A DNA stretch of 64,000 nucleotides, taken from contig JBMNKL010000001.1 in the NCBI GenBank assembly GCA_050952225.1, positions 814,589-878,588 of the forward strand, written 5' to 3'. This document shows positions 1-64,000 of the stretch, one piece after another. Origin of the DNA: Acetivibrionales bacterium (lineage in GTDB: Bacteria > Bacillota > Clostridia > Acetivibrionales > DTU013). The number at the start of each line of letters is the position of its first letter. Positions within the stretch are counted from its first letter, which is position 1. The notes below the pieces were generated by a model that was given only the letters and a program-made list of their open reading frames with translations, searched no databases and was not told where the DNA came from. The position numbers were made by a program, and so were the translations under genes.

Positions 1-816
1 AATATCATAACCGGGTATATTCCTTCAAGTGAAGGCACGGTCAAGGTTTGCGGCTTTGACATCATGGAATCCCCAAAAGAAGTAAAAAAACGCATTGGTT
101 ATCTGCCTGAGCAGCCGCCGGTCTACATGGATATGACGGTCGGCGATTACCTGAACTTTGTTGCGGATTTGAAAATGGTAAGCAAAAAACAGAAGAGAAG
201 CCAGCTGAACGATATAATGGAGCTTGTCAAGATAGGCGACCACAGGAACAGGCTTATTAAAAACCTTTCAAAAGGCTACAAGCAAAGGGTTGGCCTTGCG
301 CAGGCCCTTGTAGGCAGCCCCCAGGTTCTCATACTGGACGAGCCTACGATAGGCCTTGACCCCAGGCAGATTATAGAGATTCGAAAGCTGATCAAGGCTT
401 TGGGGAAGGAACATACGATCATCCTGAGTTCCCACATTCTACCCGAGGTCAGCGCCGTGTGCGACCGTGTTGTTATCATAAACAAGGGCGAAATTGCGGC
501 AATCGACACCCCTGAAAACCTTTCAAAGGGATTGGGTGCCGCATCCAAAATAACCGTGACTATTGCGGGGCCGCGCAGTTCCGTAGAGAATGCGATCAAG
601 GAGATATACGGAGTAAAATTTGTTGAAACCGGAATTGAAAAAGATAAGGAAACATTCTCATATATAATCGAAGCGGATAAGGAAATAGACATAAGAAAAC
701 CATTGTTTTTTGCAATGGCAAAACTGGGTTACCCGATACTTGAATTAAGGGGCGTCAACGCAAGCCTGGAGGATATATTCCTGCAGATAGTCACCCGGGA
801 AAAGGAGGCTGTTTGA
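1..816 (+). CDS. ABC transporter ATP-binding protein (GldA-like), 5' end cut by window edge
   Basis: Frame 1 is open from nt 1 (NIITGYIPSSEGTVKVCGFDIME...), so the ATG at 64 is internal. ABC signature LSKGYKQRV, Walker B LILDEPTIGLD, H-loop SSHIL. Followed by ABC-2 permease and GldG-like genes. Confidence 0.9.
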   Translation, partial: NIITGYIPSSEGTVKVCGFDIMESPKEVKKRIGYLPEQPPVYMDMTVGDYLNFVADLKMVSKKQKRSQLNDIMELVKIGDHRNRLIKNLSKGYKQRVGLAQALVGSPQVLILDEPTIGLDPRQIIEIRKLIKALGKEHTIILSSHILPEVSAVCDRVVIINKGEIAAIDTPENLSKGLGAASKITVTIAGPRSSVENAIKEIYGVKFVETGIEKDKETFSYIIEADKEIDIRKPLFFAMAKLGYPILELRGVNASLEDIFLQIVTREKEAV

Positions 817-819
817 TCA

Positions 820-1533
820 ATGTCGGCGATATTTTGGAAAGAAGTGAAAGCTTATTTTTATTCGCCCATGGCGTATATTCTTATTGGATTATTCATGCTG
901 ATTACTTCGATATATTTTTATCCGAACCTGGTATACGGCCCATACGGCGTGGCAGATTTCAACAACACGCTCTCGATTATGGGTTTTATACTGTTGTTCA
1001 TAGTTCCCGTACTTACGATGAGGATACTTGCCGAAGAGAGGAAAAACGGCACGGAAGTGCTGCTGATTACTTCTCCGGCCAGTATTACCTCAATTGTACT
1101 GGGCAAATACTTTGGGGCATGCTTCGTGTTTTTCGTCATGATATTGCTGTCGTTTATTTACCCGATAGTTTTGCTGGCTTTCGGCGGAACTTTTACCGTT
1201 AAGATTATAGGGGGCTATATCGGCTTCATACTCCTGGGAATGACTTTTATTTCGGTGGGCGTTTTTGCCTCCTCTCTTACGGAAAGCCAAGTGGTTGCAG
1301 TTATTATCAGCTATGTGGCGTTGTTAATCATGTGGATTGCAGACAGCTTGACCACAGTCGTGGGAGGCTTCGCTTCGAAGATTCTAGGGTGGATATCACT
1401 GCTTTCCAGGTACGAGGATTTTAACAGGGGCATACTCGGGATCGGGCCTGTAGTATACTACATGAGCTTTATCGCGGTATTCCTGTTTCTTACGGTCAGG
1501 GTAATCGAAAAAAGACGCTGGAGTCAGGGGTGA
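820..1533 (+). CDS. ABC-2 family transporter permease (GldF-like)
   Basis: 237-aa multi-pass hydrophobic ORF starting 4 nt after the ATPase stop, the usual position of the ABC-2 permease partner. Confidence 0.8.
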   Translation: MSAIFWKEVKAYFYSPMAYILIGLFMLITSIYFYPNLVYGPYGVADFNNTLSIMGFILLFIVPVLTMRILAEERKNGTEVLLITSPASITSIVLGKYFGACFVFFVMILLSFIYPIVLLAFGGTFTVKIIGGYIGFILLGMTFISVGVFASSLTESQVVAVIISYVALLIMWIADSLTTVVGGFASKILGWISLLSRYEDFNRGILGIGPVVYYMSFIAVFLFLTVRVIEKRRWSQG

Positions 1534-1539
1534 TGAGGG

Positions 1540-3003
1540 ATGGAAAAGAAGAATATTATTACCGGCATAAAGAGGTTTTTCAAAAGCAGGAGTTTAAAAT
1601 ACGGTTCAAACGCCGCCATTTTGATTGCAGCCGTTATCGTTATCGCAGTACTGGTGAACATCCTGGTTGGAATGACGGATCTTAAGCTTGATTTGACTCC
1701 GAACAAGCTTTTTTCACTGACGGATGCAACAAGGAACGAATTGAAAAACCTTAAGCATGATGTAGAGATAATCGGGTTGTTTGACGAGGGAAAAATCGCT
1801 TCCGGCAGCGAATATAAGCAAGTCACCGACCTGCTGAGCCTATATGAGAAGTACCCGCGGGTTAAGGTGGAGTATGTAGATCCGGACAAGAATCCCGGCA
1901 TCATTAACCAGCTTGACCCGGACGGCACCATGGATCTGGGCAAAAGCGATTTTGTCGTCAAAAGCGTGGTGAACGGCATTGAAAAGAAAAGAAAACTGGA
2001 ATATTATGACCTTTTTGCCGTGCAGATGGACCAGTATTCGCTGAGAGCATATACAACAGGCTCAAATGCGGAGCAGGGCTTTACCGGGGCCATAAAATAT
2101 GTTACGTCGGAGAATACGCCTGTTGTATACTTTACGGAAGGCCATAACGAAACGGATGTGGATATAGATTACCGGTTCCTGAAAAACCAGATTGAAAAGA
2201 ATAATTTCATCGTTAAAAAGCTGAACCTGCTGTCCGCGGACAAGATACCGGATGACGCCGGGCTGGTTATTGTAGCTTCCCCCAAGAACGACATAACAAT
2301 AAACGAGAAAGATGTGCTCAGCGACTACCTTTACGAAGGCGGAAAGGCCATATTCATGTTTGATTGCCTGGCCAGCGACCCGGACTTTGAACAGTTCAAC
2401 AGCCTGCTTGCCAAGTATAACATAGAGATCAACCATGACAAGGTGATTGAAAATGACGAAAGAAGGCATGTCCCGCAAGATCCGGCTACGCTTATCGTAA
2501 ATATTGATCAAAACAACATCATACCCCAGGGTTTTGTTGCTTTGCTCAGCAATTCCAGGAGTATCGGCATCTTGAAAAATGTCAAGGAATATATCAAGAC
2601 GACAACGCTTATGAAAACCAGCGAGAACGCCGTGGGACAAATGGTAAGCAAATCAAGGGGAGAAGATCTGAAGGGTCCTCTTGATATAGCGGTTGCTGTC
2701 GAATATACCGGGGGAAAGGGTAATTCCAAGATTGTTGTGATAGGCAACGGATCGTTCGTCAGTGACAACGCGATAAATTTCGGAGACTATTTCTACAATA
2801 ATGTTGTTTTCTTCCTGCAGACGATGAACTGGATGATAGACAAGCAGGACGAGGTCATCGTGCCTACAAAAGACTATGAGATAAATACGCTGGATATCAC
2901 ACAGGCGCAAGCCAAGATCATGGGATGGGCTCTCATTGTGGTATTCCCGCTGCTCATACTCGGCACGGGCCTTATGGTATTCTTGAGGAGGCGTCATTTA
3001 TGA
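1540..3003 (+). CDS. GldG-like ABC-transporter auxiliary protein
   Basis: 487 aa with an N-terminal TM (AAILIAAVIVIAVLVNILVG), a C-terminal TM (WALIVVFPLLILGTGLMVFL) and a large domain between. The ATPase-permease-GldG order matches the conserved GldA/F/G-type arrangement. Confidence 0.7.
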   Translation: MEKKNIITGIKRFFKSRSLKYGSNAAILIAAVIVIAVLVNILVGMTDLKLDLTPNKLFSLTDATRNELKNLKHDVEIIGLFDEGKIASGSEYKQVTDLLSLYEKYPRVKVEYVDPDKNPGIINQLDPDGTMDLGKSDFVVKSVVNGIEKKRKLEYYDLFAVQMDQYSLRAYTTGSNAEQGFTGAIKYVTSENTPVVYFTEGHNETDVDIDYRFLKNQIEKNNFIVKKLNLLSADKIPDDAGLVIVASPKNDITINEKDVLSDYLYEGGKAIFMFDCLASDPDFEQFNSLLAKYNIEINHDKVIENDERRHVPQDPATLIVNIDQNNIIPQGFVALLSNSRSIGILKNVKEYIKTTTLMKTSENAVGQMVSKSRGEDLKGPLDIAVAVEYTGGKGNSKIVVIGNGSFVSDNAINFGDYFYNNVVFFLQTMNWMIDKQDEVIVPTKDYEINTLDITQAQAKIMGWALIVVFPLLILGTGLMVFLRRRHL

Positions 3004-4406
3004 AGTTCTACAAGAATGCAATTATTCTTGTTCTTATTGTTGCGCTGCTGGCAGGAGTATATGTCTTTGTCCTCAAAACCAGGCCTGAAAGCGAAGATAA
3101 TACTTCCGACCTGCTCAAGCTGACCGATTATATTTCGAGTGATGTTGAATCCGTGACACTGGAGAACCCGGACGGCACTTTTGTAATTGTCAGGAAGGAC
3201 GATGAATGGGTCCTGTCTTCGCCGTCCGACCTCAAGTATGATTCGTCTGTACTCAGCAGCATAGTAATAAACGCGGCTTCGATTACCGCGGACAGGCTGG
3301 TGGAAGAGAATGCGCAGGATATAGCAAAGTACGGCCTCGACGACCCTGTCATCGTCAGGATGAAAACCAAGGACGGAAAGGAGACCGTGCTTGAAGTAGG
3401 CGACAGGACACCTACAAAAAGCGGTTATTATATCAAGTTTGCCGGTGAAAATGATGTATATATTATCGGCACGTATACCGGCAATTACCTCGTCACGGAC
3501 AGGAACGGCATGCGGTCAAAGCAACTGTTTGATTTTGAACTCGATGACATAAACACGCTGGCGATGAACAGGAAAGGGCAAAAAGTGTTCAGGTCCGTCA
3601 AGGAAGAAAAGGACGACATAAGCAGCTGGAAACTGACGGAACCGATCAAGGGAAGCGTGAATGGAAATGCTATATACCCCATGCTTGAGGCTTTAGCAAA
3701 TACAACAGTGGATGAATTTTTGGAAGATAAGCCGTCGGACCTGGCGCAATACGGCCTGGATGAGCCCGTATATGAATTTGAAATCGGCACTGAAGCGGCA
3801 GGGACTTACAAGCTTCTGATGGGAGACGAGAAGGAAAAGGGCTCGACGATATATGCCAAGCTCGGTAACAGCGACGAGGTGTTTGCCGTGGATATATCGT
3901 CATACAATGCTTTCCTTGACAAACCGCTCAAGGAAATTGTCAGCGTCTTTGTTTACCTTGTCAATATAGACGATGTTAAAAAGATTGATTTAACAATGGA
4001 CGGCAAGACAACCAATATGGTATTGGATATATATAAAGACTCGGAAGGCAATTCAGACAGGGATAAAGACAAATTCTACGTTAACGGGATGGACGCCAGC
4101 GGCAAAAATGAAGACGGCGATCAGCCGTTCAGGAAATTCTACCAGGCCCTCATAGGCATCAGCCTTGACGAGGTGGATGTCGACGGCAGGCCCGAAGGTG
4201 ATGCTGAAATCACCATAAACTACACGTTGAAGGATGGGTCTATGAAAGTAGAATTCATTTCCAAGGATGACAATTACTATTACGTGGTCAGAAACAGTGA
4301 ATATGCAGGCATCCTGGTAAAGAAAAACAAGAAGTCTTTTGGCGTAATGGAAATGAAAGAAGCATACAAAACGCTTATGGATTTCCTGTCGTCACAGCAG
4401 AAATAA
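3000..4406 (+). CDS. DUF4340-like membrane-anchored protein
   Basis: ATG at 3000 overlaps the upstream stop (ATGA). The product starts MKFYKNAIILVLIVALLAGVYVFVL (signal anchor). Proteins of this type normally follow GldG-like genes. The track ORF start at 2925 lies inside the upstream gene. Confidence 0.6.
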   Translation: MKFYKNAIILVLIVALLAGVYVFVLKTRPESEDNTSDLLKLTDYISSDVESVTLENPDGTFVIVRKDDEWVLSSPSDLKYDSSVLSSIVINAASITADRLVEENAQDIAKYGLDDPVIVRMKTKDGKETVLEVGDRTPTKSGYYIKFAGENDVYIIGTYTGNYLVTDRNGMRSKQLFDFELDDINTLAMNRKGQKVFRSVKEEKDDISSWKLTEPIKGSVNGNAIYPMLEALANTTVDEFLEDKPSDLAQYGLDEPVYEFEIGTEAAGTYKLLMGDEKEKGSTIYAKLGNSDEVFAVDISSYNAFLDKPLKEIVSVFVYLVNIDDVKKIDLTMDGKTTNMVLDIYKDSEGNSDRDKDKFYVNGMDASGKNEDGDQPFRKFYQALIGISLDEVDVDGRPEGDAEITINYTLKDGSMKVEFISKDDNYYYVVRNSEYAGILVKKNKKSFGVMEMKEAYKTLMDFLSSQQK

Positions 4407-4435
4407 ACGCTTGGTTAGTGACATTTCGCAAACAG

Positions 4436-4484
4436 CTCCAACATAGAATGAAATAGTTTGATTCTATTGTTGGAGTTGTTTTTT
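4436..4484 (+). terminator. Rho-independent terminator after the ABC/DUF4340 operon
   Basis: Stem ctccaacatagaat / attctattgttggag (one bulge) followed by ttgtttttt. Confidence 0.8.
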
Positions 4485-4485
4485 A

Positions 4486-5535
4486 GTGCCCGGTGAATCA
4501 AGGAATATTTTCAGGGTTGCCTGCATATATACCACAAGCGTAATTGGGGCAGGCTTTGCTTCAGGCCATGAGATAATGCAGTTTTTTACGGTATATGATG
4601 CGGGTGGTTTTTTTGGCATAATACTGGCAGGCATATTATTTTCGGCAGCCGGGAGCATAATGCTTGGAAAAGTTTACAGCGATCGCATCAAAAATTACGA
4701 GGAGTTTATTTTCCCGGTTTTTGGCTGGCGCCTGGGCTGGGTTGTAGAGATAGTTATAACAGTGTTTATGTTGTGTATATTCTGCATTATGCTGGCAGGC
4801 TCGGGCAGAGTGGTTTCTGACAGGCTCGGCATTCATTTCAGATATGCATCCCTATTGATGGCAATCATATGCACAGTCCTGATTCTGGCTAATATCAGGG
4901 GGCTTGCCGTACTCAGCTCCATTGTTACACCCGTGTTGATACTTGGTATATTGCTGGCGGGAGTCTATATCGTATTCTTCCGCGATACCGCAGCGTCTGT
5001 CGTATCCGGTTACCTTGACCGGATGACAAGAAACTGGCTTGTATCGTCCATTCTTTATGTCAGCTACAACTGCATTCCGGCTTTTATCATACTCTGCAGC
5101 CTGTTGCCTTGCCTGAAGACCCGAAGGACGGCAGTTTGGGGAGGAATACTCGGCGGCGCCTTTCTTAGCCTCGCTACCTTGGTTATCAATATTGCAATAC
5201 GGCTTTTTATGCCCGGAATAATGGTAAAGGAGCTGCCGTTTCTTGAAATATTAGAAAGATACAGCAGCCTGGCAGGCGATATCTATTCTGTCGTATTATG
5301 GGCCGCCATGCTTGTATCGGCAGTTACCTCGGGGTTGTGCTTTGTCGGGCGGGTCGAGGCGATGCTCAAGGTGGACAGGAGAATTATTATTTTTACGCTC
5401 TGCGCCGTTTCGATACCGCTTTCGGCCGTAGGGTTTTCAAAACTGGTCTCGACAGTTTACCCGATTTTCGGATACCTTGGGTTGTTCATGATTATAACCG
5501 TGTTGATACACGGTATGTTGAAGCTGCGCGGCTGA
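4486..5535 (+). CDS. YkvI-family membrane protein
   Basis: 349-aa polytopic ORF. The N-terminal FRVACIYTTSVIGAGFASGHEIMQFF matches the YkvI-family signature (VGAGFASG.EI.QFF). GTG start, with GGAG 10 nt upstream inside the terminator arm. Confidence 0.7.
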   Translation: MPGESRNIFRVACIYTTSVIGAGFASGHEIMQFFTVYDAGGFFGIILAGILFSAAGSIMLGKVYSDRIKNYEEFIFPVFGWRLGWVVEIVITVFMLCIFCIMLAGSGRVVSDRLGIHFRYASLLMAIICTVLILANIRGLAVLSSIVTPVLILGILLAGVYIVFFRDTAASVVSGYLDRMTRNWLVSSILYVSYNCIPAFIILCSLLPCLKTRRTAVWGGILGGAFLSLATLVINIAIRLFMPGIMVKELPFLEILERYSSLAGDIYSVVLWAAMLVSAVTSGLCFVGRVEAMLKVDRRIIIFTLCAVSIPLSAVGFSKLVSTVYPIFGYLGLFMIITVLIHGMLKLRG

Positions 5536-5710
5536 GAAGCAGCCTGTGGGGGAAGCGGGGTCAGGCCTGAATTATTTCCCTGTTCTTATGTGAGCGTGAG
5601 TAAGCAAACAATTCAAGCCTGAGCCCATCCTCCGTATCCGCATATGGCAGAAAATAGTTTTCTATGGTAAAATTATTTTATCCTTTAGATATGCAAAAGA
5701 AGAAACAGGG

Positions 5711-6898
5711 GTGAATCTTTTGAAAACGCTCCCTGACGAAAAAAACCACGGGGACGGCAAAGGCATATCTGGTCTGTTGACGGCGGCGCTGCTGTTTTTA
5801 TGCATCCTGTTCGTGGCTTTTTTCAGTTACCGCAAAAGTCTTGATCCAAAGGCCGGCCTGGCTGATATTGTGCAATATTTTCAAAGCCTGGGGGAGAATA
5901 CTGTAAATGAAGCGAAGGTTTTGCATGTTTACGAGTATGATGCGAGAGAGGACCCCTTGTTTGCGGTATACAAGGATTATATAGTCAAATGCGGAAGCAG
6001 CGGCGTCTGGTTTCTGGACAGGTCAGGCAACATAGTACGGACTGAGAACATATTATTTTCCAACCCTATCATGAAAGCAAACGGCTCACTGCTCATGCTG
6101 GCCGATCGCGGAATGGGAGATATATGTGTCCTGGATGGCAGAACGGTGCGTTGGAGTGAAAAACTCGATGCTTCCATTTTAAATGCCGACATTAGCAAGG
6201 AAGGCTACGTTACGGTTGTGACAACGGCCAAGAGGGACAACAATGAAATAAGGGTTTTTGAACCTCATGGAATAGAGTATTTAAGGAAAATTATCGCAGT
6301 TGACTATGCCGTATCAGCATGTGTGTCACCTTCCTCAAAAAGCCTTGTATTATCGGCAATCGGCACGGAAGCGGCAGGAGCCTTTTCACGCTACAAGTTT
6401 TACGACATGGAAGGCGAAGATATCGCCATGTTGGTTTTTAACTCGGAGGATGGGTCTGCCCCGGAGCTGGTGCCGTTATTCAGATACAATAATGACGGAA
6501 GCATATTTGCCTCAGGAGACAGGGCTGTCATATCGGTTGACGCGGAAGGGAAACTTTTATGGAAGAAAGTATTCAGAAATGTGGCAGGAACCGGGCTGGT
6601 GGGCGACAGGCAATTGGCTGTTGCGGCGGAGGATGAGGAAGGCAGCCTGCTCCGGATATATGATGCGGACGGACGGGAACTCGCCTCATGCGCCATTTCG
6701 GGAAAACCAAGAGGTCTTAATGCCCGAAAGGGCGTAATCGCGGTTAATACAAAAGATACGGCATACTTTTATGACAGCAGGTGCAGAAACTTCAGCAGGT
6801 ACTCGTCAAGATCCGGGATAAAGCAGGTATTGCTTTTAAACAGGCAGCATGCTGTTATTATCACAGATCGTGAAGCAGTGGTTGTCCTGTTGAAATAA
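5711..6898 (+). CDS. Hypothetical membrane-anchored protein (single N-terminal TM, beta-rich ectodomain)
   Basis: 395-aa ORF with TM GLLTAALLFLCILFVAFFSY and no motif I can name. The start is uncertain (GTG 5711 or TTG 5720). Confidence 0.55.
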   Translation: MNLLKTLPDEKNHGDGKGISGLLTAALLFLCILFVAFFSYRKSLDPKAGLADIVQYFQSLGENTVNEAKVLHVYEYDAREDPLFAVYKDYIVKCGSSGVWFLDRSGNIVRTENILFSNPIMKANGSLLMLADRGMGDICVLDGRTVRWSEKLDASILNADISKEGYVTVVTTAKRDNNEIRVFEPHGIEYLRKIIAVDYAVSACVSPSSKSLVLSAIGTEAAGAFSRYKFYDMEGEDIAMLVFNSEDGSAPELVPLFRYNNDGSIFASGDRAVISVDAEGKLLWKKVFRNVAGTGLVGDRQLAVAAEDEEGSLLRIYDADGRELASCAISGKPRGLNARKGVIAVNTKDTAYFYDSRCRNFSRYSSRSGIKQVLLLNRQHAVIITDREAVVVLLK

Positions 6899-6958
6899 AC
6901 CGGGGAGACTACCCGGATATTATAACTTTGCCGGCTCCGGCCGGGGTTTGGAGGTTAT

Positions 6959-7669
6959 ATGAACTGGAGCGATTTTGTCGTTATTGGCCTGATAGTGATT
7001 TTTGCAGTCATTGGGCTGAATAAAGGCCTCATTATGTCGGTTTACAGGTTATTTGCCTTCATCGCATGTATTTACGCGTCCATAAAGTTTTCGCCGGTTC
7101 TTGCGGATTTGCTGGTAAAAACGCCGGTATTCGAATGGGTGAAAAATGTTATCGTAAAGCACTTGCTAAAATGGAGCAGTGAGGCTTTTGCATACCCAAC
7201 AACCGGTGCGCCGGCTGTTACCGGTGCCAAAGTCATACTGGATACAATGCCCTTCCCGGAACTGTTCAGGAAATCATTGCAGGAGAGGCTGCCGTCATTT
7301 CCTGAACTGGTAAGTGAAGCGTTCATGGCTGAAGCCATAAGTGAGGAGCTGGCCAGGATGGCTATCTCGGTTTTAAGCCTGTTAGCCATGTACATAGTTC
7401 TAAGAATTGTGCTATCCGTTATAGGCGTATTTCTGCGGAACATATCAAGATTGCCGGTACTCAGCCAAGTCAACAGGCTTGGCGGCCTGGTGTTCGGTAC
7501 TTTACAGGGCGTGCTGGCCGTTTACATACTTTGTGCGGCATTGGTCCTGTTCAGTTCAATACCCGTATTTGCCGCGGTTTTCAAAGAGCTTGAAACCTCG
7601 CATTTTGCGGGCGGCTTTTATGAAAACAATTTTATCATCAAATGGCTGTTTCCTCCGACAGTCGTCTGA
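6959..7669 (+). CDS. cvpA: CvpA-family membrane protein
   Basis: MNWSDFVVIGLIVIFAVIGLNKGLIMSVYRL... is a typical CvpA N-terminus. It has 4-5 TM helices and an RBS GGAGG 6 nt upstream. Confidence 0.75.
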   Translation: MNWSDFVVIGLIVIFAVIGLNKGLIMSVYRLFAFIACIYASIKFSPVLADLLVKTPVFEWVKNVIVKHLLKWSSEAFAYPTTGAPAVTGAKVILDTMPFPELFRKSLQERLPSFPELVSEAFMAEAISEELARMAISVLSLLAMYIVLRIVLSVIGVFLRNISRLPVLSQVNRLGGLVFGTLQGVLAVYILCAALVLFSSIPVFAAVFKELETSHFAGGFYENNFIIKWLFPPTVV

Positions 7670-7890
7670 CAAGCGCATCGCAGCCGGCTACGCCGCTGAT
7701 GGGTATCACCGGCACCGGCCGAGGCATGGCTGCATGCTTGTGAATACCTGCGGGTCATGCTCATTGCCGCCATGGATAAATGTAAATTAACGGATTTTGC
7801 GCATAACGGCACCGTAAAATGAATGCTTTTAACCTTTTTGTACTTAGATATAGACATAAAGTAATAATAATAGTAAAATACCTATAACAC

Positions 7891-7924
7891 GAGCCGGGCG
7901 ATAGAAAACCCCGGCTGTTTGTTT
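7891..7924 (+). terminator. Terminator/attenuator-like hairpin in the ilvD leader
   Basis: gagccggg-cgatagaaaac-cccggct followed by gtttgttt. It lies 36 nt upstream of the ilvD start and about 220 nt after the cvpA stop. Confidence 0.35.
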
Positions 7925-7959
7925 AAAGGGTATAAATGCGGAAAAGGCAGGTCGGTGAA

Positions 7960-9618
7960 ATGAGGAGCGATATTATAAGAAAAGGCGTGGAGAGGGCTCC
8001 GCACAGGGCTCTTTTTAAAGCAATGGGATATACGGATGAAGAAATGGCAAAGCCAATTATCGGAGTTGTCAATTCAAAGAATGAGATTGTACCCGGCCAC
8101 ATACATCTTGACAAAATCGCGGAAGCGGTAAAGGCGGGAATCCGGATGGCAGGGGGAACACCGGTGGAATTTGGTGCCATAGGCATATGCGACGGGATCG
8201 CCATGGGACATGAGGGAATGAAATATTCGCTGGCTTCCAGGGAACTGATTGCCGATTCATGCGAAGCCATGGGGCGCGCTCACAGCTTTGACGGCATGGT
8301 GTTTATTCCAAACTGCGACAAGATTGTGCCGGGTATGCTGATGGCAGCTGCAAGGCTGAATATTCCTTCCATTGTAATAAGCGGAGGTCCCATGCTGTCT
8401 GTCCGCCATAACGGCAAGTACCTGGACTACAACAACGTATATGAAGCCGTAGGAGCTTTCAAGGCAGGCATCATGTCGGAAGAGGAAGTGACCGAATATG
8501 AAGAGCATGCCTGTCCGGGCTGCGGTTCATGCTCGGGCATGTTTACGGCAAATTCCATGAACTGCCTTACGGAAGCCCTGGGTATGGGGCTTCCCGGAAA
8601 CGGAACCATACCGGCGGTATATGCGGCGCGGATCAGGCTGGCGAAGCTGGCAGGCATGAAAGTAATGGAGCTTGTAAAGAAAAACATATGCCCTTCCGAC
8701 ATTATGACGGAAAAAGCATTTGAAAATGCGCTGGCCGTGGATATGGCGCTGGGCTGCTCAACCAATTCAGTTCTGCATTTGCCGGCTATTGCCCATGAGC
8801 TGGGAATCAGGATCAACCTGGACATTGTTAATGAAATAAGCTGCAAGGTCCCCAACCTTTGCAGGCTGGCTCCTGCCGGGGAGCACCATGTCCAGGACCT
8901 GTACGAAGCCGGGGGTGTTCAGGCCGTGATGAAGGAGCTTTCAGGGAAAGGCCTTTTGCATCTTGACCTGTTGACTGTCACGGGGAAAACGGCAGGAGAA
9001 AATATAAGCAAGGCCGAAGTCAAGGACAGGAATGTTATCAGGAGCCTCGAAAACCCTTATAGCGCGACCGGCGGAATAGCGGTACTGAGGGGCAATATCG
9101 CCCCGGACGGGGCTGTTGTGAAGCGTTCGGCCGTCCTGGACAGGATGCTTGTCCACAGGGGACCCGCAAGGGTGTTTGACTCGGAAGATGAAGCGATCGC
9201 GGCCATATATGGGAAAAAAATCAACAAGGGAGACGTGGTCGTGATTCGTTATGAAGGTCCAAAAGGAGGCCCCGGCATGAGGGAGATGCTCAGCCCTACG
9301 TCTGCAATAGCAGGGATGGGATTGGACGGCGATGTCGCGCTTATTACCGACGGAAGGTTTTCAGGAGCATCGCGGGGAGCCTGTATCGGCCATATTTCGC
9401 CGGAGGCGATGGAAGGCGGCATGATTGCGGCTATCCGGGAAGGCGATATAATTAATATCAATATACCGGAAGGAAAGCTCAATGTTGAAGTACCGGATGA
9501 GGAGCTAAAGCGGAGAATGGACGGCTGGAAATCTCCGGAACCAAGGATATCCGGCGGATACCTGGGAAGGTATGCCAGGCTGGTTACATCTGCGGGTACC
9601 GGAGCAGTGTTGAAATAA
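7960..9618 (+). CDS. ilvD: Dihydroxy-acid dehydratase
   Basis: [28 protein letters not shown] is the canonical IlvD N-terminus. Also [14 protein letters not shown] and [16 protein letters not shown] (Fe-S ligands). The track ORF starts 8 codons earlier (7936), and that alternative cannot be excluded. Confidence 0.95.
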
Positions 9619-9637
9619 TGTAAAATGGAGGATTTGA

Positions 9638-11308
9638 ATGAAAATATTGACCGGCGCTGAAATACTGATAGAATGCCTGAAAGAACAGGGAGTGGATACG
9701 GTCTTTGGCTTTCCGGGCGGCGCTGTGCTTAACATATATGACGCCTTATACAGGTCTGGTGACAAGATAAGGCATATATTGACATCGCATGAACAAGGCG
9801 CGTCCCATGCCGCAGACGGGTATGCGCGCGCCACCGGAAAAACGGGCGTATGTATTGCCACGTCGGGACCCGGGGCAACAAACCTTGTTACCGGGATTGC
9901 CACAGCCTACATGGATTCGGTGCCCATGGTAGCCATTACCGGGCAGGTTTCCACGGCGCTGCTGGGGAAAGACTCGTTCCAGGAGGTTGATATTACCGGG
10001 ATCACGATGCCGATAACCAAGCATAATTATATAGTAAAAGATGTGAACAAACTCGCCGGTATAGTCCGCGAAGCTTTTAAAATAGCGGCGGACGGCCGTC
10101 CGGGCCCTGTTCTGATAGATATTTGCAAGGATGTTACGGCGGCAAGTACCGGGTATGAATATATGGAACCCGAAAAGCCGGCATACCGGCCTATCGGCGT
10201 ATCGGACAGAAGACTTGATGAAGCGGCGGAGGCCATAAACAAGTCCGAAAGGCCTATTATCCTTTCAGGTGGCGGAGTAGCGATTGCTGCAGCAAACCAG
10301 GAACTGAAAGCCCTGGCTGAAAAGGCGGGAATTCCGGTTACTACGACACTGATGGGATTAGGGTCATTCCCGGGCACCCATGAGCTTTTTACAGGACTTG
10401 TCGGAATGCATGGCACCAGGACTTCCAATTTGGCGGTATCCGAGGCAGACTTATTTATTGCTGCCGGCGCCAGGTTCAGCGACAGGGTTATCAGCAATGT
10501 CAGCCGTTTTGCTCCCAAGGCAGCTATTATGCATATAGACGTTGATCCTGCGGAAATAGGGAAAAATGTAAACGTCAGGTATCCTCTTGTCGGAAATATT
10601 AAGGAAATACTTGGAGAATTGGCGAAAAGGGTTGAAAAGCGCGAAAATATGTGCTGGAACAAGAAAATTAATGAATGGAAAGGTGCATATCCGCTTAAGT
10701 ATGATGCGAACGGAAGCCTCAAACCGCACTACATTATAGAAAGGCTTTACGAGATTACGAGGGGAGATGCCATCATTACGACCGAGGTCGGCCAGAATCA
10801 GATATGGGCGGCGCAGTTCTACAAGTATACAAAGCCAAGGCAGTTTATTTCCTCGGGAGGGCTTGGCACAATGGGGTATGGTCTTGGCGCGTGCATAGGG
10901 GCACAGATAGGCAGGCCCGACAAGAAGGTAATCAACATTGCCGGTGACGGCAGCTTCCGTATGAATTGCACCGAGCTTGCCACTGCAGTTGAATACAAGC
11001 TGCCGGTGGTTGTTGCCATTCTAAACAACCGCGTGCTTGGCATGGTAAGGCAATGGCAAAGCCTGTTTTATGACCGCCGTTATTCGGCGACGACTATTGA
11101 CAGGGGCACCGACTTCGTTGCCCTTGCGGAGGCTTTCGGCGCTGTCGGGATAAAAGCAACCAGGCCGGACGAGGTGGACAGCACGTTTGAAAGGGCGCTG
11201 GCCTCGAAGGATAGGCCGGTGCTGATTGATTTTGAGATAGACAAGGATGAAATGGTGTTTCCTATTGTTCCGCCGGGCGCGCCCATAGACGAACTGATAG
11301 ACGAATAA
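9638..11308 (+). CDS. ilvB: Acetolactate synthase, large (catalytic) subunit
   Basis: 556 aa with the ThDP-enzyme motifs GGLGTMGYGLGACIGA...IAGDGSFRMN. RBS GGAGG 7 nt upstream. No ilvN-like small-subunit gene follows. Confidence 0.93.
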   Translation: MKILTGAEILIECLKEQGVDTVFGFPGGAVLNIYDALYRSGDKIRHILTSHEQGASHAADGYARATGKTGVCIATSGPGATNLVTGIATAYMDSVPMVAITGQVSTALLGKDSFQEVDITGITMPITKHNYIVKDVNKLAGIVREAFKIAADGRPGPVLIDICKDVTAASTGYEYMEPEKPAYRPIGVSDRRLDEAAEAINKSERPIILSGGGVAIAAANQELKALAEKAGIPVTTTLMGLGSFPGTHELFTGLVGMHGTRTSNLAVSEADLFIAAGARFSDRVISNVSRFAPKAAIMHIDVDPAEIGKNVNVRYPLVGNIKEILGELAKRVEKRENMCWNKKINEWKGAYPLKYDANGSLKPHYIIERLYEITRGDAIITTEVGQNQIWAAQFYKYTKPRQFISSGGLGTMGYGLGACIGAQIGRPDKKVINIAGDGSFRMNCTELATAVEYKLPVVVAILNNRVLGMVRQWQSLFYDRRYSATTIDRGTDFVALAEAFGAVGIKATRPDEVDSTFERALASKDRPVLIDFEIDKDEMVFPIVPPGAPIDELIDE

Positions 11309-11312
11309 TGTT

Positions 11313-11328
11313 GGATAGGGCGGCTTGC
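11313..11328 (+). repeat. 16-nt motif GGATAGGGCGGCTTGC (copy C of the intergenic repeat family)
   Basis: Identical to 40750-40765 (left inverted repeat of copy B). It starts 5 nt after the ilvB stop and is followed by the perfect palindrome gttggggtcag-g-ctgaccccaac (11335-11357). Confidence 0.7.
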
Positions 11329-11392
11329 TTTCAGGTTGGGGTCAGGCTGACCCCAACGGCGGCTTTACAGCAAAACTGCCGATAATTTTTTC

Positions 11393-11421
11393 TTGACTTT
11401 TAAAATGTTATGTGTTAAATT
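11393..11421 (+). promoter_or_regulatory. Sigma-A-type promoter for rpmG-secE-nusG-rplKA
   Basis: TTGACT - 17 nt - TAAATT, with TGt directly upstream of the -10 (extended -10). Confidence 0.6.
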
Positions 11422-11544
11422 ATTTATTGCTCCGTTAGGGAGGTCTTTTTTTTATGCCGGTTTGCAAACCGATAGAAACCGGCGCCCGGACATACGGATG
11501 TATACCCCGGATTTTGCGATATACGGGAGCTGGAGGTGTCGTAA

Positions 11545-11694
11545 ATGAGAGTCAAGATTACATTGGCATGTGTAGACTGCAAACAGAGGAATTATCATAC
11601 TAAGAAGAACAAGAAGAATGATCCGGACAGGATTGAGATGAAGAAATACTGTAAGTTCTGCCAGAAACATACGGTACACAAGGAAACGAAATAA
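11545..11694 (+). CDS. rpmG: 50S ribosomal protein L33
   Basis: 49-aa ORF absent from the ORF track (under 60 aa): [49 protein letters not shown]. It has the two CxxC pairs of zinc-ribbon L33, RBS GGAGGTG 7 nt upstream, and the conserved position before secE. Confidence 0.92.
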
Positions 11695-11712
11695 AGGCGG
11701 AGGTGCGCATAC

Positions 11713-11937
11713 ATGGCTGAAAATTCACGCCTATCCAAGCTGGCCGGCTTCGGCAGGAAGATTGCCAGGTTTGTTAAGGACATAAGGTCCGAATTGAAAA
11801 AAGTTATCTGGCCATCCAGGGAGCAGCTGGTGAACAATACTATTTCAGTATTGGTAATCTGCCTGCTTATCGGTATAATTATATGGGTTTCCGACGTCAT
11901 TTTCGGAAAGGTTTTGGAATGGACCCTGTCCAGGTAA
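11713..11937 (+). CDS. secE: Preprotein translocase subunit SecE
   Basis: 74 aa with KFVKDIRSELKKVIWPSREQLVNNTISVLVICLLIGIIIW, a typical SecE C-terminal TM. Conserved synteny. Confidence 0.92.
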   Translation: MAENSRLSKLAGFGRKIARFVKDIRSELKKVIWPSREQLVNNTISVLVICLLIGIIIWVSDVIFGKVLEWTLSR

Positions 11938-11958
11938 TGAAGGAGGATTCAAATCCTG

Positions 11959-12489
11959 ATGAATGTCAATGGTATGCCTGAAGCCAAATGGTATGTTGTA
12001 CATACTTATTCCGGGTATGAGAATAAAGTTAAAGCCAATCTGGAGAAAATAGTCGAGAACAGGAATATGCAGGATTATATCCTTGATATTGTTGTTCCGA
12101 TGGAAGAGCAGATTGAAATAAAGGATGGCAAGAAAAAGGCCACGCTTAGGAAAGTGTTTCCTGGGTATGTTCTTGTTAAGATGGTTATGACGGATGAATC
12201 CTGGTATGTGGTTAGAAACACCAGGGGTGTGACAGGTTTTGTAGGACCGGGGTCGAAGCCTGTTCCGCTGACTGATGAAGAAATAAGGGCAATGGGTGTT
12301 GAGGAATTTGCCCCGGTGCTGGATTATGAAGTAAACGACAATGTAAGGGTCATAAGCGGGCCCTTGGAGAACTTTATCGGTGTAGTCGAAGAAATCAACA
12401 TTGAGAAGAAAAAAGTCAGGGTGGCAGTATCCATGTTCGGAAGGGAAACACCTGTTGAACTGGAATTGACACAGATACAGAAATTGTAA
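11959..12489 (+). CDS. nusG: Transcription termination/antitermination factor NusG
   Basis: [20 protein letters not shown] (NGN domain) and a KOW domain ([18 protein letters not shown]). Confidence 0.95.
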
Positions 12490-12512
12490 GGATTGGGAGG
12501 TGGATGAAAGCC

Positions 12513-12938
12513 ATGGCGAAGAAAATTGCGGGTTATATAAAGCTACAGATTCCTGCAGGAAAGGCAACTCCTGCTCCACCGGTTGGACCAGCTTTAGGAC
12601 AGCATGGCGTAAACATCATGGGATTTTGCAAGGAGTTTAATGAAAGGACCGCAAAAGACGCCGGGTTGATTATTCCCGTCGTTATCACGGTTTATGCTGA
12701 CAGGTCTTTTTCATTTATAACGAAGACTCCTCCGGCAGCGGTGCTTTTGAAAAGGGCATGCAAGATTGAGAAAGCTTCGGGCACTCCAAACAGGGAGAAG
12801 GTTGCAAAGATTTCAATTGATGAGGTCAGGAAGATTGCGGAAATGAAAATGCCCGACTTAAACGCTGCGAGTATTGAAGCGGCCACCAGCATGGTTGCGG
12901 GTACGGCCAGAAGCATGGGCATAGAAGTGGTGGAGTAG
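12513..12938 (+). CDS. rplK: 50S ribosomal protein L11
   Basis: [43 protein letters not shown]. The internal ATG (4th codon of the track ORF) has GGGAGGTGG upstream. Confidence 0.95.
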
Positions 12939-13044
12939 TACGGGCCGCAGTGGCAGTCCGGCTTTGTCTGAAGCCCATGTGAAGCTTGAAAAGTGGGAGG
13001 GAACATCTGTTTCCGAATATTTGACCACGTAAGGGAGGATTATA

Positions 13045-13740
13045 ATGAAGAGAGGAAAGAAATATATCGAGAGCGCAAAGCTCGTGGACAGAACAGTATT
13101 GTATGAACCGGCACAAGCCCTGGACCTTGTTAAAAAGACTGCAAAAGCAAAGTTTGACGAAACGGTCGAGGTGCATGTAAGGCTTGGTGTCGATTCAAGA
13201 CATGCCGACCAGCAGGTGAGAGGCGCGGTTGTGCTCCCTCACGGCACAGGCAAGACAGTCAGGGTGCTTGTATTTGCAAAAGGGGATAAAGCCAAGGAGG
13301 CTGAACAGGCCGGAGCAGATTATGTAGGGGCGGAAGACCTTGTTGCAAAGATTCAGAATGAGAACTGGTTTGATTTCGACGTAGTTGTAGCTACGCCGGA
13401 TATGATGAGTGTCGTGGGCAGACTGGGCAGACTGCTGGGACCAAAGGGGCTTATGCCGAACCCGAAGGCCGGGACGGTCACGATGGATGTTTCAAAGGCG
13501 ATAAGCGAAATTAAAGCCGGTAAAATCGAGTACAGGCTTGATAAAACAAATATAATCCACTGCCCTATCGGCAAAGTGTCGTTTGAACTTGAAAAACTGC
13601 AGGATAACTTCCGTACCCTGATGGATGCCATCATAAGGGCAAAGCCGCCCGCTGCAAAGGGACAGTACCTGAGAAGCATAGTTGTTGCATCTACAATGGG
13701 GCCCGGCATAAAGGTAAACCCGGCCAGGGTGACAGAATAA
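13045..13740 (+). CDS. rplA: 50S ribosomal protein L1
   Basis: 231 aa with MKRGKKY...[35 protein letters not shown]. Confidence 0.96.
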
Positions 13741-13809
13741 ATCCTGCTTTACAACCATGAACTTTTGCTGTAATATATAATTTGCTGCTATTATGCTGCT
13801 ATTATATTG

Positions 13810-13968
13810 ACAAATAAATCAAACGGTACCGCAGACAGCAGGTGCGCAAGCATAATCGGGTATCCGGCCTGCCGAGGTAGATAGATGGTTTGTTCCGGCT
13901 AGCCGTTAAGGCATCATGGCGGAGATATCCCTTGTGCGTCTGCAGTATGCGAAGCACAAGGGTTTTTT
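13810..13968 (+). promoter_or_regulatory. Ribosomal protein L10 leader (autoregulatory 5' UTR with terminator)
   Basis: A 280-nt spacer before rplJ, typical of Firmicutes. GC-rich structured segment (ggtaccgcagacagcaggtgcgcaagc...ccggcctgccgagg) ending in the attenuator hairpin cccttgtgc...gcacaaggg + tttttt (13929-13968). The assignment to the L10_leader family is by position and architecture, not by a covariance search. Confidence 0.65.
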
Positions 13969-14030
13969 AATTGCAGGCTGTTTGGCTACATGCTGTCTCG
14001 TGAACGGGATGGACAAAGGAGGTGGAAAAC

Positions 14031-14567
14031 TTGCCGAAGGAAAGCACACTTAATCAAAAGCGGAAAATTGTAGAGGACATAAGCAACAAAATAAAAGCAT
14101 CAAAAGCAATAGTTTTTGCAGATTACAGGGGACTGACGGTTGAGCAGGATACCGAGCTCAGAAGCGCGCTCAGAAAGGCAGGCGTTGATTACAAGGTTGT
14201 AAAAAATACGCTGACAAGGTTTGCAGTAAAGGAAAACGGGCTTGACGAAATAACACCTTACCTGGTCGGGCCTACATCCATGGCATCAAGCGAGGATGAC
14301 CCCGTCGCGCCGGCAAAAGTTTTGAGCGAGTATGCAAAGAAATTTGACAAGCTGGAAATCAAGGTCGGCGTAGTGGAAGGAAAGGTTATAGATCTCGAAG
14401 GCATCAAAGAACTGGCCGATCTCCCATCGAGAGAAGTGCTTGTCGCCAAAGCCCTTGGCGGCCTGAAAGCGCCGATATCGGGCCTGGTTAATGTTCTCAA
14501 TGGAAACATAAGAGGCCTGGTTATTGCATTAAATGCAATTGCTGAGCAAAAGGAAAATGCTTCTTAG
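14031..14567 (+). CDS. rplJ: 50S ribosomal protein L10
   Basis: L10 sequence (KIKASKAIVFADYRGLTVEQDTELRSALRKAGVDYKVVKNTL). TTG 14031 sits 8 nt after GGAGG. The track start GTG 14022 overlaps the RBS itself. Confidence 0.9.
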   Translation: MPKESTLNQKRKIVEDISNKIKASKAIVFADYRGLTVEQDTELRSALRKAGVDYKVVKNTLTRFAVKENGLDEITPYLVGPTSMASSEDDPVAPAKVLSEYAKKFDKLEIKVGVVEGKVIDLEGIKELADLPSREVLVAKALGGLKAPISGLVNVLNGNIRGLVIALNAIAEQKENAS

Positions 14568-14646
14568 CAATTGCCGAGAAAGCGAATGCTTCTTAAAAGC
14601 AAGAAATTAAACCATACTTGATAAATATTATGGAGGTAATTATAAG

Positions 14647-15036
14647 ATGGCTAGTGAAAAAGTTACAAAGTTGATTGAGGATGTAAAATCGTTAACGGTA
14701 TTGGAATTATCAGAGCTTGTAAAGGCTCTTGAAGAGGAATTCGGTGTGTCCGCGGCGGCTCCTGTGGCTATGGCAGCGGCTCCTGCTGCAGGCGGAGCGG
14801 CAGCAGCTCCGGCAGCAGAAGAAAAGACCGAGTTTGACGTAATACTCAAGGATGTGGGAGCTGAAAAGATCAAGGTTATCAAGGTTGTCAGGGAAATTAC
14901 GAGCCTGGGACTTAAAGAAGCCAAGGATCTTGTCGACGGAGCTCCCAAGACTGTCAAGGAGAATGTTTCCAAGGAAGAAGCAGCCGAAATAGAAGCAAAA
15001 TTCAAGGAAGTGGGCGCTACTGTAGAAATCAAGTAA
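14647..15036 (+). CDS. rplL: 50S ribosomal protein L7/L12
   Basis: 129 aa with an Ala-rich hinge and C-terminal [30 protein letters not shown]. Confidence 0.97.
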
Positions 15037-15056
15037 TAAATGCGCACCGGAGGTGG

Positions 15057-15088
15057 AAGTGTCCCGGTTTTAACCGGGACACTTTTTA
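15057..15088 (+). terminator. Rho-independent terminator after rplL
   Basis: aagtgtcccgg-ttttaa-ccgggacactt followed by tttat. Confidence 0.85.
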
Positions 15089-15218
15089 TGCCTGAAAACG
15101 GAGAGACAACAAGCATAGCACACGAACAGCCTACGCCGCCGGGAAAATGAAATTCATCCTGGTATTTGACCTGCACAGACAGATAAAAAAAGACAACAGA
15201 AACAACACATTATACCTA

Positions 15219-15247
15219 TTGACATGCAGCCAACAGTATGCTAGAAT
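15219..15247 (+). promoter_or_regulatory. Near-consensus sigma-A promoter for rpoBC
   Basis: TTGACA - 17 nt - TAGAAT. It leaves a ~365-nt leader before rpoB. Confidence 0.7.
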
Positions 15248-15618
15248 TGTTTACTGCATCGTGATTCCGGACTAGTTTAATTTTTTAAGATGCAACCCTT
15301 TATAATTGCACAATAGATTATAACACAGGAGAATAAAATAGACAAGAAGTGTTAATAATTATTTATTGGAAGCCCAGGCAAATTCAATGAAGTTGCCTGG
15401 CAGGTGTTTTTTAATAAAGAAGAAATATGTTTATTGGATGTAAGCGCCAATGCCAATATGGATTAGCCCAGAAGCTTTTAATAATATTATTAAAAGCTTT
15501 AGATATACACCGGCGTATCGTCCGAAACGACCGGTGATCCGGTAAAATTGCATGAATGCAAGCCTTTCATGTAAAACGCTCAAACTACAACAAGTCTTAA
15601 TTTATGAGGTGATATTTA

Positions 15619-18600
15619 ATGGTACATCCCGTAAAAATGGGCCGGAATACAAGAATGAGCTATTCCAGGATAGATGAGGTTCTGGATATGCCCAACTTGA
15701 TCGAAGTTCAGAAAAACTCTTACAAATGGTTCCGGGAGGAAGGACTTCGCGAAGTATTCAGGGATGTTTCGCCGATCCAGGATTACACGGGCAACCTGGT
15801 ACTGGAGTTTCCGGATTACAGGCTGGAGGATGACAACCCTAAGTATACTATCGATGAGTGCAAGGAAAGGGATACTACATATTCCGCTCCGCTGAAGGTC
15901 AAAGTGCGCTTGATTAACAAGGAAACCGGCGAAGTGAAGGAACAGGAAATATTCATGGGAGATTTTCCGCTGATGACCGAAAACGGCACATTTATAATTA
16001 ATGGAGCCGAGAGGGTCATTGTCAGCCAACTGGTGAGATCACCCGGGATTTATTATTCGAAAAAATTAGACAAGACAGGTAAGGTCCTTTACTCCGCAAC
16101 CGTAATACCGAATCGTGGCGCCTGGCTTGAATATGAAACGGATTCCAGCGACATCATGTCGGTCAGGATTGACAGGACCAGGAAACTGCCTATTACCGTT
16201 TTGCTGCGGGCTCTCGGCTACGGTACCGATGCAGCCATTACCGAGTTGCTTGGTGAAGACGAGAGGGTACTTGCCACTATCCAGAAAGATAGCGCGAAGA
16301 GTTCGGATGATGGTTTGATTGAGATATATAAAAGGTTGAGACCTGGGGAACCTCCTACTGTTGAGAGTGCATCAACACTGCTGAACAACCTGTTTTTCGA
16401 CCCCAAGAGGTATGACCTTGCCAAGTTCGGCAGGTTCAAGTTCAACAAGAAGCTTTCATTGGCATCAAGGATAGCCGGTCATAAGGCTGCCGAGAAAATT
16501 ACTGATCCGAAGACCGGAAAAATTATTGTCAATGAAGGCGAATATATTGACAGGGAAAAAGCCGTTGTCATTCAGAATACCGGGATTAATGCCGTTTATA
16601 TCTATGCCGAGGATAAAAAGGTCAGGGTCATAGGTAACGGCACTGTTGATTTGAAAGCGGTTACCGGTTTTGATCCCTCTGAAACTGGCATAACGGAAAA
16701 AGTAAGATATGAAGTCCTGAAAAAATTGATGAAAGAAAACCGGACTAAAGCCGACCTGAAAAAAGCGATTGCAAGCAGCGTGGATGAATTGGTTCCGAAA
16801 CATGTTACGCCCGAGGATATAATCTCATCCATAAATTACCTGGTCCATCTGAATTACGGGGTCGGCAGCGACGATGATATAGACCACCTGGGCAACAGGA
16901 GATTACGATGCGTCGGAGAGCTGTTGCAGAACCAGTTCAGGATAGGGCTGGCAAGGATGGAAAGAGTAGTAAGGGAAAGGATGACAATCCAGGATATTGA
17001 TGTTGTCACACCCCAGGCGCTAATTAACATAAGGCCTGTTACCGCCGCGATAAAGGAGTTTTTTGGGAGCAGCCAGTTATCGCAGTTTATGGACCAAACA
17101 AACCCGCTGGCGGAACTAACGCACAAGAGAAGGCTCAGCGCACTGGGACCCGGCGGCTTAAGCAGGGAAAGAGCGGGATTCGAAGTCCGCGACGTGCACT
17201 ATTCCCATTACAGCCGCATGTGCCCGATAGAGACGCCGGAAGGCCCGAACATCGGCCTTATAGGCTCACTGAGCACCTATGCGCGCATAAACGAATATGG
17301 CTTTATTGAGGCGCCGTACAGGAAGATAGACAAGGCCAGGGGCGTGGTAACGGACGAGATACATTACCTCACGGCTGATGAGGAAGATATGTACATGATT
17401 GCGCAGGCAAACGAACCGCTTGACGAGGAAGGCAGGTTCATAGACAAAAAGGCGCTTTGCAGGTACAAGGATGAGATTATTGAGGTGGAGACCGACCGGG
17501 TGGATTACATGGATGTGTCGCCCAAGCAGCTGGTATCCGTGGCGACTGCCATGATACCGTTCCTGGAAAATGACGACGCAAACCGCGCGCTTATGGGCTC
17601 CAACATGCAGCGCCAGGCAGTGCCGCTTATCAAGACTGAGGCGCCGATAATAGGAACCGGTATTGAGCACAAGGCAGCGAGAGATTCAGGCACTGTTGTG
17701 ATTGCCCGCAATTCCGGAACGGTTGAGAAGGTTTCCGCAAATGAGATAATTATACGTACCAATGACGGCAAAAGAGATGTTTACAAGCTTTTGAAGTATG
17801 TGCGGTCCAACCAGGGCACATGTACAAACCAGAGGCCTCTCGTAAAGAAGAACGATTTGGTTGAAAAAGGGGACGTCATTGCCGACGGGCCTTCTACCGA
17901 TAACGGTGAAATCGCCCTCGGCAAGAACGTACTGGTAGGCTTTATGACCTGGGAAGGCTATAATTATGAAGATGCCATACTTATAAGCGAAAAGCTTGTC
18001 AAGGAAGATACGTTTACATCCATCCATATAGAGGAATACGAAGCTGAAGCCAGGGATACCAAGCTTGGCCCTGAAGAAATTACCCGGGATATTCCCAATG
18101 TCAGTGAAGAATCCTTAAAGGATCTTGACGAGAGGGGGATTATCAGGATAGGAGCCGAGGTCAGGGCGGGCGATATACTTGTAGGCAAAGTAACTCCAAA
18201 GGGAGAAACAGAATTGACGGCTGAAGAAAGGCTTTTAAGAGCCATTTTCGGTGAAAAAGCCAGGGAGGTCAGGGATACTTCTCTCAGGGTACCCCATGGG
18301 GAATCCGGAATTGTTGTCGATGTAAAAGTCTTCACGAGGGAAGCCGGCGATGAACTGCCGCCCGGGGTAAACCAGCTTGTCAGATGTTATGTTGCCCAGA
18401 AACGAAAGATATCAGTTGGTGACAAGATGGCTGGCAGGCATGGAAACAAGGGCGTTATCTCCAGGGTGCTCCCCGAAGAGGATATGCCGTTTCTTCCCGA
18501 CGGGACCCCGCTGGAAATCGTATTGAACCCGCTGGGCGTTCCTTCGCGCATGAATATCGGCCAGGTGCTTGAGACCCATCTTGGATATGCCGCCAAGGTG

Positions 18601-19356
18601 ATGGGATGGCATATAGCCACTCCGGTATTTGACGGGGCTTCCGAGAAAGATATTTTTGAGACGCTGAAAATGGCCGGCCTTCCTGAAGACGGAAAAACAG
18701 TGCTGTATGACGGAAGAACTGGTATGCCGTTTGATAACCGGGTTACGGTAGGCTACATGTATATGATGAAGCTGGCTCACCTGGTCGATGACAAGATTCA
18801 CGCCCGTTCCACGGGGCCGTATTCTCTTGTTACCCAGCAACCGCTCGGCGGAAAGGCGCAATTTGGAGGCCAGAGGTTCGGCGAAATGGAAGTATGGGCT
18901 CTTGAAGCATATGGAGCCGCGTATACCTTGCAGGAAATCCTTACGGTTAAATCGGACGATGTCGTGGGAAGGGTAAAAACTTACGAAGCTATCGTCAAAG
19001 GCGAGAACGTGCCGGAACCGGGCATACCCGAATCGTTCAAGGTTTTGATAAAGGAACTCCAGAGCCTCGCGCTGGATGTCAAGGTATACACCGAGGAGCG
19101 TGAAGAAATAGCCATTAAGGAATCCTCCGAGGACGATATCGAGGAACTCAACGTGAATATCGAAGGGCGCGAGGATGAAGAGGAGCTGGAAGGTTACGGC
19201 GATATTCCTGATGGATTGATTGACGAGGATATCGATATCGATGATTTTGATCTTGGTGAAATCGGGAATCCCGTGGAGAATCTTGATGATACGTTAGGTG
19301 AAGACCTGTTCACCGATGACGATTTCGCGGACAACCTGGATGACGAGGATTTTTAG
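15619..19356 (+). CDS. rpoB: DNA-directed RNA polymerase subunit beta
   Basis: 1245 aa with unmistakable RpoB sequence throughout (e.g. [30 protein letters not shown]). RBS GAGGTGA. It carries an 87-aa highly acidic C-terminal tail. Confidence 0.98.
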
Positions 19357-19372
19357 AAAGGAGATCTGAGCC

Positions 19373-22300
19373 ATGCTTGAAATGAATAATTTTGACGCCA
19401 TAAAGATTGGTCTGGCTTCCCCGGAGAAAATAAGAGAATGGTCCAGGGGCGAGGTTAAGAAACCGGAGACGATAAATTACAGGACGTTGAAGCCGGAAAG
19501 AGACGGCCTTTTCTGCGAAAGAATTTTTGGACCGCAAAAGGACTGGGAGTGCCATTGCGGTAAATATAAAAGGATAAGATACAAAGGTATTGTATGCGAC
19601 AGGTGTGGGGTTGAAGTCACCCGCTCCAAGGTGAGGAGGGAGCGGATGGGCCATATTGAGCTGGCTGCGCCTGTTTCCCATATCTGGTACTTTAAGGGCA
19701 TACCAAGCAGGATGGGGCTTATCCTGGACATGTCGCCCAGGGCTCTGGAAAAAATACTATATTTTGCTGCTTATGTTGTTATTGACCCCGGCCAGACTCC
19801 GCTTTCCAAGAAACAGGTCCTGACCGAGAGAGAATACAGGGACAGCCTGGAAAAATTCGGCTACAAGTTCAAGGCGGGCATGGGCGCGGAAGCCATAAAA
19901 GAATTGCTTATGGAAATTGATTTGGATGCCCTTTCGAAGGAATTACGGGCGGATTTGAAAGAGACAACGGGACAGAAAAGAATAAGAACCGTCAAGAGAC
20001 TGGAAGTAGTCGAGGCCTTCAGGCTTTCGGGCAACAGGCCTGAGTGGATGATTTTGGATGTCATACCCGTCATTCCGCCGGAGCTTAGGCCGATGGTCCA
20101 GCTGGACGGGGGAAGATTTGCCACATCAGATCTCAACGACCTTTACAGGCGCGTGATTAACAGGAACAACCGCCTGAAGAGGCTACTTGATTTGGGAGCG
20201 CCTGATATAATCGTAAGAAACGAAAAAAGGATGCTGCAGGAAGCTGTTGATGCCCTTATAGACAACGGCAGAAGGGGAAGGCCCGTGACAGGCCCGGGGA
20301 ACAGGCCGCTTAAATCGCTTTCGGACATGTTGAAAGGCAAACAGGGCCGTTTCCGCCAGAATCTGCTGGGCAAACGCGTTGACTATTCGGGACGCTCGGT
20401 TATTGTCGTAGGCCCCGAACTTAAAATATACCAGTGCGGGCTCCCGAAAGAAATGGCGCTGGAGCTGTTTAAACCTTTTGTGATGAAAAAACTTGTAAAT
20501 GACGGGCTGGCACATAATATTAAGAGTGCAAAAAGGATGGTCGAAAGAGTAAGGCCGGAGGTCTGGGATGTGCTGGAAGAGGTTATAAAGGAGCATCCTG
20601 TTTTGCTGAACCGCGCGCCTACGCTTCACAGGCTTGGGATACAGGCTTTTGAGCCTGTGCTGGTCGAGGGCAAGGCTATAAAGCTGCATCCGCTGGTATG
20701 TACGGCATATAATGCGGACTTTGACGGAGACCAGATGGCGGTGCATGTACCTTTATCCGCCGAAGCTCAGGCCGAGGCCAGGTTCCTCATGCTGTCGGCG
20801 AACAACCTGCTTGCCCCCAAGGACGGAAGGCCTATTACCGTTCCGACCCAGGACATGGTTCTTGGCATTTATTACATGACCATGGAACGTGAGGGCGAAT
20901 TGGGCGAAGGCAGCTCGTTTGGTTCGTATGAAGAGGCGTTAATGGCTTATGACGAAGGATATATTGGCCTGCATGCAAAAATAAACGTCAGAATGGAAAA
21001 GACGCTGGACGACGGTAAAAAAGGTTCAAAAGTAATAACCACCACTGTCGGCAGGCTTATATTTAATGAAGCCATTCCACAGGATCTTGGATTTGTTGAC
21101 AGGTCCGACCCTGAAAAAATGTTCGACCTCGAAGTTGATACGCTCGTGACCAAGAAAGAACTTGGAAAGATCATAGACAGGTGCATAAAAGTGCATGGCA
21201 CGACCGAGACGGCTATTGTGCTTGACAAGATCAAGACGCTGGGATACAGGTATTCCACCAAGGGTGCCATTACAGTGGGTATCACCGACATGGTTATCCC
21301 GGAGGTCAAACAGAAATATATAAAAGAAACCGAACAAAAAATTGAAAACATAACAAAGATGTATAAGAGAGGGCTTATTTCGGAGGAGGAAAGATACAAT
21401 TCGATTATACAGGCCTGGACCGAAACCGGAGAAAATCTCACGCAGGCTTTACTGCAGACCCTTGACAAGTTCAATCCGATTTTCATGATGTCACAATCGG
21501 GCGCAAGGGGCAGCATAAGCCAGATAAAGCAGCTTTCCGGTATGAGAGGGCTGATGGCCGATACTTCCGGTAAAACGCTTGAAATCCCGATAAGGGCGAA
21601 TTTCCGTGAAGGATTGAACGTGCTGGAGTACTTCATTTCCACGCACGGCGCCAGGAAAGGTCTTGCCGACACAGCGTTAAGGACTGCCGATTCAGGCTAC
21701 CTGACCCGCCGCCTTGTCGACGTAAGCCAGGATGTTATTGTAAGGGAGGCAGACTGCGGCACAAGGAAAGGTATAGAAGTAGGCGATGTTAAAGACGGAA
21801 GCGAAATTATAGAGAGCTTGTACGAAAGACTTGTGGGCAGGTATACTGTTGAACCTGTTTTGCACCCTGAAACGGGAGAAGTTATTGTTGAAGGAGATAA
21901 GAGGATTACCGATACGGATGCCGAAAGGATTGTAGATGCCGGTTTAAAGAAAGTCAAGATCAGGTCCATACTGACCTGCCATTCCGAATATGGCGTATGC
22001 GCCAAGTGTTACGGGGCAAACCTGGCTACCGGCGAAGATGTTAATGTGGGTGAAGCGGTGGGTATTATCGCAGCGCAGTCAATAGGCGAGCCCGGTACGC
22101 AGCTGACAATGAGAACCTTCCATACGGGTGGTGTGGCCGGTGATGATATTACACAGGGTCTTCCCCGTGTCGAAGAGCTCTTTGAAGCGAGAAAACCCAA
22201 AGGGCTTGCCATTATTTCGGAGATTAGCGGCACGGTAAGAATAAACGACACGAAGAAAAAGAGAGAAGTAATCGTAACGAACGAAAACGGAGAGTCGCGC

Positions 22301-22873
22301 ACCTACATGATACCCTACGGGTCCAGGATAAAGGTTTACAACGGCGATACCGTGGAAGCGGGGGACGAAATCACCGAGGGCTCCGTGAATCCTCATGATA
22401 TACTTAAAATAAAAGGCGTAGAAGCCGTTCAGGCATATTTGCTGCAGGAAGTCCAAAGGGTTTACAGGCTGCAGGGCGTCGACATTAACGACAAACATAT
22501 AGAAGTTATCATCCGGCAAATGCTCAGGAAGGTAAAGGTTGATGATCCCGGAGATACAAATATGCTTCCCGGGGGACTGGTGGATATGTTTGATTTCGAG
22601 GCGGAAAATGCCAGGGTTGAAGCGGAAGGACTGAGGCCTGCAACAGGAAAGCGGGCGCTGCTGGGTATTACGAAAGCGTCGCTGGCAACGGAGTCGTTCT
22701 TGTCGGCGGCATCTTTCCAGGAAACCACGAGGGTATTGACCGAAGCCGCAATCAAGGGCAAGGTTGACCCGCTGGTCGGGTTGAAGGAAAACGTGATAAT
22801 CGGCAAGCTTATCCCGGCAGGTACCGGTATGAGCAGGTACAAGGACATAAGCATAAGTACCGTTACCGAGTAA
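19373..22873 (+). CDS. rpoC: DNA-directed RNA polymerase subunit beta'
   Basis: 1166 aa with a zinc finger ([23 protein letters not shown]) and the catalytic NADFDGD. Confidence 0.98.
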
Positions 22874-22902
22874 GGATGACGGCGGTGTAACTTGTGCAAC
22901 AA

Positions 22903-22937
22903 GCAAAGGATTGGCCGGGGCTTGCGAATCCTTTTGC
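22903..22937 (+). terminator. Hairpin after rpoC (weak terminator/processing site)
   Basis: gcaaaggatt...aatccttttgc (10 bp with one bulge). The U-run is short and partly inside the stem. Confidence 0.4.
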
Positions 22938-22967
22938 TTGACAAACAGCGAACTGCGGTGATAAAAT
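22938..22967 (+). promoter_or_regulatory. Sigma-A promoter for the L7Ae-rpsL-rpsG-fusA-tuf (str) operon
   Basis: TTGACA - 18 nt - TAAAAT, with TGa giving an extended -10 (tgaTAAAAT). Confidence 0.65.
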
Positions 22968-23093
22968 ATCTGAGTGCAAATTTTGAGATGCTTATGAAGC
23001 CGTTTATTGATTATTATAATAATAGCCGTAGACAGCTTGGGCCAGTGGTGGCTGTTAAAGCCAGCGGCTAATGGTGAAGGAAGGTGCATTTCT

Positions 23094-23339
23094 GTGCTTG
23101 AGCTTTTGAAAAGCCGCAACAAGGCCATAGGCATAAAGCAGACCCTTAGAGCGGTAGAGAATGATATGGCCGGCAAGGTTTATATTGCCAGGGATGCAGA
23201 TGAAAAGATAACAGGAAAGCTGAAGGAATTCTGCCTTTCCAAAGAGGTTGAAATAGAGTATGTTGATACCATGAAGCAACTTGGCAAGGCAGCCGGGATT
23301 GAAGTTGGCGCTTCGGCGGTTTGCCTGCTGAAGGAATAA
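23094..23339 (+). CDS. L7Ae/L30e-family K-turn-binding ribosome-associated protein (YbxF-like)
   Basis: About 81 aa from GTG 23094 (VLELLKSRNKAIGIKQTLRAVENDMAGKVYIARDAD...GKAAGIEVGASAVCLL). It holds the conserved Firmicute position between rpoC and rpsL. The upstream part of the track ORF (23007-23093) is AT-rich leader. Confidence 0.8.
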   Translation: MLELLKSRNKAIGIKQTLRAVENDMAGKVYIARDADEKITGKLKEFCLSKEVEIEYVDTMKQLGKAAGIEVGASAVCLLKE

Positions 23340-23450
23340 AAGGCGCCGGCACAGTTTGCAACCGGGGAATGACATGGAAGAGAACGGATGCGGCTTTAAG
23401 AGAGAGCAACACTAAAATTGATATAATAATAAAGCAAAGGAGGTGTATTA

Positions 23451-23876
23451 ATGCCGACATTTAATCAGATGGTCAGAAAGGGCAGGAAAGTGGTCAAATA
23501 TAAGTCTCACGCACCGGCGCTTCAGATCAGTTACAACACTCTGAAGAAGAAGTATATTGACGCAAACTCGCCACAAAAGCGGGGCGTTTGCACGGTCGTA
23601 AGAACAACAACTCCCAAGAAGCCAAACTCAGCCTTGAGGAAGGTAGCCAGGGTACGGCTGACCAACGGTATTGAAGTTACCGCGTATATCCCCGGGATTG
23701 GCCACAATCTGCAAGAACACAGCGTTGTGCTTATAAGAGGCGGCAGGGTAAAGGATCTGCCAGGTGTCAGGTACCACATTGTCAGGGGTACGCTTGACAC
23801 TGCGGGTGTGGCGAACAGAATGCAGGCCCGTTCCAAGTATGGGGCAAAGAGGCCAAAAACGAGCGCCGCGAAGTAG
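23451..23876 (+). CDS. rpsL: 30S ribosomal protein S12
   Basis: [13 protein letters not shown]...[32 protein letters not shown]. Confidence 0.98.
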
Positions 23877-24027
23877 TAATGCGGTGCCGGAGCCATAATA
23901 ACGGAATGGGAATAATAAGTGCTAAGTATTTTTATATAGATAACGACAATTATTTATATATGCACATACTGACGCACTGACGAGAACATTCAGGTTCCGA
24001 GTACCTCAGGAGGATGATGTCTCCTAA

Positions 24028-24522
<495 letters not shown>

Positions 24523-24570
24523 TGTTAATGCCGGGAAAATTGAACTTATCGGGAAAGAAAGGAGGAAACC

Positions 24571-26634
24571 ATGCCCAGGCGGTTTAGTTTGGAGAACACC
24601 AGGAATATCGGTATTATGGCCCATATTGATGCCGGCAAGACTACTACGACCGAGCGTATACTTTTTTATACCGGCAGGCTCCATAGAATGGGGGAAGTTC
24701 ACGAAGGCGCCGCTACCATGGACTTCATGGAGCAGGAGCAGGAACGTGGGATAACCATATCTTCCGCTGCTACTACAGCGCAATGGAAAGGCGCTAGGAT
24801 AAACATTATTGATACGCCGGGGCACGTTGATTTTACTGTTGAGGTTGAAAGGTCTCTTAGAATTCTCGATGGTTCTGTAACGGTATTTTGTGCAAAAGGC
24901 GGGGTGGAATCCCAGTCCGAAACCGTATGGAGGCAAGCCGACAAGTATAATGTACCTCGCATTGCATATGTTAATAAAATGGATATAATGGGCGCTGATT
25001 TCTTTAATGTGATACAGATGATGAAGGACAGGCTGAAAGCGAATGCAGTGCCTATACAGCTACCCATAGGAAAAGAGGATAATTTCCGCGGCATAGTGGA
25101 TCTGGTGGAGAAGAAGGCCGTATTCTATCTTGACGACCTGGGGAAGGTGCTGGACGAAGAGCCCGTGCCGGACGATATGGTTGACATGGTCGAGGAATAT
25201 CATGGCAAATTACTTGAAGCCATCGCCGAGTACGATGATAATATAATGCAAAAATACATCGAAGGGGAAGAGATTTCAGCGGATGAAATCCGTGCCGGCA
25301 TCAGAAAGGCAACTATTTCGGCGAGCATGATACCGGTAACATGCGGGTCGTCTTACAGGAATAAAGGCGTACAGCAGTTGCTGGATGCAATTGTCTACTA
25401 TATGCCTTCGCCGCTTGACATTCCGCCTATCAAGGGAGTGACAGCGGACGGCGAGACGATAGTCGAAAGGCCGGCAAACGACGACGAGCCTTTTTCCGCC
25501 CTGGCGTTCAAGATTGTAACGGATCCGTATGTCGGAAGGCTATGCTATTTCAGGGTATATTCAGGCAAACTGAAAACAGGGTCGTATATACTTAATTCTA
25601 CGAAAAATAAAAAGGAACGCATTGGAAGGATATTGCTGATGCACGCAAACCACCGCGAAGACACCGACATGGTTTTTGCCGGGGATATTGCGGCGGCGGT
25701 GGGACTAAAGGATACCAGCACGGGAGATACTCTGTGCAGCGAGGATGCGCCGGTAATACTTGAATCCATGGAATTTCCGGAACCGGTTATCCATATAGCG
25801 GTAGAGCCCAAAACCAAGGCAGGACAGGAAAAGATGGTTGCCGCACTTGCAAAGCTGGCGGAAGAAGACCCTACATTCAAAGCGCGTATGGATCCCGATA
25901 CGGGACAGACGATCATTTCCGGGATGGGAGAATTGCACCTGGAGATACTTGTTGACAGGATGATGAGGGAGTTTAAGGTCGAAGCCAACGTCGGTCAGCC
26001 ACAGGTAGCGTATAAAGAAACCATACGCAAAGCGGTCAAGGCCGAAGGCAAGTTTATAAGGCAAACGGGCGGTCATGGACAGTACGGACATTGTGTACTG
26101 GAAATTGAACCCCAGGAGCCTGGCAGCGGCTATACTTTTATTAACAAGATTGCAGGAGGAGTAATTCCGAAGGAATATATTCCCGCAATCGACGAAGGCG
26201 TACAGGACGCGATGCAGAACGGAGTACTGGGCGGCTACCAGGTGCTGGACGTTAAGGTGACGCTCGTGGACGGTTCGTACCATGAAGTTGATTCAACAGA
26301 GATGGCATTCAGGATAGCAGGTTCAATGGCATTCAAGGAAGGATGCCGGAAAGCTGACCCAGTGTTGCTGGAGCCCGTTATGAAAGTTGATGTGGTTGTA
26401 CCGGAAGTATACCTGGGTGATGTAATGGGTGATTTGAATGCCCGCAGGGGCAGGATAGAAGGTATAGAGAGCAGGGGAGGCGCACAGGTTATTTATGCCG
26501 TAGCACCGCTTTCCAGCATGTTCGGTTACGCCACGGAGCTTCGCTCCAGGACACAGGGAAGAGGCGTATTTACAATGCACTTCAGCCACTATGAAGAGGT
26601 TCCGAAACAAATACAGGAATCTATTCTTAAGTGA
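24571..26634 (+). CDS. fusA: Elongation factor G
   Basis: 687 aa with G domain [17 protein letters not shown] and NKMD. Confidence 0.98.
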
Positions 26635-26697
26635 GCAAAATATACAAATTAATATAATCATTCAGTTATAAACTGAACAAGGGAGGAGAATTAAAAA

Positions 26698-27900
26698 ATG
26701 GGTAAGGCCAAATTTGAAAGAACAAAACCCCACGTTAACATTGGAACCATTGGGCACGTTGACCATGGTAAGACTACGTTGACAGCAGCTATAACAAAGG
26801 TGCTGGGTTTCCAGGGCAAAGCACAATTTACTGCATATGACCAGATTGATAAGGCTCCTGAAGAAAAAGCAAGGGGTATTACGATCTCAACGTCCCACGT
26901 TGAGTATGAGACGGACAACAGGCATTATGCACATGTCGATTGCCCGGGTCACGCGGACTACGTAAAGAACATGATCACCGGTGCCGCACAGATGGATGGC
27001 GCTATCCTGGTTGTCTCCGCAGCGGACGGCCCGATGCCCCAGACCAGGGAGCATATACTTCTTGCGCGCCAGGTTGGTGTTCCATATATCGTAGTATTCC
27101 TTAACAAATGCGATATGGTAGACGACGAAGAACTCATTGAACTCGTTGAGATGGAAGTCAGGGAACTTCTGAGCGCCTATGAGTTCGACGGTGACAACAT
27201 TCCAATAATCAGGGGCTCCGCGCTGGTTGCTCTCGAATGCACATCAACCGATATCAATGCGCCGGAATACAAGCCTATCGTGGACCTTATGGCGGCTGCG
27301 GACAAATACATTCCTGAACCGCAGAGGCCTATCGATAAACCGTTTGCAATGTCCATCGAGGACGTGTTCTCAATTACCGGCCGCGGAACTGTCGTTACCG
27401 GCAGGGTTGAAAGAGGCAAGGTAAAGGTTGGCGACGAAGTTGAAATAGTCGGTTTGATGGATGCTCCGAGGAAGACCGTTGTAACCGGTGTTGAGATGTT
27501 CAGGAAGCTTCTTGACGAGGCTGTTGCCGGCGATAATATAGGCTGCCTGTTAAGGGGTATCCAGAGAGATGAAGTGCAGAGAGGTCAGGTACTCGCAAAG
27601 CCTGGTTCCATTAAGCCGCATACTCATTTCAAGGGACAGGTTTATGTTCTTACCAAGGAAGAGGGCGGAAGGCATACTCCATTCTTCAGTGGCTACAGGC
27701 CGCAGTTCTATTTCAGGACAACCGACGTCACCGGTGTGGCTGAGCTTCCTGAAGGCGTTGAAATGTGCATGCCTGGCGACCACGTTGAAATGACTATCAA
27801 GCTGATTACGCCCATCGCCATTGAAGAAGGGCTGAGATTCGCCATACGCGAAGGCGGAAGGACCGTAGGCTCAGGCACTGTTACCAGCGTTATCGAGTAA
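26698..27900 (+). CDS. tuf: Elongation factor Tu
   Basis: 400 aa with [17 protein letters not shown] and NKCD. Confidence 0.98.
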
Positions 27901-27939
27901 TACTGGCAACTAAAAAGGGATATTAATATTATCGGACTC

Positions 27940-28002
27940 AAAGAACGGTTTTTGATTCCTGTTGAGCAAACAGCTGCAGGAGAAAAACCGTTCTTTCATT
28001 TT
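27940..28002 (+). terminator. Long-stem terminator after tuf
   Basis: Perfect 14-bp outer stem aaagaacggttttt / aaaaaccgttcttt (27940-27953 / 27983-27996) with inner pairing tcctg/cagga, then cattttg. Confidence 0.7.
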
Positions 28003-28232
28003 GCCCGTCCTCACGCGGGCGCTTGTTATTTGCCATCCGTAACTCAGAACAAGCGTCTCCGGCGTCCATGCCGAAGTATTACGGGTATTCCTCAGGGGTT
28101 CCGCGTTCAAGTTTCACCAGGACAAACACCCTGTAGCCATTCTTCCGTAAAATCTCAAATCTCAAACCGCCCTGCCCGCCAATTCTATCCGCGCTTATCA
28201 TCGCGCGCCTGCACTGTCCGGGGCGATGAGAT
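28003..28232. repeat. Structured intergenic repeat, copy A
   Basis: 28011-28135 is the reverse complement of 40792-40911 at about 90% identity (hand alignment: 11 mismatches and 1 indel over ~120 nt). Homology continues at lower identity to ~28193. The segment 28157-28232 aligns in the SAME orientation with 40962-41024. Confidence 0.8.
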
Positions 28233-28318
28233 TGAAAAGGTGCTTGCTATAAATAGCCACGAATGATAGTATTAATTAAAAGCAATAGAATTTAATGTAA
28301 GAGATCCAGGAGGATGAC

Positions 28319-28540
28319 GTGTTCAAACGGATCTTTATAATGCTTGGCAACCTTTCGCCGGCAACAATACGGGAGATAATCGTTATTATTATTATCCTGT
28401 GCATTTCTATAGCGCTCAGTCTCCCACAGTTAAAAGAAGATATGGAGAAAGCGAAAACAATGAAAGAAACGGACAGTGTAAAGCAAATTATCGAAAGCAT
28501 TTACGAGGGGGAGGCTGGTTATGGAATTATCCAGGATTAG
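28319..28540 (+). CDS. Small membrane protein (73 aa) preceding moxR
   Basis: GTG start 6 nt after AGGAGG. Central hydrophobic helix IREIIVIIIILCISIALSL. The 3' end overlaps the moxR start by 20 nt. No recognisable family. Confidence 0.45.
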   Translation: MFKRIFIMLGNLSPATIREIIVIIIILCISIALSLPQLKEDMEKAKTMKETDSVKQIIESIYEGEAGYGIIQD

Positions 28541-29474
28541 AGGCTTGGCCGGAGACGTTATGTCAAACATATCAAGGGTCCTTGTAGGCAGGGAAGATAC
28601 CATCGAGATGGTCCTGGCGGCCCTTTTTTGCGGAGGGCATGTTTTACTTGAGGATGTTCCGGGTGTCGGGAAAACCATGCTTGCAAAATGCCTTGCAAAA
28701 TCTCTCAAATGTGATTTTAAGAGGATACAGTTCACGCCCGACCTGCTTCCTTCCGACCTGACCGGGATCAATTATTTTGATGTGAAAAAAGGGGAGTTCA
28801 TATTCAGACTGGGACCCCTGTTCACTAATATTGTACTGGCGGATGAAATAAACAGGGCTACTCCCCGTACGCAGTCCAGCCTTCTCGAATGCATGGAGGA
28901 GGGGCAGGTAACTGTTGACGGAATCACTCGCAGGCTGAAGAAACCGTTTTTTGTGATCGCAACGCAGAACCCGGTGGAAACCCGCGGTACTTTCCCGCTG
29001 CCGGAAGCCCAGCTGGACAGGTTTTTCATGCGACTCAGGATGGGGTACCCGTCGGCAGATGAAGGGATCGAGATACTCAGGCGCCTTAAGGAGGCGGACC
29101 CGTTGTCCAACCTTGAAGCCGTGGCTTCAGACAGTTCCGTTGTTGATGCCCAGGCGTCAGTTCCCGCGGTAACCGTGTCCGACGCAATAGAACGGTATAT
29201 TATTGATATAATTGAGGCTACCCGGCATGATGAGAAAATTGTACTTGGCATCAGCCCGAGAGGCAGCATAGCCCTGATGAAAGCAGCGCAGGCAGTGGCG
29301 GTTTTTGACGGAAGAAGCTATGTCATTCCGGACGATGTTAAAAAAGTGGCGGTACCCGTGCTGGCACACCGCTTGATATTAAAAGGGCATGCAATTGCCG
29401 GCGGCGCTGAAAATGCCGAAAACATTGTCAGGGAAATACTGAAAAAAGTACCTGTGCCCATTGAGGAAGTCTGA
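28521..29474 (+). CDS. MoxR-family AAA+ ATPase
   Basis: Walker A GVPGVGKT, Walker B LADEINRA, and typical MoxR length (317 aa). Confidence 0.92.
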   Translation: MELSRIRGLAGDVMSNISRVLVGREDTIEMVLAALFCGGHVLLEDVPGVGKTMLAKCLAKSLKCDFKRIQFTPDLLPSDLTGINYFDVKKGEFIFRLGPLFTNIVLADEINRATPRTQSSLLECMEEGQVTVDGITRRLKKPFFVIATQNPVETRGTFPLPEAQLDRFFMRLRMGYPSADEGIEILRRLKEADPLSNLEAVASDSSVVDAQASVPAVTVSDAIERYIIDIIEATRHDEKIVLGISPRGSIALMKAAQAVAVFDGRSYVIPDDVKKVAVPVLAHRLILKGHAIAGGAENAENIVREILKKVPVPIEEV

Positions 29475-29485
29475 GGTGTTTTACC

Positions 29486-30634
29486 ATGGATGTTTTGGCG
29501 CTGTTGGCAGCTTTTCTGGCTGTTGTATGGCTGCAAATGGTGATATTTAGCGCCTTCTCGTTTAGCAAACTGGACTACAGGTGTGAGTTCAGCGAGAAAG
29601 AAGCACATGAAGGAGATACCATATACCTGGTTGAAACCGTTCATAACGGCAAGCTGTTGCCTGTACCCTGGCTGAAAGTGGATATACATACATCGCGCTG
29701 GCTTGATTTTGCCGCGTTCAATTCTACGGTGACACAGGACGCCCGCCGCGTGACGAGCAGTTTTACTTTAAGAAGCTATCAGAAAATCACAAGGAGATGG
29801 AAGCTGAAATGCCTTAAAAGGGGAGTATTTACGACTGAAAACGTCACCCTTGTCAGCGGAGACCTTTTAAACTTTCAAATTTCCTCCGTCCCAAGGCCGG
29901 TAAACATATCACTTATGGTTTACCCGGAAATTATCGACCTTGAAGGAATATTTGTTCCTGTTAACCTGGTGCAGGGCGACAGGGTGGTTAACAGGTGGAT
30001 CGTGGACGACCCGTTTATTGTTGCGGGGGCGAGAGACTATATGGCTGGCGATCCGATGAACCGCATACACTGGCTTGCTTCCGCAAGGACGGGAAAACTT
30101 ATGGTTAAAAAAAATGAGCATACGTCTCAAAACAGCCTGTCCGTGCTTTTAAATATGCAATCCTGTTTTTATGAGCATGCTGATACAATAAACAAGGAAA
30201 TAGTTGAAACCGGTATCAAGGTAACCGCCACCCTGTTCGACAGGGCCTTGAAAGAGGGGATGTCGGTACGTTTTGGGACCAACGGGTGTGTACGCCCCGA
30301 CGACAGGAAGGCCATATTTACAGGTGAGGCGGCGAATAAAGAGCATATATTGGAATTGTTCAGGATACTTGCAAGTCTGATAATGAAGAATGTTAAAGAT
30401 TTCGAGATGTTTATGCAAGATATCCTCCACGGGATGGAAAATACCGAAATCATTATTGTTACCGCGTATCTTAGCAAAAGGATTTGCGAGCTTGCCGACC
30501 TGATGGCGATATCGGGAAATACGGTAAGTATAGTGTTGCTTGATACGGCATCTGAACCCGGATTAAGGCCGCGCAACTGTGAATTGTACATACCGGCAAC
30601 ACAAAACATGGTGAAGGCGTGGGAGACCGGATGA
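29486..30634 (+). CDS. DUF58 domain protein
   Basis: DYMAGDPMNRIHWLASARTGKLMVKK is the conserved DUF58 core. It holds the canonical position after moxR. Confidence 0.8.
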   Translation: MDVLALLAAFLAVVWLQMVIFSAFSFSKLDYRCEFSEKEAHEGDTIYLVETVHNGKLLPVPWLKVDIHTSRWLDFAAFNSTVTQDARRVTSSFTLRSYQKITRRWKLKCLKRGVFTTENVTLVSGDLLNFQISSVPRPVNISLMVYPEIIDLEGIFVPVNLVQGDRVVNRWIVDDPFIVAGARDYMAGDPMNRIHWLASARTGKLMVKKNEHTSQNSLSVLLNMQSCFYEHADTINKEIVETGIKVTATLFDRALKEGMSVRFGTNGCVRPDDRKAIFTGEAANKEHILELFRILASLIMKNVKDFEMFMQDILHGMENTEIIIVTAYLSKRICELADLMAISGNTVSIVLLDTASEPGLRPRNCELYIPATQNMVKAWETG

Positions 30635-32070
30635 CCGCGAAAACAGGCAAATGGACGGTTTTATTGCGAATAATGGCTACTTCTGCCGTGAACGTGTATG
30701 CATATGCAGGCATCGTCACTTTACGCACTGCTGTTTTCGGCAGCGACGGCGGCGTCGGGGCAGTACTCCTGTACATTTCGTCTGCCATATTTGCAAACCT
30801 GTCAAGTGCCATGTTTTTAAACAGGATACCGCCTTTTGCGTCCGGCATTTCGAAAACAAGAACCGCCAGGTTTGTGTCATTCATGCTGAATATCAGGGAT
30901 TTCGAGTACTTCGCGGCTAAAACGGCTGCATGGTTGTTGGCCGTTGTACCCCTGGCGTCCGGTATTTTCTTATTTGCAAGACACGGCATTTTAAGGCTCT
31001 TATTTGAATTGCTGCCATTGGCGGCAGCTTACGCTATTTCCCTGAAGCACACAAGGCTGGGCGCTGCCGGAATTATGAGCAGGACAAACGTATTTACCGG
31101 GTTCTTCATACTTTTTTCCGCACTGGTAATTTCAAATATTTCAGGCGGGTTGAAACATTTAAGGCCCTGGCTTAAGGGGGCCGCTTATTTCTTTATCCTG
31201 GCCTACCTTATCATAAGGAACCAGGAGGACATAGATGTAAATATATTCAACAAGAAGCATGTCGAAAAGTCAATATTGCCGAAGAACATGAGGCGCTTTA
31301 ACATGATGTCTGTCTGCACGGTATTCCTTATAATCCTGCTGATATCAAACTTTAAGGAGATAATCGCGTCTGTTGCCGGCTTGCTTGGCAGGGTGACTGT
31401 TTATGCGGTATATGCGGTATTATGGATACTTGACTTTTTTATTTCCAAACTCAGCACTATCCGGGAAGCCGATGCACCGGCACAGGATAACTTACTTCTT
31501 GTTTTCGAGGGTATATCGCCGACAGGTAATTTTGTTTTTAATGTTTTAAGAAATTTCACTGTTTTATATATTATATACAGGATACTTTTCGGATTGGCAG
31601 GAAGAATTCCTGCATATGTGCGTAATATTGCAGGATTGGTGGCGAAATTGCTGTCACTGGATAAGGGCGCCAAACCAAGCGAAGAATCCGATTATATCGA
31701 CGAGTCGGAAACAGTTAAGCCTGAATGGCTCCGGGTGCATTTCAAAACTGCGGTGAAAAAGCAGCGGAGAGCAAGGAAAAAGCTAAAGGGCATAACGGAC
31801 CCGGTGGAAAAAGTCAGGCGCATGTATGCCATTGTACTCGACATGCTGCAAAATTCCGGAATAAAGACGGAGCCCTGTGATACTACGCTTGACATATTGC
31901 AAAAGGCGGCGCCGCTTGAAAACATCCGGGAAGAGCTGTCGGCCCTGACAGATGTATACAACTGCGTACGTTACGGCGGGGTGGTTCCGGGAGAGGAAAT
32001 GATGTCGGAAGCCCTGGGTTGTTACGCAAAGACCGTCAGGGGATTCGGCTTCACAGCCGAAGATGCTTAG
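30631..32070 (+). CDS. Polytopic membrane protein with DUF4129-like C-terminal domain
   Basis: ATG 30631 overlaps the DUF58 stop (ATGA). There are 8 or more hydrophobic helices, then a soluble C-terminus ([33 protein letters not shown]...VYNCVRYGG) of the type found in the third gene of MoxR-DUF58 clusters. No transglutaminase Cys-His-Asp core was seen. Confidence 0.6.
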
Positions 32071-32085
32071 CAAGCCGCCCTGTCC
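32070..32085 (-). repeat. 16-nt motif (reverse orientation, copy D): gcaagccgccctgtcc
   Basis: 15 of 16 identical to the right inverted repeat of copy B (40968-40983, gcaagccgccctatcc). It overlaps the last base of the stop codon of the DUF4129-like gene. Confidence 0.6.
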
Positions 32086-32118
32086 GCCGCAGGTTAAGGG
32101 CTTTTCCATATAAAGCAT

Positions 32119-32147
32119 TTGAAAAACAATCGTGTAAAGGTTATAAT
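32119..32147 (+). promoter_or_regulatory. Near-consensus sigma-A promoter for lon
   Basis: TTGAAA - 17 nt - TATAAT. Confidence 0.7.
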
Positions 32148-32157
32148 AAAGCCGTTA

Positions 32158-32185
32158 AATGTCCGTTTGTTTATAAACGGACATT
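32158..32185 (+). promoter_or_regulatory. Perfect 11-bp inverted repeat at the lon transcription start (operator or 5' hairpin)
   Basis: AATGTCCGTTT-gtttat-AAACGGACATT, beginning 11 nt after the -10 box. Confidence 0.5.
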
Positions 32186-32252
32186 GCTTTCGTTGCAGAA
32201 GGAAATTGAACAGATTCTACATAAAGATACTAACAGTAAGGGGTTGGTCAAA

Positions 32253-34691
32253 ATGGCTGGCACGAAGAGGAAATACAAGAAATATACATTGCCGCTTTTA
32301 CCGCTCAGGGGACTGACGGTTTTTCCATACATGATTTTGACATTCGATGTTGGAAGGGACAAATCCATAAAGGCGCTGGATGACGCCATGATAAACAACC
32401 AGCTGATTTTTCTTGTCGCGCAGAAAGATGCAAAGAATGATTTGCCCGGCAAAGAAGATATATATAAAGTCGGGACTGTTTCAAAAGTGAAACAGCTCCT
32501 GAGGCTGCCCGGTGATACTATCAGGGTTCTGGTTGAAGGCATCTGCAGGGCTGAAATAAAGAAATATTTGCAGACGGAGCCGTATTTTGTCGCGGAAGTA
32601 GTTGAGAAAATAGTACCCCTGGACAAAAACAGGAGCATAGAATATGAGGCCTTAAAAAGAAGGCTTCTAAGCGCGTTTGAAGAATATGCGAAGCTCAGCG
32701 GAAAAATTTCCATGGACACTGTGGCTTCCATAAGCATGATTGAAGATATAGGACAGCTTTCGGATATAATAGCGGCAAATATACAGCTAAAAATCGAGCA
32801 GAAGCAGGAGGTCATGAAAGAATTCGACCCTGCGGACAGAATCGAAAAGATTCTTAAGATACTCATGAGAGAAATTGATATACTTGAAGTCGAGAAGAAC
32901 ATTAGTATGCGTGTCCGGAAGCAGATCGACAAAATGCAGCGGGAGTATTACCTCAGGGAGCAAATCAAGGCCATACAGAGCGAACTGGGGGACAAAGAAG
33001 GCGTAACGGGAGAAGTAGAGGAATACAGGAAGAAACTTAAGAGCGTAAAACTTCCCGAAGAAGCGGTGCAGAAAGTGAACAAGGAACTTGACCGCCTGAT
33101 AAAGATGCCCCCGGGTTCTGCCGAAGGCTCGGTAATCAGGACATACCTTGACTGGATATTTGACCTGCCGTGGGATAAAAAAACAGAAGAAATACTTGAC
33201 CTGGCAAGGGCTCAAAAAATTCTTGAAGAAGATCATTACGGGCTTGAAAAAGTTAAGGAGAGGATAATCGAATACCTTGCCGTGCTGAAACTGACCAAAA
33301 GTCTTAAAGGGCAGATACTTTGCCTTGTAGGCCCTCCCGGTGTTGGAAAGACGTCGATAGCCAAATCCATCGCAAGGGCTTTGAACAGGAATTATGTCCG
33401 CATGTCGCTTGGCGGTGTCAGGGATGAAGCCGAAATAAGGGGACACAGGCGCACTTATATAGGCGCAATGCCCGGAAGGATCATTTCAGCCCTTAAGCTG
33501 GCGGGATCCAGCAATCCGTTAATATTGCTGGACGAAATAGACAAGATGAGCAGCGACTTCAGAGGGGACCCTGCAGCGGCGTTGCTTGAGGTTCTGGATA
33601 GCGAGCAGAATTTTGCATTCAGGGATCACTACCTGGAATTGCCGGTTGATTTGTCAAACGTGCTCTTCCTTACTACTGCGAATAATGCGGATGCGATACC
33701 GAAGCCGCTCCTGGACAGGATGGAAGTGATAACAATATCGGGTTATACCGAAGAAGAAAAGGTTATTATTGCCAGGAAGTACCTGCTTCCTAAACAGGTG
33801 AAAGCACACGGACTTACCAGGAAACAGCTGAGGATGGGAGAGGATGTGCTAAGATGCATTATCAGGCATTATACGAGAGAAGCAGGCGTAAGGAATCTCG
33901 AGAGGGAGATTGCAAGCGTGTGCAGAAAGGCTGCAAGGACGATTGTATCCGGAGGTAAAAAAACGGCAACGGTTACAACGGCAAATATTGAAAAGTACCT
34001 GGGAACGAAAAAATACCGCCACGATAAGATAAACGAGAAGGATGAGGTGGGAGTCGCGACGGGTCTTGCGTGGACTCCTTTCGGAGGGGATACGCTCGCG
34101 ATAGAAGTCACGATAATGACCGGAAGCGGCAAGCTGGAGCTTACCGGCCAGCTAGGTGATGTCATGAAGGAATCCGCAAAGGCTGCAATAAGCTTCATTC
34201 GTTCGCGCGCCGAGCAGTTGAACATAGATAAGGATTTTCACAATAAGTATGATATCCATATACATGTTCCCGAGGGAGCTATACCCAAGGATGGCCCGTC
34301 GGCAGGAATAACGCTTGCGACTGCCATGGTTTCGGCATTAACCGGCCGGCCTGTCAGCAGGAATGTGGCAATGACAGGCGAAATCACGCTGCGTGGAAGA
34401 GTGCTTCCGGTCGGCGGACTTAAGGAAAAAGTGCTGGCAGCCCACAGGGCGGGCATAGATACCATAGTAATGCCTCTTGATAACAGGAAAGATATCGATG
34501 AAATACCGGACAATGTAAAAAGCAAGCTGAAGTTTGTGTTCGCCGCCGATATGGATACGGTGCTTAATACTGCGTTAGCAGCTGTAAATCCGAAGGAAGA
34601 CGCAGACGATGCGGATAAATTACAGAAACCGATGCTGTTTGGGGAAGAGACCGCTATAATGCAAGAGCAAAATCAGACCCATAAAATGTGA
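32253..34691 (+). CDS. lon: ATP-dependent Lon protease
   Basis: The [27 protein letters not shown] start has AAGGGG upstream. Walker [10 protein letters not shown] and catalytic DGPSAGIT. The upstream 78 codons of the track ORF cover the promoter region. Confidence 0.96.
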
Positions 34692-34855
34692 AGGCTTTTA
34701 TCATGCTGGTATCTTTTGCTTAAAAAAATTATAGAAAATGCAGGAATTATGTCGATTGATATAGAATTATGAGATAGATAAGCCTGATGGTTGCTGCCCG
34801 GGATTCCAGGGAAAATTACGAAGGCAGCAAATATGCAAGCATCGGGAGGTGTGTA

Positions 34856-35671
34856 ATGACAACATACGTTATCACCGTTATTTGCACAATAGCATTAAGC
34901 TCAACCGTCATATTTCCGCTAATGCACCGTTCTAAGATGCTGGACTTTAAAACCCTTGCTTTTATTATGATTGCATCGCTGATTTCTGCCGTTGCGTTAC
35001 CAGGCATATATAGCGCAGTGTTCGGATTTGCCGGCAGCGATATCGAGTCGGCTGTGATTGCCGTACTTATGGCGGTAACATTTGTAATATTTACCGCTGT
35101 GGTATTCATACTTGGACTGGCAGTATCAAGAATCGCTTCCAGGGCCGGGGCGGCATCCGGGGAGCAGGATACTTTAGCGGCAGACCCGGCGGCTGCGGAA
35201 ACCAATTCCGGGGGAAGCAATTACCTGGAGCAGATATATACCGATTTTGTAAGCGGAGATAATGCTGACAGCGCTGAAAAGCCGTCGGATAATGACGAAA
35301 TTGTGTACATGGGAGCAAATATATTAGAAAAATCTGTTGACAGTGAAGAAAATATTGATAAAATGGGTATAGAAAACATTATGCAGGGCAGGGAATCCAT
35401 GACTATCGAAGAGTGTATAGAGGAAGCCTTCAGGTTAAAGGAATCAGGCGATAGCGAGGGAGCTATCCTCTATTATATGTACGCTCTTGACAAGAAACCA
35501 AGCAAAGAACTTACCTTCTGGATTATAATAGATATTTGTGTTTTATATAAAACACTCGGACAGCTGGAAATGGCGCTTGAGATTTTAAACAACTATTATA
35601 TGCTGGGTGACATCATAGATGAGTCTTCCAAGGAAGAGATCGAGAGAAATCTGGCCGGCATGCGGGCCTAG
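34856..35671 (+). CDS. Hypothetical membrane protein with helical (TPR-like) C-terminal domain
   Basis: ATG 34856 follows GGGAGG. Three or four N-terminal TM helices, a low-complexity linker, then a helical repeat-like tail (AILYYMYALDKKPS...). Confidence 0.55.
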   Translation: MTTYVITVICTIALSSTVIFPLMHRSKMLDFKTLAFIMIASLISAVALPGIYSAVFGFAGSDIESAVIAVLMAVTFVIFTAVVFILGLAVSRIASRAGAASGEQDTLAADPAAAETNSGGSNYLEQIYTDFVSGDNADSAEKPSDNDEIVYMGANILEKSVDSEENIDKMGIENIMQGRESMTIEECIEEAFRLKESGDSEGAILYYMYALDKKPSKELTFWIIIDICVLYKTLGQLEMALEILNNYYMLGDIIDESSKEEIERNLAGMRA

Positions 35672-35714
35672 TGATAAATAGATATCGCATGTAATGAAGG
35701 AGGGTAATTTTTAA

Positions 35715-36668
35715 ATGAAAAAAACGCAAAATATTCTTGGTTTACCTATAATAAGCATTTCCGACGGGGTAGAAGTCGGAAAGGTCAAGAGCATTATCAT
35801 AAATGCGGATCGGGGAGCCATAGATTACATTATCGTTGACAGCGGCATACAGATATTCAGTGCCAAGGTTATCCCCACCGAGGATGTGCTGGGTATAGGG
35901 GAGTATGCGCTTACAATAGAAAACGAAGGCGTAATAACTGATATTAGCAAGGTTCCTGCTGCTATTCAACTCCTTCAGAGCGATATCAAGGTAAAGGGAA
36001 CCAAAGTGCTTACCAAAAAGGGCAGGTTGATTGGAGAAATCGGCGATATATTTATTGATGATGAGGATAATTGCAAAATAACCGGCCTGGAGTTTATTGC
36101 CGACATCACTCAAAAGCAGGTTCGCATAATTCCGCGTGAATCAGTCATCACATTTGGCAAAAACCTTACGGTAGTTAAAGAAGACGTTGAGTCCTGGCTG
36201 CTGGACACACCTTCGCAGCTCGATGCTGCTGATCTCCTGGATTTTGAAAAAAAAAATAACCTGAATATAGACGAAGCGGAAGGCACATTCGAGGAGGCCG
36301 CCACGGTATCGGAAGCTTCCCTCCTTGGCGCTGAGCCTTTTGAAATGCTCGCGGAGGTTGAAGAGCAGGTTGTGCCCGAACCGGAACTGCTTGTGGACGA
36401 GCCTCTCCCGGAACCTGAGCTACCTGTGACCGAACCGGCTCCTGAACCTGAACCGCAGGTACGGGCGGAAAATGAAGGTGAGAGTGCATCCGCGCTTTTT
36501 GAACAGCGTCAGAGGCAGTATTTAAGGGGCAGATATGCCACGAAGACGATATATGATAATGCCGGGAATATAATTGTAAGCGAAGGCATGCAAATCGATG
36601 ATAAGGTGATAGATGAAGCAAAAGCGAAAAACAAGCTGATAGAACTTGTTATTAATAACAAAGCATAA
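35715..36668 (+). CDS. PRC-barrel domain protein (tandem PRC barrels, Pro/Glu-rich linker)
   Basis: ILGLPIISISDGVEVGKVKSIIINADRGAIDYIIV is a YlmC/YmxH-type PRC barrel. There is a second barrel at about aa 90-160 and a PEPELPVTEPAPEPEP linker. Confidence 0.7.
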   Translation: MKKTQNILGLPIISISDGVEVGKVKSIIINADRGAIDYIIVDSGIQIFSAKVIPTEDVLGIGEYALTIENEGVITDISKVPAAIQLLQSDIKVKGTKVLTKKGRLIGEIGDIFIDDEDNCKITGLEFIADITQKQVRIIPRESVITFGKNLTVVKEDVESWLLDTPSQLDAADLLDFEKKNNLNIDEAEGTFEEAATVSEASLLGAEPFEMLAEVEEQVVPEPELLVDEPLPEPELPVTEPAPEPEPQVRAENEGESASALFEQRQRQYLRGRYATKTIYDNAGNIIVSEGMQIDDKVIDEAKAKNKLIELVINNKA

Positions 36669-36702
36669 AGTGTTACGGGTTGCAGGACTAGATAATTGCA
36701 AT

Positions 36703-38050
36703 ATGGAGTTGTATATTGTGGGAAAAACTCGTAAAACACCAATTATTTTTTTGCTTATAATGATTCAAAGCACGCTTGCAGTGGTTACAGCAACTGCCGT
36801 TTTATTCGGGATGTCACTTAAAAAAGTGCCTTCGGGGGTATATGCAGGCGACCTTAAAATCGGAGGCATGGACTATTCCGAAGCTGCAGAAGCAATCAAC
36901 GCAGAATATGGGGCAAAATTCGAACAAGGATCGCTCAAGCTTAACGTAGAAGGCAAGGATTTTTACATTCCTTTTTCCCGGATTGATGTCTACGCGGACG
37001 GCCCGGCTACTCTTCAAACATTAAACCCCTTCAAGGATCTTAAAAAGTATCCCCAGGCTTCTTGGCATGTATTTTGGAAATATGGAAATAGAAATACGAC
37101 CGGTTATCAAGTTTAATGAAAGCAAGCTAAGACGTGAACTGATAGAATTGTCAGCAGAAATAAATACCGACCCGGCAGATGCAAGGATATATTACGAAGG
37201 ACGGCACGCTGAAGAAGAGCCCGGATGTTCCGGGGATAGCGCTAAACGTCAGCAATGCCGTCGACGTTATAGCCAGGCAGCTTTCAAAAGACCCGTTCGA
37301 AGCAATAAAACTAAGCAGTACCGACAATTATGCGTTGGAGACTGTCGATGCAGCAGTTACAATAGATGACTTCAGTATGATACAGCAGGTTATTGCCGAG
37401 TACTCCACGCATATAACGGACGATGCACTTTTGGACAGCGTCCGGCTCGCCATTGACGCGATAAACGGGGTGATACTGGATGCAAGTGAAGAAGGGAAAG
37501 AACCCTCACGTATTCTCTTTTGTGGAGTGTATCAAGAAAAAGGACGCAGGCTTTGAAAACGATAACGAAGGGTATGACCATGGTTGCCTCCACTTTGTAT
37601 GCCGCCCTCCTGAAAACGGGAATGCCTGTCGATTGCATAACAAGGCTGCCGCACAAGATGGCGGTCGATTATATAGAGCCCGGCCTGGATTCATGGATTT
37701 CCGGAAATGCCGGCGACCTGAAATTTACGAATCCTTTCAAAAACAACATAGCCATATTTGCCGAACAAAATGAAGACAGGGTTGTAGTGGCTATTGCAGG
37801 CAGCCTCGCAGACAAACCGGAAAAAAGCGAAATCAGCACGGAAATCGTCCAGCGTTTCGAACCGCCCGTCTATTATGTTGAAAATAACAATTTGAAGCAA
37901 GGCGAGAAACTAATACTGAATCCAGGCAAAGAAGGCATAGTGGTAAACGTCTACAGGAATGGGATACTTATCGGCACCGACGAATATGAGGCTGAAAAGG
38001 CAATAATACAGATAGGTCCTGGTTCCAGGCAGATAAATGATAGTAAATGA
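36703..38050 (+). pseudogene. VanW-domain protein gene disrupted by at least 4 frameshifts
   Basis: Homologous protein segments are spread over frame 1 (TM anchor, ...KIGGMDYSEAAEAINAEY...), frame 2 (MYFGNMEIEIRPVIKFNESKLRRELIELSAEIN), frame 3 (ITKDGTLKKSPDVPGIALNV...), frame 1 (HVFSFVECIKKKDAGFEN) and frame 2 (VASTLYAALLKTGMPV...DLKFTNPFKNNIAIFAE plus a G5-like end). Each frame is closed by stops. Confidence 0.65.
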
Positions 38051-38057
38051 AATGATT

Positions 38058-38684
38058 TTAATAGAATTCTTTCAGCACTTCCAGCGCGTTGTATTCGATT
38101 ATCTTTTCTCCGTACTCATTCAGGTATCCCTCAAAAAAGTTAACATTTGTGACTTTTGTGCCGTATTCGTTTAATAAGAGCTCGAATGATTTTGAACTGG
38201 CAGGAGCAAGCCCGCTTCTCGAAAGAGTAAGGTAGTATGTGTCCCGGCACCTGAATAATGTGCTTTCACCGTTGTAGATATTATCCAGCTTATTAGCCAG
38301 ACTGCATACATCACCTATATTCCTGAACGAGTAAATCATAAGCGGGGAGTAAACCCTGCGGCCTCTTCTCTTAACGCGAAGGTCGCTTTTCTTCATCCTG
38401 CTTTTTATATATTTATGAATGGATTCAAATTCGACGTCGCCATCAATCCTTGTGATGGTTATGACAAAGCCTTCACTCGAATCCGGGACAGGTTCTATGA
38501 TCAACTGGGAATCTGACAGGCTGAAACCGAGCTCTTCCTCTGCCTGCTCCATCAAGTCCCAGAAAAATTCCTGCGCTGCAGGCGTATTGTAATTAAGTGA
38601 GTCCAAATCAATATTTTTCTCTTCGAGGTCATTGTACGTTATTGTTACCCTTATGATATTGTCGCCTATTCTTTCTATTTTCAT
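38058..38684 (-). CDS. mecA: Adaptor protein MecA
   Basis: MKIERIGDNIIRVTITYNDLEEKNIDLDSLNYNTPAAQEFFWDLMEQAEEELGF is a MecA N-domain. The ATG at 38684 is preceded by GGTGGAG. The track start (GTG 38693) lies within that RBS. Confidence 0.85.
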   Translation of the reverse strand: MKIERIGDNIIRVTITYNDLEEKNIDLDSLNYNTPAAQEFFWDLMEQAEEELGFSLSDSQLIIEPVPDSSEGFVITITRIDGDVEFESIHKYIKSRMKKSDLRVKRRGRRVYSPLMIYSFRNIGDVCSLANKLDNIYNGESTLFRCRDTYYLTLSRSGLAPASSKSFELLLNEYGTKVTNVNFFEGYLNEYGEKIIEYNALEVLKEFY

Positions 38685-38791
38685 TATCTCCACCGTAATT
38701 TGCGCATATGCGCCTTTAGACTTTTATTACTCATTATATTATAATGCTTTATGAAAGAAAAGAGAAGTCTTATTTGCATAATTTTATGTTT

Positions 38792-39184
38792 TTATGATTG
38801 GAGTATGTCTATTATTTTTATGGCCTTGTCCAGGTATACCTTATGCCTGCTGTCCAGCAGGGAAGAAACAAGTTTCAATGCTTTCATTATCTCCGGGCTG
38901 CCGGGAGTGTCCCTGTGCATACTTTTCAGGTGATGCTTAAGCTCCCTGTATGCACTGCCGTACTTGTTGCCCTGGCTTATGGCATTACTAAAGCTGCCGT
39001 CTCTTGTATGCGGGAAAAAGTTCATTATAGTCTTTATAGTTTCCTGCATAAGCGATAGCTTGTCAGGGTGCACATCCGCGGCATTACCGTCTTCATTGCG
39101 GTTCTCAGGAGCATAAAGCTGCTTAAGTTTTCTCAGAGTTATAAGCCCGTCGGTAATAGTCTCTATGCTTAGCGGTTTACTCAT
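38792..39184 (-). CDS. Hypothetical helical protein (130 aa)
   Basis: The ORF has GGTGGA 4 nt before ATG 39184. No motif recognised. Confidence 0.5.
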   Translation of the reverse strand: MSKPLSIETITDGLITLRKLKQLYAPENRNEDGNAADVHPDKLSLMQETIKTIMNFFPHTRDGSFSNAISQGNKYGSAYRELKHHLKSMHRDTPGSPEIMKALKLVSSLLDSRHKVYLDKAIKIIDILQS

Positions 39185-39303
39185 GATATCCACCGGTATC
39201 TTTTAATCCTCAATTCATATTATGTAAAATCCTTTACAATGTTACTGTGCTTAAGGGCTTTGTTTTACTTCCCTGCACGGCTGAGGACGAGAAAAGTGTG
39301 GAT

Positions 39304-40599
39304 TTAAAACGGGTATTCCTTATCAAGTTTTCTGTGCTTGAATGTTTTTTTCTTTTCAGCATAATCAGCAACGATGTGGCCGTCTCCTACCAGGCTGTAC
39401 TTATAAGTGACCAGGCCTTCAAGGCCTACAGGGCCCCTTGCATGGAGCTTCCCCGTGCTGATGCCTACCTCGGCTCCAAGACCGTATCTATATCCGTCAC
39501 TGAAACGTGTCGAACAGTTCCAAAAAACATTGCCGGAATCGACCAGTGCCATGAACTTTGCGGCATGTTCCCTGTCGCCGGTGACGATGGAATCCGTGTG
39601 GCCGGAGCCATACTCATTGATGTGATCTATAGCCTCGTCTATACTGCCGACTATTTTGACGGACAGCCTGTAATCCAGGTATTCTTTTCTCCAATCTTCC
39701 TCGGTTGCTGCCTTGACAGGTATAAAAGAAACCGTTTCACTGCAGCCCAGGAGTTCAACATGTTTCTCGTCGGCTGCTTCTTTTAGAATCGGTAAAAATG
39801 CCGGGGCTATTTTCCTGTGGACAAGAAGGGTTTCCAGCGCATTGCAGACAGCCACATATTGGACTTTTGAGTCAATGGCAATTTTCAGCGCCATACGAAG
39901 ATCAGCATAATCATCGATATACAGGTGGCATATTCCGTCGGCATGTCCCATGACCGGGATATTCGAGTGGTCCATTATATACCTGACAAAGTCGTTCGAA
40001 CCTCTTGGGATTATTAAGTCTACGTATTCATGCTGTTTCAGGAGCTCGTCTATTTCCGCCCTTGTTTCCAGCAGCGCGCACCAGCCTGCCGGAATGCAGG
40101 AAGATTCGGACGCAGATACTATCAGGTCCGATAATATCCTGTTTGTCCGCCTGGCTTCGGAGCCTCCCTTCAAAATCACACCGTTGCCGCTTTTCAGGCA
40201 AAGCGTTGAAATCTGTACCAGGGCGTCCGGCCTGGATTCAAATATTACGCCGATGACGCCTATCGGGCATGTGACCTTATAAAGCTCAAGGCAATCGTCC
40301 AACACGGTGCAAGACATTGTTTTTCCGACCGGATCATCGAGCTTTGCCAGGCTGTGAATCCCTTCGATAGTATCGTTTAGCTTCCGTTCATCAAATTTAA
40401 GCCTTTTCAGCAACGGTTCGGGAATGTTTTCAGCCTCGCTCCTGGTAAGGTCTTCATTGTTTGCTTCAAATATCTTGTCTTTATTGGAAAGCAACGCTTC
40501 AGCTATATTCATGAGTGCCTTGTTCTTCTTGTCACCATGTACCATGGCTAACTTTAACGATGCCGACTTTACCCGTTTACAGGTCTCGCCGGTATTCAT
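39304..40599 (-). CDS. proA: Gamma-glutamyl phosphate reductase
   Basis: MNTGETCKRVKSASLKLAMV... with GVIFESRPDALVQI and NALETLLVH motifs. RBS GGGGTGA. The track ORF extends 24 codons upstream into the promoter. Confidence 0.93.
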   Translation of the reverse strand: MNTGETCKRVKSASLKLAMVHGDKKNKALMNIAEALLSNKDKIFEANNEDLTRSEAENIPEPLLKRLKFDERKLNDTIEGIHSLAKLDDPVGKTMSCTVLDDCLELYKVTCPIGVIGVIFESRPDALVQISTLCLKSGNGVILKGGSEARRTNRILSDLIVSASESSCIPAGWCALLETRAEIDELLKQHEYVDLIIPRGSNDFVRYIMDHSNIPVMGHADGICHLYIDDYADLRMALKIAIDSKVQYVAVCNALETLLVHRKIAPAFLPILKEAADEKHVELLGCSETVSFIPVKAATEEDWRKEYLDYRLSVKIVGSIDEAIDHINEYGSGHTDSIVTGDREHAAKFMALVDSGNVFWNCSTRFSDGYRYGLGAEVGISTGKLHARGPVGLEGLVTYKYSLVGDGHIVADYAEKKKTFKHRKLDKEYPF

Positions 40600-40647
40600 G
40601 AAAATCACCCCGACTTGCAATGTACTGCCTGAACTATGTATTTTCAA

Positions 40648-40676
40648 AGTATACCAGAAAGGTATGCGCAATGCAA
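40648..40676 (-). promoter_or_regulatory. Sigma-A promoter for proA
   Basis: On the minus strand: TTGCAT - 17 nt - TATACT, about 45 nt upstream of the proA ATG. Confidence 0.55.
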
Positions 40677-40745
40677 TTATTTACTAGAAAAAGATACTAT
40701 AGGGAAGAGTTGCAAAAGGAAGAGCGGCCATGGCACAAATATGAC

Positions 40746-41024
40746 AGCGGATAGGGCGGCTTGCAATTTGACATTTTGTGGAGGAGTGCCTGCAGGGTGT
40801 TATGTCCTGGTGAAACTTGAACGCGGAACCCTTAAAGAATACCCGTAATACTTCGGCATGGATGCCGAAGTCGCTTGTCCTGAGCTACGGATGGCGAATG
40901 TCAAGCGCCCGTGTCGAAGTGATACGGGACATTACAGCCTGCCCATGTCGGAAACTAATGGCAAATTGCAAGCCGCCCTATCCGTTGAATTATAGCGCGC
41001 CTGCGCCGTCCGTGGCGCAGGCTG
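40746..41024. repeat. Structured intergenic repeat, copy B (MITE-like, long imperfect palindrome)
   Basis: Perfect 23-bp inverted repeats cggatagggcggcttgcaatttg (40748-40770) and caaattgcaagccgccctatccg (40962-40984) bracket 191 bp. The interior has further long-range complementarity (tgttatgtcc/ggacattaca; cccgtaatacttcggc/gtcgaagtgatacggg) and a local hairpin acttcggca-tgga-tgccgaagt. It is homologous to copy A. Confidence 0.85.
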
Positions 41025-41099
41025 TGGCTCCTGACAGGTCTTTTCATCCGATGCCTTGACCCGCATCCGCCACAAGCCGACTTATCCGCTTATCTTGTC

Positions 41100-43217
41100 T
41101 TAGTAAATGGTACGGCCCTTTTCATCGGGGATGCCGCTTTTCCTGTAAAAGTAAGTATTTATTACATCGCGCCACTCACATGCATGCGCTGCCTGTTTAT
41201 TGAGCCGCTCCAGTACGCGCTCGTAACACCCGTCGGGTATACGGTTTTTCAAGCTTTTCCATTTCTCCACCAACTCTGCTGCCCTTTCAGCGCCTTCAAA
41301 ATGGGAGTCATAAATGTACTGTATCAGCGTAACACCGGATTTTAGACGGTAATTATAAGGGATGCGGTGGAAAAACAACAGGAGTTCTTCCGGACAGGTT
41401 TCAGGCGTTTCATACATTTTTGCGATCTGCGGGTGATACCTGCCGGCGAAGCCGGTACCGCTGGAAACCGACCGGTCTATGCCGATAGCATGACAATCAG
41501 CCCTGTGATAGGTACCCCAGGAGGAATATTCGTATCCGTCCACATTAGGCCCGTAATGGCTTCCGGGATTGACCATCCATCCGATGCCAAGCGGCGATGT
41601 ATAACTCTCATATATATGGTATGAATCCAGCAGCATGGTGCGGATTGTATCCATTACATGACTGTCGGAACCGAAGGTCTGCATGATCCATTCAGTGGCT
41701 ATATCGGACGCGCTGAGGTCCGGGTTCCAGGCAAGCCTTCCGAAACAATAGAAATTTGCCTGTGCCAGGTCGTGCCCTGTCCAGTTAAGGTTGCTCCCGA
41801 CATTGGAAACACATGCGATTCCTGAGATTCTTCCGATGTTTTTGGCATCTCTGAGAATTTTCTTTACCGTTGATCCCTCGCCGTCTTTCCATGTGTCAAA
41901 TTCCAGCACGTCCTTCCACATTTGACACAGGTAGCATAGATGTATCTGTTGGCCGGTGTATTCCTGGGTTGACTGCAGTTCAAGCATAATGTTGGTTTTC
42001 CGCAAACCGCCGATGAGAGGAGACACGGGTTCCCTTACCTGGAAGTCCATGGGGCCGTTTTTGATCTGGAGAATGACATTATCCTCGAAGAGGCCGTCCA
42101 GCGGCATAAAATTATCATAGGCGGCATTAGCCCTGTCAATGCTTCGGTCTCTCCAATCCTGTCTGCAGTTGTAGACAAAGCAGCGCCAAATCACCAATCC
42201 GCCATGCGGCTTCAGGACGGATGCCAGCATGTTGGCTCCCTCGGCATGATTTCTGCCGTAAGTAAGCGGGCCGGGGCGAAATTCGGAATCAGCCTTTACA
42301 AGAAACCCTCCGAAGTCGGGAATATACGAGTATATCTCGGTTGCTTTGGCACGCCACCACTCCTGTACCTCTTTATCGGAAGGATCTGCTGTTTCCAGCC
42401 CTCCCAATTCGATAGGGCTTGAAAAATTTATGCTAAGATACGTTTTAATTCCGTAACAGCGGAATAAATCCGCAATTCTTGCGATTTTAGGCAAGTACTC
42501 CTTTGAAATAATCCTTGTTTCCAGAGCAGTGAAATTGACATTATTAATCACAACACCGTTTAAACCGATTGATGCGGTAAGCCTGGCATAATCACGCAGC
42601 CTTGATAAGTCGGTAACAACCCTGCCGTTGCTGAAAAAAATCGACCTGCCCGCATATCCTCTTTCCACACTGCCGTCCAAATTGTCCCAGTGATTGAGCA
42701 TACGAATCGGCATGGCAGGGTTTTCAATCACACGAATATTGTCTGTAAACCCGCCGCACTGCAATATCCGGGCAAGTCCGAACACACCATAAAGTATGCC
42801 TGTGCCGGATTTTCCCGCAATTACAAGATTCCGGCCGGCGCCGTTATTAACAAATTTTATCAGGTAGCCTTCATTCCCCAGCATATTTTTCTCTTCGTCA
42901 GATACCGCGTCCGAGAGAAACCGGCCAATAGACGGCTGCTTGTAATGCAATCCATTCCTGTGGGGATTGTCGGCAATTAAGTAAAGTATGACAACGCCTT
43001 TCGACATAGGGTTCGTGACCTGGCGCATTCTCTTGCCAAACAAGGACTTTACGGCGCTCTTAAGCTCCTGTTTTGCCGTTGAAAGCTGTTGATCCGACGG
43101 ATCATTTATGAAAACATTCTGGAAATAGGGCAAGTAACACTTAGCCTTTTCCTGGTCAATAGCAGGATATCCAAGCCATGCAAAGTAGCCGCTGTCGTAT
43201 AAACCTGAGTTTCTCAT
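41100..43217 (-). CDS. aguA: Alpha-glucuronidase, glycoside hydrolase family 67
   Basis: 705 aa with [21 protein letters not shown] and overall GH67 architecture. ATG 43217 follows GAGGAG. The track start is a GTG inside the RBS. Confidence 0.88.
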
Positions 43218-43363
43218 TAAGCTCCTCACTTGCTCTTAGTATTAAGTTATTAAATCTCTTAACTCATTTCCTAATTATACTTATTATCAGGCCTTGTAAC
43301 ATGGAGCAAGAAAGATTTATTTGTAAATATCAAGGCGTATTCGGGTCAAAACCATGGAACATG

Positions 43364-43392
43364 TTGCAGTAAGGGCAAGCAGTATGTATAAT
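43364..43392 (+). promoter_or_regulatory. Sigma-A promoter for proB
   Basis: TTGCAG - 17 nt - TATAAT. Confidence 0.65.
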
Positions 43393-43446
43393 AGTTAATA
43401 TGCCATCTCAATGAAAAGAGCTTATATTTACATAAGGGAGATCAAA

Positions 43447-44268
43447 ATGGGTAGTGAGAGAAACATATTGAAGCACGCTGCGAGAATAGTGGTAAAAGTC
43501 GGTACGTCTATCCTTACTTACGAGAACGGGAATGCCAATTTTACAAGGATAGATAAGCTTGCCCGCGTGTTATCGGACCTGTCAAACCAGGGAAAAGAAG
43601 TAATACTGGTTACTTCGGGCGCTATCGGGATAGGGACAAGCAAACTGAAACTTAAATCAAAGCCGGCCACTGTCAGGGAAAAGCAGGCCGTGGCGGCTGT
43701 AGGACAGTGCGAGCTTATGCACATATACAGCAAATTCTTTTCCGAATATGGTCATACCGTAGGCCAGATACTGCTGACGCGGGATGTGGTTGAGGAAGAC
43801 CATACAAGGCAGAACGTTATCAATACCTTCGAGACATTACTGGAAAAAGAGATAATACCCATAGTTAACGAAAATGACTCGGTTTCGATCGATGAAATTG
43901 AGTACGGGGAAAAAAGGATATTTGGCGACAACGATACTCTTTCAGCAATTGTTGCCGTGCTTGTCGGAGCCGATTTGCTGATTATTCTCTCGGATATTGA
44001 CGGGTTTTATGATGTAGATCCTAAAAGGGATAATTGTTCACATAAAATTTCCGTTGTGCGGCAAATTACTCCTGAGTTGGAAGCATGCGCCGGGGGTGCC
44101 GGTTCCGAACAGGGAACAGGCGGCATGGTTACAAAATTGGCAGCCGCCAAGTATGCCTGCGGGAACGGTATCAGCGTGGTACTCGCCAGCGGCTTCGAGC
44201 CGGGAGTTATCATGGATATCATTGATGGCAGGGAAATAGGAACGCTGTTCATGGCACAAGTAAAATAA
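43447..44268 (+). CDS. proB: Glutamate 5-kinase (short form, no PUA domain)
   Basis: MGSERNILKHAARIVVKVGTSILT...LVTSGAIGIG...FGDNDTLSA. 273 aa. RBS AAGGGAG 6 nt upstream. Confidence 0.92.
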   Translation: MGSERNILKHAARIVVKVGTSILTYENGNANFTRIDKLARVLSDLSNQGKEVILVTSGAIGIGTSKLKLKSKPATVREKQAVAAVGQCELMHIYSKFFSEYGHTVGQILLTRDVVEEDHTRQNVINTFETLLEKEIIPIVNENDSVSIDEIEYGEKRIFGDNDTLSAIVAVLVGADLLIILSDIDGFYDVDPKRDNCSHKISVVRQITPELEACAGGAGSEQGTGGMVTKLAAAKYACGNGISVVLASGFEPGVIMDIIDGREIGTLFMAQVK

Positions 44269-44275
44269 GCAAGTC

Positions 44276-46831
44276 TTAATCTTCCGGCGGGTAGATTGTG
44301 CCCGTATCAAGATCTGTATGCGGTGATTGCGGCCAATTATCGTTATTGCCGGGTTCCTCACCGTTCAAGCCAGGCGGCCAGAATGGCAAATCGGTTGTGT
44401 CCTCGGGTTCAAGCGTTTCCAAGGGTTCTCCATGAACTGTGCAGTATTCTCCCGCGGGTAATTCGTACGCAATATCTTTCGGCGCTTTTTCATTCGGCTT
44501 AACCGGAACGTAAGGCTCCGTACGCTGGATGAATACCTTGCTTTCCACTGTGTCCGGCGGGCAATAAGGGCCTGCCAGCAAGTTGCGGTTCAATGTGTCC
44601 TGGCTTTCTGTGCATACCTGCGCCTCCACGTGAACGGTACAGAGATCGTCACTCCTGGGTTCGGTTCCTTTTATAAAATATTCGGTTTTGACAGCGCTTC
44701 CCCTTGGGTCGCGCTGACAAAGGGGCGTAGCTATTTTGCCCGAGTAAATACATATGTTTTTCTGAACGATTCCTGCCGGCTTTTCAAAATCCTTCACAGG
44801 AAGCCCCTCATGCACCTTTTTCATTACTGCCGCCCATATTTTCTGTGCCTGGTTATATTCTTCCCTTTTTAATGCAATCGGCACGCTTCCGGTATTGTCA
44901 TAACCATACCATGTCGCCGCGGCATAATACGGGGTGAAACCGACGAACCACTTGTCGATATTTTTGTCCGTAGTACCGGTTTTCCCGGCGACAGGCATAC
45001 CTATTATTTTTTCAGTTATATTTCCCGCAGCCGTGCCACTGTGGGGGTAAGGAGAGGTTCTGCCTTTTGTGACTTCCTTCAACATGTCGGTCATTATAAA
45101 AGCGGTCTGCTCGCTGTACGCAATGTCGAATTCAGCAGCTCTCCTGTCTAACAGTACTTTTCCTTCGCTGTCTTTTACAAGAGTAAACGTAGTGGGTTCA
45201 TAATATAAACCCTTGTGGGCAAATGGAACGTATGCGGATGCCATTTGGAGAGGGTTCACGCCTTCGGCGAGTCCGCCCATTACCAGCGAGAGATATTTTT
45301 CATTTTCCCTGTCTATACCGACTTTTTTTAGATATTCTATGGAATTGTCCGGACCAAGTATATCCTTCCATATTCTTGCCGCAACGACGTTTACCGAGTT
45401 TTTAAGGGCGTTTCTGACGGATGTAAGGCCATCATGAGCATTGTTGTAATTGCTTGGATAGGGTTTTTCCGAGTCCTTGCCCGTCATCATGTAGACAGGG
45501 ACGTCATCGATGACCGTAGCCGGTGTAATCAGCCTTAAATCAATAGCCGGTGCATATACCGCGATCGGTTTTATGCTTGAGCCCGGCTGCCTTTTCATAA
45601 GAGAAGACGAAGCCCTGTTCAGGGTATTGCTGGCTTCTTTCTTTCCATAGCCGCCATACAGCGCCCTGACGTGGCCGTTCTGGACATCGATAATAGCCAT
45701 GGCGGCCTGAGGGTGCTCCATCTGTCGCTTGGCTGTGTCATTTACAAGCGGAAAATACTCGTCATCCATGAATATGGAATCCATATCGGCCTGGATTTTC
45801 GGATCCAGGGTAGAGTAAATTTCAAGCCCGCCGCCATATATCATATAATTGGCAACCGTAGCGGAAATATTTCTTTCCTTCATTAATGCATTTCTGACAT
45901 CGATAATCAACTGGTCAACAAAATAACTCTGGACGCTGGTGACTTTTTGGGATTGCGATTTGGGGACATATTTCAGGTCCTCCTTAATAGCCTGGTCATA
46001 CTGGGATTTGGTGATTTTTCCGAGTTCCAGCATTTTACCCAGTATCACTTCCTGGCGTTTCTTGGCGTTCTGCCGGCCCGTTTCCGTAAAGGGATCGTAC
46101 TTGCCGGGACTGTTGGTTATTCCTGCAAGAAGCGCACACTGGGCCAGGCTCAACTCGTTCACCGGCTTGCCGAAATACTTCTTGGAAGCGGATTGCACGC
46201 CTATACAGCTATTACCCCAATAGCCCAGGTTCACATACAGCTCCAGGATCTGCCATTTCTCATACTTCTTTTCCAGCTCAATGGCCGCATACCATTCCTG
46301 GACCTTGCGCTGCAGGGAGCGCCTTGTATTACCCGTAATGTTTTTAATAACCTGCTGTGTTATTGTGCTGCCTCCGCGGGTCTGGAATCCGCTGTCCGAA
46401 ATAATGCTTTTCATAAATCCGAAACCGGCCTGGAAAATCCCCTGGATGTCGATGCCCGGATGTGATTCAAACCGTTCATCTTCTATCGAAATAATGGCGT
46501 CCTTGAGATATTTGGGCACGTCCTTGTCGGCAACCCATTCGCTGTCCATATTGTCCTTGCCGGTGAGTTTTTGTATGATATTGCCCTTCGAGTCATATAT
46601 GATTGTAGTTTTGTTGGAAGTTTTCAACATAAGCTGTTCGTCAGTAATCGGTTCGGCTGTTTTTATATATGCGTATATAGCGCCTCCCACGATGCCGCCG
46701 ACAGCGAAAACTAATGCCATAATAAATACAACCAGGAACTTAGCCAGGGTTAGTATAAACTTGCTTAATGAAAGAGTCTTTTTCGGTTTTTTTAACGCTC
46801 CACCGGGAGCGGACGTCTTACCGGGTTTCAT
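44276..46831 (-). CDS. Class A penicillin-binding protein (PBP1A-type transglycosylase/transpeptidase)
   Basis: N-terminal TM, GT51 motifs EDERFESHPGID and RGGSTITQQ, transpeptidase motifs SSIK (SxxK), SVN and KTGTT. RBS AAGGAGGA. Confidence 0.93.
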   Translation of the reverse strand: MKPGKTSAPGGALKKPKKTLSLSKFILTLAKFLVVFIMALVFAVGGIVGGAIYAYIKTAEPITDEQLMLKTSNKTTIIYDSKGNIIQKLTGKDNMDSEWVADKDVPKYLKDAIISIEDERFESHPGIDIQGIFQAGFGFMKSIISDSGFQTRGGSTITQQVIKNITGNTRRSLQRKVQEWYAAIELEKKYEKWQILELYVNLGYWGNSCIGVQSASKKYFGKPVNELSLAQCALLAGITNSPGKYDPFTETGRQNAKKRQEVILGKMLELGKITKSQYDQAIKEDLKYVPKSQSQKVTSVQSYFVDQLIIDVRNALMKERNISATVANYMIYGGGLEIYSTLDPKIQADMDSIFMDDEYFPLVNDTAKRQMEHPQAAMAIIDVQNGHVRALYGGYGKKEASNTLNRASSSLMKRQPGSSIKPIAVYAPAIDLRLITPATVIDDVPVYMMTGKDSEKPYPSNYNNAHDGLTSVRNALKNSVNVVAARIWKDILGPDNSIEYLKKVGIDRENEKYLSLVMGGLAEGVNPLQMASAYVPFAHKGLYYEPTTFTLVKDSEGKVLLDRRAAEFDIAYSEQTAFIMTDMLKEVTKGRTSPYPHSGTAAGNITEKIIGMPVAGKTGTTDKNIDKWFVGFTPYYAAATWYGYDNTGSVPIALKREEYNQAQKIWAAVMKKVHEGLPVKDFEKPAGIVQKNICIYSGKIATPLCQRDPRGSAVKTEYFIKGTEPRSDDLCTVHVEAQVCTESQDTLNRNLLAGPYCPPDTVESKVFIQRTEPYVPVKPNEKAPKDIAYELPAGEYCTVHGEPLETLEPEDTTDLPFWPPGLNGEEPGNNDNWPQSPHTDLDTGTIYPPED

Positions 46832-47022
46832 TTATGTCCTCCTTGTCCGTTGGCATATATTTCCCGCATGTCGGAAAAAATCCGAACTGCAACAGCTATT
46901 TTTCATAATAAATTTTGACTTATAACCACATGGTTTTGTTCCTTCTTTCCAAATCCGCAAGGATTCACAACACGCAGGATAAACGTCAAGCAGGCATAAG
47001 CGTAATTTTTGCAATGCACTAT

Positions 47023-47051
47023 ATTATAGCATAATTATATTGCATCTGCAA
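47023..47051 (-). promoter_or_regulatory. Sigma-A promoter for the PBP gene
   Basis: On the minus strand: TTGCAG - 17 nt - TATAAT. Confidence 0.65.
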
Positions 47052-47087
47052 AAGCCCGGATATTTATTTTCACGGCGTATTGTAACC

Positions 47088-47123
47088 AAAAAAAACCCCG
47101 GTGCATATTATATTGCACGGGGG
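47088..47123 (-). terminator. Rho-independent terminator of the M23-bactofilin transcript
   Basis: On the minus strand: cccccgtgca-atataata-tgcaccgggg (one mismatch) followed by T8. It lies about 180 nt downstream of the bactofilin stop. Confidence 0.8.
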
Positions 47124-47130
47124 TGTTCCG

Positions 47131-47289
47131 ATGTTCAAAAGCAGCCTGTTATATCGGCGGTGGTGGTACATAAAAAAACGGAATATTAAAAGAATCCGCA
47201 TGTTGCTCCGCCTGTCCATGGCTGCTTGCCTGACATACCTTGCTGTAGTATTAATGAATCTTGATATCATGAAGCTGCTTGGATTTTAA
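47131..47289 (+). CDS. Candidate small basic/hydrophobic protein (52 aa), antisense to the bactofilin 3' UTR
   Basis: ATG 5 nt after GGGGGTG. MFKSSLLYRRWWYIKKRNIKRIRMLLRLSMAACLTYLAVVLMNLDIMKLLGF. The SD lies in the 3' arm of the 47096-47123 hairpin. No homology recognised. Confidence 0.25.
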   Translation: MFKSSLLYRRWWYIKKRNIKRIRMLLRLSMAACLTYLAVVLMNLDIMKLLGF

Positions 47290-47304
47290 GCGCAGGCAGG
47301 TCTA

Positions 47305-47751
47305 CTACTTGGCGCTTTCCTCGTATATATCTTCCAGTACGCTGCTTTTCTTATAATTCCTTTTTTTCTTTCCAAGGTTTTTTTCATCAGCGGGTTCTGC
47401 GGGAGAAATATCCATCATTTCGCATTTGCCCTGGAAAATGGCGCCTTCGTCTGCTACGAAACGGTTAACCTTGATATCTCCGTATAGCTTTGCAGATGAC
47501 AGTATTCTCAGAATACCCCTGGCCATTATGTTTCCTTCGATAGTACCGGCAAGGTTTATGTTTGACCCCTCGATGTTACCTTTAACCATGGCCTGTTCCC
47601 CGATATAAATATCTCCTGTGACATTAATGTCGCCATTTACCTTGCCATCTACTCTTATAGAACCATCTGTTTCTATGCTGCCATTAAATACTGAATTTGT
47701 TCCGACCAGTGAATCCAGGCCATCCCGGTATGCCGTACTTTTTTTAAACAA
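47305..47751 (-). CDS. Bactofilin (polymer-forming cytoskeletal protein, CcmA-like)
   Basis: 148 aa. Repetitive beta-helix sequence GSIETDGSIRVDGKVNGDINVTGDIYIGEQAMVKGNIEGSNINLAGTIEGNI. TTG start after AAGGAGAGG. Confidence 0.85.
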   Translation of the reverse strand: MFKKSTAYRDGLDSLVGTNSVFNGSIETDGSIRVDGKVNGDINVTGDIYIGEQAMVKGNIEGSNINLAGTIEGNIMARGILRILSSAKLYGDIKVNRFVADEGAIFQGKCEMMDISPAEPADEKNLGKKKRNYKKSSVLEDIYEESAK

Positions 47752-47842
47752 AACGTACCTCTCCTTTCGTCCTGGTTTTGTATATCCCGGAGATAAAGAA
47801 ACTTTTCACCCTTAGTCAATTATTACCGCGTTGTAACCTTGT

Positions 47843-48781
47843 CTATCGCAAATCCAGGTATTTCAGCGGATCTACGGGAGTGCCGAATAAACGAATTTCA
47901 AAATGAAGATGAGGTCCCGTGCTGCGGCCGGTAGTTCCCATTGTTGCTATTTTGTCGCCTTTTTTAACTACCTGCCCTACCTTGACATGATACTTGGAGA
48001 GATGCCCGTAAACCGTTGTTATGCCTCTCCCGTGGTCAATTTTAATTGTCCGGCCGTAACCACTCGTGTACTTGGCAAATATTACTTTTCCACTGGCTGA
48101 CGCCCTGATGGTCCTGCCTCCATCGGAACCGATGTCAATGCCTTCGTGGAACCTTGTTTTTCTTGTGATCGGGTCCTTTCTGTATCCGAAACCGGCTGTC
48201 AGCCTGCCTGCAGCGGGCCAGAGAGTGGGGACCGTTTCCATGAACTCTGCTATCTTTGCTTCCGCTGCATCAAGATCGGCCTCTATCGTGCCGGAGCGGC
48301 TGTAAAGACTGCTCAGGCTGTCCAGGCTTTTCTTGAGATTTCGCATGTCATTTGTAAAGGCCGTTTCGGTCCTTTCACCGGAACGGCTTGTCAGTTTGCT
48401 TCTTTCGGCCAGATACTCGTCTGTTATTTTATTGAAGTTTTCCGTAAATTCTTCGATTCTATCATTTACAGTTTCCCTGAATGAAGCGCTTTCTTCCACT
48501 AACCTGTTTATTTCATCGGTTTTCTGCTCTATCAGGTTCCGCTGTTCGGTGTTGGTGCTGTATAGTTCATTAAGATTCTGCTTCAGGGCCTTATTTTCCT
48601 TCAACATTCCGGAAATGTAAAGACCGCCTGATACAAATATGGACAATAAAATAACAGCCGCCACAACCAGCTTGGCATAAAAAGCTCTGAACCTGAATAC
48701 CTTTACACTGCTGGAAGAGTGCGGGACCATTACAATCGACGTATATTTTTTTCCGGTTTTCTTAACCTTTCCTTTTTTCAT
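47843..48781 (-). CDS. M23-family metallopeptidase with N-terminal TM and coiled coil
   Basis: HEGIDIG (HxxxD) and GPHLHFEI (HxH) motifs. Membrane anchor plus a long coiled-coil region. Confidence 0.87.
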   Translation of the reverse strand: MKKGKVKKTGKKYTSIVMVPHSSSSVKVFRFRAFYAKLVVAAVILLSIFVSGGLYISGMLKENKALKQNLNELYSTNTEQRNLIEQKTDEINRLVEESASFRETVNDRIEEFTENFNKITDEYLAERSKLTSRSGERTETAFTNDMRNLKKSLDSLSSLYSRSGTIEADLDAAEAKIAEFMETVPTLWPAAGRLTAGFGYRKDPITRKTRFHEGIDIGSDGGRTIRASASGKVIFAKYTSGYGRTIKIDHGRGITTVYGHLSKYHVKVGQVVKKGDKIATMGTTGRSTGPHLHFEIRLFGTPVDPLKYLDLR

Positions 48782-48926
48782 GACTACCGCCTTGTACAGA
48801 TGATAATGCTTTATTATTAAGCTTTCTCATCTTTTGTACGAATATGGCTAAAAAAAAGGCATTATATTTAATTCTACACATAATTAAAAAAACCTTTTTT
48901 TCAGACATATTATTTCTCTTTATCTA

Positions 48927-48955
48927 TTTATAATTAAAATCCAACATTTTGTCAA
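48927..48955 (-). promoter_or_regulatory. Sigma-A promoter for the M23-bactofilin operon
   Basis: On the minus strand: TTGACA - 17 nt - TATAAA. Confidence 0.55.
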
Positions 48956-49223
48956 ATAATTTTACTCCCGGTTGGAAATAAATGGCCAAATAAAAAATCA
49001 AAAAACCGGCCGGCTCAATATATCAGTTCCGAACGGCTCATGCTATGCTGCTTGTCCGGAAAATGATTATTTTTCTGCCGGCAGCGTGGATTTCAGGGTA
49101 TAGGAAAAGAAATAATCATCACTCGTTTACTTGACACATACCCATAGATACATGCCAGTAGTCTCCATATGACTGGTTTCATTGGCCGGCGGGAAATAGA
49201 GACGGAAAGGCGGGGAGACAGCC

Positions 49224-50024
49224 TTATACCGTCAGGTCCCTCTTTGGGAAGTACACATATGTCAGTACTGCAAAGCATCCGGCAGCGAGGATGGCTATAA
49301 CGGCGAATATTAGTTCAGGCCGGCCCCCTGTTAAAATTTCACCAGGCTTGAAATACTTAAAAGGCGTAAAAAACTTGAGGAATTCAAGGCTATCGTCTAA
49401 ATCGGAAAGAACGTAAAACATGTAAGCTGCAAGCACTATTAACGACGCCCTGCTCTCTGATGCCGAAGGTTTTTTCCCAATGGAAGCAAGCGCCGTCCCC
49501 AGGAAAATAAAAACGAGCTGGACTACCAGCAACCAGAAAGACATGACGCACAAGTTGCCGGCAAGCCCCTTTCCTTTTACTGCGTTGAGCATTATAAGCG
49601 AAACCGCCAGTGAAAAACAATTCAGAATCAAGGCGCAGGTAAACGCAGCCGATATTTTCGACGAAATTATACTTACCCTCGAAACGGGCTTTGTAAAAAG
49701 GAACTCCATGGTTTTGTCCGTTTCTTCCCTGGAAATGATGCGTGCTCCAAGAGTCCCGGCGTGTACCGACGACATGACCAGTATGTAAAGATACAGTACT
49801 GCGTAAAATCCCGCGGCCGTACCCAGGTCTATTCCGTTCATTCCAAGCAGGGCAAGAACAATTCTTGGCATGCTTTTTACAAACACAGCCACTGATTGCC
49901 CGGATTCGGCCATGCCGGCATATTTTCCCATGCCTCCCGCGATTACCGCCGCTATACCCAGACACCAGAAAACAAGGCTTTTCAAATTTGAACGCATTTC
50001 ATGCAGGTAAATATTCATATACAA
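49224..50024 (-). CDS. ABC-2 family transporter permease
   Basis: 266-aa 6-TM ORF and last gene of the TetR-ABC operon. TTG start 8 nt after AAGGAGG. Confidence 0.72.
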   Translation of the reverse strand: MYMNIYLHEMRSNLKSLVFWCLGIAAVIAGGMGKYAGMAESGQSVAVFVKSMPRIVLALLGMNGIDLGTAAGFYAVLYLYILVMSSVHAGTLGARIISREETDKTMEFLFTKPVSRVSIISSKISAAFTCALILNCFSLAVSLIMLNAVKGKGLAGNLCVMSFWLLVVQLVFIFLGTALASIGKKPSASESRASLIVLAAYMFYVLSDLDDSLEFLKFFTPFKYFKPGEILTGGRPELIFAVIAILAAGCFAVLTYVYFPKRDLTV

Positions 50025-50048
50025 GGGAACAACCTCCTTACCGGGCTG

Positions 50049-50846
50049 TCAGACCGCCCTGATGTCTCTTTTTGAAAACAATACGAAACCTGCTGCCAGG
50101 CATGCAACAACAATTGCGATGTTGATGGCAACGAATTTCGAGTCGTATGCAGAATTTGCGATTATTGATACCGGATCATAATACTTGAACGGTACAAGGT
50201 ACCTTGCTTTTTCAGCATTTATGGCTTCACCGATCATTCCAAGTAGGAAAAATCCCAGGACGATCCCGTTCGACACTCCCGCAACCGATTTTATGCGCTG
50301 GAAAATAGCGGCTGCCAGTATACCTATGACGTAGAACGTCAATGCAATGAATAAAATGACTAAAGACAGCATCAGGTAAAGCTTATTGTTCAATGGACCG
50401 CCGCTTGCCAGCCCGATTATGATCCGGATCGCACCTATGGCTGCGGCATCTGTAGCCAGGAGCAAAACCAGGCCGGAAAGAAGCTTGGAAGTCATGATCC
50501 GAAGTCTTGAAACCGGCTTTGTCATCAGGAAATCAGCGGTTTTCCCTGTGAATTCTTTTGAGATGATCGATATGCCCAGCATCATCGCCTGTATTGCGCC
50601 CAGGAGGATTATATAGTTGAGAATAAGGCCGTAATAGCCTATCGGGGTAAAAATTAAATCAACATCAAAGCCCAATGCTTTCAGGAATTCAGGAGGAAAT
50701 CCCGCCATTAACTTTTTTACCGCTTCGCCGCTTTCCTTAAAAGCGGGATAAACTCCCAGGAAAACGGCTGATACCAGGATCATTGAAAAAGTCCATGATA
50801 CGGCCGACCTGATGCCTGATTTTAACTCGTGTTTGAAAATATTCAT
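50049..50846 (-). CDS. ABC-2 family transporter permease
   Basis: 265-aa 6-TM ORF, paralogous in layout to the downstream permease. Its start overlaps the ATPase stop by 1 nt. Confidence 0.72.
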   Translation of the reverse strand: MNIFKHELKSGIRSAVSWTFSMILVSAVFLGVYPAFKESGEAVKKLMAGFPPEFLKALGFDVDLIFTPIGYYGLILNYIILLGAIQAMMLGISIISKEFTGKTADFLMTKPVSRLRIMTSKLLSGLVLLLATDAAAIGAIRIIIGLASGGPLNNKLYLMLSLVILFIALTFYVIGILAAAIFQRIKSVAGVSNGIVLGFFLLGMIGEAINAEKARYLVPFKYYDPVSIIANSAYDSKFVAINIAIVVACLAAGFVLFSKRDIRAV

Positions 50847-51736
50847 CAGCCCCCTTCCTCCTTCTCATAATAATGCATGAATACTTCTTCAAGGGTAGGT
50901 TCCTCAATCCATATATTTTCAAGATCGGCTTCTGCGATTTTCCTGATCACGCTGTTCATGGAGCCTTTGTACATGAAGCTGGCTGTATTGCCCTCCAGCC
51001 TTATATCGCTTGCTCCCTTCATGTCAAAAAATGACGAATCTACCGGTGTCCTCAATTCAATCCTGAACTTTTTGCATGTATCCTCTGTCAACGCACTTAC
51101 TTTCTCCACCTTGACAATCCTGCCTTCCTTGATGATGGCGACACGGTGGCAGAGTTTCTGCACTTCTCCCAGGATATGTGATGAAAACAGCACTGTGGCG
51201 CCCTTCCTGTTTTCCTCGCGAATCAGGTCAAAGAATTTCTTTTGCATGAGCGGATCCAGGCCGCTTGTAGGCTCGTCAAGGATGATAAGCCTGGGCTCGT
51301 GGAGGAGTCCCTGCACTATGCCAACCTTCTTCCTGTTTCCAAGAGAAAGGTCGGCAATCTTCCTGTTAAGGTCAAGATCCATTATTTCGGCAAGTTCCCG
51401 AATTCTTTTTGTACAGTCTTTGCTGTAAAAACTTGCGGAGTACTTCAAAAGGTCCCACACCTTCATGTTGTCATAATAGGAAATTTCAGAGGGCATGTAC
51501 CCTATATCTTTTGCTATCTCGGGTGCGTGCCTGATGCAATCCTTGCCGAATATTGAGGCATTCCCGGATGTCGGGAAAATGAGTGCCAGCAGCAACCTTA
51601 TGGTGGTTGACTTTCCTGCGCCGTTCGGACCGATGAACCCGAATATTTCACCTTCTTCGACATCGAAGCTGACATCGATGATGCCCCTGGATTTACCGTA
51701 ATACTTGGTAAGGTTCCTGATTTCAATAACATTCAT
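50846..51736 (-). CDS. ABC transporter ATP-binding protein
   Basis: Walker A GPNGAGKST, signature LSLGNRKKV, Walker B LILDEPTSGLD. Overlaps the tetR stop by 4 nt. Confidence 0.92.
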   Translation of the reverse strand: MNVIEIRNLTKYYGKSRGIIDVSFDVEEGEIFGFIGPNGAGKSTTIRLLLALIFPTSGNASIFGKDCIRHAPEIAKDIGYMPSEISYYDNMKVWDLLKYSASFYSKDCTKRIRELAEIMDLDLNRKIADLSLGNRKKVGIVQGLLHEPRLIILDEPTSGLDPLMQKKFFDLIREENRKGATVLFSSHILGEVQKLCHRVAIIKEGRIVKVEKVSALTEDTCKKFRIELRTPVDSSFFDMKGASDIRLEGNTASFMYKGSMNSVIRKIAEADLENIWIEEPTLEEVFMHYYEKEEGG

Positions 51737-52368
51737 TTTTCCTGGCCTCCCTCGTAAAACAATGATTCAAGCAATTTCATAAATTCCCCGCAACGGAGGG
51801 AAATAGCGTTGTAATCTGGTTTAATGTTCATTAGCCGGTATTTGTTAAGTTCGCTGCGGACAATACCCTCCGTAACCCACGTAATAATTTCAAGCGCTTT
51901 TTCAAGATCAAGCCCTTGCCGGAAACCTGACAGGTCGGTGTTTTTAAAAAGCTCGGCCATGTTTGCGCCCAGAGCATCAATGCCGCGTTTTTCGATTTCG
52001 GCGCGAATTTCAGTTGATGTCTCCATGTGTGCGGCTTGCATGAATTCAAAAAGCTTTTCATATTTGCTCATAAGTCCCATCTTTATTTTTGTGACTTGCG
52101 CTATGATAGCGAAGAGCCCGCGCTCTTTCCTGTCAAGCTTGCCGTTAATCTCGTCGGCCACGATTTTAATTCCGTAATCGAACAGGAACAAGAATAATTT
52201 TTTCTTGCTTCTAAAGTAATGAAACAGCAGCCCCTTCGATATTCCTGCCTTCTTTACGATTTCATTGGTCGACGCCTTTTCGTAGCCCCTAAGTGCAAAC
52301 TCGCCCATTGCTGCATTTATGATTCTTTCCCTTTTTTCCGGTTCCAGGCTTTTTAATTTCTCAATCAT
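51733..52368 (-). CDS. TetR/AcrR-family transcriptional regulator
   Basis: N-terminal HTH ASTNEIVKKAGISKGLLFHYFRSKKKL. First gene of the operon. Confidence 0.87.
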   Translation of the reverse strand: MIEKLKSLEPEKRERIINAAMGEFALRGYEKASTNEIVKKAGISKGLLFHYFRSKKKLFLFLFDYGIKIVADEINGKLDRKERGLFAIIAQVTKIKMGLMSKYEKLFEFMQAAHMETSTEIRAEIEKRGIDALGANMAELFKNTDLSGFRQGLDLEKALEIITWVTEGIVRSELNKYRLMNIKPDYNAISLRCGEFMKLLESLFYEGGQEK

Positions 52369-52474
52369 TCCTATACCGCCATTTTCATATTTATTACTTA
52401 TATTGCGTTTTCACTCCGTATGCTCTGTCGGCGCATGCACTCCGCAAATCCTCACCAAGCTTTTCATTAACGTA

Positions 52475-52528
52475 ATTGACCAGCCTGGTCAATTAGTATT
52501 ATAATACAGATTGACCACATTGGTCAAT
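52475..52528. promoter_or_regulatory. Two identical-architecture palindromic operators flanking a shared palindromic -10 region (TetR operator/bidirectional promoter)
   Basis: O1 ATTGACCA-gcc-TGGTCAAT (52475-52493) and O2 ATTGACCA-cat-TGGTCAAT (52510-52528). Between them is gtattataatac. TTGACC - 18 nt - TATAAT can be read on both strands. Confidence 0.7.
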
Positions 52529-52874
52529 ACTCTGCGTGTTCATACCTGATAAACTTTCCGCAATGGGCTCTTCCGGGAAAAGAACATCTGCCTCAATGTA
52601 TATATTAAAAAAACACATAAAAAACACTTAACACCAGTCCATAAGAACAGTGTTCGATACGGCAGCCAGATGCATATCACACGAATGGCTGGGTTAGATA
52701 TATGGATTTGAGTGGTATGTATAGAATATAGAATGTACCAGAAGATTAATAGAAGACAATGTGCTTTTCATGATGAGGATGTCATAGGGCGGGGCGTGCA
52801 TGAAAAATTGCATGCAATGATTGACACCAGAGGTTTTTGGCGCCGAATAAAAAGAAACCGGAGGGAGAAGAATT

Positions 52875-53174
52875 ATGAGCAGCTTAACCTTTAACGAGGC
52901 AAAGAAAAGGCATTTTCAAACATTGAAACAGTATGTGCCGGTTGTTGACAGGGTTCATGGAGATAGTCACCCGGAATTTCATGCCGTTCGCGAACTGTTT
53001 GATGCCATAATGGATAAAACAAAAGAATCAGGTGCAAAAAAACCTGATTTAGATGAAGAGTTTGCCAGGTTGCGTGAAGTGACCAATAATTACACAGTAC
53101 CCGCAGATGTGTGCGAAAGCTATGAAGCTGTGTATAAAATGCTGGCTGAACTGGACGATGCATATCATGCCTGA
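52875..53174 (+). CDS. Small RIC/hemerythrin-like helical protein (99 aa)
   Basis: RBS GGAGGGAG 8 nt upstream. VDRVHGDSHPEFHAVRELF and TNNYTVPADVCESYEAVYKMLAELD resemble the central helices of ScdA/YtfE-type di-iron (RIC) domains. The first and last His/Glu-bearing helices appear to be missing. Confidence 0.45.
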   Translation: MSSLTFNEAKKRHFQTLKQYVPVVDRVHGDSHPEFHAVRELFDAIMDKTKESGAKKPDLDEEFARLREVTNNYTVPADVCESYEAVYKMLAELDDAYHA

Positions 53175-53202
53175 CTGATATAACAAGGAAGAAGGTGAGA
53201 AT

Positions 53203-55053
53203 TTGCAGAGGTTTATTCTGAGCAGGAAAAATCACATAGCTTTGATCGGAGCTGTTTTGATTGCTATTGGATTTATCAGCAAATTGGGTTTTAAAAATGA
53301 AGCCGCGGCTGTTTTGTCTTTTGCCATTGCCTCAATTTTAGGGGTTTTTCCTATTGCAATCCAAGCCTACCAGGCATTGAAGGTAAAAGTAGTCAGCATC
53401 GATGTTTTGGTAACCGTCGCTGTAATTGGGGCATTTTTAATTAATAACCTTGAAGAATCAGCAATTGTCACCTTCTTGTTCCTGTTCGGTGCCTTTCTGG
53501 AACAACGGACATTAAACAAGACGCGTTCAGCCATTAAAGAGTTGACGGAAATGGCACCGGAAAGCGCCCTTAAGCAAATGGAAAACGGCGAATTTGAAGA
53601 AGTGGAAGTCGATGATGTTGACGCGGGCGATATATTACTGGTAAAAACGGGTGCAAAGATTCCTGTCGACGGAACCGTTCTGTCAGGGGAAGGGTACATT
53701 AATGAGGCGAGTATTACAGGAGAATCTGTCCCTGTTGGGAAAGAGAAGGGTTCGGGCGTATATGCCGGAACAATTTTGGAAAACGGGACGCTTCAGATTG
53801 TTGCCGAGCGTGTAGGCGAAGATACTACTTTTGGCAAAATTATCGAGTTGGTTGAAGAAGCGCAGGATTCAAAATCTAAAGCCGAACGTTTCATTGACAG
53901 GTTTTCAAAATATTACACACCCGCAGTCCTGGTGCTTGCCATTATTGTATGGTTGTTCTCACGGCACATTGAGCTGGCCATAACAATCCTGGTTCTTGGA
54001 TGCCCCGGTGCGCTGGTTATCGGTGTGCCTGTTTCAAACGCGGCGGGCATTGGCAACGGGGCAAGGCATGGTGTTCTCTTAAAAGGCAGTGAAGTCATTG
54101 GCGATTTTAGTAAAGTTGATACAATCGTTTTCGACAAAACGGGTACACTGACAATCGGCAATCCCAAGGTAGCCGACAAAGAATTCTACACAGACGACAC
54201 TGAAAAAATACTGGCCTATCTTGCAAGCGTTGAAAATGAATCGGACCATCCCCTGGCAAATGCCGTAGTGGAATACACCGGAACTGCATCATTATATCCG
54301 GTTGAAAAGACGGATGTTGTAAAGGGAGGCGGAATTGTTGCATATGTAGACGGACATAGGGTTGCGGTCGGCAATGTTGCGCTAATGGAACGGGAGAAAG
54401 TTCATATATCTGAAAAAGCCCGGGCAGATATCGCCCGGTTTGAAGAGAACGGAAACTCACTCGTTTTAACATCCGTTGACGGTGAATTAAAGGCGCTGAT
54501 GGGTGTGCGTGACCAGGTTCGTCCGGGTGTAAAAGAAGATCTGCAAAAATTAAAGAGATTAGGCGTTAAAAACCTGGTGGTTTTATCCGGGGACAACCAG
54601 GGGACCGTTGACCTGGTGGCGCGCGAGCTGGGACTGACAGAAGCCCACGGGCATATGTTGCCGGAAGATAAATCAGCATATATTGAGGACCTGAAAGCGA
54701 AAGGCCACATTGTTGCATTTGTCGGAGACGGTGTAAATGACAGCCCTTCGCTTGCGTTGGCACAAATCGGAATTGCCATGGGAGGTGGTACTGATGTCGC
54801 AATAGAAACTTCGGATGTCGTCCTGATGAATTCGGATTTCAGCCGTTTGCCCCATGCGCTGGGATTAACAAAAGCAATAGCGAATAATATGCGCCAGAAT
54901 ATTTTTATAGCAGTAGGTGTTGTGTTATTCCTGCTGGGAAGTGTATTTTTTAGTGAATGGATGAACATGTCGATAGGCATGCTTGCGCACGAGTCAAGTA
55001 TATTGGTCGTAATTTTAAACGGAATGCGGCTTCTGCGCTACAGATTAAGATAA
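53203..55053 (+). CDS. Heavy-metal-translocating P1B-type ATPase lacking an N-terminal metal-binding domain
   Basis: ITGESVPV (TGES), FDKTGTLT, GDGVNDSP and HESSILVVILNGMRLL. The transmembrane metal motif reads GCPGALV instead of CPC/SPC. TTG start after GAAGGTGAG. Confidence 0.9.
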   Translation: MQRFILSRKNHIALIGAVLIAIGFISKLGFKNEAAAVLSFAIASILGVFPIAIQAYQALKVKVVSIDVLVTVAVIGAFLINNLEESAIVTFLFLFGAFLEQRTLNKTRSAIKELTEMAPESALKQMENGEFEEVEVDDVDAGDILLVKTGAKIPVDGTVLSGEGYINEASITGESVPVGKEKGSGVYAGTILENGTLQIVAERVGEDTTFGKIIELVEEAQDSKSKAERFIDRFSKYYTPAVLVLAIIVWLFSRHIELAITILVLGCPGALVIGVPVSNAAGIGNGARHGVLLKGSEVIGDFSKVDTIVFDKTGTLTIGNPKVADKEFYTDDTEKILAYLASVENESDHPLANAVVEYTGTASLYPVEKTDVVKGGGIVAYVDGHRVAVGNVALMEREKVHISEKARADIARFEENGNSLVLTSVDGELKALMGVRDQVRPGVKEDLQKLKRLGVKNLVVLSGDNQGTVDLVARELGLTEAHGHMLPEDKSAYIEDLKAKGHIVAFVGDGVNDSPSLALAQIGIAMGGGTDVAIETSDVVLMNSDFSRLPHALGLTKAIANNMRQNIFIAVGVVLFLLGSVFFSEWMNMSIGMLAHESSILVVILNGMRLLRYRLR

Positions 55054-55073
55054 CAGGATAAGGAGAGATGAAA

Positions 55074-55307
55074 ATGCAAAAAGCAACGATACAACTGGAA
55101 ACCTTGGTTTGCCCGTCATGCGTTCAAAAGGTTGAAAACGCAGCAAAATCCCTGGACGGCGTTGAAAAAGATAGTGTAAAGGTGTTGTTTAACTCGAGCA
55201 AAGTAAAATTTGACTTTGATGAGGAAAAGGTATCCGTTGAGGATGTGGAGAAAGCTATTACCGCACTCGGATACGTTGTTGTAAAATCTCAAGTTAAATC
55301 AAAGTAG
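55074..55307 (+). CDS. Heavy-metal-associated (HMA/CopZ-like) domain protein
   Basis: 77 aa with CPSC metal-binding motif in LETLVCPSCVQKVENA and a ferredoxin-like HMA pattern. The ATG at 55074 is 7 nt after AAGGAGA. Confidence 0.8.
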   Translation: MQKATIQLETLVCPSCVQKVENAAKSLDGVEKDSVKVLFNSSKVKFDFDEEKVSVEDVEKAITALGYVVVKSQVKSK

Positions 55308-55356
55308 CACGAACCCATCCATTCCGGTGTGGGTTTGCATCTTAAGGCAAGAGAGT

Positions 55357-55385
55357 TTGAAGGATGAGGATTAGTCTGCTATAAT
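55357..55385 (+). promoter_or_regulatory. Sigma-A promoter for the radical SAM gene
   Basis: TTGAAG - 17 nt - TATAAT. Confidence 0.6.
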
Positions 55386-55447
55386 AGAACGAAAATTGCT
55401 ATAAAGCGCAGTTTTTATTCTGAGTGAGTAATTACATTGGAAGAGCT

Positions 55448-56701
55448 ATGAGTATACTGGCAGACTTAACAAGAATGTGGCTGACTCGCAGAGTGCAGCC
55501 ATTTACTTTTAAAAATGAAAGTTATGAAAGGCTTCCGTTTTCAGAGTGTGAAGATCTTGGACTGTACATTCACATACCGTTTTGTGAAAGTATTTGCAGT
55601 TTTTGTCCATACTGCAAAGTCAAATATTCAAAAGAACTATGCGATCGTTACCTGGATGCTTTGATTCATGAAATTCGCCTTGTGGGAGGTCAGTCCGACG
55701 GAAAGAAAAAAGTTACAAGCCTCTATTTCGGCGGCGGCACGCCTGCTCTTGCTGCAGACAGGATACATGAAGTTATTGAAGCAGTCCGTGAGCATTTTGA
55801 GATCACGGAAGGTATCGGCGCAGAACTGCATCCGGACAATGTTACGGTTCCGACCTTGCAGGTATTGAAAGCTTCAGGTGTTACTAAAATAAGTATCGGG
55901 GTCCAATCTTTTCAGGAGAAATACCAGGATGTTCTCGGACGCAAAACAGTCGATAAGACAGCAATGGCAAAGGCTCTTTCCGCAGTTCCTTTTGAAACGG
56001 TTTCAATGGACTTTATTTTTGCGCTTCCCGGGCAAACTTTTGAAGACTTAAAAAAGGATATTGATACTGCCTTTGAAAATGGTGCAAATCATGTCGCAAT
56101 CTATCCGTTCATCGACTTCACCTTTACAAAAAGCACTGTTGCGTCTATGCCGAAGAAAGAAAAAAGAGCATTATTGGACGCTATTACCGGGTACTGCCAG
56201 GAGAAAGGCTATGAAAGAAATTCAATCTGGACTTTTTCAAAAGAAAGACATGCAAGCTATTCTTCAATGACAAGGGATAATTTCCTTGGATTCGGATGCT
56301 CTGCAACCACTCTTCTGATGGAGCAATTTAAAATCAACACTTTTTCCGTTGAGGAATACTGTAAGCGTATTGAGGCAGGAAAGCTCCCGACATCATTGAC
56401 TATTCGTTTTTCTCTTCGTCAAAGAATGGTGTATTATTTGTTCTGGAGAGCATACACCACAAGAGTGAATTCCTCTGATTTTGAAAAGTTTTTCGGCATT
56501 CCGCTGAAGAAAATGTATGGATTTGAGATATGGATAGCTAAACTGTTAGGCTTTATTGTGGAAAACAACGGAACATACAGCATGACACTGAAAGGCGCGT
56601 TTTATTATCATTACTACGAAAGTTTCTATACGCTTGCCTATATAGATAAAATGTGGGGAATCATGAGCAAAGAAGCCTTCCCCGAATGTATAAAACTATA
56701 A
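55448..56701 (+). CDS. Radical SAM protein, HemN/HemW (coproporphyrinogen III oxidase-like) family
   Basis: CESICSFCPYC (CxxxCxxC), SLYFGGGTP, and a HemN-like C-terminal domain. The start is uncertain (ATG 55448, or GTG 55424 as in the track). Confidence 0.8.
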   Translation: MSILADLTRMWLTRRVQPFTFKNESYERLPFSECEDLGLYIHIPFCESICSFCPYCKVKYSKELCDRYLDALIHEIRLVGGQSDGKKKVTSLYFGGGTPALAADRIHEVIEAVREHFEITEGIGAELHPDNVTVPTLQVLKASGVTKISIGVQSFQEKYQDVLGRKTVDKTAMAKALSAVPFETVSMDFIFALPGQTFEDLKKDIDTAFENGANHVAIYPFIDFTFTKSTVASMPKKEKRALLDAITGYCQEKGYERNSIWTFSKERHASYSSMTRDNFLGFGCSATTLLMEQFKINTFSVEEYCKRIEAGKLPTSLTIRFSLRQRMVYYLFWRAYTTRVNSSDFEKFFGIPLKKMYGFEIWIAKLLGFIVENNGTYSMTLKGAFYYHYYESFYTLAYIDKMWGIMSKEAFPECIKL

Positions 56702-56713
56702 GATTTAACATGC

Positions 56714-56740
56714 TTAAAGCCGGAGACGGGCCGGCTTTAA
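56714..56740 (+). terminator. Hairpin after the radical SAM gene (no clear U-tract)
   Basis: Perfect 10-bp stem ttaaagccgg-agacggg-ccggctttaa. Confidence 0.4.
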
Positions 56741-56752
56741 GAAAAGAGACAG

Positions 56753-56781
56753 TTGTAATAAATAAAAGTTCATGGTAAAAT
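56753..56781 (+). promoter_or_regulatory. Sigma-A promoter for the riboswitch-opp transcript
   Basis: TTGTAA - 17 nt - TAAAAT, with TGg giving an extended -10. Confidence 0.6.
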
Positions 56782-56844
56782 ATCTATGTATTTTCTGATT
56801 TAATAGCTCTATGCGAATAATTATAAGACTGTTGTCTTAAAATT

Positions 56845-56992
56845 AGAGCGCCGAATTCTATAAGAAGTGGGGGAACCAATTTTGGGGTGAATCATTCCCG
56901 GGCGCTGCGATCTAATAATGCTGTTGCCCGGGGGGTGTAGGGTTACCTCTTCAGCCCAAACCCGTCAGCTAACCTCACAGGCGTAGGAGAGG
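56845..56992 (+). promoter_or_regulatory. c-di-AMP riboswitch (ydaO-yuaA class) aptamer
   Basis: Contains the hallmark blocks GCGCCGAAUUC...GUGGGGGAACCAAUUUUGGGGUGAAUC...GUAGGGUUACCU...CCCAAACCCGUCAGCUAACCUCACAGGCGUAGGAGAGGAG. P1 pairs gcgcc (56848-52) with ggcgt (56980-84). The block order matches my recollection of the B. subtilis ydaO and Thermoanaerobacter c-di-AMP aptamers. Confidence 0.82.
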
Positions 56993-57093
56993 AGATCATA
57001 GGCTGTCTATATGCCTGCAATTTTAGGTCATATATGATGTATGTTTATTTTAGCGTAAAGAAGGCTATGGTTCTCCTGTAGTCTTTTTTATTT
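56985..57093 (+). terminator. Riboswitch expression platform (interrupted terminator stem + U-run)
   Basis: aggaga (56985-90) and catag (56997-57001) pair with ctatg (57065-69) and tctcct (57072-77), followed by gtagtcttttttattt. The enclosed ~60 nt is unusually long for a terminator loop. Confidence 0.5.
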
Positions 57094-57213
57094 CGGCTCT
57101 TTGTTTTAAGCACAGAAGAGCATATTCTAAAATAGCTGACTTCACCCTATGTCCGGACAATGGGACAGCCGAGGAAATAAAACACAAATGTGGACTTTAT
57201 TAAGGGAGGCATA

Positions 57214-58185
57214 GTGTTGAACGAAGAAATCCTAAAAGTTAAAGATTTATCTGTTAATTTTCATATTGAAGACCGCGTAATTACCGCTGTCGACGGAGTC
57301 AGTTTCTCGCTCTCGAAGGGGGAAACCTTGGCACTGGTCGGGGAATCAGGCTGCGGGAAGAGTGTTACTGCCCTGTCTATTATAGGGCTGCTGCAGACTC
57401 CTCCTGCCAGGATAGCAGATGGTGAGATCCTCTTCAGGGGGGAGAACCTTTTGCGCAAAAGCCCGGAAGAAATGAGAGAGATCCGCGGGAAGGATATATC
57501 AATGATATTTCAGGAGCCTATGACATCATTAAACCCGGTGTTTACCATCGGACGACAGATTTCAGAAGTCATAATGCGGCACCAAAATTTATCAAAGAAA
57601 GAAGCGCTTTCTAAAACCATAGAGATGCTCAAGCTGGTCAGGATTCCACTGCCGGAAAAAGTAATAAGGCAATATCCCCATCAGCTAAGCGGCGGGATGA
57701 GGCAGAGGGTAATGATCGCTATAGCGCTGGCATGCGGCCCCGGGCTTCTGATTGCCGATGAACCCACCACAGCCCTTGATGTAACTGTAGAGGCTCAAAT
57801 CCTTGAATTGATTAATGAGCTTAAAGACAAGCTGAACTCTGCAATTATAATGATAAGCCATGACCTGAGAGTTGTATCGGAAATTGCTGACAAGGTTGCT
57901 GTTATGTATTCGGGCAGAATTGTTGAATATGCAGACGTGCATTCGGTTTTCAGCGAACCGAAACATCCGTATACAAGAGGGCTGATAGAAGCCGTTCCCA
58001 GTATTGATACGGACAAGCGGAAAAGGCTGAAGGAGATAAAAGGAGTTGTGCCGCTTCCTGACGAGATAAAAGAAGGCTGCAGATTTAAAACACGATGTGA
58101 TTGTGTAAGGAAAGATTGTATGGCCAAGGAGCCTCAATTTTTCAAGGTCGGATCAAATCTCGTACGCTGCTGGAATTACGCATGA
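57214..58185 (+). CDS. Opp/Dpp/Nik-type ABC transporter ATP-binding protein (OppD-like)
   Basis: GESGCGKS, LSGGMRQRV, LIADEPTTALD, and a C-terminal oligopeptide-type extension with Cys cluster (CRFKTRCDCVRKDC). Start is GTG 57214 or TTG 57217 after AGGGAGG. The track start 57190 precedes the RBS. Confidence 0.9.
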   Translation: MLNEEILKVKDLSVNFHIEDRVITAVDGVSFSLSKGETLALVGESGCGKSVTALSIIGLLQTPPARIADGEILFRGENLLRKSPEEMREIRGKDISMIFQEPMTSLNPVFTIGRQISEVIMRHQNLSKKEALSKTIEMLKLVRIPLPEKVIRQYPHQLSGGMRQRVMIAIALACGPGLLIADEPTTALDVTVEAQILELINELKDKLNSAIIMISHDLRVVSEIADKVAVMYSGRIVEYADVHSVFSEPKHPYTRGLIEAVPSIDTDKRKRLKEIKGVVPLPDEIKEGCRFKTRCDCVRKDCMAKEPQFFKVGSNLVRCWNYA

Positions 58186-58219
58186 GCTTCGCTAATGATG
58201 TGGAACCGGAGGTATAACT

Positions 58220-59182
58220 GTGTCGACAAGGATTTTGGAAGTTAAAAATTTAAAGAAATATTTCCCTGCCAAGATAACTATGTTTGGCAAAGGAACAGAG
58301 TTTGTCAAAGCGGTGGATGGAATTGATTTTCATATAAACCATGGAGAAGTGTTAGGCCTGGTGGGGGAGAGCGGGTCCGGCAAGTCCACTACAGGACGGA
58401 CTGTTCTCAGGCTGTTGGATCCAACGGAAGGCAAAATAATATTTGAGGGTCAGGATATAACGCATTTTAAGAGAAAAGAGCTTAGAACTGTTTATAAACA
58501 TATGCAGCTTGTTTTTCAGGATCCTTTTGCTTCTCTGAACCCGAGGAAAAAGGTAGGCAGCGCTATAGACGAGGTTCTAACAGTGCACGGGATGAAGGAT
58601 GAAGCACAGCGCAGGGAGACAATCCGGGAATTGTTTGATATGGTGGGGCTCAGGGGTGAGGAGAATAAATATCCCCACGAGTTCAGCGGGGGACAGCGTC
58701 AGAGGGTGGTAATCGCCCGCGCCCTGGCCGTCAATCCCAGGTTAATAATATGTGATGAGCCGGTATCAGCTCTCGATGTGTCTATCCAGGCCCAGATCAT
58801 TAATCTCATGATAAGCCTTAAAAACCGCCTGGGACTTTCATATTTATTCATATCCCACGATTTGAGGGTTGTCAAATATATGAGCGACCGCGTGGCGGTA
58901 ATGTATTCAGGCAAGATTGTAGAAACTGCGCCTGCTGAAGAATTGTTTAAAAACCCGGCACACCCTTATTCCATGGCACTGTTGTCGGTTGTCTCCGTTT
59001 CAGGCTCCGGAAAGAATAAAAAAAAGGTTTTACTGGAAGGAGAAGTGCCGAGTCCGGTTGCTCCACCGTCAGGCTGCAGGTTCAGAACGAGATGCAAGTA
59101 TGCGGCAGAACAGTGCAGTGAGGTTGAACCGCAAATCAAGCGCATAGGAGTTGATCATTATGTAAGTTGTCATTTATATTAA
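58220..59182 (+). CDS. Opp/Dpp/Nik-type ABC transporter ATP-binding protein (OppF-like)
   Basis: [29 protein letters not shown], and a C-terminal [14 protein letters not shown]. Confidence 0.9.
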
Positions 59183-59273
59183 ATCATTACTTATCAAGTT
59201 TTATAAAACCGGATTGAGAAGTTATTAAGAAATATATAAATACAGAAAAAGATTCGATAGGGGTGATATAGTA

Positions 59274-60842
59274 ATGAAAACAAACAATTTCAAAAGGTTT
59301 CTGTTAATAGTTTTGGTTTTAGCACTTTTAAGCAATGTTCTTGCAGGATGTTCAAAAAAGGGAGATTCCGGGTCTTCTGAAAAAACCCTGGTTATAGGTT
59401 TTGACCAGGATTCGGAGATTATGGATACCATAAAAACAGCCTGGTATTCCGATGCCTTAATCTATATACATGACAGGCTTGTAACCAGGGATTACGAATT
59501 TGGCTACAGGCCGGGACTGGCTGAGCGGTGGGAAGTATCCAATGATGGCCTGACATGGACCTTTTACCTGAGAAAAGATGTTAAGTTTCACGATGGCAAA
59601 CCTCTTACGTCTGAGGACGTCAAGTGGACCATCGATACCATCAAAGATCCCGATACCGCTTCGCCTTTCAGAGGGGATTTGGAGGCAATCAAGGAAATCA
59701 GGATTGTTGATGAGCATACTTTTGACATGGTTTTAAACTATCCGTTCCCAAATCTCCTGTTCAACCTTTCAAGTACTGCCTCGGGAATCCATCCCGCCAA
59801 CGCCTATGAGAAATATGGCGATGATTATGGTAAGAAGGTTGTTATCGGGACCGGCCCTTACAAGTTGGAAGAGTGGATACCCGGGGATAAGACGGTCCTT
59901 GTTAAAAATGAAGAATATAACTGGGGTCCTGACTGGATGTCAAACAAGGGTCCTGCATTGATTGACAAAATAGTGATAAAGATTATACCCGATGAAAATT
60001 CCAGGATGATGGAGCTCGAGGTAGGAGGCATTCATCTTTTGAGGAATGTCCCTGAAACGTATGTTGAAAAGCTCGACAATAACGAGAACATTACTGTACA
60101 CAAGAGGCCTGCGACAAAGCTGGGGTATCTTGCCTATGCCACAGATAAGGAACCCTTTACCGATGTGAGGGTCCGCAGGGCAATTAACCATGCACTCAAC
60201 CGTGAGGAAATTTTGCAGTTTGTGTTCAGAGGAATCGGCGAGGTGGCTTATGGTTATCTTCCTCCCGCCCTTAAAGATGAATACCTTGAAGAGAGTGAAG
60301 ATTTAGCCTATAAATATGATCCGGAGAAAGCAAGGCAGCTCCTGGCCGAAGCGGGCTATCCTGACGGATTGGAGCTGACTCTTTCGGCAGATAATTCATC
60401 CAAGAGCAGCAAATTGGCTGAGATTATCCAGGTACAGCTTAAAGAAGTAAATATAGATGCAAAAATTCAACTGTATGATTCCGCCAGCTATGCTGATATG
60501 CTCAAAGAAGGGAAACAGGAGCTGTTTATAAGGGAATACAGCTGGCCGAATGCGGATATACTCGACTGGTTCCTGCTTTCCGAAAGGTTCCCTTATCCAA
60601 ACCACTCGAGGTGGGTTGATGAGAAGACTGACGAATTGATTAAGTTTGCAGCCCAGAGACCAACCTGGGAAGAGAGGGCTGAGGGTTACAAGGATGTACA
60701 GCGCTACCTGATTGACCAGGCTGTATGGGCTCCTATTTATATCCCAATGCAGATGATTGCTGTGCGCAATGAAGTAAAGAATTTCAAATATCATCCATGG
60801 ATGCTTCAGTATAATGATGGATTTGATATTGAAGTTAAATAG
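59274..60842 (+). CDS. ABC transporter substrate-binding lipoprotein, family 5 (peptide/nickel)
   Basis: Signal peptide with lipobox LAGCS. 522 aa with a family-5 SBP layout. Confidence 0.88.
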   Translation: MKTNNFKRFLLIVLVLALLSNVLAGCSKKGDSGSSEKTLVIGFDQDSEIMDTIKTAWYSDALIYIHDRLVTRDYEFGYRPGLAERWEVSNDGLTWTFYLRKDVKFHDGKPLTSEDVKWTIDTIKDPDTASPFRGDLEAIKEIRIVDEHTFDMVLNYPFPNLLFNLSSTASGIHPANAYEKYGDDYGKKVVIGTGPYKLEEWIPGDKTVLVKNEEYNWGPDWMSNKGPALIDKIVIKIIPDENSRMMELEVGGIHLLRNVPETYVEKLDNNENITVHKRPATKLGYLAYATDKEPFTDVRVRRAINHALNREEILQFVFRGIGEVAYGYLPPALKDEYLEESEDLAYKYDPEKARQLLAEAGYPDGLELTLSADNSSKSSKLAEIIQVQLKEVNIDAKIQLYDSASYADMLKEGKQELFIREYSWPNADILDWFLLSERFPYPNHSRWVDEKTDELIKFAAQRPTWEERAEGYKDVQRYLIDQAVWAPIYIPMQMIAVRNEVKNFKYHPWMLQYNDGFDIEVK

Positions 60843-60854
60843 GAAGTGTAGCTG

Positions 60855-61775
60855 ATGCTGAAATACATTATAAAAAGAATAGTTTTGATGGTGCCTGTGA
60901 TTATTGTAATGACGCTGATTGTTTTCTCGATATTTTACTTTGCGCCGGGAGATCCCGTTTCCAGAATCGCAGGGCCAAATGCTACGCCGGAGGTTTATGA
61001 GAGCATAAAGCAGAAATATGGGCTGGATAAGCCCTTTGCAGTCCAGTATCTCAGGTTTGCAAAAAGTGTTGTTGAAGGTGATTTGGGGATATCCATCCTT
61101 CAGGACAGGCCGGTAAAAGAAATGATCAGGGAGAGACTGCCGGTAACACTGCAGATTGGATTGCTTGGGTTTTTAATTACCTTTGTTATTGCTATTCCCG
61201 CAGGGGTGATAGCGGCTGTTAAAAAGAACACGGTTGTTGACTACCTGTGCATGTCAGGTTCCCTGCTGGGGATAGCAATCCCTACGTTTTGGCTGGGCAT
61301 GCTGCTTTTATACGTTTTCGCATACAAATTAAGATGGTTCCCGATTTCAGGGGATGGGACAATAAAGCAGCTTATCCTTCCGGCATTCGCGATCGGTTTG
61401 ACAAATGCGGCCATAACCGCGAGAATGGTCAGATCCAGCATGTTGGAAGTCCTGAAGCAGGATTATGTGCGAACCGCGAGAAGCAAAGGGCTTTATGAGA
61501 AAACAGTAATTTACAGCCATGCGCTAAAAAACGCGTTGATTCCAATCATCTCCCTCATGGGATTGAGGCTGGGCTGGATAATAGGAGGATCTGTCGCCCT
61601 GGAGATTATTTTTAGCATCCCGGGGATAGGCAGGTTAATGGTAGATTCAATTTTGGCAAGAGACTACCCTGTTGTTCAAGGCGCAATGATAGTATTGACT
61701 TCATCAATCATTCAGGCAAATATTCTGGCGGACATATTATATGCGGTTGTTGACCCACGGATAAGATATAGCTGA
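60855..61775 (+). CDS. ABC transporter permease (OppB/DppB/NikB-like)
   Basis: 306 aa, 6 TM, and an EAA-like loop YVRTARSKGLYEKTVIYSHALKNAL. Confidence 0.9.
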   Translation: MLKYIIKRIVLMVPVIIVMTLIVFSIFYFAPGDPVSRIAGPNATPEVYESIKQKYGLDKPFAVQYLRFAKSVVEGDLGISILQDRPVKEMIRERLPVTLQIGLLGFLITFVIAIPAGVIAAVKKNTVVDYLCMSGSLLGIAIPTFWLGMLLLYVFAYKLRWFPISGDGTIKQLILPAFAIGLTNAAITARMVRSSMLEVLKQDYVRTARSKGLYEKTVIYSHALKNALIPIISLMGLRLGWIIGGSVALEIIFSIPGIGRLMVDSILARDYPVVQGAMIVLTSSIIQANILADILYAVVDPRIRYS

Positions 61776-61800
61776 ATTTGTGACATAGAAGGTGATAAGT

Positions 61801-62724
61801 GTGGAAGCATATCAGAGCAAGGATATAGAAATCTATACTGATAAAAAGTGGCTTGAACGTGAAGCCGTAGAAGAGGATAAACAGGGAAAGAAGGGCGTAT
61901 TTGCAGATTTTGCGAAAAAGCTTTTCAGACACAAGGGTGCGGTAATAGGCGTCACTATCATTTTCCTGTTTATTTTCACGGCTGTATTTGCGCCCTGGCT
62001 GACCTCCTTTGACTACGACAGCCCGGATATATCCGCCGTGTTAAAGGCTCCTTCACGGGAGCATATATTCGGAACTGATGAGTTTGGCCGGGATATATTC
62101 ACAAGGATAGTTTACGGCGCCAGGATATCTCTTGAAGTAGCTTTTGTAGCGGTGGCCTTCTCACTGGTAATAGGTACTGTATTGGGAGCTGTCGCGGGAT
62201 ATTATGGCGGTGTTGTTGATTACATTATTACTTCCGTTACCGATATAGCGTGGTCTTTCCCCACGACCCTTCTGGCCATAGCGTTCATTTCCGCACTAGG
62301 TTCAGGGCTTCAAAATGTTATAATAGCCATTGCTTTAGCCAGTTGGTCAGGATACTGCAGGGTGGTGAGGGGGCAATTCCTGTCGCTTAAGCAGCGGGAA
62401 TTTGTTGAAGCTGCCCGGGTCCTCGGTATGAGTGACGCGAGGATTATTTTCAGGCATATTCTTCCCAATGCGTTAACGCCAGTGGTTGTAATGGCAACCC
62501 TGGAGTTGCCGAAAGCTATTGTAATTGAAGCATCTTTGAGCTTTTTGGGACTTGGGGCCCAGCCGCCTCAACCCAGCTGGGGAGTTATTCTGGACAGCGG
62601 TAAAGGGTTGCTTGACCAGGCGCCGTGGATTTCCTTTTTCCCGGGGCTTATGATAATGATAGTAGTGCTTGGATTCAACCTTTTTGGCGATGCGTTAAGG
62701 GATGTTTTAGACCCTAATTCATAA
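61801..62724 (+). CDS. ABC transporter permease (OppC/DppC/NikC-like)
   Basis: EAA-like loop FVEAARVLGMSDARIIFRHILPNAL. GTG 61801 is 5 nt after GAAGGTGA. The track start 61792 overlaps the RBS. Confidence 0.88.
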   Translation: MEAYQSKDIEIYTDKKWLEREAVEEDKQGKKGVFADFAKKLFRHKGAVIGVTIIFLFIFTAVFAPWLTSFDYDSPDISAVLKAPSREHIFGTDEFGRDIFTRIVYGARISLEVAFVAVAFSLVIGTVLGAVAGYYGGVVDYIITSVTDIAWSFPTTLLAIAFISALGSGLQNVIIAIALASWSGYCRVVRGQFLSLKQREFVEAARVLGMSDARIIFRHILPNALTPVVVMATLELPKAIVIEASLSFLGLGAQPPQPSWGVILDSGKGLLDQAPWISFFPGLMIMIVVLGFNLFGDALRDVLDPNS

Positions 62725-62978
62725 TGAAATTGAAATTTCCAGGGAAAACAAACCAATTACAGCATTTTGGCGGGCAGGCACAAAAGCTTGTGGTAAATAT
62801 AATGGTTGATAAAAGGAGGAGTTAAAACAGGTAAGATATTACTATACAATCAGCATTTGAACACAAATTGAATCCGCACCTTGCATCTTTGTGCCGATGC
62901 AATAAAGGCAGTAAAAATTCTTAGAATCAAAAACCGGGCAAAATTATCGGATCATTCTAAAAAAAAGGAGATTTAGTC

Positions 62979-63446
62979 ATGAAAGGAAATCCAAAACTTA
63001 TTGAAACCCTGAATGCCTTACTTGCAGACGAACTTGCGGCCATCAATCAGTACATCGTACACGCGGAGATGTGCGAAGACTGGGGCTATAGCAAGCTACA
63101 TGAAGGCTTTGAGAAGAGGTCAATACAAGAGATGAAACACGCCGAACAACTTATCGGAAGGATTCTGTTTCTCGGCGGAAAACCTATCGTAACCAAACTT
63201 AATAATATCAATATCGGGGAGAATGTGCCAAAGCAGATAGAATATGACCTGGCTGCGGAGGAAAGCGCAATCAAAGCCTATAATGATGCCATAGCGCTTG
63301 CAGCCGAGGTATGTGACCATGCAACAAAGGATATCCTTGTAAAAATTCTAAACGACGAAGACAGTCATGTTGATGAACTTGAGGAACTTTTGGATCAGAT
63401 TGAACAGATGTCCTTGCAAATATTCCTTACAACCCAAGTCGGATAA
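62979..63446 (+). CDS. bfr: Bacterioferritin
   Basis: MKGNPKLIETLNALLADELAAINQYIVHAEMCEDWGY, plus ferroxidase-centre Glu/His spacing (E..EMKHAE; EEDSHVDELE). Confidence 0.9.
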   Translation: MKGNPKLIETLNALLADELAAINQYIVHAEMCEDWGYSKLHEGFEKRSIQEMKHAEQLIGRILFLGGKPIVTKLNNINIGENVPKQIEYDLAAEESAIKAYNDAIALAAEVCDHATKDILVKILNDEDSHVDELEELLDQIEQMSLQIFLTTQVG

Positions 63447-63473
63447 TTTTCCTGCAGGCAGATGTAAATTCCA

Positions 63474-63501
63474 GGGGTTGTAGCAATTACAGCCCCTTTT
63501 A
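63474..63501 (+). terminator. Rho-independent terminator after bfr
   Basis: ggggttgt-agcaatt-acagcccc followed by ttttat. Confidence 0.75.
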
Positions 63502-63528
63502 TGTATAGAAATTTTCTAAAAAGTCCTC

Positions 63529-63557
63529 TTGATTGGCGGTCTTTTATTTTATATAAT
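63529..63557 (+). promoter_or_regulatory. Sigma-A promoter upstream of speD
   Basis: TTGATT - 17 nt - TATAAT. It leaves a ~270-nt AT-rich leader. Confidence 0.6.
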
Positions 63558-63835
63558 AATGCTGCTAATGCACAGAATAGGTGTATAAAGGTAAAAGCTC
63601 CTTTTTCGTGTTTTTTGGTTTGTAATTCTAAAACACATCACTCTATGAGCTTTTGCACTATTTATGTAAACATATGAAAAATTATCTGAGTCTGCGGATA
63701 AATTATTAAAAATGGCTTTTTCAATAGATGATATTTTTGTTATATTTTTGTTTGCATAAAAGTATGGTTAAAAACAGGGAAACCGAAAAAAGTTTACTTT
63801 TTTAAAAATAAATCAGAAGGGAAGTGAGATCGGGG

Positions 63836-64000
63836 TTGGAGAAAAAGTTAACCTTGTATGGTTTTAACAATCTTACAAAAACCCTCAGCTTTAACATTTA
63901 CGACCTATGCTATGCTGAAACAGAAAGAGAGAAGAATGATTATATTGAGTATATAGACGAGCAGTATAATTCAGAGAGACTTACAAATATTCTATGCAAG
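63836..64000 (+). CDS. speD: S-adenosylmethionine decarboxylase proenzyme, 5' part (runs off window end)
   Basis: TTG start after [63 protein letters not shown] matches the E. coli-type SpeD N-terminus (KL.GFNNLTK.LSF..YD.CYA). Absent from the ORF track because only 55 codons fall inside the window. Confidence 0.82.

Follow-up and report, generated by a model that had tools for sequence, protein, structure and literature searches.

The window, i.e., the whole 64-kb stretch of DNA that was analysed, contains two copies, A and B, of one intergenic element. Copy A is located in the region 26698-28540, where the str-operon gene tuf precedes a small ORF of 73 aa and a MoxR/DUF58/Lon cluster; in bacterial gene order, the S10 ribosomal-protein operon is expected after tuf. 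The MoxR, DUF58, and Lon part of this cluster also occurs in the genome MAG103 and in the relative L020. Copy B is located beside a gene encoding a GH67 alpha-glucuronidase (41100-43229, minus strand), which lies between proB (43411-44268, plus strand) and proA (39304-40599, minus strand). This arrangement is the same in MAG103 and L020; in the more distant L021, L031, and L033, GH67 is absent, and proB and proA are adjacent and divergent.

In MAFFT and BLASTN alignments, positions 28013-28179 match the reverse complement of 40747-40914 over 168 nt with 85% identity (E ~1e-44), and the core columns homologous across all copies are 89% identical between A and B (109/122). Hence, the core of about 90% identity put forward in the original prediction is borne out. 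The weaker homology of about 70-75%, which had been extended to 28193, amounts to about 72% and reaches 28183. Copy B had been placed at 40792-40911; the unit is in fact 243 nt long and spans 40745-40987. Sub-patterns of A and B, 23 and 28 nt in length, match at these two places only, as opposed to zero matches expected in shuffles. A covariance model with filters switched off detects no further copy in the window, and none is contained in ~10 kb of additional source-genome sequence outside the window or in ~280 kb of sequence from relatives. So far, the copy number is two in ~74 kb of source genome and one exact-pattern match in a sister metagenome-assembled genome. With no further copies in the additional sequence, the family is therefore low-copy, confined to a narrow clade, and non-syntenic. 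The parts of both copies are as follows.

40745-40987, plus strand: copy B, full-length rod of 243 nt with nested helices closing on two adjacent hairpins
40745-40775, plus strand: 5' arm of outer helix P1 in B, pairing with 40957-40987 (31 nt, 94% complementary)
40957-40987, plus strand: 3' arm of P1 in B, partner of 40745-40775
40792-40942, plus strand: conserved 151-nt core of B with P3, P4, 23-nt linker, and hairpins 1 and 2; 184.5 bits with CM R1
40827-40849, plus strand: conserved linker of B (AACCCUUAAAGAAUACCCGUAAU), predicted single-stranded, between closing helix and hairpin 1
40850-40871, plus strand: hairpin 1 of B (ACUUCGGC-AUGGAU-GCCGAAGU), first AYGGAY loop
40872-40907, plus strand: hairpin 2 of B (CGCUUGUCCUGAGCU-ACGGAU-GGCGAAUGUCAAGCG), second AYGGAY loop, with a UGAG/CGAA tandem G·A internal loop
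28003-28183, minus strand: copy A, truncated, with 5' arm, 5' strands of the core, linker, hairpins 1 and 2, and a short 3' hairpin; 119.4 bits with CM R1
28056-28077, minus strand: hairpin 1 of A, loop AUGGAC, one U·G pair replacing U-A
28020-28055, minus strand: hairpin 2 of A, loop ACGGAU, 8-bp lower stem with a U-A versus C-G compensatory position
27940-27996, no strand assigned to the feature (terminator on plus): tuf terminator, a perfect 14-bp hairpin (AAAGAACGGTTTTT...AAAAACCGTTCTTT) directly after tuf and outside the repeat

The two ends of B are inverted repeats of 31 nt with 94% complementarity, and more complementarity is nested inside. Copy A is devoid of the 3' strands of P1-P3, meaning that the 3' third of the B unit is gone. 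The place of this missing 3' rod strand is occupied by the tuf terminator hairpin, which therefore offers the sole candidate 3' end if A is transcribed from the minus strand. The inverted repeat that had been described as closing A (gggcgcttgttatttg / caaatctcaaaccgccc) turns out to be imperfect complementarity of the 5' arm to a single strand of hairpin 2. In full-length copies, the partner of the 5' arm is the 3' arm, which is gone from A. In B, the 3' arm (gggcggcttgcaatttgccattag, 40954-40977) resembles a strand of hairpin 2 plus the junction (gggcgcttgacattcgccatccg, 40888-40910), both on the minus strand, with ~18/23 matches and one gap. This likeness suggests that the rod may have grown by internal duplication, and it accounts for the imperfect repeat noted in A. 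A and B are probably paralogous copies, B full-length and A 3'-truncated, of a structured non-coding RNA element.

Fold, strand, and conservation

From outside to inside, the rod consists of the outer helix P1, a short P2, a 16-bp P3, a 10-bp P4, the unpaired 23-nt linker, hairpin 1, and hairpin 2. Copy B folds with -121.5 kcal/mol on the plus strand (z = -9.5) versus -105.9 kcal/mol on the minus strand. The local hairpin already recognised by eye, ctccggcg-tcca-tgccgaag in A and cttcggca-tcca-tgccgaag in B, is present.

A third copy was recovered by scanning 185,579 species genomes, a set from which the source genome is apparently absent, with the two-loop pattern, which gave six matches. One of the six is a true homologue: L011, located in the Bacillota genome MAG103 (GCA_050261495.1) at positions 1349-1579, is full-length. 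The other five are coding-like sequence or an isolated terminator-like hairpin (L010) and are read as chance. The case that only two copies exist, as considered in the original prediction, hence does not apply; the third lies at an unrelated locus. L011 forms the same rod, with -126.4 kcal/mol on the proposed strand (z -10.8) versus -112.6 on the other, so that the proposed strand folds better than its opposite by 14-16 kcal/mol in B and L011.

In the alignment of A, B, and L011, 96.4% of the paired cells hold standard pairs, versus 33-41% when partners are slid. Pairs are changed on both sides at 12 positions, 11 of which are in P1; since the family consists of three sequences only, this covariation is essentially one pairwise comparison, B versus L011. 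The compensatory position that had been noticed in the stem cgcttgtt/aacaagcg is confirmed (CG in two copies and UA in one, at A4 columns 137-158). Eleven distinct pair positions hold G·U, on the proposed strand only; A·C is absent inside helices and confined to the A-Y position at the closure of the AYGGAY loops. Together with the strand of the Rfam matches described below and the difference of 14-16 kcal/mol, this points to the minus strand at A and to the plus strand at B, the reverse of the strand chosen in the original prediction. Such a pattern is typical of a structured single-stranded molecule that is encoded on the proposed strand and has a sequence-constrained core. As a point against RNA, the same strand asymmetry would arise from G·T wobble if the intermediate were single-stranded DNA. 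Pairing of the linker with the 3' hairpin as a pseudoknot was considered and dropped, since it is not conserved in L011.

MAG103 represents a sister species: its ProA is 89% identical to that of the source genome, and its S12 protein is not identical to the one in the window. At fourfold-degenerate sites of proA, GH67, and mecA, both genomes are 57-63% identical. The 151-nt core, in contrast, is 93.4% identical between B and L011, and the core of A is 93.4% identical to that of L011. The P1/P2 arms of B and L011 are 58-61% identical, with pairing maintained by compensatory changes. Measured against the fourfold sites, the drift of the arms is therefore close to neutral, yet their pairing was kept. 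Conservation of the core across species, being well above neutral, calls for either selection or very recent transfer, yet the divergence of the arms has reached the neutral level. The 151-nt core is under strong purifying selection across the two species. The remaining reading in which the pair is a chance or neutral local duplication without function can be practically dismissed: the presence of only two copies in the window, with A truncated, speaks for it, but a third copy exists in another species with a core 93% identical versus ~60% at neutral sites, and compensatory changes keep P1 paired.

Synonymous bias is found in no frame of the element, by which small-protein coding is rejected, and its translations, searched as a one-frame alignment and as a six-frame chimera, have no homologues in a collection of 5.8 billion proteins. 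The earlier view of an element with no ORF behind a ribosome-binding site thus stands as to the lack of coding signal, but small ORFs do overlap the element, including a 40-aa ORF reported by the gene caller. Scans upstream and downstream of A and B reveal no convincing sigma-70 promoter or intrinsic terminator on the proposed strand; transcription is therefore something that we infer.

Several other identities were considered. ARAGORN finds no tRNA or tmRNA, and the tRNA-like words GTAGCTCAG and GTTCAAG on the originally proposed strand are superficial. An integron attC site was rejected: GTTGAAT at the 3' end of B fits GTTRRRY, but no matching RYYYAAC lies opposite, and neither size nor shape is right. 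In a metagenome scan, a 21-mer of the core gave a single match (L004), inside a coding region of a high-GC organism, which is attributed to chance.

Likeness to TwoAYGGAY and CsrA-binding RNAs

At the gathering threshold, Rfam reports only two RNAs in the whole window and none at the element. These are a full-length c-di-AMP riboswitch of the ydaO/yuaA type (RF00379; 56839-56998, plus strand, 98.4 bits) and a ribosomal protein L10 leader (RF00557; 13811-13978, plus strand, 57.8 bits) upstream of the rplJ-rplL-rpoB-rpoC cluster. Below the threshold, the best Rfam match of A, B, and L011 is TwoAYGGAY (RF01731), on the same proposed strand each time, with 24.2, 29.1, and 31.2 bits and E values of 0.17, 0.014, and 0.0047, respectively; all three are below the gathering score of 43 bits. 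The original statement that the element matches no RNA family therefore has to be revised in favour of a resemblance, in which the loops and the long closing stem are shared.

TwoAYGGAY RNA is defined by two terminal loops containing AYGGAY, and its helix P1 is "often very large" yet very small in some members; its reported hosts are Clostridia and gamma-proteobacteria, and it also occurs in gut metagenomes (Weinberg et al. 2010, Genome Biol 11:R31, and supplement). The bona fide alignment includes members with GGCAUGGAUGCC, CCACGGAUGGC, and UGAG...CGAA around hairpin 2 and with long covarying flanking rods (Weinberg et al. 2010). Tandem G·A pairs have been described in one TwoAYGGAY stem (PMC4333381).

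The element shares with this family two adjacent hairpins with AYGGAY loops, namely AUGGAU (B) or AUGGAC (A, L011) in hairpin 1 and ACGGAU in hairpin 2 of all three copies. The loop-closing pairs, GGC-AUGGAU-GCC and GC(C/U)-ACGGAU-GGC, also occur in genuine members. B, with its 31-bp outer helix plus inner helices, and L011 exhibit a very long, sequence-variable closing stem, and A has almost none, as is the case for some family members. A UGAG/CGAA tandem G·A is seen in the stem of hairpin 2 of B and L011 and, at a different distance from the loop, in gut members; in copy A, one G is replaced by A. The element is likewise not tied to a downstream gene and occurs in both orientations relative to its neighbours. 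Its host is clostridial, given that the order Acetivibrionales is one that we take to belong to Clostridia.

Differences are also evident. Only positions 49-108 of the model, i.e., the two-hairpin part, align well. The conserved 23-nt linker separates the closing helix from hairpin 1 and has no counterpart in the Rfam model, and the element has P3 and P4 as extra, sequence-conserved inner helices. The tandem G·A is placed 3 bp from the loop as opposed to ~8 bp, and the element measures ~231-243 nt compared with 168 positions in the model. Because of these structural differences and scores below 43 bits, the element is termed a TwoAYGGAY-like variant and not a member by the Rfam criterion. That its identity is a TwoAYGGAY-type structured RNA element, encoded on the strand opposite to the one first proposed and kept by purifying selection, is nevertheless likely.

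The loops also resemble those of the CsrA-sequestering sRNAs CsrB, RsmY, and RsmZ in that GGA motifs are presented in hairpin loops (CAUGGAUG, UACGGAUG). The two GGA loop sites are ~26 nt apart, a spacing within reach of one CsrA dimer. A third GGA is present in the linker but not conserved in B. In contrast to those sRNAs, which contain 5-22 sites, the element has two, the minimum, and there is no sequence homology. No csrA gene was found within the ~590 kb of sequence searched. By analogy, the element may bind CsrA. For Clostridia, the TwoAYGGAY loops have been put forward as CsrA-binding sites that would make the RNA a decoy for CsrA, which was a proposal only (Gardner & Eldai 2015, PMC4333381); no validation of it was found in later literature.

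Genomic context and dispersal

At A as well as at B, both neighbours of the element lie antisense to the proposed RNA strand. The L011 copy differs: its RNA strand runs in the same direction as its two neighbours, a GH18/LysM gene and cdd. The neighbours of the element are unrelated in function. In MAG103, the orthologous GH67-proA spacer measures 86 nt and contains the same proA promoter and leader as the window, without the element. At the proA loci of relatives (L017-L021, L030-L036; ProA 73-89% identity), the element is absent from the site of B, and only L020 holds a decayed half-element. This relic of L020 (ProA 84%) comprises the 3' half with 70% identity over 130 nt and directly follows the stop codon of a 478-aa gene upstream of lon. 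At the same site, only GCAAGCCGCCCTGTCC is left in the window (32070-32085), and ...ATGCCCACC, resembling MAG103's own arm type, is left in MAG103. Solitary arms and flanking repeats in the window are as follows.

32070-32085, minus strand: solo arm (GGACAGGGCGGCTTGC), 15/16 matches with the B arms, directly after a stop codon
11313-11328, plus strand: solo B-arm 16-mer, 16/16 matches, four bases after a stop codon
40723-40743, plus strand: L011-type solo arm (AGCGGCCATGGCACAAATATG), 17/21 matches with the L011 arm, directly 5' of copy B
41037-41090, minus strand: flanking short-repeat stretch between the GH67 stop and copy B, with a degenerate arm at 41072-41087 (three mismatches) and motif AAGGCATCGGATGAAAAG

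The 16-mer GGATAGGGCGGCTTGC is identical to both arms of B and stands alone after stop codons (11313-11328, 32070-32085, 41072-41087). Allowing for up to three mismatches, it has five matches versus 0.65 expected. Such solo 16-mers could be either the footprint of lost elements or an independent family of short repeats recruited into the B arms. Motif AAGGCATCGGATGAAAAG flanks both the B and L011 copies in opposite relative orientation and, in MAG103, stands by itself after proA. A related motif, CCCCGTCCCCCTGACA, borders the L011 element and also follows proA in L017. In L020, the GH67-proA spacer (5670-5800) contains a different small inverted-repeat insert, with GGGACGGTTC present three times as a direct and once as an inverted repeat. 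These genomes appear to contain a mosaic of short intergenic repeats.

At the boundaries of B, AAATATGA is followed by CAGCGG at the 5' end, and CCGTTG is followed by AATTATAG at the 3' end. For L011, the corresponding junctions are ACACAAT to GGTGGG and CCCGCC to TAACATAT. By inspection of the sequence, no exact direct repeat of at least 4 nt abuts the ends of B or L011. With its non-syntenic sites and relics, the family looks mobile, yet it does so without target-site duplication and with termini as the least conserved part.

Outside the element, a 261-nt AT-rich stretch between the ferritin-like and AdoMet decarboxylase genes (63571-63831) is present in the window, L038, and L039 and absent from the same-species long-read contig L037, where GCTAATG directly joins GGGGTTGG. 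The difference is either a strain polymorphism or an assembly deletion; as a candidate insertion of the element, the stretch was rejected, being unrelated AT-rich DNA. About 7 kb past the right end of the window, L037 (17706-18403) contains a fragmented IS (DUF772/DDE_Tnp_1) at the position where L038, from another strain, has an intact gene of 323 aa (8254-9225).

RNA gene or mobile element

For the explanation as a whole, we lean toward a low-copy, dispersed family of small non-coding RNA genes that is TwoAYGGAY or a close ally of it, encoded on the minus strand at A and on the plus strand at B and equipped with putative protein-binding loops. Each element would herein be an independent small RNA, presumably transcribed from these strands. 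The outer helix P1 would be free to drift in sequence as long as pairing is kept, with the inner helices conserved in sequence, and the rod, which would stabilise the RNA, is predicted to close on a junction of the 23-nt linker and two adjacent hairpins with the loops AUGGAY and ACGGAU. The two GGA loops would bind a dimeric RNA-binding protein, the published candidate being CsrA with the RNA as its decoy. A trans-acting, protein-binding sRNA with CsrA as the leading candidate is a tentative proposal for the mechanism, drawn from the analogy above. The copies also behave as a low-copy dispersed or mobile sequence, as they occupy different intergenic sites in sister species and decay to relics. 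Against the reading as an RNA gene, the non-syntenic positions, the empty site, and the decayed relics fit a selfish repeat equally well, the Rfam scores are below the gathering score, and copy A is without half of the rod.

The alternative that survives best, although we consider it unlikely, is a non-autonomous mobile element, MITE-like or palindromic or moving via a single-stranded DNA hairpin, whose RNA-like fold is a by-product and which has no host function. It is not exclusive of the TwoAYGGAY-type identity, since both are compatible. The long terminal inverted repeats agree with it, as do the truncated and decayed copies, the solo arms directly after stop codons, and the site of B that is empty in the sister species, whose own copy sits at an unrelated locus. 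Copy B contains the ends of two short-read contigs from the same species, and TwoAYGGAY is multi-copy in the genome of Psychromonas ingrahamii (Weinberg et al. 2010 alignment). With Correia/CREE, ERIC, REP/BIME, and MITEs, the element has in common an imperfect intergenic palindrome of 100-250 bp just after stop codons, the existence of complete copies, truncated copies, and solo arms interspersed with other short motifs, and a presence that varies between related genomes. However, its conservation is the reverse of that of a MITE, with termini at 58-61% and an interior at 93%, and neither B nor L011 shows a target-site duplication. The copy number given above is very low compared with such repeats, and G·U pairing is strand-specific. 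BLAST against plasmid and phage collections yields no matches, and of two scans of viral collections, one is empty and the other returns three matches read as chance.

More speculative, and rather improbable in our estimate, is the broader claim that TwoAYGGAY-type RNAs, this subfamily included, are self-propagating rod-shaped elements and not ordinary sRNA genes. Such an element would carry a sequence-constrained "head," consisting of the two GGA hairpins and the inner helices, on a freely covarying rod. Copies would land just downstream of stop codons in either orientation, and their decay to half-elements and solo arms would seed the mosaic of short intergenic repeats. Movement would proceed via a single-stranded hairpin intermediate instead of transposase-bound termini.

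The copies have also been viewed as a cis-acting leader, insulator, or 3'-UTR element on the originally proposed strand, which would regulate or protect tuf and moxR as well as GH67 and proA. Both copies in the window do lie between an upstream terminator and the promoter of the next operon in the same relative orientation, as had been pointed out, and stable folding is obtained on either strand. The L011 copy, however, is reversed relative to both of its neighbours, thus opposite with respect to the downstream cdd, and the orthologous proA promoter manages with its 86-nt spacer free of the element. It is therefore unlikely that the element regulates moxR or proA in cis. With the G·U asymmetry and the Rfam matches on the other strand and with functionally unrelated flanking genes, we regard this reading in its full form as very improbable.

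Hardly plausible is a DNA-level switch, with the 31-bp inverted repeat as the boundary of an invertible segment (inverton) or of a recombination site. The inverted repeats flank 181 bp, the orientation of the rod relative to the common flanking motif (AAGGCATCGGATRAAAG) is opposite in B and L011, and contigs break inside B. Yet the complementarity is nested through the whole unit and not confined to its ends, the contig breaks lie away from the inverted-repeat boundaries, and all assemblies that cross the element exhibit one orientation. No recombinase gene is found nearby, and no promoter is found inside the element.

For the annotation of this genome, the suspected regulatory link to tuf, moxR, and proA is removed. 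TwoAYGGAY is an orphan structured RNA of Clostridia and the gut microbiome whose function has been unassigned since 2010, and as this subfamily escapes detection at the Rfam threshold, the class extends beyond what the current model captures. With a 93%-conserved core, neutrally drifting arms, one truncated copy, an empty orthologous site, and relics, the family provides a natural experiment that separates the constrained parts, namely the GGA hairpins, the linker, and the inner helices, from those that only need to pair. It thereby raises the question of whether TwoAYGGAY-type RNAs are host regulators, e.g., CsrA decoys, or mobile passengers.

Follow-up and report, generated by a model that had tools for sequence, protein, structure and literature searches.

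The Csr/Rsm sRNAs (CsrB, RsmY/Z, and RsmW) carry GGA motifs in hairpin loops; CsrA dimers bridge two sites, and CsrB or RsmZ offers far more GGA sites than two. The established CsrA antagonist in Firmicutes is the protein FliW rather than an sRNA, and we know of no CsrA-titrating sRNA validated in Firmicutes, Clostridia included. Also comparable are the small, non-coding, dispersed repeats that combine terminal inverted repeats, a long-hairpin fold, and insertion polymorphism (MITEs and the Correia, ERIC, BOX, and RUP elements), which the locus described here appears to resemble in general organization. The closest described system is TwoAYGGAY (RF01731), a multicopy RNA class of Clostridia that is not cis-regulatory and that has two adjacent terminal hairpins with AYGGAY loops. 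The supplement to the paper of its discoverers describes a “very large” closing helix P1, e.g., 24 bp with 2 mismatches (Weinberg et al. 2010, PMC2864571); its tandem G·A feature was noted in the RMfam work, in which TwoAYGGAY was proposed, as “work in progress,” to be a CsrA-binding sRNA of Clostridia (PMC4333381). TwoAYGGAY and RsmW belong to the same Rfam clan, CL00106, and the consensus for Rsm/CsrA (RsmE) sites is A/U-CANGGANG-U/A (PMC6849547).

The locus analyzed here, copy B, lies in a 64-kb stretch of DNA (the window) from a Clostridia MAG of the order Acetivibrionales, matching the Clostridia range proposed for TwoAYGGAY. It is a real, diverged, subthreshold variant of this known and functionally orphan class and not a new kind of element. 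A sequence-only reading of the locus had described a MITE-like element with perfect terminal inverted repeats but had missed its diagnostic feature, the two AYGGAY hairpin loops that place it in the TwoAYGGAY class.

The inverted repeat itself is exact: CGGATAGGGCGGCTTGCAATTTG at 40748-40770 has its reverse complement at 40962-40984, with 0 mismatches in each and 191 nt between them, and it had 0 matches in 100 shuffles. This 23-nt core grows to 31 nt at 94% complementarity (plus strand, 40745-40775 with 40957-40987), forming the two arms of P1, which close a 243-nt hairpin at 40745-40987; the fold of the region stands well apart from those of shuffled sequences (z = −9.3, the same for both strands). 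With 31 nt and 2 mismatches, the closing P1 of copy B is very large, as in TwoAYGGAY. Inside it on the plus strand lie helix H2 (40792-40809 with 40925-40942; 16 pairs, 12 of them with compensatory double changes) and helix H3 (40815-40826 with 40909-40920; 11 pairs, 6 with double changes, 96.6% of cells paired), which closes a three-way junction; the 3′ strands of H3 and H2 together span 40909-40942 and are supported by the alignment. The pairing of 40799-40808 with 40926-40935 proposed in the sequence-only reading, with 8 Watson-Crick pairs and 1 G-U pair of 10, falls within the covariation-supported H2. A single-stranded junction, AACCCUUAAAGAAUACCCGUAAU (40827-40849, plus strand), is kept in close copies, partly kept in locus L113, and shortened in locus L103.

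The tip of the structure consists of two hairpins on the plus strand. Hairpin 1 (40850-40871), the central hairpin already seen from the letters, has 10-nt arms that are 100% complementary and, in the alignment, 8 pairs, 4 with double changes; its loop is AUGGAU (40858-40863, GGA at 40860-40862), the segment GCAUGGA-GC is invariant in 8/8 aligned sequences, and the hairpin corresponds to positions 49 to 72 of the TwoAYGGAY model. Hairpin 2 (40872-40907), supported by the same alignment, has a lower stem, then a tandem G·A internal loop, CUGA/GAAU, at 40880-40883 and 40896-40899, and the tip GCUA-CGGA-UGGC, with the loop A-CGGA-U at 40887-40892 and GGA at 40889-40891. Its 3′ strand is what had been taken for a third, degenerate copy of the terminal repeat at 40893-40912, a weak gapped match; the true third arm copy lies farther out, at 41072-41090. 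A further proposed pairing, 40841-40856 with 40913-40928, amounts to 3/16 rather than 15/16 positions in that register and to about 12/16 when shifted by one base (read by hand); it was rejected, being off register, not conserved in other copies, and in competition with hairpin 1.

We evaluated the structure with an alignment (A3) of eight sequences whose core identity ranges from 54 to 95%. It holds 50 pairs in six helices, with 92.9% of cells paired, and compensatory double changes occur in 28 of the 50 pairs, compared with 11.7 ± 2.2 in shuffles (0 of 500 shuffles reached 28) and with only 3 to 9 pairs in a slid-partner control. The structure is thus kept by covariation across sequences that are only 54 to 70% identical, while the stems vary in sequence and both AYGGAY loops are invariant or nearly so across the eight homologues (conserved segments GCAUGGAYGC and GAGC.A.GGAUGG.GAAU). 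The strand bearing the AYGGAY loops is more stable than its antisense in 11 of 13 elements; the evidence on strand is nevertheless modest, alignment A3 having 16 G-U against 10 A-C cells (counted by hand from the pair table). A coding reading of the overlapping ORFs (80 and 45 amino acids [aa]) was dropped because substitutions follow base pairing, and a tRNA/tmRNA scan found none.

A whole-window Rfam scan at gathering thresholds returned no TwoAYGGAY; it returned only a c-di-AMP riboswitch (56839-56998, plus strand, 98.4 bits) and a ribosomal protein L10 leader (13811-13978, plus strand, 57.8 bits). The family link emerged in E-value mode only, on the same strand as the AYGGAY loops and over the two-hairpin core alone, with scores that all lie below the RF01731 gathering score of 43 bits: 29.1 bits for copy B (E = 0.018), 24.2 for its paralogue copy A, and, among relatives, 35.1 for L010, 34.2 for L007, 31.2 for L008, and 37.8 for L103. 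The copy B group differs from TwoAYGGAY as described in its two extra covarying helices, H2 and H3, in a 23-nt junction, AACCC..AAUACCCGUAAU, that is conserved and separates P1 from the hairpins, and, in copy B, in a second loop that reads ACGGAU and not AUGGAU. The shared features are the paired AYGGAY hairpins, the tandem G·A pairs of the second hairpin (GAGCC..GGCGA is common to canonical members), and the occurrence in multiple copies in Clostridia. Locus L132 passes RF01731 (58 bits) and matches R1 (79 bits), a covariance model built in this analysis, along the whole of that model, and it therefore links the copy B subfamily to the curated family; L088 scores 57.7 bits with RF01731 and 43.3 with R1.

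R1 gives 202 bits to copy B and 104.8 to copy A. Among the sequences collected and the matches listed, only eleven are full-length R1 matches (copy B, copy A, the copies in the related Bacillota MAG103 [JBLNDI01], L113, L103, L070, L105, and L132), and the remaining R1 matches listed cover the two-hairpin core only. A metagenome scan with a pattern of two loops in tandem-G·A context (CATGGAYG..GAGYYAYGGATGGYRA) found at least 120 loci, and the hairpin 2 motif GAGCCAYGGAUGGCGA, common to canonical members, recurs in at least 120 metagenome loci. The matches listed include a human-gut cluster of 64 sequences at 105 to 145 bits with RF01731, a soil cluster, and four singletons (L103, L113, L105, and L070) that are full-length homologues of copy B. 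Long outer stems, unrelated in sequence, occur in L007, L008, L010, L113, L070, and L043, the last a canonical gut copy with an outer stem of 41 nt at 93%.

Several arrangements of these wider relatives were observed. The gut and soil elements often form inverted pairs at most a few hundred nucleotides apart (L043, L052, L114, L137, L139, L108, L097, and L127), as in the oppositely oriented pair at 2919-3086 (minus strand) and 3374-3543 (plus strand) of L043. In the soil cluster (L052, L057, and related loci), a second conserved palindrome, ctttctttggttactttctttg ... caaagaaagtaactcgcc, follows the TwoAYGGAY core by about 100 nt.

In the window, copy B lies between two minus-strand genes, those for an aldehyde dehydrogenase (Aldedh; 39304-40671) and a GH67 alpha-glucuronidase (41100-43229), and the ten neighboring ORFs scanned either carry housekeeping Pfam domains or match no Pfam family. 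In MAG103 the gene order PBP, amino-acid kinase, GH67, Aldedh, MecA is preserved, and the GH67-Aldedh spacer measures 86 nt; that of an outgroup (L173; GH67 65% identical) measures 129 nt. The orthologous site is empty in MAG103 (L170), in L171, and in the outgroup, R1 finds no match over L170 to L173, and the short spacer is, per the outgroup, ancestral. Alignment A5 with L170 and L171 delimits the inserted block, an approximately 412-nt nested palindrome (40682-41097; no strand applies), which reaches from just past the stop codon of GH67 to a few bases upstream of the conserved promoter of Aldedh. The empty sites, a check for mobility that came out positive, thus support the MITE-like description in part, while the unit of presence and absence is larger than the hairpin, whose long irregular fold stands as described. 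Taken as a whole, the block forms a single nested palindrome when folded (z = −7.4 for a 438-nt fold).

An 18-nt inverted repeat marks the ends of the block (40679-40696 with 41091-41108). Its ends form an inverted and not a direct repeat, and comparison of its junctions with the empty site (alignment A5) reveals no clean target-site duplication, the best direct repeat being about 5/8 (read by hand). Within its right side lie a GC-rich side hairpin, GCCTGCGCC-GTCCGT-GGCGCAGGC (40999-41022, plus strand), and an outer right layer (41042-41090, plus strand) composed of the conserved segment TTTCATCCGATGCCTTGACCCGCATCCGC, which has a 90% match to positions 6040-6068 of L010, and then the degenerate third arm copy. 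The outer right layer pairs with 40676-40740 in the 438-nt fold, the outer layer as a whole resembles diverged arms, and some of its pieces recur beside other copies. The GC-rich module is also found next to the arms in L010, copy A, and L003, on the other side there, which would fit outer layers that were symmetric at one time. The GC-rich hairpin is followed by a GCGCGC-TATAAT-like sequence; this combination lies 3′ of the arms in copy B and 5′ of them in L010 (5613-5644), copy A, and L003. The TATAAT beside the 3′ arm was rejected as a promoter, as it is on the antisense strand, has no −35 element, and varies in position between copies. The Aldedh promoter-like sequence at 40648-40676 (minus strand; TTGCAT, 17 nt, TGgTATACT) is kept in MAG103, with the −10 element also in the outgroup, and the 412-nt block ends only about 6 to 10 nt upstream of its −35 element.

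Copy B is repeated as the sequence-only reading had supposed. The paralogue copy A (28013-28195, minus strand; 85% identity over 168 nt) keeps the 5′ arm and the core, its 3′ half and 3′ arm being lost or replaced, and its fold is no better than those of shuffles (z = −0.6). A pattern scan of species-representative genomes found at least four copies in one related MAG, MAG103, 86 to 90% identical to copy B and in unrelated flanks, and at least six copies in two Acetivibrionales genomes adjoin unrelated genes. The neighbors are heterogeneous: YchF, a LysM-GH18 protein, cytidine deaminase, a phosphoglucomutase-family (GlmM-like) protein, SpoVR, a GGDEF protein, and a DinB-type polymerase. In an extended flank alignment of four copies, homology outside the approximately 240-nt hairpin is patchy, the flanks are not conserved between copies, and no common ends could be defined.

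At the site downstream of tuf, the window has copy A, with its 5′ arm and core; MAG103 has only a scar (about 4290-4480 of L165), in which a piece of an arm abuts a piece from the 3′ part; and L169 (1366-1590) has nothing. These three states form a decay series at one orthologous site. As filled, scarred, and empty sites occur there, copies have been gained and lost, and the 3′ loss in copy A together with the scar in MAG103 makes individual copies dispensable. Solo P1-arm motifs, GGATAGGGCGGCTTGC, occur in the window at 11313-11328 (plus strand, 0 mismatches), 32070-32085 (minus strand, 1 mismatch), and 41072-41090 (minus strand, 3 mismatches), the first two abutting the ends of ORFs; as with the MAG103 scar downstream of tuf, these motifs may be what is left of elements since lost. 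Locus L003 (1-152; MAG103 contig JBLNDI010000005) begins inside a copy, apparently at the contig end, and assemblies often break at repeats.

A first alternative is that copy B is a true MITE, a nonautonomous DNA transposon whose inverted repeats are recognized by a transposase encoded elsewhere and whose RNA fold is a by-product. The dispersed copies in both orientations, the clean presence/absence polymorphism with an ancestral short spacer, the inverted repeats at the block ends, the decaying copies and scars, and the MAG contig that ends inside a copy are all consistent with it, as is one family copy, in L113, that adjoins an HTH_Tnp_2 ORF (746-1261, plus strand; about 320 nt from the full-length copy, which may be a coincidence). 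The arms speak otherwise, however. The cores of copies are 91 to 95% identical and the arms differ, both arms changing together: L007 has two substitutions mirrored in both arms, in L010 a 12-nt insertion in one arm is matched by one in the other, and L008 has a different, unrelated terminal arm (GGTGGGCATGG...) that is still paired; distant members have wholly different stems. Because the arms vary jointly, they point to pairing, rather than a sequence bound by a transposase, as the object of selection, and the view of the terminal repeats as transposase sites, the other half of the MITE-like description, is not supported, arm sequence being unconserved. The interior, too, is more than spacer: invariant or nearly invariant loops and 28 covarying pairs are unlike transposon filler.

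Identity among copies within and between genomes is 85 to 93%, near the approximately 88% of the orthologous flank (read by eye from alignment A5), which argues against a recent burst. A blastn search with the element found no match in 72,556 plasmid or 50,697 phage records, and no cognate IS was found there. Copy B thus differs from MITEs and from Correia, ERIC, BOX, and RUP elements in lacking a clear target-site duplication, in arm sequence that varies between copies, in an interior under structural selection, and in that no partner transposase was found nearby. The element behaves as an insertion and yet is not a classical MITE, and we regard the MITE account as unlikely.

A second alternative is that copy B is a repeat of the REP/ERIC/BOX type acting in cis within neighboring mRNAs, as a stabilizer, RNase III site, terminator, or insulator, and is no decoy. 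The copies are intergenic and near gene ends, copy B beginning only a few bases from the GH67 stop; those in L007, L008, L105, and L132 lie 75 to 155 nt from a co-oriented gene; and a consensus scan predicted no promoter of its own for copy B, with neither a sigma-70-type promoter nor an intrinsic terminator bounding the element. A long near-perfect duplex such as the 31-bp P1 is, moreover, a plausible RNase III substrate. A purely cis-acting role is harder to reconcile with the mixed orientation of the copies, since the AYGGAY strand of copies B, A, and L010 coincides with that of neither flanking gene, or with the consistently greater stability of the sense strand; strict GGA loops and tandem G·A pairs would not be needed for a simple stabilizer or terminator. 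We consider this alternative improbable.

Instead, we favor, with a probability of roughly 0.55, the reading that copy B is a diverged TwoAYGGAY element, dispersed and multicopy, that serves as a decoy RNA for a CsrA-type protein. Both loops fit the Rsm/CsrA consensus with their closing pairs included, as CA[UGGA]UG and UA[CGGA]UG. By analogy with the Csr/Rsm sRNAs, a plus-strand transcript would offer a CsrA-family dimer two GGA hairpins, separated by 29 nt, as a two-site clamp, and such a clamp may act as a small decoy, with one CsrA dimer held at two sites on a rod-like scaffold; the long P1 would hold the tip together or serve as an RNase III processing site. Copy B resembles the Csr/Rsm sRNAs in having GGA motifs in hairpin loops that fit CANGGANG and differs from them in having only two GGA sites, on a long rod-like stem, and in occurring in Clostridia. 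A tblastn search of the 64-kb window with an approximate Bacillus subtilis CsrA query found no csrA-like ORF. That result weighs against the decoy reading, as do the lack of a predicted promoter or terminator at the element, the subthreshold Rfam scores, the small number of GGA sites, the part played by FliW in Firmicutes, the dispensability of individual copies, and the modest strand evidence.

The structured RNA might instead have a partner other than CsrA, a phage or defense protein or another RNA, with its likeness to CsrA sites being coincidental. Canonical TwoAYGGAY elements do occur in viral or prophage contigs beside C4 antisense RNA, copies often form close inverted pairs, and the CsrA idea is itself still only a proposal (PMC4333381). 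On the other hand, the loops fit CANGGANG closely, closing pairs included; Rfam groups TwoAYGGAY with Rsm RNAs; and some related loci have CsrB-like arrays of the same hairpin. A non-CsrA partner therefore seems to us a real though rather unlikely possibility. As to the viral contigs, the IMG/VR contig L011 has, about 650 nt apart, a canonical TwoAYGGAY (58.9 bits) and a C4 antisense RNA (78.7 bits), the pair occupying 452-571 and 1227-1313, and about fourteen viral-contig matches carry essentially the same TwoAYGGAY locus, judging by their printed flanks; these shared flanks suggest a phage or prophage association of a proteobacterial-looking TwoAYGGAY branch. A scan of viral contigs for the junction pattern AAACTTGAACGC..CCCGTAATA gave no match. 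Tandem arrays of several AYGGAY hairpins, CsrB/RsmZ-like in layout, were seen in L117 (about 1270-1540), L141, and L046, and L117 also has a subthreshold match (32 bits) to RsmW, of the same Rfam clan as TwoAYGGAY.

Extending the decoy reading further, one may speculate that TwoAYGGAY-type elements are self-spreading CsrA-decoy palindromes, which enter intergenic DNA without target duplication or a transposase of their own and supply the missing sRNA antagonists of CsrA in Clostridia. We hold this to be very improbable; if it were true, every insertion would bring in a further two-site clamp for CsrA, a mobile means of retuning the regulon, and phages could use the elements too, with canonical copies sitting in prophage contigs.

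TwoAYGGAY has been an orphan motif since 2010. The copy B locus adds to it a diverged subfamily that the Rfam threshold misses and that has extra covarying helices, and its filled, empty, and scarred orthologous sites provide direct comparative evidence of elements that come and go like mobile DNA. A 58-nt two-hairpin fragment (40850-40907) makes the putative binding of CsrA directly testable. Should CsrA binding fail, it would still be the case that some “MITE-like” palindromes are selected RNA structures and not transposon ends.
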